A DNA stretch of 64,000 nucleotides from Perna viridis (Eukaryota). The notes under the pieces are model-generated. The model was not told the DNA's origin. It did not search any database and saw nothing but the letters and a program-made list of their open reading frames with translations. Every line of letters begins with the position of its first letter. Within the stretch, counting starts at the first letter, position 1. Where the stretch lies: contig CM074516.1 in assembly GCA_037379345.1 (NCBI GenBank), forward strand, positions 46,103,626 through 46,167,625. Reading direction: 5' to 3'. Shown piece by piece: positions 1-64,000 of the stretch. The position numbers and the translations under genes were made by a program.

Positions 1-519
1 TAAGATTTGAACATCAAATATATAGATATTGTATGCCGTACATATGTACCAACCAACTCTTTTCTACATATTGCTACTTGTAAACAGCATCAAAATAATT
101 GTACATGTAACAAGCTCAGTTTCCATAATTATATTCCTATTGTTATTTGTTATCTTAACACATAAACACATAACAATTAACAACACCAGTTGAAATATAT
201 GTAATATATCAGTTCTTGTCTTAGTTTGTTGGTAAAGATTTTATTCACCAAAAGTCTTCAGTTTATGTCCATTTGGAATATTTCACACCAATGCAGTTAA
301 TTAGAATGGGACTTGCTAATTATCTGATTTAGCCATCAAGTATATGGAATCCAAAATACTGAAAGATACAAGCTGTTTGAATACCCTTTTGAGTCTCTCA
401 GGACTGAAAAGATGAAAAGTTGTGGGTAATTTTTCTCCCATTTGTTTTGTCTAGGTGTCATGACTGCTCAGTTTATAACTTTCTTTTGAAAAAAGCTTTG
501 TGTCTAACAAAGTAAAAAT

Positions 520-1168
520 TCAGCAAGAAATCTGTGAGCGATGGCTCACTACTGATACCCCCGCTTTCAACCACGTTATAAGGAAAATAAACAAAGTCTT
601 AGGTAAACAGGAAGCTGTTGTCAACTTACTTTTTCAAAATGGATCCTACCATATAGTTAAAAGAGGGAAAAAAACCAAACTCCTCAGTAAACGGGAAGTT
701 TTTGTCGAATTTTCCGAAAAATGGATCCCAATATAAAGCATAACTATGGAAAAAATGTGTTACAATTTCAAGCCACTGTGATGAGTAGTTGCTGAGAAAA
801 GCACCACAAAAATGTCAATTTTCAAAATATAAAGTCTAAAATAAAGTCCTCTATTAACATTATCGTACCATATGACATACCTAAGTACGAATACAATGTG
901 CTTAAACCTCAAGCTACTGTGATGAGTAGCTGCTGAGAAAGTTCGACGAAAAAATTTCAACTTGCAAAATATAATGTTAAAATAAGCAAAGTCCTCAGTA
1001 GAGGAATTTCTGAAAATAGATTCCACCATATGGCATAACTACAGGAAGAATATATTAAAATTCCAAGCCGCTGTGATCAGTAGATGCTTAGAAAAGTGCT
1101 ACAAAATTTCAACACAGACAAGGGTAAAACTGTATACCTCTCTGATTCAAAACAGAGGTTCAAAAATT
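520..1168 (+). mobile_element. Decayed non-autonomous Helentron-associated (HINE/pearl-like) element with internal core repeats
   Basis: 5' end caagaaatctgtgagc..gatacccccgc; three diverged ~140-155 bp core repeats (agccactgtgatgagtagttgctgagaaa near 771, 912, 1067); 3' end acagacaagggtaaaactgtatacc followed by a short hairpin. The same ends occur at 5822-5977. Confidence 0.5.
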
Positions 1169-1391
1169 ACTTTTCCTATTTAAATAGTATACAATCCAAT
1201 TTTTATGATATGAAAAGTGAACAGAGCAAACTATGAAGGCCTTCATTGACTCAGTACTTCAGTACTTTGATTTAATTTGTTAAAGCTTTCTGAAAACATT
1301 TATCTCTAATTGAATAGATATATATCTCAAATTTTTTTTCAATCATTAACATTTTAAACAAAAATCATGTGACTTTTCTGGTATGTCTTAC

Positions 1392-4300
1392 AGGATTGTA
1401 TTTCCATGGTTCTGGGAAATATTTCTCATTTCTGTGAGCCCAAAATGGTGACAGCATCAACATGTCTCCTTCAGGTATTTTCATATCCTGTAGAATAATA
1501 AGTAGTTAGACATACAAAATTCATAAAGCAGATTATATCATTAGCTACATCCTAAGAATATCTAAAATAAAAATGTATTTATTGTGCTGTGTAAAGTCCT
1601 CAAACACAACAAGAAATAAATCTAAATCATTTTCTGTAATACATGGAAAAACATATTTAATATGAAAGTGCTAGACATAAACATTTTTCCTGTTTTGCAA
1701 TGAATTGGAGAATAAAGAAAAAATGCAAAATACTTAAATGGTCCACAGGCATTTTAGCAAAAACATCAACAGGAGTCAAAATTACTATAAAATATTATGA
1801 GAATGAACAATTAAAGTAGTTATCACAATCACACCAAAATATGTACATAAAGAGTAACTAAAAAGCATTTCCATAAATGTAAAATTTGAATGAAAGGTCA
1901 ATTACACTAACCTATCCCATGGCCAATATGTAATAAACTTGTCCCAGGGTGCAATTAAAAATCTGCATATAGAGAGAGATGTACATTATAAAGTTCCAAT
2001 ATCTACAATCATTTTTGGAAAAGATCTAATAAGATGTCTAAACAGTAACAATCTGAATTTTGGATATTAAATGAATGTTAATAGATAGCTTAAGTGTAAT
2101 AAAGTAAAGATTATTTTACAATAAACTTCCTTAATTAATTAAAAAAAAAAACATTTAAAATAAATGTTGAACACTATATGTATGATCAGAAAAAGTAAGA
2201 GTTATGCAGCTATATAATGCCATAAAATAATAAAGTATGAAATTTTATTACAGGAAGTGGATACGACCAAATGTACTGGATACTAAACAACATGGGTGCA
2301 ACCTTTTGCAGTTGACAAACAAAAAATGTGTAACATACAAGAAATTCACCATAGCCTCTTACATGGTATTAAAAAATTGAGAGGAAACACTTATTTGCCC
2401 CTAACATATAATGCATACCCTTAGTTGGGACTGAGTTGCTAGCCCTGATAAAATGTCCCTCAAGGTCATTTCATCTAGCTAAATGGTTGTTTCCCTTGCC
2501 CTGGTTATCAATTTTCCAGATTGTTTTCCAAAAAGGTTTCACCCTAATTATTAGTATATCTATGGCTTTTTAGCCTAAATTATCTACTCTCACAGATTGT
2601 TTCATCCTAATTAATTTTTATTATTGGAATATTTTGGCTGTAGCTTTATTTTGGTAACATTTTTTGAAAGTGCCAAAATTAAACACACTACAGTAAAACA
2701 GATGGGGAAACTTAGAAACCTAATATAAATCAATGTATTGGTCACAATGGAGGTCAGTGATTTTTCATATTGTAATATGTAAGCAACAGACAACAGGTGT
2801 CCGACACAACAATTAAATTCATCCTTCATTTATCCAGGTAAACAATAAATCTGTTGCTAGTAGTATTAGATTTCTTTCTTGATGATGAAGGATTTTTTGC
2901 AAAAAATAAAACACTTATCATTCAGAGCCAAGCAAAATTAAACAGCAAAAATATTACACATGCATATTTTGAAAGAAAACCACAAATATATCCCAATTTA
3001 CAGTATATAATATGTATATTTCTGATTATCTATTCCCGACAGGTTGTTTCACCATGGGTTAATGTTCTACCAGCTTGTTTACCACTGATTATATATTTCC
3101 CAAAAAGGTGAATGGATATTAGGCTGGTCTGGGAATAGGGACAAAACAATCTCAAGTTGAATGGCATTGGGGCCAAACAACTTCATATATATATAGCAAA
3201 CTAAATTTTTGATCAAGACGCCCGATTCCCCAATATAAAAATTGAAAGTATATAGTACAAAAGAATCATTGCTTTTTATGAATCTGTTTAATTGACAATG
3301 TAAACCTGTTGACCCCTAATTAGAAAGAACTGGTAAACAAATACTGATCCCTCAAAACGATTGAACCTTCATTGACCCTTAACATATTCACTGTATGTTC
3401 ACTTGTGGGTTCTCACCCCATTAAAAGATTGTTTTTGAAAACAATTTTAACTACACATTCTTGCTTGAGAAACCTAGCTCACCCTCAATGTAAATGATTT
3501 GACAACGCGCCGAGTGATGATTCCAGTAGGCCGTAATCTCACAGCTTCTAAAACACACCATTTTAAATAGGGTAATCTTCTTAGGTCGTCTTCTTTAATG
3601 GTTTGTGAAATCCCTTCATGAAAGATAATGATTTCTAGAATGTTATTAAATATAAAAGCTTCAATCATGCAAAATATCATTGTTACAGTCATGTCTCCAT
3701 TGGACAGGACCATAACCCTTAGCTATCAAAGATAGAAAATATTACTGTTTTCAAATAGCTATGTATAAATGTGAATCCAGAATTATGAAAATGTGCTATA
3801 CCAAAATATGTCTCTATCAAACTTGTAGAACTTGTACTGAAGAATTAGTTTAAGTTATATATACAAATGTAACAATATTTTAACAAAAGGATGAGATAAA
3901 TTAATTTGTTTTACAAATTTAATCCCTTTTCTGCATTCACAAATGATCATTTCTCAAGTCCTATTGCCAAAAAATATGAGGTCAATCAGTTACTCATATA
4001 AAACTAATTACAATCATAAAAAAATTACTCTGACCTCAGACTTTTCTATTTGGCAAATAGAAAATTGAGTATGCACCCCTGTGATACATATAGCAAATGT
4101 TAAAATTGGTACTGGGTGTAAACTAACTTAAATCCATAGCAACCAACATGGCTTCTCATGGAAGACAAAGATTACCAAAGAAAACAGGGTATCCTCAGGT
4201 CATTGTGTCAATAAATACTTTAATGTGTATCAAATTTAGCTAAATAAACTCACATTTTCCCTCACATCAATAAATTAAGTATAAATGAAAAGAACAGACA

Positions 4301-7300
4301 AAAGGATTGATGTTTCAGTGACCCTTCTTATAATCACTCCTGGTGATCTCAATCTTATACTTTCCAAAATACAATATTTCAAATATCGGCACTTTTTCAA
4401 ATTTATTTCTGTTGTAGCCAAAGATGGACCTATGTAAAACAAAGAAAATACAATTCTTTCCTATATATGGAATAAAAAAATCAAACCATAAAAAAGGTAC
4501 ATTTGTATTAAAAATATTATATAAGATTGTGTTAGAAAAGACTTTAACAAGTGATCAAATTGAAGTAAATATTGTTGTATCAAGAACTTACTTCATTTAA
4601 ATTTTCAAAATATTTCCACCACTTATTTTTCAATTCTATCAATGATACTGTTATAATAGACTGAACAGATAACAGTACATGTAAACCACTTCTTACTAAC
4701 AAACATACATGTACATTTCACCCAAATTGAAAGAGGTGACACATTTAGGTGACTACAACATTCAACCCTGTTTTACTGAGTCCAGTTGTTCAAAACTTTA
4801 CCCGCCAGATAACTTTTTATCCAGTGGACAACTTGTATAGGTTGTACTGGACCTATCCAGTGGATAAATATTTTGAACATCTGGTCTTTTACAAAGCTAA
4901 CACTAACTTTAGACTGTAAGTAAGGAAACTGCTGCTCACACATTAAATATCAATTAAACATGAATTACTCTATCTTGAATCAAATTGTTACCTTCATATC
5001 TTATAATGAAGAATAAAGTTGATCATACTCATTTCTTAAAACTCACTAATTTGAGTAAGGACCAACTTAGTAACATACAATGATAAAATAATCATCAGTA
5101 CCCAATGTGTTATACACAAGAAAAGAAATCCAATTTATTATTTATGGCCACAAACTATTATATTTCACACTTGTTATAAAAGTTAAAAATGCATTCAATA
5201 ATAGTTCAACCTATTCTGTAATAATAAATATTTTGCCCACTTCATATCTTGATGAAACATGGTATGATTTAAATTTGGAATTATTTTGGAATTTAGAAAA
5301 CGAGGGAAAAAATAATTTGAAAAACTAACTCTTACTCAGAGGGTAAGTCATGCAGGCATGGCTAAGGGGTAAAGTTATTTGGATAATAGAAGGCAAAGAA
5401 AACTTGCTAACCCCCTTACATATGGTGGCAGGACTAACCCCTTAGTTGAGGCTAGTTTTACAAATTATTTTTTATTTGTTTTCCTAATGCCATAATAAGA
5501 CCTAATAATGGGAATCAATTAGAATTTAACTTTTGACCTTAGAAGCACTGAGAGCCTGATATCGGTCTGACAGGAAGTTAACTTGTAATGGCAAGGTAAT
5601 ATAAAGCAAGGATCTTTTTTAGTTTCGTATCTTAAACAACATAAAATGTTTATGGCTCAAATCTTAAAGTGTTGTTAAACTATGAAGAGTTGATTAAAAC
5701 TGTAAAAGACATTATTATGTATAAATATATCAATATATTTTACTTCGTCCTCTTACAGGTTACACATGCCTCATATTATACAACTATCAATTATTGAACA
5801 TTAAAGGACTCACATCATAGAAAACAAAATATCTGTGAGCAATAGGTCACAATTGATACTCCTGCTTGCACTCTGACATGATATCAGGAAAAAAGTGTTA
5901 CAGAAACATGGAAACGCAGACACATGGACAAGGATAAAACAGTATACCCTCCAATCCTTTGGAGCAGGATATAAAAATAGTACTCACAAAGAGTATAGAA
6001 TAACTAATAGCTACTAAGCATTCCAAATTGGAGGTGAAATTTAGTGCATTTCCTGATTAAGTGCTAAAAGGAAAACCAAAGTGAGAGCCAAATTAGCTAA
6101 AGCCCATACCAGGTTGTCCAAATACTTCAGTTAACTCTGCTCTCAGTTTTTTCAAGACCCTTTCATCATGCAGTATATAAGCTAAGGTCCAAAATGTAAT
6201 CTGTTTATCAAATAGAGTAACACACAATCAGATATTGAAAACATTTACAAACATTGCTTTTTTTTTATTTAAGTACAGCTCTGCCTAAAAACCTGGCAGA
6301 TGCTTATAAAGGGTGCTTCATGCATTTCTTTATACCAAATATTTTTTATTGCAAATCTTTCTGTAGGCCCCATAGAAACTGTATTTGCAAATATAAGTAG
6401 TCAACTGGAGATATTAACACTTAAATTTTAGTTATATTCTACTACAGAAAAAGTACAGGAAAACTTCCCACCAGAATTTCTACACTACAACCAGTGAAAA
6501 AATATTTCACAATAAGTAGCAGATCCAAGCACATGAACATATTAAGAGTTGTTTTCAGGACCTAACAAATGGATTTATACAGTTTCATTGATTATCTTAA
6601 GATATGATGAATCACCCCCTGCCTGGTTTTTAGGCAGAACCATACTTAACAGCTTTTTATGAGTGTATTCAAATCCAATAATACACACATTAGGGAAAAA
6701 TAAACTTTCCGTGAAAATCAAACTATTGTAACCAACAAAATTCTAGTGAATTTTGTAACACATAAGAACATGATAGCTGATATTTCAAAACAACAATTTA
6801 TATAGAAAATCTGTAATTAATTTAGTATGTTATTACATCTACTAACTGGTATATCATTAGCTAGTGAGGCCTAAAGTAACAACATCCGTAGTTCGTCTAC
6901 TTACAGGTATAGAATTAGCTAGAGAGGCCCAAAGTAACAACATCCGTAGTTCGTGAGGCCTAAAGTAACATCCGTAGATCGTGAGGCCTAAAGTAACAAC
7001 ATCCGTAGTTCGTCTACTTACTGGTATAGAATTAGCTAGTGGGGCCCAAAGTAACAACATCCGTAGTTCGTGAGGCCTAAAGTAACAACATCCGTAGTTC
7101 GTCTACTTACAGGTATAGTATTAGCTAGTGAGGCCCAAAGTAACAACATCCGTAGTTCGTGGGGCCCAAAGTAACAACATCCGTAGTTCGTGGGGCCTTA
7201 AGTAACAACATCCGTAATTCGTGGGGCCTAAAGTAACAACATCCGTAGTTCCTCTACTTACAGGTATAGAATTAGCTAGTGGGGCCTAAAGTAACAACAT

Positions 7301-10300
7301 CCGTAGTTCGTCTACTTACAGGTATAGAATTAGCTAGTGGGGCCTAAAGTAACAACATCTGTAGTTCGTGAGGCCTAAAGTAACAACATCCGTAGTTCGT
7401 CTACTTACAGGTATAGAATTAGCTAGTGGGGCCCAAAGTAACAACATCCGTAGTTCGTCTACTTACAGGTATAGCATTAGCTAGTGAGGCCTAAAGTAAC
7501 AACATCCGTAGTTCATGGGGCCCAAAGTAACAACATCCGTAGTTCGTCTACTTACAGGTATAGCATTAGCTAGTGGGGCCCAAAGTAACAACATCCGTAG
7601 TTCGTGAGGCCTAAAGTAACAACATCCGTAGTTCGTCTACTTACAGGTATAGAATTAGCTAGTGGGGCCCAAAGTAACAACATCCGTAGTTCGTGGGGCC
7701 CAAAGTAACAACATCCGTAGTTCGTCTACTTACAGGTATAGAATTAGCTAGTGAGGCCCAAAGTAACAACATCCGTAGTTCGTCTACTTACAGGTATAGT
7801 ATTAGCTAGTGAGGCCCAAAGTAACAACATCTGTAGTTCGTGGGGCCCAAAGTAACAACATCCGTAGTTCGTCTACTTACAGGTATAGCATTAGCTAGTG
7901 GGGCCCAAAGTAACAACATCCGTAGTTCGTGAGGCCTAAAGTAACAACATCCGTAGTTCCTCTACTTACAGGTATAGTATTAGCTAGTGAGGCCCAAAGT
8001 AACAACATCCGTAGTTCGTGAGGCCTAAAGTAACAACATCCGTAGTTCGTCTACTTACAGGTATAGAATTAGCTAGTGGGGCCCAAAGTAACAACATCCG
8101 TAGTTCGTGGGGCCCAAAGTAACAACATCCGTAGTTCGTCTACTTACAGGTATAGAATTAGCTAGTGAGGCCCAAAGTAACAACATCCGTAGTTCGTCTA
8201 CTTACAGGTATAGCATTAGCTAGTGAGGCCCAAAGTAACAACATCCGTAGTTCGTGGGGCCCAAAGTAACAACATCTGTAGTTCGTCTACATACAGGTAT
8301 AGCATTAGCTAGTGGGGCCCAAAGTAACAACATCCGTAGTTCGTGAGGCCTAAAGTAACAACATCCGTAGTTCGTCTACTTACAGGTATAGAATTAGCTA
8401 GTGAGGCCCAAAGTAACAACATCCGTAGTTCGTGAGGCCTAAAGTAACAACATCCGTAGTTCATCTACTTACAGGTATAGAATTAGCTAGTGGGGCCCAA
8501 AGTAACAACATCCGTAGTTCGTCTACTTACAGGTATAGAATTAGCTAGTGGGGCCCAAAGTAACAACATCCGTAGTTCGTCTACTTACAGGTATAGAATT
8601 GGCTAGTGGGGCCTAAAGTAACAACATCCGTAGTTCGTGAGGCCTAAAGTAACAACATCCGTAGTTCGTCTACTTACAGGTATAGCATTAGCTAGTGGGG
8701 CCTAAAGTAACAACATCCGTAGTTCGTGGGGCCCAAAGTAACAACATCCGTAGTTCGTGGGGCCCAAAGTAACAACATCCGTAGTTCGTCTACTTACAGG
8801 TATAGCATTAGCTAGTGAGGCCCAAAGTAACAACATCCGTAGTTCGTGAGGCCTAAAGTAACAACATCCGTAGTTCGTGAGGCCTAAAGTAACAACATCC
8901 GTAGTTCGTGGGGCCCAAAGTAACAACATCCGTAGTTCGTCTACTTACAGGTATAGCATTAGCTAGTGGGGCCCAAAGTAACAACATCCGTAGTTCCTGA
9001 GGCCTAAAGTAACAACATCCGTAGTTCGTCTACTTACAGGTATAGCATTAGCTAGTGGGGCCCAAAGTAACAACATCCGTAGTTCGTGAGGCCTAAAGTA
9101 ACAACATCCATAGTTCGTCTATTTACAGATATAGAATTAGCTAGTGGGGCCTAAAGTAACAACATCCGTAGTTCGTGAGGCCTAAAGTAACAACATCCGT
9201 AGTTCGTCTACTTACAGGTATAGAATTAGCTAGTGGGGCCCAAAGTAACAACATCCGTAGTTCGTCTACTTACAGGTATAGAATTAGCTAGTGGGGCCCA
9301 AAGTAACAACATCCATAGTTCGTCTACTTACAGGTATAGAATTAGCTAGTGGGGCCTAAAGTAACAACATCTGTAGTTCGTGAGGCCTAAAGTAACAACA
9401 TCCGTAGTTCGTGGGGCCCAAAGTAACAACATCCGTAGTTCGTCTACTTACAGGTATAGCATTAGCTAGTGGGGCCTAAAGTAACAACATCCGTAGTTCC
9501 TGAGGCCTAAAGTAACAACATCCGTAGTTCGTCTACTTACAGGTATAGCATTAGCTAGTGAGGCCCAAAGTAACAACATCCGTAGTTCCTGAGGCCTAAA
9601 GTAACAACATCCGTAGTTCGTCTACTTACAGGTATAGCATTAGCTAGTGAGGCCTAAAGTAACAACATCCGTAGTTCATGGGGCCCAAAGTAACAACATC
9701 CGTAGTTCGTCTACTTACAGGTATAGCATTAGCTAGTGGGGCCCAAAGTAACAACATCCGTAGTTCGTGAGGCCTAAAGTAACAACATCCGTAGTTCGTC
9801 TACTTACAGATATAGAATTAGCTAGTGGGGCCTAAAGTAACAACATCCGTAGTTCGTGAGGCCTAAAGTAACAACATCCGTAGTTTGTCTACTTACAGGT
9901 ATAGAATTAGCTAGTGGGGCCCAAAGTAACAACATCCGTAGTTCGTCTACTTACAGGTATAGCATTAGCTAGTGGGGCCCAAAGTAACAACATCCGTAGT
10001 TCATGGGGCCCAAAGTAACAACATCCGTAGTTCATCTACTTACAGATATAGAATTAGCTAGTGAGGCCCAAAGTAACAACATCCGTAGTTCATGGGGCCC
10101 AAAGTAACAACATCCGTAGTTCATCTACTTACAGATATAGAATTAGCTAGTGAGGCCCAAAGTAACAACATCCGTAGTTCGTCTACTTACAGGTATAGAA
10201 TTAGCTAGTGAGGCCCAAAGTAACAACATCCGTAGTTCGTGAGGCCTAAAGTAACAACATCCGTAGTTCGTCTACTTACAGGTATAGCATTAGCTAGTGA

Positions 10301-13300
10301 GGCCCAAAGTAACAACATCCGTAGTTCGTGGGGCCTGAAGTAACAACATCCGTAGTTCGTCTACTTACAGATATAGAATTAGCTAGTGGGGCCTAAAGTA
10401 ACAACATCCGTAGTTCGTGAGGCCTAAAGTAACAACATCCGTAGTTCGTCTACTTACAGGTATAGAATTAGCTAGTGAGGCCCAAAGTAACAACATCCGT
10501 AGTTCGTCTACTTACAGGTATAGAATTAGCTAGTGGGGCCCAAAGTAACAACATCCATAGTTCGTCTACTTACAGGTATAGAATTAGCTAGTGGGGCCTA
10601 AAGTAACAACATCCGTAGTTCATGGGGCCCAAAGTAACAACATCCGTAGTTCGTCTACTTACAGGTATAGCATTAGCTAGTGGGGCCCAAAGTAACAACA
10701 TCCGTAGTTCGTGAGGCCTAAAGTAACAACATCCGTAGTTCGTCTACTTACAGGTATAGAATTAGCTAGTGGGGCCTAAAGTAACAACATCCGTAGTTCG
10801 TGAGGCCTAAAGTAACAACATCCGTAGTTCGTCTACTTACAGGTATAGAATTAGCTAGTGGGGCCTAAAGTAACAACATCCGTAGTTCGTGAGGCCTAAA
10901 GTAACAACATCCGTAGTTCGTCTACTTACAGGTATAGCATTAGCTAGTGAGGCCCAAAGTAACAACATCCGTAGTTCGTGGGGCCCAAAGTAACAACATC
11001 CGTAGTTCGTCTACTTACAGGTATAGCATTAGCTAGTGGGGCCTAAAGTAACAACATCCGTAGTTCGTGGGGCCCAAAGTAACAACATCCATAGTTCGTC
11101 TATTTACAGATATAGAATTAGCTAGTGAGGCCCAAAGTAACAACATCCGTAGTTCCTCTACTTACAGGTATAGTATTAGCTAGTGAGGCCCAAAGTAACA
11201 ACATCTGTAGTTCGTGAGGCCCAAAGTAACAACATCCGTAGTTCGTCTACTTACAGGTATAGCATTAGCTAGTGGGGCCTAAAGTAACAACATCCGTAGT
11301 TCATGGGGCCCAAAGTAACAACATCCGTAGTTCGTCTACTTACAGGTATAGCATTAGCTAGTGGGGCCCAAAGTAACAACATCCGTAGTTCATGGGGCCC
11401 AAAGTAACAACATCTGTAGTTCGTCTACTTACAGGTATAGCATTAGCTAGTGGGGCCCAAAGTAACAACATCCATAGTTCGTCTATTTACAGATATAGAA
11501 TTAGCTAGTGAGGCCCAAAGTAACAACATCCGTAGTTCCTCTACTTACAGGTATAGTATTAGCTAGTGAGGCCCAAAGTAACAACATCTGTAGTTCGTGA
11601 GGCCCAAAGTAACAACATCCGTAGTTCGTCTACTTACAGGTATAGCATTAGCTAGTGGGGCCTAAAGTAACAACATCCGTAGTTCCTGAGGCCCAAAGTA
11701 ACAACATCTGTAGTTCGTCTACTTACAGGTATAGCATTAGCTAGTGAGGCCCAAAGTAACAACAAACTGTAGTTTGGTTTGTAATCATCCTGTACCAACT
11801 GTAACAGGGTCTGCAGTAATGTCTATGAAAAACATGGGTTAATTGGGTTTAGTTCTCAGGCTATAAATCACAATGTTGTATGGATTTTAGGTTTTATATT
11901 TTTACTGGTGTTTTATGTAGCATGTGTAGCTTTTAAAAGAGAGAGGGGGTACATTACTTTTGAAATTGAGAGGCCTGTATTCTATATGCTTACAATATAG
12001 AATCAATTAGTGAGCAATATGAATAAAATTAACACACTACAGAAATATAGAGATGAAGATGAAGTACTTGATATTTACATAGTAGTATTGAAAGTTTCAC
12101 TACAACAGCAGAATAGCACTGAGACTATTACCTGTGGTATCAGGATATCTGCTCAAGGAGACTAGATAGTAGCAACACACCTCCTCTTTAAGGACATTTT
12201 GTTTCAATTTCATAGGCTTTTAAATCTAATTTTTATTTTAATGCAAATGCATCCTAAACCTTTTTAACATTTTAGAATAGATGAGTTGTCTATATATTGT
12301 ACTTCAACTTATTTAAAAACAAAAACAAAAAAAACACTAAATGCAAATTACACAGGTTTTAGTAGTACTGTTAATGTATCTGTACTGTTTTAATTATACC
12401 AGAATTACAGACTTCAATTTACATTTTAAATGTAATTGAGACTTGAATTGATTCTACTCTTTTCTAAACTATTCCAATGTTATATTCAAAACCCAACCTC
12501 TTCCTCATCCCTGGCTTTAGTTCCTTGTAACTTCTGTACCACACCACCAAACAAAGTCAGCAGGTACTTCTTGGCTGTACACCAGTCCCTGAAAAAAAAT
12601 CTTAACTTTGATCTAGGTTTTATATTTCAGGAATTGGATATCTTTAAAAGTGACCAAACATTTGCACTTTAGTATTTATTTTCATTATGGCTGTTACAAG
12701 GATAACTAAAAAATTCTAGTGAATCAATATCAGATTGTTGATTTATACAATTGTGTGCATTTTATTATTTTTTTTACTTACTTTAGAAAGAACGGGGGTA
12801 ACCTTGCCCCATACTCAAAGTGATCATCAAATATGACAAACATCTTCTCTAGTTTCTCAAATTCCTTCTGTAACAGACATTAACAAATCTTCTAATTCTT
12901 GTAAACAACACTTTGTTGATAGATGGTTACAATCCTATAGGCTTTATGACTGTGGTTACAATCCTATAGGCTTTAGGACTATGGTTACAATCCTATAGGC
13001 TTTAGGTCTGTGGTTACAATCCTATAGGCTTTATGACTGTGGTTACAATCCTAAAGACTTTACGACTATGGTTACAATCCTATAAGCTTTAGGTCTGTGG
13101 TTACAATCCTATAGGCTTTATGACTGTGACCACAATCCTATAGGCTTTATGACTGCAGTTTCAATCCTATAGGCTTTAGGTCCGTGTTTACAATCCTATA
13201 GGCTTTATGACTGTGACCACAATCCTATAGGCTTTATGACTGCAGTTTCAATCCTATAGGCTTTAGGTCCGTGTTTACAATCCTATAGGCTTTATGACAG

Positions 13301-16300
13301 TGACCACAACCCTATAGGCTTTATGACTGTGACCACAATCCTATAGGCTTTATGACTGTGGTTAAAGGTGACAATTAACCATACACAATTGGCTTCGTAA
13401 CAAAGTTTATATGTAGTTGTATGTACTAGCTCACTTACCTACAGTTAATGTAGGCCATATACACCTTAACAAGTTATCAAACCAATATTGGATTAGGCAA
13501 GAACTCCAGGAAAATGCAAGGCTGTGCCAAACATTTTTTCCAGTTTGAGCCAAAATTGTATATCTATATCATGTTTTTTTTTATCAAGTCAATGTTTCAT
13601 TGTTGACTTTATACTGCAAAAATAATTTCAAAAGAAAGGATTATTGACAAGAAAAATCCAATTAAGTCCTGGAGCAGGTTACAACTTGGTAACTTTAAAA
13701 CACTTTCACATTTGTGACACCAAAATAACTATATATCATATGTTTAATAATACTATAATGCATTTTGACTGCTCAAATAGAAGACTGAAGTATAAAAAAT
13801 AGCCTTATACCACAGAAATACTCAATACAATACAATGCTGACAATTTTACCTCATTATCAACAGGTAGCATATCCTTTCCAAACAGATTGTTCATCACAG
13901 ATGCATACATTGTCTTTCTGACCAACAAAAGAAGATCACTGCTTCCTGTAAAAAGACAAACAAAAAAACTACATTAAACAGCAATTACTAGGGAACTAAT
14001 TCCTTTTAAAATTCCAATATGGTCATCTTTTCTATTCATAACAGAGGAGTAAATGAATGAGAAGTTATATTGCTCACCTAGAAACAACAAACAAACTTTT
14101 CTTGACAGTTCAAAGGCAAAAGTTCTTTCATGGAGATTTGTACATTATTCAGCAATTAATGACATTCAAAAGTATTCAGAAATGAAGGAAATTATACGAT
14201 TAAAAAAACAAAAACAAATTGTTAAATTTCACCTTCTGTGGAATCTATACTCAAGAACTTTATATCAAGTTTAACCTTACATGTTGTTCTATACCTTGTC
14301 ATAAGAATAATTTTATTAACTAAAAGTTCCTTAATATAAATTAATACAGTTTTCAAGATACTAGTATAAGCAACTTGAAGTTGCATGTGTTGTTGTGCTA
14401 GGTATATCCCCACTAGTAAAGGAAGTTGAGAATGTAGAGAAACCAAAATCACATAGAACATATGCCCTATCTATATGATGTAACACACTAAATTTTAAAT
14501 CAATCTATTTATTGTGAGTCAAATTTTTAGTGATGAACATTTCCTCTATCATTCCATACAGTGAAAAGTGGCTAAGTCCCATGAAACAGGAATTTGATAT
14601 CCGACAGCACCTAAAATGGCTGACAATGTTTGCCCCATCTATATGAAGTTAAATGCCAGATTTGAAATTAAACCATCAGTTGGGAACCAGGAAAGTTGCT
14701 ACAAATGATAGATGGACAAAGTGATTCCAATGTACCACCCATTCATTTAGTGGGAGTATAAAACAAAGGAATCAATAGAAGAAACTGTACAAATTCATCC
14801 CTATAAAGACTTCCCTAGGTGTTGACAGTCATTCTATTGATTGAAAGTTCCTTCCTTAAACAACAAAAAGTACCAACTAATGACCTGACAGATAGAAGTC
14901 AATTTTCAGTTTCCACAAGGTCCTTGTGTTTAATAAGATGTATTTTGAAGTTGTTTTCTACGAAATTTTAGAAAAATGAAATAAAATAAAATCCTGTCCT
15001 ACCAACCCTTTTTTTCTGACTTGTAACAGGAAACAGAGGTATAATTTTATTTCGTGTTATATATCCCAAGAATGCTAGTAACATTTGTAATGTACTGACT
15101 GGTTTCAGAGAAGAAAATTCTTAGGCAAAAGTAAACATGTCTGAAGACGATGAATGCAAAGTGATGGCAATATCACCCTTATAAATCTTTGGTCCAGGTG
15201 GGCTCTTTATGTGCTGCTGATTGTATTTAAAGAAGATAAAACATTATCAGTACTTTTACTCTCGATCAATGGCACATGCATAGTATTAAATTAACAAATT
15301 TTAATCCTATGTTGGTGCTATACTTTCTACAAGAAACTTATTGTCTTTCAACTGTTTTTTTTTCAATTTCCCTTAATGCTACCCAATGTGAATGTCAAAT
15401 CTTACATTTTTGCAAATAAAAAAAGAGCAGCAGGTATCTAAAGTTTCAGGATAGTACCTTGAGGGCCAAGTTTTGCCAGCTGATCATTAAACTCCTGACA
15501 AAGCCCATCACAAAAATAAACTAATCTGGAAGAAGCCAATCTCCCCTTCACTAAGTCATGTATCTTGGTATGATAGGTAAAAAAGGAAGTTTTGCTGACA
15601 GAGGCTGCAATAAAAAAACATTGATGGTTATAAATGTATTTCTTCTCAACATTGTATGTATTTCCTATTCTTATGTGTTTATAACAGAATAAAAATAAAA
15701 ACAGCAAACATTTTTTCATCAATGATCATATGCAGTTATGCAGTGCTATATTTTCATCATTCTGCTATGTAAGCACTGGATGAAACTCAATGTCCATGTT
15801 TCATATCGAAAAATAAAAACATAATTAAACTTTGTTTTCAGTGATTTTCATTGAGATCATGATTCACCCAATTTTGGCATAAGACAATTAAAGTTCCTAG
15901 AGAGCACTGTACACAGAATACTTCAAGAAATTAATTTGGGGTAAATTAAAATCCAATACTAACATTGAAAGTGCTGATTGATATTTATGGTAATAGCTTT
16001 AAAAAGCAGGTGATATTTCTAATAAAGGGAACTGATCAAATGATCATTCAAACCTTATTTTTTTTTTTAGTGTATGAAAATAAACCTACCGACATTTAAA
16101 ACAGGATCTTGCACTGCTTTTTGAAAGTCCACAAAGGGTGACTGGAAAAAATAGTGGAAATCTTCCGCCTCTGTTATAAATGTTAAACGTTCACCAGCTA
16201 CATACAAGGTAAATATAGGTCCAAGCTGTAATTAAAACTACAAATTATTATATTTTTTTTCGAACAAAATTGTGTTGTCTATGAAAACAAATGTATTAAA

Positions 16301-19300
16301 CATTAAAGGTAAACAATATTACAATATATACTTAAAGACCCTATGTTTCTTATACAATTTAATAACCCATTCCATACCAAGCCTTCCCAAAATAGGAATG
16401 TTTGATACATATGTACTGAGAAAATTATAACAACCTATACAATAATATTTATGTATATGACCTGTACAATAACCACAATTCAGTTTGATTTCCAGTCAAT
16501 TACTGTACAGCAGAAGTTTTTTTCATAATTTTTATCCTTTTTATTTATACTACTGATATAACTGTGCTGTAATCCTTGATTATACATAGTATTATCTGAG
16601 CTTTTTTAATTATTTTATTTTAAAAGATTTACAATAAACATAGACCTGTATTCAAAATAGCAAGAAATCAAAATCCTGCTTTATCACATGCTCGAGAGTG
16701 GATTTGATTATATCAGATTTGTAAATAAAGAGTAATTACTTTTAACAACAGGGACTTTATCATACATCCTCTGAATTTATGAAATACTGGTGACATTAAG
16801 TAAAACTCTGAACTTCACATCATTAATTTCTTTCATAGTTAAAAAAAGTTTTTTGCACAGAAGTGCAAGACATGGCTGTGTTAAGTTGCCACAAAAGGAT
16901 AAATTGATAATACCCCAATGATCAGGGCATAAAAATATAACTCCAGTTGGTGTAAAACACTTCATTTTCTATTTTCCTACCTTCCGGCACCAAGTTTAAG
17001 CACAATAATTCAGTTTTCTTAGGGAACTTCAAATTTATTTTCATGAATGTATAAAGGATGCCATTTTTTACAATTTATTTGTAACAACCATTTGATTAAA
17101 TGTGGACTGCAAACCCTTTGTTTTCTATTTTCAAGCTTGTATGCAACATTATGGCAAGCCAAAGTGGACAAAAATAAGTGTTTTCTAATACTAAAAAATG
17201 AATTTTTAATATTACCAATTCATTTTTTAATATCACAAATTGAATTTCTAATATTACAAAACCCTTTTTAAATATTAAAAAAATCATTTTATATATTAAA
17301 AATTCAATTGAATTTCTAATATGAAAAAATGATTTTTTAATATTAGAAATTGATTTTCTAATATTAAAAATGGATTTGTTGTATTCAATTACGATTTTTT
17401 AATATCAGAAAATCATTTTGTAATATCAAAAAATGTGACTGATTTTGCAATATTGCAAAATGATTTTCTAATATTACAAATTCATTTCCAATATTACACA
17501 TTCAATTTGTAATACATGTATTACTAAATCAGGAATTTGTAATATTAAAAAATGAAATTTTAATATTACAAAATGAATTTCTAATATTAAAAAAATATTT
17601 TCTAACATTGAAAAAAATGATTTTGTAATATTAAAAAATGATTTTCTAATATTACAAAATATTGATTTTTGTCCACTTTGGCTTACCATACAACATTTTA
17701 AAACATTTTCCTTGAAAGGTTTTAAAGTTTTATGATACAAAAGTTAACTTTTTTTTTATTTGTTCTAACACATTTACATAAATGGTCATAACACAAATAA
17801 TAGAAACAAAGTATGTAATTTCTGACACCAACAACAAAGAAAAAAGAAAGATATAAAGTTTGATTAAACGTAGGAAGTTGCACAGTGGTGACTCAACTGT
17901 GAAAAAAAAGTAAATAGACATCATAGAAAGAGTGCTTGTAAAAAATTACAGTATAATTTGGGGTTTAAAATTAATTATTTTGAAAACCGAGTATCTTAAC
18001 ATCTCATAATCTCAACAATTTAAAATTAGGGGTCTTGACATTTACTGATATATTCAATGAAAGCCATTTTTATAGCGACATTTCTCTATTGCTAGAGAGT
18101 GGACACATTCCATATTTACAAATTGTTGACCTATCAGGCGTGTATCTACAGACATCAACATAGGAAGGCCTTTGGTTTTGTCTATAGATAGTTTTATAGA
18201 AAGATAATTTATTGCTTTCACCTAAACTACTATTTTGGTTTTGTAAGGTTTGACCATGGAGTCTTTGTTTGATAATAGATAAGATATTTTTCATATTGCT
18301 ATTATTATCAATTAAGTAGCCAAAACCAAGTTTCTTTATCCATAATTTAATTGTTGTTATCCATTTATTTGAATCTGGGATATTTGTATATATTTTGTTT
18401 ACCAAAGTATTCGCTGAATTGGAGATATATCCTCAAAATTTTATTGTTAGTATTTTTACTTTCTGTTGTAAAGGGTGTCTATTAAGCTCAGTTAAGCATG
18501 CAACATTTGTTGCTTTACTATGTATTCCTAAAATTTCTTTAATAAATTTGATATGTAAGTGTTCAAATGGGTCAGTATCATTAAGATTGCAATATGCACC
18601 CCAAACTTCACATCCATATAATGTAATTGGACTTACAAGTCAAATAGTTTTTTCAATAAACCACTAGCATTATTAAGTCTCATGGTTTTCTTATTTTAAA
18701 CCAGGCTTTGCGACCCTTTTCCATTCATAGTTTTGTGGACACATTTATATTACAGTTGTATTTAAAAGTTATTCCAAGATAGCAGTATGTTTTTACAGTT
18801 TCAATATAGGTATTATTGATTTTAAAACTGTTTAAATGGGTTTTCCCATTTGAATTGAAGACCATAATTTAAGACTTTTGTTCGTTTGCATCTAGTTTCC
18901 ATGATGAACAATTTTTTTCTAATACATCTAGAGATTTTTGTAGACCACTTTCGGTGTTTAACAGTAAAATAATATCGTCTGCATACAAAAGAAAATTAAT
19001 AGTAAGATCACCCAGAACAACTGGATCAGTCTGAGATTCATTTAGATTTGTAACAAGATCATTAATGTATAGATTAAATAAAATGGGTTTAAGAACATCC
19101 CCTTGTTTTACTCCACATTTTGATACAAATGTTCTACCTAGGCCTTGTTTAAACTTGATTTTTCAACTAGGGTCTCTCTATACATAGAATATAACATATT
19201 AAAAATTTGGGCAGGGAATTTATTTTTACAAAGTTTATAAAATAAACCTTCTCACCATACTGTGTCGAAAGCCTTTCTTAGATCTATAAATGCTGCAAAA

Positions 19301-20038
19301 ACTTTCTTTTTCTTTGTTTTATATGCATCGATTATTAACTTGATTGTTAAGATGTGGTCAGTAGTTCTGCACTTTTCTTTAAATCCGATTTGATTTTCGC
19401 ATATGAGATCATTATTATTTATGAATTGAATGATAAATGGACATATGACACATGTCCCTTCACTATATATGGAAATGAATATTTTCCCTTTTTAAATTTT
19501 CAATAAGATGCAATGAACAAGAACATCCATAAATACGTTTATTTATCATTATTTTATAACTTAAAATCATACACATTTTATACATACATGTAATTTGATA
19601 GTTTCAAAGAATATTGATTATTATTATTATGCAGCTCAAACTTGTGAAAATACTTTGGGATTATAGTTATGTCTAAACTTAAAAAAAAACCAATTGGTTT
19701 TAGTATACAAATCATATTTTTAATTATGTTATCTTCCATAGCCATATACTATTGATAATTTTGTGCTAATTCAATATTGTATTTTACCTGAGTACCATGT
19801 ATACTGTATTTTAATGCATATGTATAATTTATAGACTTTGTACCTTTCGTTTCTGAGCGATGTAATTTAAAGGGCTCTTCCCAAAATCAATTGCACAGCC
19901 CAACCATGGAATCCAGCCTTTACAAAGCGGTGGAAGGGGTTTAGATTTTTTCCGTTTCGCTTGGTAAAAGCAAAACAAAAGGGGAATGACCAAAGTTAAA
20001 AGCAGACCAAAAAATACTGGTGGTAGTTCAACTATCAT
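1392..20038 (-). CDS. CYP39A1: CYP39A1-like cytochrome P450 (24-hydroxycholesterol 7-alpha-hydroxylase-like, CYP7/8/39 group); multi-exon, 3' end including the heme-binding Cys lies left of the window
   Basis: Minus-strand exons with phase-compatible GT-AG boundaries: 20038-19844 (MIVELPP..TM helix..PPLCKGWIPWLGCAIDFGKSPL), 16225-16090 (LGPIFTLYVAGERLTFIT..VDFQKAVQ), 15604-15458, 13945-13851, 12867-12782 (FDDHFEYGARLP), 12588-12498, 11822-11727 (I-helix, NYSLLLLWASLANAIP), 6200-6110 (ITFWTLAYIL), 3613-3483 (LPYLKWCVLEAVRLRP, ExxR motif), 1487-1392 (IPEGDMLMLSPFWAHRNEKYFPEP). These motifs match my recollection of vertebrate CYP39A1. Confidence 0.88.
4782..4884. mobile_element. Short MITE (possibly Harbinger-like)
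   Basis: Terminal inverted repeats ccagttgttcaaaa ... ttttgaacatctgg; internal repeated tatccagtgga. Confidence 0.5.
5822..5977 (+). mobile_element. Internally deleted copy of the HINE/pearl-like family at 520-1168
   Basis: 5' end atctgtgagcaataggtcacaattgatactcctgc; 3' end ggacaaggataaaacagtataccctccaatcctttggagcaggatataaaaa (hairpin). Confidence 0.45.
6840..11764 (-). repeat. Two-unit minisatellite (31-bp and 58-bp units) derived from the P450 exon 3' end and its splice donor
   Basis: Plus-strand core g(a/g)ggcc(c/t)aaagtaacaacatccgtagttcgt (31 bp), with or without the 27-bp extension ctacttacaggtatag(a/c/t)attagctagt. Manual count is about 58 long and about 49 short units. On the minus strand the long unit reads TTGTTACTTT(G/A)GGCC(T/C)CACTAGCTAAT(G/T/A)CTATACCT GTAAGTAGACGAACTACGGATG. 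Confidence 0.97.
11727..11822 (-). CDS. CYP39A1: CYP39A1-like I-helix exon (96 nt, phase 0/0); its last ~37 nt form the first unit of the adjacent tandem array
   Basis: tttttcatag|ACA TTA CTG CAG...CTT TGG GCC TCA CTA GCT AAT GCT ATA CCT|gtaagtagac translates as TLLQTLLQLVQDDYKPNYSLLLLWASLANAIP and joins in frame to ITFWTLAY at 6200. Confidence 0.9.
12923..13364. repeat. 29-bp minisatellite, about 15 copies, in a P450 intron
   Basis: Unit ggttacaatcctataggctttatgactgt with a central palindrome cctatagg; variants of the unit recur. Confidence 0.95.
17150..17690. mobile_element. Non-autonomous TIR DNA transposon with 6-bp TSD (IS3EU-like termini)
   Basis: TIR tatggcaagccaaagtggacaaaaat ... 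atttttgtccactttggcttaccata (1 mismatch in 26); flanking direct repeat caacat at 17144-17149 and 17691-17696; interior of ~21-22 bp AT-rich subrepeats. Confidence 0.8.
18060..19440 (-). mobile_element. Degenerate non-LTR retrotransposon (LINE) reverse transcriptase fragment in P450 intron 1
   Basis: Minus-strand motifs NQIGFKEKCRTTDHILTIK, AAFIDLRKAFDTV, CGVKQGDVLKPI, INFLLYADDIILL and a YCYLG-type segment; interrupted by frameshifts and stops. Confidence 0.88.
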
Positions 20039-20564
20039 TCTGGGGAAGCTATAGGTAAAAATCCGAGGTGTTATGGACGACTATTTGGGTTTCTCGGTAA
20101 AGTGTTCATTTCTTCACCGAAACACAACGAAACAGAACACAGTCATAGTGATACATTTACCAGCACACTACTAATCTAATAAAATAAATATGTATTCATT
20201 TTATCCATAAATCTGTCTTCCAATATACCTGAAAAAGGTTAATTAAAAATACAACAGATACTTTATTTAGTACAGATTACTTGATTTTTTGGCTCTGGGC
20301 TTGAATTTTTCAGAAATAAATTAAATTGCAGACTTTACAGCCTAACGCTTTTTTACTGGCATAAAAATATAGCACAAGAACCATATGACTCGCTTGTGTA
20401 AAATATTTAAATCCGGATTTCTCTCATCTCCCTGGATATTGGTTTGTCTATTATAATTTTAAGTTCCGAACGTCTCTTGACAATGTCCTTGACATTCTAA
20501 ATAAACGAGCACTGACAGATTTCTGAGGAACATTATACTGCATTTTACTGATTATACTATTAAG
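20039..20564. promoter_or_regulatory. Probable bidirectional promoter and 5' UTR region between the P450 and OSCP1
   Basis: Divergent start codons with 526 bp between them; locally more CpG than the surrounding introns. Confidence 0.55.
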
Positions 20565-23500
20565 ATGTCTTGCAAAACATTGCCATTGCTTTTCATAAAT
20601 CTAGGTGGCGAAATGATATACATTTTAGATCAGCGTCTTCGAGCCCAAAATATAGCGGACGAGAAGGCTAAAAAAGGTACGAACTTCTATATTTGTAATA
20701 ATAGTACAATGCCACATGTGTGTCAAATTCTAGGATGACACTTTTAATATATTGTTTTTTGATGTCATTTGTCTAAATTTTGCACAAGGGTCATTTCCAT
20801 TGGCATAAACTTAACTTCGAAAAGAACTTAGCATTTTCTCTCTTCTTTTGAACAAGGATTTTAGAGTAGACAGGATTGGAATCGTATGCTCTCTCGTTGT
20901 ATCTCACCACACAGGATTTAATCATACTCTTCACTTATATTTTCATGTTTCTTGTAATTGTTGCTTAATACTCTCGATATATGGGATAAAGCACGGATGG
21001 TTTTTCCGAAAAAATGTCTTGTATTCATTGATCAATACCCCAGGCTCAGTATCAGAAAAATGTCAACTTTAAGTCAAAATTCGAGATCACAGAGAGTATT
21101 TTGAAATTCAGATTAGCATTGTAGCCTTCACTTACAGGATGTCACCATTTTGAAGTACATATTCAATCTGGTAAAATCTCAATAAATGCAGATAAACTAC
21201 ATGGTTTTTAAAAACATTTTTTTTATATACATCAATAGTTACCATACTATATGAACAAAATTAGCTTTAAGTCAGTATATGGGACCATAAGGGAGGAGTT
21301 TTAATCTTTCAAATTAGTTTTCCTTTACATCTAGACAAATTCATGAATAGTCAAAATTAGGTCAAATAAAAGCATTGACATCAGGAGAGAAGGGAAGGCT
21401 ACTGCTGTAAAACTCCTTATACATGTATACATCCTTGGACCAGTTCTGATCAATTTGAAACAAATTTTATGATTATTGTTTGGGTTTTTGAAGAAGGAGT
21501 TTGAATTTTAAATGAGGAGAGAAACTGAGGGGATGGGGTGGGGTGGGGGAGAGGAGGGGGGTACTTAGCCATCTAGAGTCAAAACCAAGGTATATAAAAA
21601 TGATGCAACAAAAGCAGGGACAGCTACATGATAAAACTCCTTTTATATACACCCTTGGAAGAAAGACTGCACTCGAAGGTTAGACCAGGTTGAAAATTTG
21701 ATAAGAGATTAAGGTCTGGAATAAAAATATTGATCAAAACAGAACATTGAAATAGTCTGGAGGCAACTTGAGGTGGGATATTTAAAAAAAAATTTCAAAC
21801 CATTTGGGTCAGAATACTTATATCTATCAAGATGAAATGTTGAAGCAGTGGAAATCATTGGCTATTAACAGGGCACCCTCAGCATCAATGAAATGCAACA
21901 TGGGTAATCTCACAGTTAATCACTCCACACATCATATTAATTAACATATTATGTTAAAGTGTGGAACATTCCAATCCTATATTTAACTCCTTGCTTTGAA
22001 TATTAGACATGCACTGCCAGGAATGCTCCCAAAACCAAAGGACAGGAAACTTAACTAATCTAACAATCTGCAAACTTTAGCCTTTTATACAAATCTGGTA
22101 ATGGCCCAAATTGTTGTGTAGTCCTTAAAAATTGCAATATTAAAATAGGAGATGTGGCATGATTGCCAATGTCTGAGACACTCACCCACCAAATACCAAG
22201 CAACAAACAAACTTCTACAGATCTTCATTTGTGGACAAAACACATACCATAAAGCAGGCTGTAAAAAACCTAAAAAACAAATGAGGTGAAACTATCCATA
22301 AAATACCAAAATCAACCTGTATTGGTGAAACTGAAGACCTCATTGAAGTAAACACTTTGGTGCCATCATTTGTTTCTTTTGACTGTTTTGATACCTTGGA
22401 TAATGATACGATTCAGATTGTTTTTAATCAACAAATCTAGCAAATGTTTTCAAAAACTGGTTTGGTTCCCAATCGGATTTACAGTAATTGATACATGTAG
22501 CAGTACTTTTGGTATGTTTCCTTCATTTTTATATTAATTAGTGTATTAGAACCAAAATTTTCATTGAACTATTTTGGACTTCTCTATCATATAGGCTAAT
22601 TAGCTCCCATAGGTAGCATATTACTACTGTACATGTTAGTGATAATTTATTTACAAAACATGGTGCCTAGTGTTGAGCTTTAATCATCAAGCTAAATATG
22701 TAAATTGGAACATTAGGTCCAGCAATATAATATTGTTGACTTTTCTTTAACTATCCCATCCTCTTTTTGTAGCGTTTGTACCATTAAAACTAAAGTAAAG
22801 TGCTCCGTTTTTTGCCATAATTTTTTTGCTGTAGCACTGGATTCTGTTGCTTGTTATATTGTGTTTGTGGATTTCTTCATTTTTTGTAGTACTACATGAC
22901 ATTATAGCAACAATGTTCCATAAAAGGTTCATGGATGAATTGTTTAAACCACAACCATTATATTCCAAGAAGGCGATGAGAACTGTATTTGACAGATTAG
23001 CTCATGCTTCCATAATGAGACTTAATGCTGCTAGTATGGACAAGGTGGGTATTTTGTAGAACATGATCAATATTTACTACAACTAAACAATTCATCATTT
23101 TAATCAAGTCATAGCCTTCTTAGATTTAAACAAGGTAAGGGGTTTTCTCTGGGTTGATAGTTTTTTGCACCAGCCTTTGAGCCAAGCCTAATTTTTTTTA
23201 GGCCACTTAAAAAGATATTTTGATCCAAAAAAGATTTTTTGCAATGAAAATGCCTTTTTGAAGCATCATTTAATTAGTATGGTATTTTTTCTTGCTACCT
23301 GTGGGTTAAATTTAAAAATCAAAGTACTCATGTATCAATCAATTTATATCGATTGTTTGAATATTTACACCTAAAATAATCATCAAATTGCAAAAAAATG
23401 GATAAGATAAACAGAAGAAACCAGGATTGACTTCAAACTATCTAAACACCTCAGGCTTCTTGTTATTAACAATAAATTTGTTGATTTTAATTCACCATGA

Positions 23501-26500
23501 TTCTGATCAGGAATGACATTAAACTCATCTTTAAAATATTGCACAAAATTTCATGTGGTATTGGAGCACTGCACCAGTTTGCATTATATTAGGTTCATTG
23601 TTGGTTTACCTCGATCGTGGGTCCAATGTACATTGGTTTGAAAGAGGTTGTTTTGGTTTGAGATAGACAAGATGGTGGACAAGAATGAAAAATATGTTGT
23701 ATAGTACAGTGTTCTAGGATTTCTATTTCCTGTAACTCAGCGCAAGTGAAATTTGGGTCAGGGAAAGTTAGGTACATTTGTACTTTGTTACACTTTCCTG
23801 TGACAAGTTGGAAACTTCATATGCTGTAAGGATTTGTTTTGTTAGGAAAGCAGTCATTGACTATGGGAAAGTTGATTTTATATGGAATCTTGAGGAAACT
23901 TCAATTTCTGAAAAATCTTAGAACACTGTAGTAGCTACATTCTATGTTGTTGTCAGCTTGTTATTGAAATGTACACCTAACCACATCATTTTGGCAACTA
24001 GGTTATCCATTCTTTAAAATTGTCCATACATGTACTACTGGTAGTTACTGAAGGGATTTATCAGAAGCTTACTGTATTGAAATTTATATTGCTTCATTAT
24101 TCATACTGTGCTTATTCAATTTTTTCCATTTCAGTTGTATGATTTAATGACGATGGCTTTCAAATATCAAGTTTCAATGTGTTTAAAACCAAGGGATATA
24201 ATCTTAGTGACCCTCAATCATTTAGATGCCATGAGAGGATTTGTTGGTGAGAATACAGACATAAGACAACAGCTGGAACATGTATATAGACTTCTTATGG
24301 AGGTGAGTACTCAGATAATTTGGTTAGATGAGTTTATTTAGAAAGTAAAAAGAGGCTACATTGTATCTGCTGAGATGAGTACTTTCAGAATATTTATAGT
24401 CTGCTTTTTGATAATGTGAATAGAGACCTGCAATTTGATTGGTCAGCTTGACAGGGGATATGAGACCATATTCATGTGATAGACCAGGGGATATGGAAGT
24501 GGGTCTGGAAATGTTATGTTTTTTTATCAAAGTGGAGGTAAAAATAACTGCACAGTCATAATTTGGTGGGGAGTCAATGTCTTTTCAAATAGAAAGTGTG
24601 AATAATTCAGGAAAAATAACATTTTCTTACATAATATATGTGTAACATCAAAAACAATGTGACAATAATGATGATAGCCTAACAATGTGACAATAATGAT
24701 GATAGCCTAACAATGTGACAATAATGATGATAGCCTAACAATGTGACAATAATGATGATAGCCTAACAATGTGACAATAATGATGATAGCCTAACAATGT
24801 GACAATAATGATGATAGCCTAACAATGTGACAATAATGATGATAGCCTAACTAGAAAAGAAATACAAAAATGTTACTCAAACATTTGAAGACACTCCAGT
24901 AAAATATATTTGGATATTCAGATAGGATATGGTCTAATCTTTTCTGTCATTTTCTATATACTCTTCGCCTACTTCTCGGGGAATATGAGCCCATATCCCT
25001 GTGATACTCCAAATACTTACAGTCCTGCTAGAGAATGAATTTGGTGTTTCCATTAGTACAGCATGGGCTTTGCATTAATTGACCTAGATACATGTAGTAT
25101 AGGGTACTCATTTAGTTTCCTTTAAAAAAAAAAACTTATTATTGATGCTTTCAAGAATAATTATGAGGCAATGCCCTTTTGCACATACATGTACTTATTT
25201 AAATTTTTTTATTGCACTGAATTTGGTGGTTTTATTTAGCATGACAATGACTCCAATAAATGGTTTTGGGGTACTTATTTATAGTCAGATCTGTAATTTT
25301 TCCTATACTGTTTAGCCTTACTTGGACAGCCATTACAGTGTACCTCTGATGGGATACACATTCAGTATATTACTCCGTTTCTGTTTTTATTTCAGAGTTT
25401 TGCATCATTAACCTTAGGAGAATATCAGCTAATTAGACAAACATTACTTAATTTTTTCCAAGATATGCACATTAGGGTAAGTGTTAATGTTATCTCAAGT
25501 AGGATGGAAACTTTAGAGATAAGGATCACAAAAACTGGTCTTCAGTAATTTTTTCTTTAGATTTTTTTCCATTAGTTCTTGATATCTACTACACATTATT
25601 TATCAAAAAGTTGATTTCAATGTATATGCAGATGCGGAGTAACAATAGCCTTTCTGCGTCTTGTGTGATGGAAAGTGACCATTGATTATGATATATACAT
25701 GTACTATTTAGTATACCTAATAATTTCCAGTCTTTGTTCAGATATATGTAATGGAGTTCCTTTCATGACTTTCTTATGAAAAAAAAAAGATCTGAAAGAA
25801 ACAACTGGAGAAGTTTGACAATTGATATTAACTCCTATAGAATCACAATCAATGATAACATTTCTCCTTTTATACTCTACTTTCTCACATATCAAGTATA
25901 ACATATTGATCTAAGAACTAAAACCTCTCATAAACTGTTCATCAATACTCTTGACAAACCAACCATAGAAAATAATATTGGCAAATAAAATATCTCGTTC
26001 ATTTCTTTGTGAGTATCCCATAACTACTGAGGATGGTCAATTATTGGTATTTATAATTAATGGACAAGAAAAACCATGTGAATTAATGAGCTATTAATAT
26101 ATCAGTTAATGGCTTAGATGGTAAAAATCTGAACAAAGGATATCCTCATCTTCAGCAATTGATTGTATTGTTTTGTTTCTACTCAATGATATTTGTCAAT
26201 AATATTCTTACTACTTTTATATCATTATTGCTGTGATTGTATAAATGTGATGTTCAGTGAAGTTATGTGTTCCATAAACATTTTTAGTTATTAACTGATA
26301 AAGGACTCTGAAATTTTCCATTTACATGTACAAACCTTTTCATGCCTGAACTTTAAACACAGTTTCCCTGATGGAGCTTGCTTTAGTCTTTACTTTATTG
26401 TCTGTCTCTGAAATGAAACAAACATAAAATCAATAAGATTTACTGTAGTTTACTTTTTTAACCCAAAGACAAACTTGAGTGAATCTGGAAAGGTAGAAAC

Positions 26501-29500
26501 AGTTGAAATTAATGAAATGTCAACCTCGTGTATTGCAAGTTTAATATTTATCAACATTGTTGTTATATATTGAATTTATTGGTCTTGCTGAAGGTTGTGC
26601 ATGTTCTCATTAATTGTGTGATCCTGGGTGATTCATGGTAAATACACTGCAGGCAGTAACTGTTTTATACAGGAATCTGAAACTTTCTGAATGTTACCCT
26701 GCTTGCACTTCATTAATGAAGAAAAGATGCTTTCTTAACACACAACTTTTTATTCTTCTTCAAGGTATTGTTAACCTCCATTAAACTTCTGGAGTCATAA
26801 CTTAAGGAGATGAGTTATTTGTGTTTTGGGGTATTTTATAAGAAAAAATTTACTGTCATTGACACAAAAGAAATATTGCTTGTGTCAAATTTTGATCTGA
26901 AATGGAAACCTCTGCCAACTTTACAAACTAAGATTATAGGATCTCATGAAGAAAAAATGTAAATACTTAAGTACTATATGTATATCAAGTTAGGCTGAGG
27001 ATGATTGACTTTAACAGGTCACTACAGATCCAATAGTTATCCTTATGTAGGTTTTGTAGTTTGTAAACGTTATGTATTACCATGAATCACCCTTGATACT
27101 GGACTATGATCCTCATCCTTTAAATTACTGAAAATGTACATCAGATTTTATTAGATTTCTTTAATTTAGAAATTATGGCACGGATTTAAAACTGTTGGAT
27201 GGTAGTAATTTATGAAATCTTGCACTTGAATAAAACATATTTGTCTAAAATTTAATTTCATGAGAAGTGCCTTACTTGTATGGTTTTCTAATGGTTGAAG
27301 GAAACATACATATAGTTAAGTCAAAGCTAAAGAATGTACTCGTATGTTAATTTAACTATCAACATGTTTCTCTGTCAAAGATGGCATCTTAAAGAGGACA
27401 ATTTTGGTTGGGAATCATTTAAGTTAATTCCATAATAATCCACCCATCACTGACTGGTTTTACTCCTTATGTTATAGACGAATACCTGCATGTTGATATT
27501 AACTCCCTTATATTGATCCAAGGTCCTGGTACTTAATGATCCAGTAATTTAACCTTGATCCAGTAATTTAACCTTGATCTTTTGTCTTCAGATGTTTATA
27601 TGGTACATATTCTTTTAAGATTTAAATTTACCTTGGGGGTTTATTCTTTAAACACTTTAATTAGATAGCTTACATGTAAAACAAGCAAGGCTAAGAGGTA
27701 TTACATATTGATATTTTGAATCAAGTAGAAATTTAAGATAAGAGAATGAGATGATGTAGACAGATCAAAGCAGGGGAGGGGAGAAAAGGCCTATGCCATC
27801 CTTATATTCTGATAGATGATGTAGGCAGATCATCAAAGGAGGTGAGGGGAGAAAGGGCCCATGCCTTCCTTATATTTTGAAAGTGTGGTTGGCGACTGAT
27901 ATGTAGGGAAAACTAGAAATCACAGACCCCTGTTTGGGAATATTTGGATCTGCCACCGCTATGACTACAACCCTCATTACTATTTAGTTATACAGGTTTG
28001 GGCCAATGCTGATCCAAATAATCAAATGATCCTTACAGAACAGATTGACTTAAAAGCATGCTGCATTTGTCACTTGTTTTTTTTTAACAGCAGATTTACT
28101 GCCTTTTCTAGATATCAGTATTCGTTCAGTTAATTGGTCTAAATTGATTTTCAAAAACTTACTTTTTTGTAAGTAAGAAAGCTTTAAATTTTAGCCATTT
28201 ACAAAATCCTATAGTATCTGTAATGCTTATATACAAGTACATGTATATGCTCTGAGGGAAAAAGATGATTTATCCCAAGTAAGGAACCCAAACAGAAGAC
28301 ATTTACAAGTATAAAAGCACCAAATAACAATTTTATTGACAGGTTATATAATTACCATGAGACATTTAAATGTTACTGTTCCTTAAGATTTACTCCAGGT
28401 GATGAGTGTATTATTGATCTGTTCCTTGAGATGTGTACATTAGTATCAGTATTCCATTACAATAAGTTCCCTGTTCAGATAAGGAATGAACAAGAATTGA
28501 TTTCTGGTAGATCATATCCATTAAATGAATCCTCTCTTCATGTAACAAAATAATGTTTGGTATGATTAGGCTAGCACCTAATTTTTTTACTGATTTTATT
28601 CAAACTTTGGTGAATGGTTAGAAGCTTTAAAAGCTTAGACAGAATTGATTGTCACAGAGATCAGTAAAGGGGGGTCTGCGTTTTTGGAGGGAGACTGCAG
28701 TAAGTTAGAAATACTTTATTTACGCTTGATGCCTGCTTAGGACATCCACTTTTGTTTCAATTTCCTTCAAACTACAGTGAAGGTTTAGTAGTTTATAAAG
28801 CTTAGATAGGAGTGATTTTTACCAGATAAGTCACTTGTGGGAGGAGAACAAGAATTGAAGTTTGAAGCATGTAGCCTGGATGTCCCCTCCATTTTTTTTT
28901 ATAGGTTTTGTTTGAACTTTGGGGAATAGTTAGTAGTACAGAAGCTTTGATTGGACTGATTTTAACAGAAATTGGTCCAGTGAGCCACTTTTTGGTATGG
29001 GGAATTAATTCTTCCAAAGAGGGCAAATATGTGCTTGTGGTGTATTGGGAATTTGTTCACTTAGGTTCTTCAATTTTCAATATTTATAGTCTAAAGTATG
29101 GTCATCAAATATCATTTCTCATAATTCAGAGAAGATGAAAATCCATAGACCAAATATATTATAAATGATATACCTAAACTAACTCTTGGATAGAAGATGG
29201 CTGCCAGGTTAAAAAGGGACATGTAGAAATAAGAGAAATAATGTACTCATTGGGCAGGTTTCTACTCAGCTGTATTAAGAAAAACTTACAGTTAGTTTAG
29301 GTTTATACATTGCATATATGTTTGTCTTAAACCTATAGTATAAAGTACATGTAGGTTATGATGTTGAGGTAACTCATCATACTCATTGATCATCTGTTCA
29401 TGTCTGTTGGTGTATAGTTCATGGATGCCAGAATTCTGTTGATGTTGTTTTATAATGTATCAGTGCTTGTTTTAAAGCACTTCAGACCCTGAATTATTTA

Positions 29501-32500
29501 CTGGTGTATTTACACAGTGCTATAATCCTATTCTCATTGTTGTATATACCATATAAAGTGTTGGGCAATGCATGTATTGATTTATTTTAAAGTTTAAAAC
29601 TACATGTAAAGGAAACTTGAATACCAAATATTGATTCTTTCGTTTCATTTAATGTGGTTTAAATCAAAGACTTCCGATTTTAATCCATTGGCTATTGCCA
29701 GTATTTGTTTCCAGTCAATAATGTTGACTAATCATTTTGTTATTGTGAAGACTTGAAATTTGTTACATTGAAAATCAATTGAAATACAATTTTTTTGCTG
29801 ACCTTATAGTGAATATGTTTTAAGGTTAATTAACATGTGAAAGTGATATATTTTTAAGGGTCTATGTTTTCTAAAAAAAATGACGTATTGGCATAGATAT
29901 GATAGCATTAAAGACAATTTCAGCCAAGTGAGATAATTGAAACTTGTGTATGTTTACAAATTTTTTATCTGTTTTCCTTTTTTAAAGGTTTCTATTTTTT
30001 TGAAAGACAAAGTACAGAATAGTAATGGTAGATTTGTATTACCAACATCTGGAAATCTTCCTCATGGAACAGAAAATCCTGGTCTCATCCGGTTTGTTAT
30101 TTTCTGAATGTGAGGTTTATTGATAATAGGTACACACAGGAATTGCATACTACTCAATGAAACTGATATTAAAAACTCAAAAGATTACAAACAAAAGCGT
30201 CATACTAAGTTGTTGGTACAAAGGAGTTTACAGATAGCCTTATTATGAAATAATCAGGAAAAAAATCATGATACAATATTGACACATTAGAACAAAAATA
30301 ATATGCCAATGTTATAATATCATAAAGTTTGATAACCAACATGAAACAGAATGTTGGCTTATCCTATTATCATTTCAGTTTATTGTGCTATATAATGGTA
30401 TTAACATATCTTTACCAAGATACAAGGGTCAGATAATTCATTGTCTTCTAAAAATTTGTCCATTTAAGATACTACAATGAAAATGGCAATGAAATTAAAA
30501 CAATGCAGTTCCATCCAGGAGGGTCATACCAGGGGTCAAAAGGTGAAGGGTCATTTGACATGAAAGGCAACAGAGTCACTAAATTAGGGACAAATATGTA
30601 AGTTGTATAGAAATATAAGCATATCTCTGCAAAAATTTTCCAAGATATGGACCTTATTTGGGTGTAAAGTACAAATTGTGAATGGATACAAATTCCTGTA
30701 CTCTCTCAATTCAAGGAAATGAAAAAATGAACAAAACAAAACATTTCTCCTTTTCATATCAAAGTTCATGTAGAGTTCAGAATTTTTTGGTTACATTCAG
30801 ATTGTTACTTCCAGCTACATCGCTGGCTGTACTCTTTAAAGAACAAGCTCTTTTCTAAATTAATTCTCTTCAAGATTTGATGATCTAAAGAAACTTCTTC
30901 TGGTAAAGTACACTTAGTTTGTTTTTTTGTGTGAGTGGTGAGTTTTTTTTCCCTGATATTCCAAGGTGTGACTCCTATAATAGGTAAGTGAAAGCCATAA
31001 CTTGTTCTTATTTGGTCTATTTCCTTTTGTTTATGTATATTACATGTAACTTGTTTTACCTAATTTTGGATTGTATTTTTGAAGTTAAGAGTTTTTAAAA
31101 GTTTTTTTTTTTTTTTAATATTTTGTGCATTTCTTGTAATTTTTAGTGACATCAGAAATGTCTTTTATTATTATTCAAAGTTGAAATTGCACACATATTA
31201 TGCAGGTTAATGAGATTAGATGTGAAAATTTGAATTCATTTTAGATAAAAAATAAGTTTGTGTTCATTACAATATAAAACTTTTTTCATATCAAGTTAAA
31301 TGTGAAATTTACATTTTAATGAATATAAATAAGGTCAAATTTTTACTATTTTCTGCTGTAGTATTTAGTCATTTCAACTTTAAAGTTAAAGAAACATTTT
31401 TTTTAGGAATGGTATATATCTATAATTTACGGAAAAATTGTGTAATATCTGAAATACATGACAAATTCAGAAAGGATTCATGCTTCATATATGTTGTTGT
31501 TGTACTCATTTATATATGGACTGGGTCATTAGATTATTCTGAGGGAAATACTAGTATCAAGACCAACCAGTGTATAAATGAGTACATCACCATTATATAT
31601 GTAACCTAACATGAATTATTTTACACAACACATTCAAATTAATGGAGTAATTAACCATGTGTATATTCACCATTTCAACTTTTTATACTTCTTCTTTACA
31701 CAGTTCAGAACCCCATCTTTTTATATAATCAAATACAGCAGAAGTCACTATACAGATTTTAATTTGATCTATGATTTCTGCAGAAGTTTGGTGAGGCAGG
31801 TGGTGCTATAATTGAATAGGTCCCTTTCTCATAAATATTGCACACCATAATTTTCATTATAAATTTAACAAGTTTTGCATTGTAATTTACAGTAGAAAAT
31901 TCCATGTATAATATAGTAACAGTTATTTTTTATGTATTATATATGCTGATGTGGTTTTTAGGATACACGCAAATTCTATATTGTATCTTTGTTATTTATG
32001 ACTTTGTAGGTATTCGGTATCTAGACCAGTAGAAACAACAGGATCATCCAGAACAACAACCAGTTCAGATTTAGTATGTATCAAGACTTACTTCTGTAAA
32101 TGTTCGTATTTAGGATAATAGGATGTAGTGAAATATTTGATTAAACGATACTACTGCAATGACACAACTCAATTCAGTTTGTGGGAAAATGATTAGATAT
32201 TTGTGGGGGATGTTGATTCCTATGATTAGATATGTGTGTGTGGGAGGGGGGGGTTGATTCCTATGATTAGATATTTGTGGGGGATGTTGATTCCTATGAT
32301 TAGATGTGTGTGTGGGGGGGGGGTTGATTTCTATGATTAGATATTTGTGGGGGATGTTGATTCCTATGATTAGATATTTGTGGGGGATGTAGATTCCTAT
32401 GATTAGATATTTGTGGGGGATGTTGATTCCTATGAGGTTTCCTCATTGTTAGTGATATCATGGAAATTTCTTTTAAATAAATAGTTGTGTACAAAGCAGA

Positions 32501-35500
32501 TATTTATTTATTATTCAATTAAATATGACCTGTATTTTTTATCTTCAGTATAACTTGGCATGAACTTTAGATATTGCAAAAAATAAAATTGCACTCAGCC
32601 TTACAAAACCAAACCAAAGCAAGTTCTAGATTTCTATATTTATACATGTATGGATGTTATTTAACATCAGTATTATAACTTAAAAAATTCTAAAGCAGGA
32701 AACCTCCTTCTTAAAATTTTCTTAAAGCATGAGATTTACCCAGTTTTTGTATTTGTGACATGTTTTGTCAAGAATTGAAGTAATTCATTATGATTTTAAG
32801 CTGAAATTCAAATAATATAGGCAAACAGGAGATTGTTGAATTTTTCATGAAATGTCCGGAGGCTACCTCTGAAGACGACAGACTTGGGAACACACTTTGA
32901 TATATAAACTTAATACCATTGCAGGAATCAGCGACCCCAGACCCTAATGCTAAAGCACAATTAGACTTATTAGCTAAGTTAATAGGAGGGAACAATAGAA
33001 CTGGTAATAAAGCTGACATCAGGTTAAATCTGTTTAAAAATGATAAAGAAGAGGAGTAAGTAGATAATTTATTGAGAATTATTTATCAGCTACTGTATCT
33101 GTTTTTCATTGTTCTTGCTGCCTAATGTTTTTTATCTTGGACAACTGTGGTGATACAAAAAATTATTGGCAATTTCAGATGAAAATGTTACGTAAAACAA
33201 CTTTGACGTCATCAATAAACAGTTATGACAGTTTTGAATGTCTAAATATAAAGTTCACTGTGATATTTTCTATCTTGACTTCAAACCTAGTTATTCTGTA
33301 TTTAAGTAGCAGTCTTTATAAAAATCAGACAGAAGGTGATTCATGCATGCCAAAAACCCACCGAATTCAGTTTTATTTCTTGCTCAGAAACAGTTACCAA
33401 TCACATAACCAGTTTTAGTTTTTCATTTGGTTGTTGCACTTTTGAGATAAAAATTGCATAGATTATACATGAAATTTGCACTTTGCAAGAGTTATTGTCC
33501 TTGATTAGATTTCATTTGGTTGATTTTAGTGGAAGATAAATGCATGATTTTCTAAACAGAACAGATCTGAATGCATAAATGATTATCATTATGTGAATGT
33601 GTAGCATTTATAGACTGAAAAAAACATTGTTTGTTCGGTGGGTTTTTCTACACCATGAATCACTATACCATTGATAGGGTTTGAATTTCATGTGGACTGG
33701 TACTTAACAAGTACCTAATTATTGTATGTAGGGGAAAGTGATCAATTTCTCAGTTACAAGATCTGAGTGATATGGTAGTTGAGGTAATTAGGAAAATGTT
33801 GCCTTCCAAACAATGTGAAATTCACAAGAATAGTGATAATACCATAACTGTTGAAGTAATATTCCTTATTTTTGAACATGTTATCCTAAATTACCTAGTT
33901 TGCAGCAGTTAACACTTGCAGTTTATAACCTAGGTTGTAACTTGTTTGATCGATGGTAAAGGAAAACTATTGACCAAACTTTACGACAAACATGATGACT
34001 TTTCATTCAGAATTGTCAACTTTCCTTTCATCTGTGGCAACATCCCTTCGGCTCCTGTGTATGGAGTGTTCATATCACAACTCATACGTTATGCCAGATC
34101 TTGCCAAAACTACGCAGACTTTTTGTAATGCGCTATAACAAATAGGCTTCTGGAACAGAGTTATGTTGCTACAAGATTGAAGTCATCACTACAGAAGTTT
34201 TATGGCCGTTATCATGAACTCGTGGATCGTTATGGTGTATCCATCAGCACCATGAAAACTGATTTATTCAACGGGTCATAGTTTTCCTTCCCACGTTTGT
34301 CAACCCCGGACTTGACTTTTTATGAGCAACTCGGCGGGTGTTTCTAGAAAAGCAGAGGACGCTTATCCTACCGGTGCACCTGGTCCATGCTCCCAGTTTT
34401 TAGTGGAGTCTGAGTTGCTCATTTACTTTTGTTACTTTGTATGTATGATTTTAGTTACTTTTTGTTCTTTGTTGTGTATGTCTGTTTTCCATGTCTGGTC
34501 TTTGTCCCTGGATTACATTCTTTTGATTACCTCTATAACCTTGGTTCCCTTGATTACTCTTTCTAATGGATTCCTGCCTCAATGTATAGTATTGGTTTGT
34601 ATTGTTAGTAAAACACCATTTAGTTTGGGATTATTTGAATCACAGACTAGACCAGTTGTTAATGACATCGCAGTACCAAACCAAGTTACATAAAATTTAC
34701 TGGAAGAGACCAAACAAATTAGAAGGCTCGTTACAAAAAAATTAAATTATGGATAGGTTACTTATTTTGGCTCTTGAGCAGCACTCAGTTTGATCTTGTA
34801 TCAGTGTTTTGCACCTTTCATGCAGTGTGTGATTTTTTTTTATCTGAATTTTTTCATACTGTTAAAAAAGATACCAAAACATGTTTGACCTTCTAATTTT
34901 ATTTTGAATTTCTGCTTCTGTTTTTTTTTTACAGAGAAGCTGAAGCAGCATTGATGAAGCCATTAGAACTGTCAGAGTCTAAAGTAGTCAAAATAGATGC
35001 TTCTAAGGTAAGCAAGCTGTGTCATGTAAACATGTTAACTTCATATATTGTTTATATATACAGAGCTGTCATGAGTCAAGGAGACTTGTTAATTTCTTTA
35101 TACATTAATTCAAATATGAAATTTAGAATTTCATTACATCAGATGTGGGTTTCCTATAGAACAATGATTTTTTATTTCACATTAATAGAGAAGTGTCAGT
35201 ACAACAATGGTAATTAATCACAACAGAATTAGAACACATCACTCAGCTGGCTTATAATTGTTCAGCATGAATATCTATTTGTTATTAGAATTATATTGCA
35301 TGTTTAATATTGATTTGAATTGCAGTGTGATTCATTGAAGTACATATAAGTAGAGGAGGCAAAAGAGTTTTTATGTTATTTAAAAATTGTAAATTCCTTG
35401 AGTGACTTGTGATGTTTGTCTGTTTGTGTATGCATGCTTTTTTTGCATAAACTTCCAAAATATAGTTCAACTCCTATTCTTAGTGATTAACAATGTATGC

Positions 35501-36771
35501 AAGTTTTTAATCAGAAGTGGTAATTTAAATTCCACATACTGTTTGTCTTTATTTTATGGTTTTTTTTTCAGTTTTACTGATTTTTTTAATTGGAAGAAAT
35601 TCCAAGATTTAATATGGAGTTATACATGATTCTAGATACTTAATTTTACTACCCATATCTCTAGTGGACACTCCTCACTGAAGGAAACTCTATGTTGATT
35701 CTAGATACTTAATTTTACTACCCATATCTCTAGTGGACAGTCCTCACTGAAGGAAACTCTATGTTGATTCTAGATACTTAATTTTACTACACATATCTCC
35801 AGTGGACAGTCCTCACTGAAGGAAACTCTATGTTGATTCTAGATACTTAATTTTACTACACATATCTCCAGTGGACAGTCCTCACTGAAGGAAACTCTAT
35901 GTTGATTCTAGATACTTAATTTTACTACACATATCTCCAGTGGACAGTCCTCACTGAAGGAAACTCTATGTTTATTCTAGATACTTAATTTTACTACACA
36001 TATCTCCAGTGGACACTCCTCAATGAAATTCTATGTTTATTCTAGATACTTAATTTTACTACACATATCTCCAATGGACACTCCTCATTGAAATTCTATG
36101 TTTATTCTAGATACTTAATTTTACTACACATATCTCTAGTGGACAGTCCTCACTGAAGGAAACTCTATGTTGATTCTAGATACTTAATTTTACTACACAT
36201 ATCTCCAGGGGACAGTCCTCACTGAAGGAAACTGTATGTTGATTCTAGATACTTAATTTTACTACACATATCTCTAGTGGACACTCTTCACAGAAGGAAA
36301 TTCTATGTTGATTGACACATTAACTGTGTTCTACCTAATCATCAATAAAACAGAGGACACTATGAACCAAAAAAAAGTTTGTTCCCTCTCACCCTACCTA
36401 CCCATAAAAATTGGCCCATCCCGAATAATTTTATTACCATTCTCAGACAATTTTTTTTTATTTTCAAAGCAACATTTTTCACTTCTTTGATTATCATTTT
36501 AACAGAATCATATAAACTTTGGGGAGGGGAATTCCCTACTTACCTACCCAAGGTCAGGAGCAAGGGTTGAAAGGGAAACAAACACTTTTTAGAATGGCCT
36601 TAGTTAACAAATGTCAATGATAACATACTTACTTCTATTGTCTGCAGTATTAATTTTTTTCTCCAGAAACAGAAGAATGAAGAGTTGAGTAAGATTATGG
36701 GAGAACTAGCTGTTAATTCAAGTTCATCTAATGACAATGATGATCTACTAGATCTGATGGACCAAGCCTAA
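20565..36771 (+). CDS. OSCP1: OSCP1 (organic solute carrier partner 1), complete 10-exon CDS
   Basis: Exons 20565-20676 (MSCKTLPLLFINLGGEMIYILDQRLRAQNI), 22890-23044 (TVFDRLAHASIMRLNAASMDK), 24135-24302 (LYDLMTMAFKYQV), 25396-25476, 29988-30091 (VSIFLKDKVQNSNGRFVLP), 30469-30597 (GSFDMKGNRVTKLGTNM), 32010-32073, 32925-33055, 34935-35007, 36667-36771 (DDLLDLMDQA*). All introns are GT-AG and phase-compatible; AATAAA near 37322 and 37338. Confidence 0.93.
22143..22320 (+). repeat. Decayed copy of an abundant interspersed repeat (other copies near 50814 and 55016)
   Basis: aataggagatgtggcatgattgccaatg..gagaca is shared with 55018 aataggagatgtggtatggttgctaatgagaca. Confidence 0.5.
24653..24851. 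repeat. 28-bp perfect minisatellite, 7 copies
   Basis: Unit aacaatgtgacaataatgatgatagcct repeated without visible variation. Confidence 0.97.
26626..27092. mobile_element. MITE remnant with ~20-bp TIR
   Basis: gggtgattcatggtaaataca ... tgtattaccatgaatcaccc; no clear TSD. Confidence 0.55.
27749..27881. repeat. Diverged ~64-bp tandem duplication
   Basis: agatgatgtag(a/g)cagatca..gagaaa(a/g)ggcc(t/c)atgcc(a/t)tccttatatt(c/t)tga occurs twice. Confidence 0.7.
32189..32435. repeat. 33-bp minisatellite, about 7 copies, with G-run length variants
   Basis: Unit atgattagatatttgtgggggatgttgattcct. Confidence 0.93.
33334..33663. mobile_element. MITE remnant with ~30-bp imperfect TIR related to the 26626 element
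   Basis: ggtgattcatgcatgccaaaaacccaccgaa ... ttcggtgggtttttctacaccatgaatcact. Confidence 0.5.
33946..34560 (+). mobile_element. Penelope-like retroelement 3' fragment (RT C-terminus/thumb plus 3' UTR), possibly Naiad-type
   Basis: GKLLTKLYDKHDDFSFRIVNFPFICGNIPSAPVYGVFISQLIRYARSC..LKSSLQKFYGRYHELVDRYG, with an internal stop and deletion, followed by a GC-richer structured tail and a T-rich tract. Confidence 0.75.
35627..36312. repeat. 69-bp minisatellite, about 10 copies, in the last OSCP1 intron
   Basis: Unit tgattctagatacttaattttactacacatatctccagtggacagtcctcactgaaggaaactctatgt. Confidence 0.96.
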
Positions 36772-39700
36772 TACCACCTGCTGTTTGTGATGATAGTTGG
36801 AAATATTAACAGTGTGAAAAAGTGTACCATGTATAGTGTATGAGTGAATCATGTATGATGGTGACTGTTCATTATCAATATGCAGAGTGAATGAGAATAT
36901 GTTCTCATTTAGATTTATCAGATGGTTGTTACTAGGCTGAAAATCTGCTTTGTGTTTTTGAGGGAGTGTGACAATATGATTATCAGCTCTGTTGGAAGTC
37001 AGATCTGTTTGAAACATGACAATATGATGATCAACTTAGGAAATCAGATCTGAAAACAATTTGACTGCTTTCATGTGATATATGCCTTTACAAAATGTTT
37101 CCTTTTTTATCACACATGATATCATTCTCTATTCTTCCTATTACTATAGAGTCATTCATAACTACATTTCAGATGTTTATCTGTGATGGAACTAAATATT
37201 CATTTTGACTATTTTTGGCACAAACGATAATGGTTTTCATGGGACAGTTTGTCCCATTCAAGTGCACATGTACTTGAAAGTGTAGATGTGTGAAAAATCT
37301 ATTTAAATTTGAGAAAAATTAAATAAATTGATATCCAAAATAAAATGACTCCCACAGAGAATCCTATATATCATTAAACTGTGTTTCAGGATCTAGATTA
37401 AGATAACCTGCTTATAGATGCAAGATTATTAGATGTCTTAAGGAGCTTTATAAAATAGGGTTTTTTATGGCATCCATGGGGAAATATTTTGTTTCAGGAA
37501 CAACTGTAACATAAATAGAAGGTTTCTTGGATTAATTAAATATATTTTGTTATTTTTGATTCAGTTGTACTAAAAAGAACTGTATATCAAAAAGTTCTGT
37601 GAATGAAATGTGTCATTTGTGATTTTTTGAGTAAATTAAACTTGTTCGTTTACAATATACCAATTTCACATTCGCCATTTGTGTCAAATTTACTTGAAAT
37701 GTATGTAGTTAAATGCTATTTTCAAGGAACTGTTTTGGATTATTATCTTAAAATCACTTAACTCTCTGACAGGACATTTCTGCCTTGTATAATCTTGGGA
37801 AATCTGGCTGTTTATAAATTTTGTAGTACTAGTTAGGTGACCAAAATTACTTAGTAGTATCTTTTTTCATTATGAACAAGTATTATTAGCGAGCTCTACA
37901 GTTATTACCTGTGCTATCAGTATCTTAAGGTTCCCCAATATACCAACAGAAAAAAAGTCCCGGAAGTAACAATAATAGACTGCCCTTATGGAGAAAATTC
38001 AAGGTTTCCATGAATCAAATAAATGAAAAATATAGGTTAAGAATAAGTTTCAGTAAAAATTACTTCATCTTTTTTGATAGTTTTTGAGCTTTTTCTAATT
38101 CATTTTATTTATTAAAGAAGTGAATATGGTAAGTTTCAAAAAAGTTTGGTACAAACGTGGATGTACGTTCATGTATCTCCATTGTTCCAGTTGTCAAGAA
38201 CCTAACACTCCTCGGAAAAAAATATATTACTCAAATGTATTTTCCAGATCAAAGCATAGTCTTTCTAAGATAGGAAAGGTAATCATTTTCTTTTTTAGAA
38301 TTTACAGCTGTCAGTTGTGTCTGAATATAGTTTACATCACATGATATGTGTAAAATATTCCCACCATCTGTGGAGAACCATTCTATTTCCAATTACTGTA
38401 TAAATTAATCTGACCAGCTAAAACTAAAAAGTGATGTTGCTAGTAATGCCCTGAAGGATTAAAATTAGTAAAGTATGGCAAAGTGCTACTAAGTCATCAA
38501 CCATTTTGAAAGCAAGGGGAAAAATGGGGCTGGGATCTTTTTAAAAAAAAAATAATGTTCAAAATTTTGGAAATTAAACATTTTTTTTTACTCATTCGTT
38601 GAAAAAATAGTAAACCACTTCCCCCATTATTCTACAAGGCAGATTTTCAAATGAAAATATTGATATCACTTTTTGCTGAAAATAAATAAAAATATTTTGC
38701 TTGGAAAAAAATCTCATCCAACACCAACCCCACCACACCCCCTTTATGGCTTAAGGGTTTTAATGTCTTTGACTATTCTTACTTATCTCACACAGACAGT
38801 GCAAGTATGGTAAAGGTCACAGTGCTCACTGAAATAGGCAATGCCTATGCCATATAAAAAAAAATGTATAGGAGTTTTGTTACTTATCAGTTGTTTGTTA
38901 AGTATTATGACATATTCCTTTTTTTTCATCACATCAAATTCTTAAAATATACCTGGTTTGTCCTGCTCAGCTTTTTATCTGTTCAGAGTATTTTTTCAGT
39001 GCATTATGTGCCAAATTATTTAAGAGCTTATATGACTGAATAATTTTTTCTTCATTATTACTGTTGTTTTTCCCTGATATTTGGTGTCATATTGTGGTAT
39101 ATGACTTATTGTGGGATCCGTCCATATAAAACATATCACCAGTGGAGCTATTGTTAATCTGTCATGTTTGTATCATTCATTTTATATTTTTCCTGTCTGA
39201 GCATTTGTTTTTTTTTGTTTTTTGTTTTGTTTTTTTTATTATTTTAACATCTAGCTGTCTGTTATTCATTCACCCCAATAAACTTGTTACTTTATTTTAT
39301 CCTCGTTGACACGTTATTTTGAAGTGTTCTATTGTTTAAGTTCTCATTTTCTTAAGAGTTTCAAGTTTTACATGATATTGCGTAGGACATTATGTGTTAA
39401 AAAAAAGATGCATGTTCTCAAATTTCATTATGTACTCTTAAGCAATATACTTCTTCGACATAAATATAGTTTTACTTCGATATCTTAATTGTGTGTTTAC
39501 TTTTTTCTGATACTAGCTTTTTTCGAATTTGTACAAAGTGCACCTAAAAGTTGCCATTTGATAATGGTGTGATATTTTGTATCTCACTCATGTACGTGTA
39601 CATGTATAAAATGGCTAAGGATTAAAGTACAGTTACAAAATATTTTCATTTGTTGAATATGCACACCATTCTTCACTATTAAAACCTTCACACCAGTTAT

Positions 39701-41734
39701 TGTCTGGTACAGTTTAAAACAAAACCATATTCAAAAAGACAGTAGATGTATCGGTACAAACTGTGTATGATGTTTATATTTTTTGAAGTATTGATTTGAG
39801 TGCTTTGTTTTACTTTTAATGTCACCTAAATTTAGTGGACATCTCGACTTTTTCCTTTTTTGTGAATTCTTGACTGATGACAGTATTGTTGATCTGTCAA
39901 TCTAAGTACCTTGTAAACTATTTGTGAACAAATCAGTATCATACTACAAATTGGGATAGATCAACAAAGGTTTGGAAAATCTAGTTATCTGTTTTGTCAC
40001 TAAAGGGGTAAATTTACTAACTCAAGTTTCAGGCCTACTATTTTGCCAAAATTTCAAATTACTATTTGAAATTTTCTATTTGCCTATTTTAAAGCTAAAA
40101 TACTATCTGAATACTAATATACAGAAAATATAAGCTGTTGTGTCACAATTTAGTCACAAGGAGGGGACAAAACTATGATTGTACAAGATTTTCAAAGAAT
40201 TTTCATAAAAATGAGAGGATTAGGGATAGTTTTTAAAACAAAAATATAGAGCACAAGCTATGAACAACAAAATCTTTTGTCAGGAATTTTGATAGTACAC
40301 AAGGCTATTTTAGTATAAATATCAAAGAGTTTGACATGTGTGCTCTATATTTTCTACATAAAAAATGTCTCGTGAAATAAAGTATTGCAACATAATTAGG
40401 CTAAATTCTCTTATTTTGCTTTATTTCAATCTACAATTATAGTGCAACACATGCATTAACAGCAGTGAAACTTTGTTTTAAACAAAGTCACATATTCAAC
40501 TAGTGAATTATGCAAATTTCATATTTATTTGAAACACTTTTGTTTTTGGCACTGATTTTGATATTTTCTGAACATACTCCTTTGCGGGTATAACTTAAGT
40601 ACCAATATTCTGTAAAATGTATATTGTGATACCTAAATATTATACTACATTTTTAGCATTTTTTATTAAGATCAAAGGTTAGTTGCCAATTGGTTGTTTT
40701 TATTTTTCATGTAAAGCTACATTATTTATTTTATGTACTTCTGAGAAAACAAATAGAAGTTGATAAGAAGTAGCACCACCATCGTTGAAAAAATAATTCA
40801 TGTGTAACTTACTTTGTTTTACTTCTAAAGATACATTATTTTTGTTATATTTTCTTGTATACTGCAGTTTATTTATGGTAATTCTTATTTCTAATAAAAT
40901 ACAGAAAAATAGTAGTTCCTTCTTCAAGAAAGAGGTCTTGTAAAATGAAATTAAGTTCACTAAACAAATTGTCTCCCCTTAGTTACTAATGGATAGAGTT
41001 AACATGAAGTTTTGTTAAGTCAAATAAGAGTAATTTTAGGGTCAATACTCATATGTCATGGGTCAGTGACTATTTTTCTTTTGTGAAGCACCATCAAATG
41101 CTTTGAGACTTCTGCTTTTTTATGTTTGAAAATCCTCAATTGAAATGCCACTATTGTAGTTAGCTACATTATATTCAAAACTCCTTCACATATGAAAAAT
41201 AAAAGCACACTTTACAATTGTACTGTACCTTATATAATTACATGTACTGTGCAATTATTTTCTCAGCTTTAGAAATACTTAGCATATGTGTATGTAATTT
41301 TTGTGTCAGGACAATGTCATAAAGTGGTTATAATTGTACATGTACATGTTATGTTGCATGTGTGCTTAATTAACTTATGGGATCTATTCTTTAAAGACAG
41401 ATAATTTTTTACTCCTTTCATGTGGTTTTAGAGAAAATTCTATGAAAAATTTAATTAATGCAACAGATTCCAAATATCAAGACAAAAAGATGTCAAGAAA
41501 AAAAGTAACATGTATAACAATATCTACCAAAAACTAAAAATAATCATGGAGACAGAATAAAAGAAGAGTGAAGCAATATAATGACTATTAACTGAACATA
41601 GGGCAATAAAGAACAAACATAAGCTAGATTGTAGGAAGACTACAGATGGATATAGGATAGGTGGATCCTACGGATGCCCCTCCTTTATGCTTGCTAAGTT
41701 AAGATTATATAGTAAAAAAATGGAAATCACTTGA

Positions 41735-41940
41735 ACTGTGAACCCCTCAAGGGTCTGGTTGGCATGCTTGCCTCAAGTGCAGGAGATCATGGGTTCCATC
41801 CCCACCTGAGCCACAGCAAAGATTTTGAAATTTGTTATGACTGCTTCTCCAAAAGAGCCCATATTGACCACTGAATTGGCTTGAGTCAGAATTAAGATAC
41901 CACAATAAAGATTCAGCTCATCCCATCAAAGCAGGCTCTG
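41735..41940 (+). mobile_element. Decayed tRNA-derived SINE
   Basis: tRNA-like head with B-box-like gggttccatccc, followed by aaagattttgaaatttgttatgactgcttctcc, which resembles a V-type SINE core. Confidence 0.45.
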
Positions 41941-43123
41941 TTCAATTTGTCAATGGTTTTGGTCCTGAAAGGCATGAAATATCTTCATGTACTTCAAGAC
42001 ATTAATTAATCACTGGAGTGGGCCCCCTCCACTTTTGGAATTTCTGGATCCACAACTGGAATTAACTAACTATAAAACAATGCATATGTAGCTTGTGAAC
42101 TATTGTGCAAAACTCATTTTTAATTAAGGCTATTGTAAATAAATTACGATTTGTGTACGGCCACAAAAAAAAATTGCATTGCCCTTAAGTTAGTGACTAT
42201 ATTGGTGGTTCATGTTTGCTTGTGGCCAGGCTATGACTAAATGTCTTCCAATATATTGGTCAGATTTTGATATTTGACATGCACTGGTTTTATCCCTAAG
42301 GTGATATGTCAAGTGCCAAGATTGGTGACTTGTGACCTACAATGTATGGTTGAATTTTGCGGTTTGGTTTTTTAATGTAACACATCATGATTTGGTTGTG
42401 ACATATTTGTTTATTAAAACTATAGGATTTTGACATTTTACATATGGGTAAACAACCTGCAGAGCGTTTGCAGGGTTGAAGACCTTTGATCTTTAAGCTA
42501 AAAATAAATTGTGCTTCTCTTTAATCAAATAAACTGGGTCTTGGCCGTTGCAATTTTATCTTTGAAATAAGTTGTTTGATTGGCTTGTAAGGTGATCACT
42601 TCAAATCACTATGGTTGGTTACAGTACTCCTTTAACAATGCTACTTTTGCCTTTGATTAAAAAAACTGGGTTTCTAACAGTCTGTCTGTACAAATTTTCA
42701 CCAGACACAGAGATGCCTGGATCGCATCACATAATATTCAGTTTCTCAAGCTGATTAAAATCAGCTGTTATGATATGCTACACTGCCTTACGTAAGATTG
42801 TTCAGTTTCTATACCTAATTCAAGACATTAAAAATTTAAAAATTAGGAATAATTATACTTTATTTCACAGATTAAAAGTATCTTATACACTGTATAATAG
42901 CATCCTGTACATGCACATGAATAGTTAAAAATTACTTTGTTGGTTTTTTAACATGAGTGTTTTAAATAAGTATACATAAATGTCATGTCATTTTTAAGAC
43001 GTGTCTAGTCCATGGAATTTGTGACTTTATAAGTACCTTAGCATTTCATAAGGAACAAAATGCACTTTTGCAAATTGTTTTCAATTCCAAAACATGGTTA
43101 TAATATTGATTCAAGTTTTCTAT

Positions 43124-44239
43124 TCATTGATTTATTTCAAGAACTTGCTTCCTATCTTGAAATCCTTCCATAGACTTCTGAATAGCTTCACTGAAGTTTT
43201 CCAAAGAAACTAATTCACTCTTTGGAGGTAACAGTTTACAGTTTCTTATCATGGAACACAAGTCTGTATACATTTTAACTTTTGCAATACTGTTTTTATT
43301 CAATACATTCCACTGAGTATTCCAATAACCAACTAACTTCACTTCTTTAAATATCAATGCTCCTGTTGGTATTAAAACTGGTTTCTTTGACATACCACCA
43401 TATGTGACCATTGTTCCTCCCTGGTTCAAAAATCTTATTAATTCCGTTGCACTTTTACCACCAACACAATTCAAAGCTAACTTTGGCTTATGTCCATAAT
43501 AACTGATTAACTCCTTCATTGCTGGAGTACGAACAAACTCTTCGGTAACAACTTCAGTAGCACCCAGCTCCTTTAAACTAAATGAAAGATCGTCAATATC
43601 TGGCCTATCTCTGATGATATTTATAGTCTTGATTCCCCACTCTTTTGCAAGCTGAATGACACACTGTCCAACAGCACTATTTGCTCCATTCTGAATGATT
43701 ACATCACCTTTTTCTAGATGTTCAAAGTCCTTCAACATGCGATAAGCAGTACAAGGGTTAACCATTATAGTAGCAGCACTAAGAAGTGGTATGTCATTGT
43801 CAATTTTCTGAACTTTACTTTCATCTGTCACAGCATACTCTCTCCATGTACCCCAGGCTGCTTCTGATGGAATCACCCAGTCACCTTTCTTCAGATCTTT
43901 AACATTATTCCCTACTTCAACTACCTCACCGACCCCTTCATTACCAACAAAAGCGGGTAGTTTTGGTCGTATATGATATGTACCTTCGATAGTATTAATG
44001 TCTGATGGATTAATAGGAGCCATCAACATTTTTACAAGTACATTATGTTCTGATGGAGTAGCAACTTCACATTTTTCTATTGTTAGTACTTTCCTTGGAT
44101 CTCCAAACTCTTTGAGTATTACCGCATTACATTCTGCTATATGTCCAATATTCCGTGCAAAATATTTCTTTAATAAAAATGACGGTTTTGATGTACATTG
44201 CCTAATTATATTAATTTTTAAGGGTACCTGACAAGCCAT
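43124..44239 (-). CDS. MECR: Enoyl-[acyl-carrier-protein] reductase, mitochondrial (trans-2-enoyl-CoA reductase, MDR family); single exon, 371 aa
   Basis: Uninterrupted ORF with APINPSDINTIEGTY (catalytic Tyr), GNEGVGEV, GTWR, VNPCTAYRML, IQNGANSAVG, LALNCVGGKS, MVTYGGMSK. First ATG is at 44239 (MACQVPLKINIIRQ.., basic presequence-like N-terminus); the track's start at 44365 is not an ATG. Confidence 0.95.
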   Translation of the reverse strand: MACQVPLKINIIRQCTSKPSFLLKKYFARNIGHIAECNAVILKEFGDPRKVLTIEKCEVATPSEHNVLVKMLMAPINPSDINTIEGTYHIRPKLPAFVGNEGVGEVVEVGNNVKDLKKGDWVIPSEAAWGTWREYAVTDESKVQKIDNDIPLLSAATIMVNPCTAYRMLKDFEHLEKGDVIIQNGANSAVGQCVIQLAKEWGIKTINIIRDRPDIDDLSFSLKELGATEVVTEEFVRTPAMKELISYYGHKPKLALNCVGGKSATELIRFLNQGGTMVTYGGMSKKPVLIPTGALIFKEVKLVGYWNTQWNVLNKNSIAKVKMYTDLCSMIRNCKLLPPKSELVSLENFSEAIQKSMEGFQDRKQVLEINQ

Positions 44240-44405
44240 TTTTACGGGATAGTCCGACTTTACTATCACACAAACGTAAAGTCCCGAGAAGTTAAAACAA
44301 ACGGAAGTTATCTTCTGTTGTCGGAAGTCATTCTTGCGCAGGTGCAGATTCTTAGCAACCCTCAAACAGCTATGGCGGAAAAAGTCTGATTATTTACCTT
44401 TCAGA
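44240..44405. promoter_or_regulatory. Compact bidirectional promoter shared by MECR and SPAG17
   Basis: 166 bp between the divergent ATGs; two ETS/GABP cores CGGAAGT (44302, 44322), NRF1-like TGCGCA (44335), RFX half-site TAGCAAC (44353), YY1-like ATGGCGG (44372). Confidence 0.7.
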
Positions 44406-63919
<19,514 letters not shown>

Positions 63920-64000
63920 GTAAGTATAGTCTTATGCTTAGGCATATTTATTTCACTGGGGTTCAATTTTTTCATATGAATAGTACATGGTACTTGCATT

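What the first reader, a model, noticed from the sequence alone, without database searches (positions are those of the whole stretch)
6840..11764. A 4.9-kb satellite built from a P450 exon's own 3' end and splice donor, giving about 57 tandem decoy donors
Seen: the array starts inside the coding I-helix exon. Its long unit is the last ~37 nt of that exon (LLLWASLANAIP), the donor GTAAGT and about 15 further intronic nt. Most copies keep CCT|GTAAGT exactly like the true donor at 11727/11726, and the array fills about 89% of the 5.5-kb intron. Reading through from the real exon towards the first decoy donor hits TAG (..YGCCYFRPH*), so extending the exon to any distal donor gives a premature stop. 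Inference: either exon definition reliably picks the first donor among dozens of identical ones, or the array acts as a copy-number-dependent dial on P450 output (U1 snRNP loading, unproductive splicing and NMD, intron retention). I do not know of a described example of this size.
Basis: partly seen in the sequence, partly recalled or inferred. Interest (0 to 1): 0.88.

Follow-up and report, generated by a model that had tools for sequence, protein, structure and literature searches.

The report
Intron minisatellite repeating a splice donor
An intron of a mussel-like bivalve's CYP39A1-like P450 gene holds a 4.9-kb tandem repeat copied from the exon end and its splice donor, a large example of a kind of minisatellite already described in human genes (F7, IFI6, CBS, LMNB2, PDGF) and probably a tolerated by-product, not a regulator.

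Summary
On the minus strand, 6836-11773 is one tandem array of 108 units. There are 59 long units of 58 nt, the first being the real exon end plus donor, 48 short units of 31 nt without a donor, and one 28-nt unit. It carries 53 decoy GTAAGT sites, 48 of them with the same CCTGTAAGT as the true donor at 11726. It fills 88.5% of a 5,526-nt intron. Any read-through hits TAG at 11654-11652.

The gene is an intact 13-exon CYP39A1-like P450, closest to Mytilus. The same intron, at the same position, is 742 bp in Mytilus californianus and 817 bp in Babylonia, with no array. The array is therefore lineage-specific. It occurs nowhere else in the 723-Mb genome.

The kind is not new. Borensztajn et al. 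2006 describe such minisatellites in F7, IFI6, CBS, LMNB2 and PDGF, with only the most upstream donor or donors used.

Earlier scan notes flagged similar arrays elsewhere in this genome. I confirmed two next door. About half of 20 sampled donor arrays genome-wide also start at coding exons.

Decoy donors are no better conserved than the rest of the unit, and CpG sites are decaying.

Best reading: a young, near-neutral VNTR. RNA and read evidence could not be obtained.

The parts
11727..11822 (-). Exon 7 (I-helix exon, 32 codons, TLLQ...LLLWASLANAIP) of the CYP39A1-like P450 gene. Its last 47-48 nt are the first copy of the repeat unit.
   Evidence: Translation. Matches residues about 250-281 of the Mytilus californianus orthologue, which reads ..NYSLLLLWASLANAIP|ITFWTLA...
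11721..11726 (-). Genuine 5' splice site GTAAGT (context CCT|GTAAGTAGACG).
   Evidence: Sequence and motif positions. It is the only donor that gives the conserved ..AIP|ITFW.. junction.
6836..11773 (-). Minisatellite of 108 units: 59 long of 58 nt (exon end + donor + 11 intron nt), 48 short of 31 nt (long unit minus 27 nt including the donor), and one of 28 nt. 37 distinct unit sequences. Higher-order periods 89, 325, 414 and 178.
   Evidence: Unique to this locus in the genome.
11632..11637 (-). First decoy donor GTAAGT, 89 nt downstream of the true one. 52 more intact copies follow, down to 6904.
11652..11654 (-). First in-frame stop (TAG) met when the exon is read through the true donor. 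It lies upstream of every decoy donor.
6201..6835 (-). Unique 635-nt tail of the intron, with polypyrimidine tract and acceptor. Together with the first 11 nt this is about the size of the orthologous introns.
   Evidence: Orthologous introns are 742 and 817 bp.
6108..6200 (-). Exon 8 (ITFWTLAYILHDERVLKKLRAELTEVFGQPG).
   Evidence: tblastn to Mytilus P0164 gives 81% identity. Weak Pfam p450 match.

Best explanation
This is a young, lineage-specific intronic minisatellite (VNTR).

Origin. A 58-59-bp piece spanning the exon 7/intron 7 junction of a CYP39A1-like P450 gene was duplicated in tandem. It was then amplified by slippage and unequal exchange of multi-unit blocks. A 27-nt internal deletion produced a donor-less 31-nt variant that now alternates with the long unit, giving the 89-nt dimer. 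The intron grew from roughly 650 nt to 5.5 kb.

Effect. The array is tolerated because splicing takes the first donor after the exon. This is the 5'-to-3' 'most upstream site' rule shown for human F7 IVS7, helped by exon definition. All 53 decoys therefore leave with the lariat. Rare use of a decoy as an alternative donor gives a premature stop and probably decay of the transcript.

What is shown and what is inferred. Shown: the anatomy, unit origin, uniqueness in the genome, absence from orthologues, lack of special constraint on the decoy donors, and many similar arrays on unrelated genes. Inferred: which donor is used, and neutrality.
For: Array anatomy and origin from the exon.

Unique to this locus in the 723-Mb assembly.

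Gene intact. 13 exons match the Mytilus CYP39A1-like protein at 52-89% per exon, including the heme motif FGSGRYQCPGR.

Same intron position in M. californianus (742 bp) and Babylonia (817 bp) without any array.

No extra constraint on decoy donors. 3 of 6 donor positions vary, against 14 of 34 other positions. 5 of 58 long decoy units have lost GTAAGT.

Mutation pattern of neutral young DNA. Variant cells are 7.8% at CpG sites against 1.0% elsewhere. CpG o/e is 0.78 in the array against 0.21 in the flanks. Long units have 95.3% mean pairwise identity, with no gradient away from the exon.

No unusual RNA structure (z = +0.71) and no Rfam family.

Same architecture in the neighbouring gene: 50 nt x 5 and 39 nt x 16.6. 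About 10 of 20 sampled arrays genome-wide have it too, 5 of them with Pfam-supported exons ending at the first donor.

Published precedent with experiments: PMC1557585.
Against: There is no transcript or read evidence.

The decoys have a perfect intronic match to U1 (GTAAGTA). In F7, sites with full consensus could compete, so some decoy use is plausible.

16 units carry a good acceptor-like TTGTTACTTTAG followed by 24 in-frame nt and a strong donor. This could give aberrant in-frame products.

Three donor-spanning arrays among about 14 arrays in 94 kb is more than my rough random-placement estimate predicts. This region was flagged because of them.
Confidence: 0.65

Rival explanations
1. Copy-number-dependent regulator. 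The 53 strong U1-binding sites load U1 snRNP on the nascent intron. This tunes P450 output either through unproductive splicing and NMD or intron retention, or positively through U1 effects on elongation and premature termination.
For: 53 intact GTAAGT sites, 48 with the true donor's 9-mer. Any simple decoy use gives a stop. Tandem-repeat length is associated with splicing variation at many human loci (PMC10078293).
Against: Donor positions are not more conserved than the rest of the unit, and CpG decay is ongoing. Orthologues work without the array. The same architecture is scattered over unrelated genes, including ankyrin, cathepsin, ZIP and ILEI genes, as expected of a mutational by-product. 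In F7 the identical pseudo-sites do not compete.
Confidence: 0.15
2. Assembly artefact. The array is real in kind, but its length or unit order is mis-assembled, or the locus is collapsed or expanded.
For: No reads could be laid. Tandem arrays are where assemblies err. No predicted protein in public collections matches the array's open frames, although that blank means little.
Against: There are 37 distinct unit sequences interspersed in a non-trivial order, and no exact internal repeat of 250 nt or more. The assembly is chromosome-scale, with 46 contigs for 723 Mb. Similar arrays occur at many loci and in another mollusc assembly.
Confidence: 0.07
3. Generator of protein variation. Array units serve as in-frame microexons (24 or 39 nt) or as gene-conversion donors for the I-helix end (WASLANAIP variants).
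For: 16 units give TTGTTACTTTAG|24 nt|GTAAGT encoding APLANSIP, APLANAIP and similar without a stop. Three stop-free 39-nt AG..GT cassettes encode MLLLWASLANTIP.
Against: An 8- or 13-residue insertion in the conserved I-helix would most likely cripple a P450; this rests on general knowledge of the fold. The exon copy keeps the orthologous sequence exactly. The unit variants look like neutral polymorphisms.
Confidence: 0.05

Closest known systems
Human F7 intron 7 37-bp VNTR (Borensztajn et al. 2006, PMC1557585)
   Same: It is a minisatellite whose first monomer spans the exon-intron boundary, so the authentic donor is followed by identical pseudo-donors in the intron. The array is intronic and the gene is functional.
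   Different: F7 has 5-9 copies of 37 bp, with only 4 exon nt in the unit and a weak donor (UGG/gugggu). Here there are 108 units (58 long decoy units, 53 with an intact donor), 47-48 exon nt per unit, a strong GTAAGT donor, two unit lengths and 4.9 kb in total. Donor choice is shown by experiment for F7 and only inferred here.
Human IFI6 (6-16) intron 2, CBS intron 13, LMNB2 and PDGF intron 4 minisatellites, as listed in PMC1557585
   Same: The splice donor is reiterated by a junction-spanning minisatellite of 10-25 or more copies with monomers up to 100 bp. In LMNB2 only the authentic donor is used, with a similar situation reported for PDGF. In IFI6 and CBS the two nearest pseudo-sites are also used.
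   Different: Those arrays are smaller, at most about 25 pseudo-sites and 1-1.5 kb. In IFI6 the proximal pseudo-sites are used constitutively. Here any simple decoy use is out of frame with a stop.
Intron gain or sliding by tandem duplication of an AGGT-containing exon segment (e.g. PMC2891723)
   Same: The founding mutation is a tandem duplication spanning splice-site sequence.
   Different: No new intron is created here. The intron position is old and shared with Mytilus and a gastropod, and the duplication merely lengthens the intron.

Membership tests
Minisatellite whose first monomer spans an exon-intron boundary (F7 / IFI6 / CBS / LMNB2 / PDGF type) | Head-to-tail tandem array of monomers of about 10-100 bp | tested here: met
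   TRF periods 58 and 89. 108 units of 58, 31 or 28 nt.
Minisatellite whose first monomer spans an exon-intron boundary (F7 / IFI6 / CBS / LMNB2 / PDGF type) | The first monomer contains the real exon end and the authentic donor | tested here: met
   The first unit is the exon's own 47-48 nt plus GTAAGTAGACG. The exon sequence is conserved in orthologues.
Minisatellite whose first monomer spans an exon-intron boundary (F7 / IFI6 / CBS / LMNB2 / PDGF type) | The donor sequence is reiterated identically in the downstream intron | tested here: met
   53 decoy GTAAGT sites, 48 with the identical CCTGTAAGTA.
Minisatellite whose first monomer spans an exon-intron boundary (F7 / IFI6 / CBS / LMNB2 / PDGF type) | Only the most upstream donor or donors are used in mRNA | not testable with these tools
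No same-species transcript or protein was found.
Minisatellite whose first monomer spans an exon-intron boundary (F7 / IFI6 / CBS / LMNB2 / PDGF type) | Copy number polymorphic among individuals (VNTR) | not testable with these tools
   Only one assembly was available.
CYP39A1-like (clan 7) cytochrome P450 gene | Exons collinear with CYP39A1-like proteins, including the I-helix, K-helix ExxR motif and heme-binding FxxGxRxCxG motif | tested here: met
   Pfam p450 matches on three exons. Exon 1 is nearest CYP7A1, CYP8A1 and CYP51 structures. Best relatives are named 24-hydroxycholesterol 7-alpha-hydroxylase-like or CYP39A1. 13 exons align to Mytilus P0164, and FGSGRYQCPGR is present.
Recursive splice sites | An acceptor AG directly abutting the regenerated donor (YAG|GTAAGT) | tested here: not met
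   Units read CCT|GTAAGT (49), TCT|GT (7) and CCA|GT (2). None has AG at positions -2 and -1.
Dispersed satellite or transposon-borne repeat | Copies at several genomic loci | tested here: not met
   All 30 matches in the 723-Mb assembly lie inside this one array.
Tandem array of alternative (mutually exclusive) exons | Each unit is a whole exon with its own acceptor, donor and preserved frame | tested here: not met
   The unit holds only the last 47-48 nt of a 96-nt exon. Unit lengths 58, 31 and 89 are not multiples of three. Read-through meets a stop.

The most novel reading that the evidence does not exclude
Exon-end-plus-donor minisatellites may be a systematic feature of this bivalve genome, and perhaps of molluscs generally. 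They would number in the hundreds and arise preferentially at splice junctions through a transcription- or splicing-coupled duplication process. Large arrays like this one would then measurably tune host-gene output through U1 loading or unproductive splicing.
Probability: 0.1. Interest if true: 0.75.

Novelty: new member of a known kind. Interest (0 to 1): 0.38.

Why it matters
With 53 intact decoys behind one true donor, this is to my knowledge a much larger natural test of 5' splice-site choice than the human cases listed in PMC1557585, which have 4-25 pseudo-sites. That comparison rests on the paper's list and my own knowledge, not on a full survey.

The genome seems to hold many such arrays on ordinary genes, including ankyrin, cathepsin, ZIP transporter and ILEI genes. 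One RNA-seq data set from this species could therefore test the 'most upstream donor wins' rule across dozens of independent loci and unit designs. If the first donor is used cleanly everywhere, these arrays are neutral VNTRs and handy polymorphic markers. If not, they are a source of regulated or deleterious mis-splicing.

For annotation, such arrays are a trap. Gene predictors may pick a decoy donor or call pseudo-microexons.

Tried and rejected

Same-species transcript or protein.
- The representative search with exon 1 and two homologue searches found orthologues only. The best were Mytilus at 68-72% identity.
- A search with an 80-aa open frame from the array found nothing.

Structured RNA. 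The fold z-score was +0.71 and Rfam gave no match. Rejected.

Dispersed repeat or transposon origin. Rejected, because the unit is unique to this locus.

Recursive splicing. Rejected, because there is no AG before the donors.

Selection on decoy donors. The per-position profile shows none. Positions 1-18 served as the parsing anchor and cannot be judged.

Unbiased estimate of minisatellite density. The density of about 150 arrays per Mb rests on 94 kb around the window.

Other arrays in the window. Those at 12924-13364 and 58201-59695 were inspected and are not exon-derived.

Literature. A search for a genome-wide description in bivalves found nothing relevant.

Joined coding sequence. All exon evidence is exon by exon, by reference.
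Full report
**What is there**

The window is G000:C6:46103626-46167625 of a 723-Mb, 46-contig assembly. Tandem Repeats Finder reports a single array at 6838-11764 with nested periods of 58, 89, 178, 236 and 325. GC rises from about 0.30 to 0.42-0.44 across it.

The gene lies on the minus strand. Exon 7 (11822-11727) reads TLLQTLLQLVQDDYKPNYSLLLLWASLANAIP and ends at CCT|GTAAGTAGACG. The next exon starts at 6200 with ITFWTLAYILHDERVLKKLRAELTEVFGQPG.

I parsed the array with an 18-nt anchor, which gives 108 units:
- 59 units of 58 nt, the first being the real exon end and donor
- 48 units of 31 nt
- one unit of 28 nt

The short unit is the long one minus 27 nt, including the donor.

GTAAGT occurs 54 times on the gene strand in the array, against 16 times in the other 59 kb. 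49 copies have CCTGTAAGT.

The intron is 5,526 nt. 4,891 nt (88.5%) are array, followed by 635 nt of unique sequence. Reading through the true donor meets TAG at 11654-11652, before the first decoy at 11637.

**Unit origin**

The unit matches the exon over 39 contiguous nt (TGTTGTTAC...ATACCT). With a 1-nt indel it also matches the preceding AACTAC.G.

The last unit ends with a degenerate donor (CCAGTTAGTAGATG) directly before unique intron sequence. The founding segment was therefore most simply 47-48 exon nt plus 11 intron nt.

**The gene**

Exons were examined one by one, by reference. I did not build or search a joined coding sequence.
- Pfam p450 matches three exons.
- Exon 1 is nearest CYP7A1, prostacyclin synthase, CYP51 and CYP8B1 structures.
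- A representative search with exon 1 led to full-length relatives. Their sources name them 24-hydroxycholesterol 7-alpha-hydroxylase-like or CYP39A1.
- The closest are Mytilus californianus and M. coruscus, at 68-72% identity over the exons. The host is therefore a bivalve related to mussels.
- Thirteen exons align in order, including the heme motif FGSGRYQCPGR in the 10 kb beyond the window start. The gene looks intact.

**Comparison with orthologues**

The intron sits at exactly the same place (..ANAIP|ITFWTLA..) in M. californianus and in the gastropod Babylonia areolata. There it is 742 and 817 bp long, with no repeat.

The intron is therefore old and the array is a lineage-specific addition. 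It enlarged an intron of roughly 650 nt about 8.5-fold.

The unit occurs nowhere else in the assembly, so it is not a dispersed satellite or transposon cargo.

**State of the array**
- There are 37 distinct unit sequences, interspersed, with no exact internal repeat of 250 nt or more. The best self-similarity lags are 89, 325, 414 and 178 nt. This is the look of a real minisatellite evolving by block exchange.
- Long units are 95.3% identical on average, and similarity to the exon copy shows no gradient along the array.
- Variation is concentrated at a few polymorphic sites (positions 14, 19 and 31) and at CpG sites. Variant cells are 7.8% at CpG positions against 1.0% elsewhere. CpG o/e is 0.78 in the array against 0.21 in the flanks. 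This points to young DNA undergoing ordinary CpG decay.
- The donor hexamer is not specially protected. 3 of its 6 positions vary, against 14 of 34 other positions. Five of the 58 long decoy units have lost GTAAGT.
- The RNA shows no unusual folding (z = +0.71) and no Rfam family matches.

**Known precedent**

Borensztajn et al. [quoted passage not shown] Their examples:

| Gene | Array | Donor use |
|---|---|---|
| F7 intron 7 | 5-9 x 37 bp | Only the most upstream donor |
| IFI6 / 6-16 | 25 pseudo-sites | Authentic donor plus the two nearest pseudo-sites |
| CBS intron 13 | 15-20 repeats | Authentic donor plus two pseudo-sites |
| LMNB2 | 10-15 x 100 bp | Only the authentic donor |
| PDGF intron 4 | 16-18 x 81 bp | Reported as similar to LMNB2 |

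[quoted passage not shown] Only pseudo-sites with a full consensus match begin to compete.

The kind is not new, although this example is several times larger than those listed.

**A genome-wide class**

Earlier notes of this scan flagged similar 'echo' arrays in other genes of this genome. I tested this in several ways.
- Neighbouring gene. Two arrays in the next gene on the plus strand begin in an open frame that runs into the first donor and then repeat exon end plus donor. One is 50 nt x 5 (L009:7688-7940) and the other 39 nt x 16.6 (L010:870-1517). The frames were checked by translation and have no Pfam match.
- Pattern count. Three AGGTAAGT motifs spaced 12-42 nt apart occur 219 times in the genome, against 119 for the built-in reversed control.
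- Sample of 20 such loci. About 10 start at an open frame ending at the first donor. Five of ten such frames match Pfam domains right up to the donor: ILEI, ankyrin, papain-family protease, ZIP transporter and, weakly, thioredoxin-like.
- Another mollusc. Babylonia's orthologous gene has a 62-nt x 10 array (L012:23878-24502). It runs 14 nt past the start of the tblastn match to the next exon (24489), and its unit carries an acceptor-like TTTTTTTTACAG. It appears to span the acceptor and exon start; I did not read the sequence itself.

A rough neutral estimate is my own inference. It uses assumed values of about 200,000 donors and 40-nt founder units. With about 150 arrays per Mb locally, roughly 1% of arrays would span a donor by chance, or on the order of 1,000 genome-wide. 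That is compatible with the two-fold excess over the control and with about half of the sampled arrays being exon-derived. Random birth of minisatellites plus tolerance of donor-spanning ones is therefore enough. A junction-targeted mechanism is not required, but it is not excluded.

**Mechanism proposed**

The steps are: a tandem duplication across the junction; expansion by slippage and unequal exchange; a 27-nt deletion variant forming the 89-nt dimer; and splicing from the first donor to 6200, which removes all decoys.

Simple decoy use adds an out-of-frame segment carrying a stop. One complication is that 16 units have TTGTTACTTTAG followed by 24 in-frame, stop-free nt and GTAAGT, and three units form stop-free 39-nt AG..GT cassettes. 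In-frame aberrant products are therefore conceivable.

**What could not be done**

There is no RNA evidence for donor choice and no read support for the array's length. No same-species transcript or protein turned up.

**Verdict**

This is a real-looking and well-described array, and a large new member of a known kind. It is most likely near-neutral. Its main value is as part of a set of natural experiments on 5' splice-site choice.

Noticed in passing
window 4311-4412 and 3501-3638 (minus strand): There are two copies of the K-helix (ExxR) exon in series. Both align to the same residues (about 318-351) of the Mytilus orthologue. The downstream copy is closer (LPYLKWCVLEAVRLRPTGIITRRVVKSF) and the upstream one more diverged (CRYLKYCILESIRLRSPGVIIRRVTET). 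This may be a mutually exclusive exon pair or a decaying duplicate.
   Followed up: partly
window 18073-19491 (minus strand, intron 1 of the P450 gene): Frame-broken reverse-transcriptase fragments (Pfam RVT_1, E = 1e-15 and 6e-6) of a retroelement lie in the same orientation as the gene.
   Followed up: partly
L009:7688-7940 and L010:870-1517 (7.7 and 10.9 kb beyond the window end, plus strand): Two more exon-end-plus-donor arrays sit in the neighbouring gene. One is 50 nt x 5 (..CCTGCTAG|GTGTAAGT) and the other 39 nt x 16.6 (..AACACTAGG|GTAGGT, a frame-preserving unit length).
   Followed up: yes
L014, L018, L019, L023, L030 (sampled loci on contigs C1-C3): Donor-repeating minisatellites start at exons of ILEI/FAM3-like, thioredoxin-like (weak match), ankyrin-repeat, papain-family protease and ZIP transporter genes. 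The protease array has at least 25 perfect AGGTAAGT copies with a 46-nt period.
   Followed up: partly
L012:23878-24502 (Babylonia areolata orthologue): A 62-nt x 10 array ends 14 nt inside the tblastn match to the next exon (start 24489), and its unit carries an acceptor-like TTTTTTTTACAG. Junction-spanning arrays therefore seem to occur at acceptors too, and in a gastropod. The sequence itself was not read.
   Followed up: partly
window 12924-13364 (minus strand): A 29-nt x 15 minisatellite ends 55 nt upstream of the acceptor of the next P450 exon (about 12870), in the branch-point region. It is not derived from the exon.
   Followed up: partly
window 58201-59695: A 26/27-nt x 55 array shows extreme GC skew (-0.49). 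On the minus strand its units read ..CTAG|GTAGRG.., which is donor-like, but no exon abuts it.
   Followed up: partly
window 7285-11661 (16 sites, minus strand): The G-to-A variant at unit position 14 creates TTGTTACTTTAG. This is followed by 24 in-frame, stop-free nt (APLANSIP, APLANAIP, ASLANAIP) and GTAAGT, forming pseudo-microexons. Three stop-free 39-nt cassettes start at 11587, 11204 and 7830.
   Followed up: partly
window 6836-11773 versus flanks: The array is a CpG-rich block (o/e 0.78, 182 CpG sites) inside a strongly CpG-depleted gene body (o/e 0.21).
   Followed up: no
L012:1-7707 and L013:1-2307: An Oscp1-family gene lies next to the CYP39A1-like gene in both Babylonia and Mytilus. 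I did not check whether this holds in the window.
   Followed up: no
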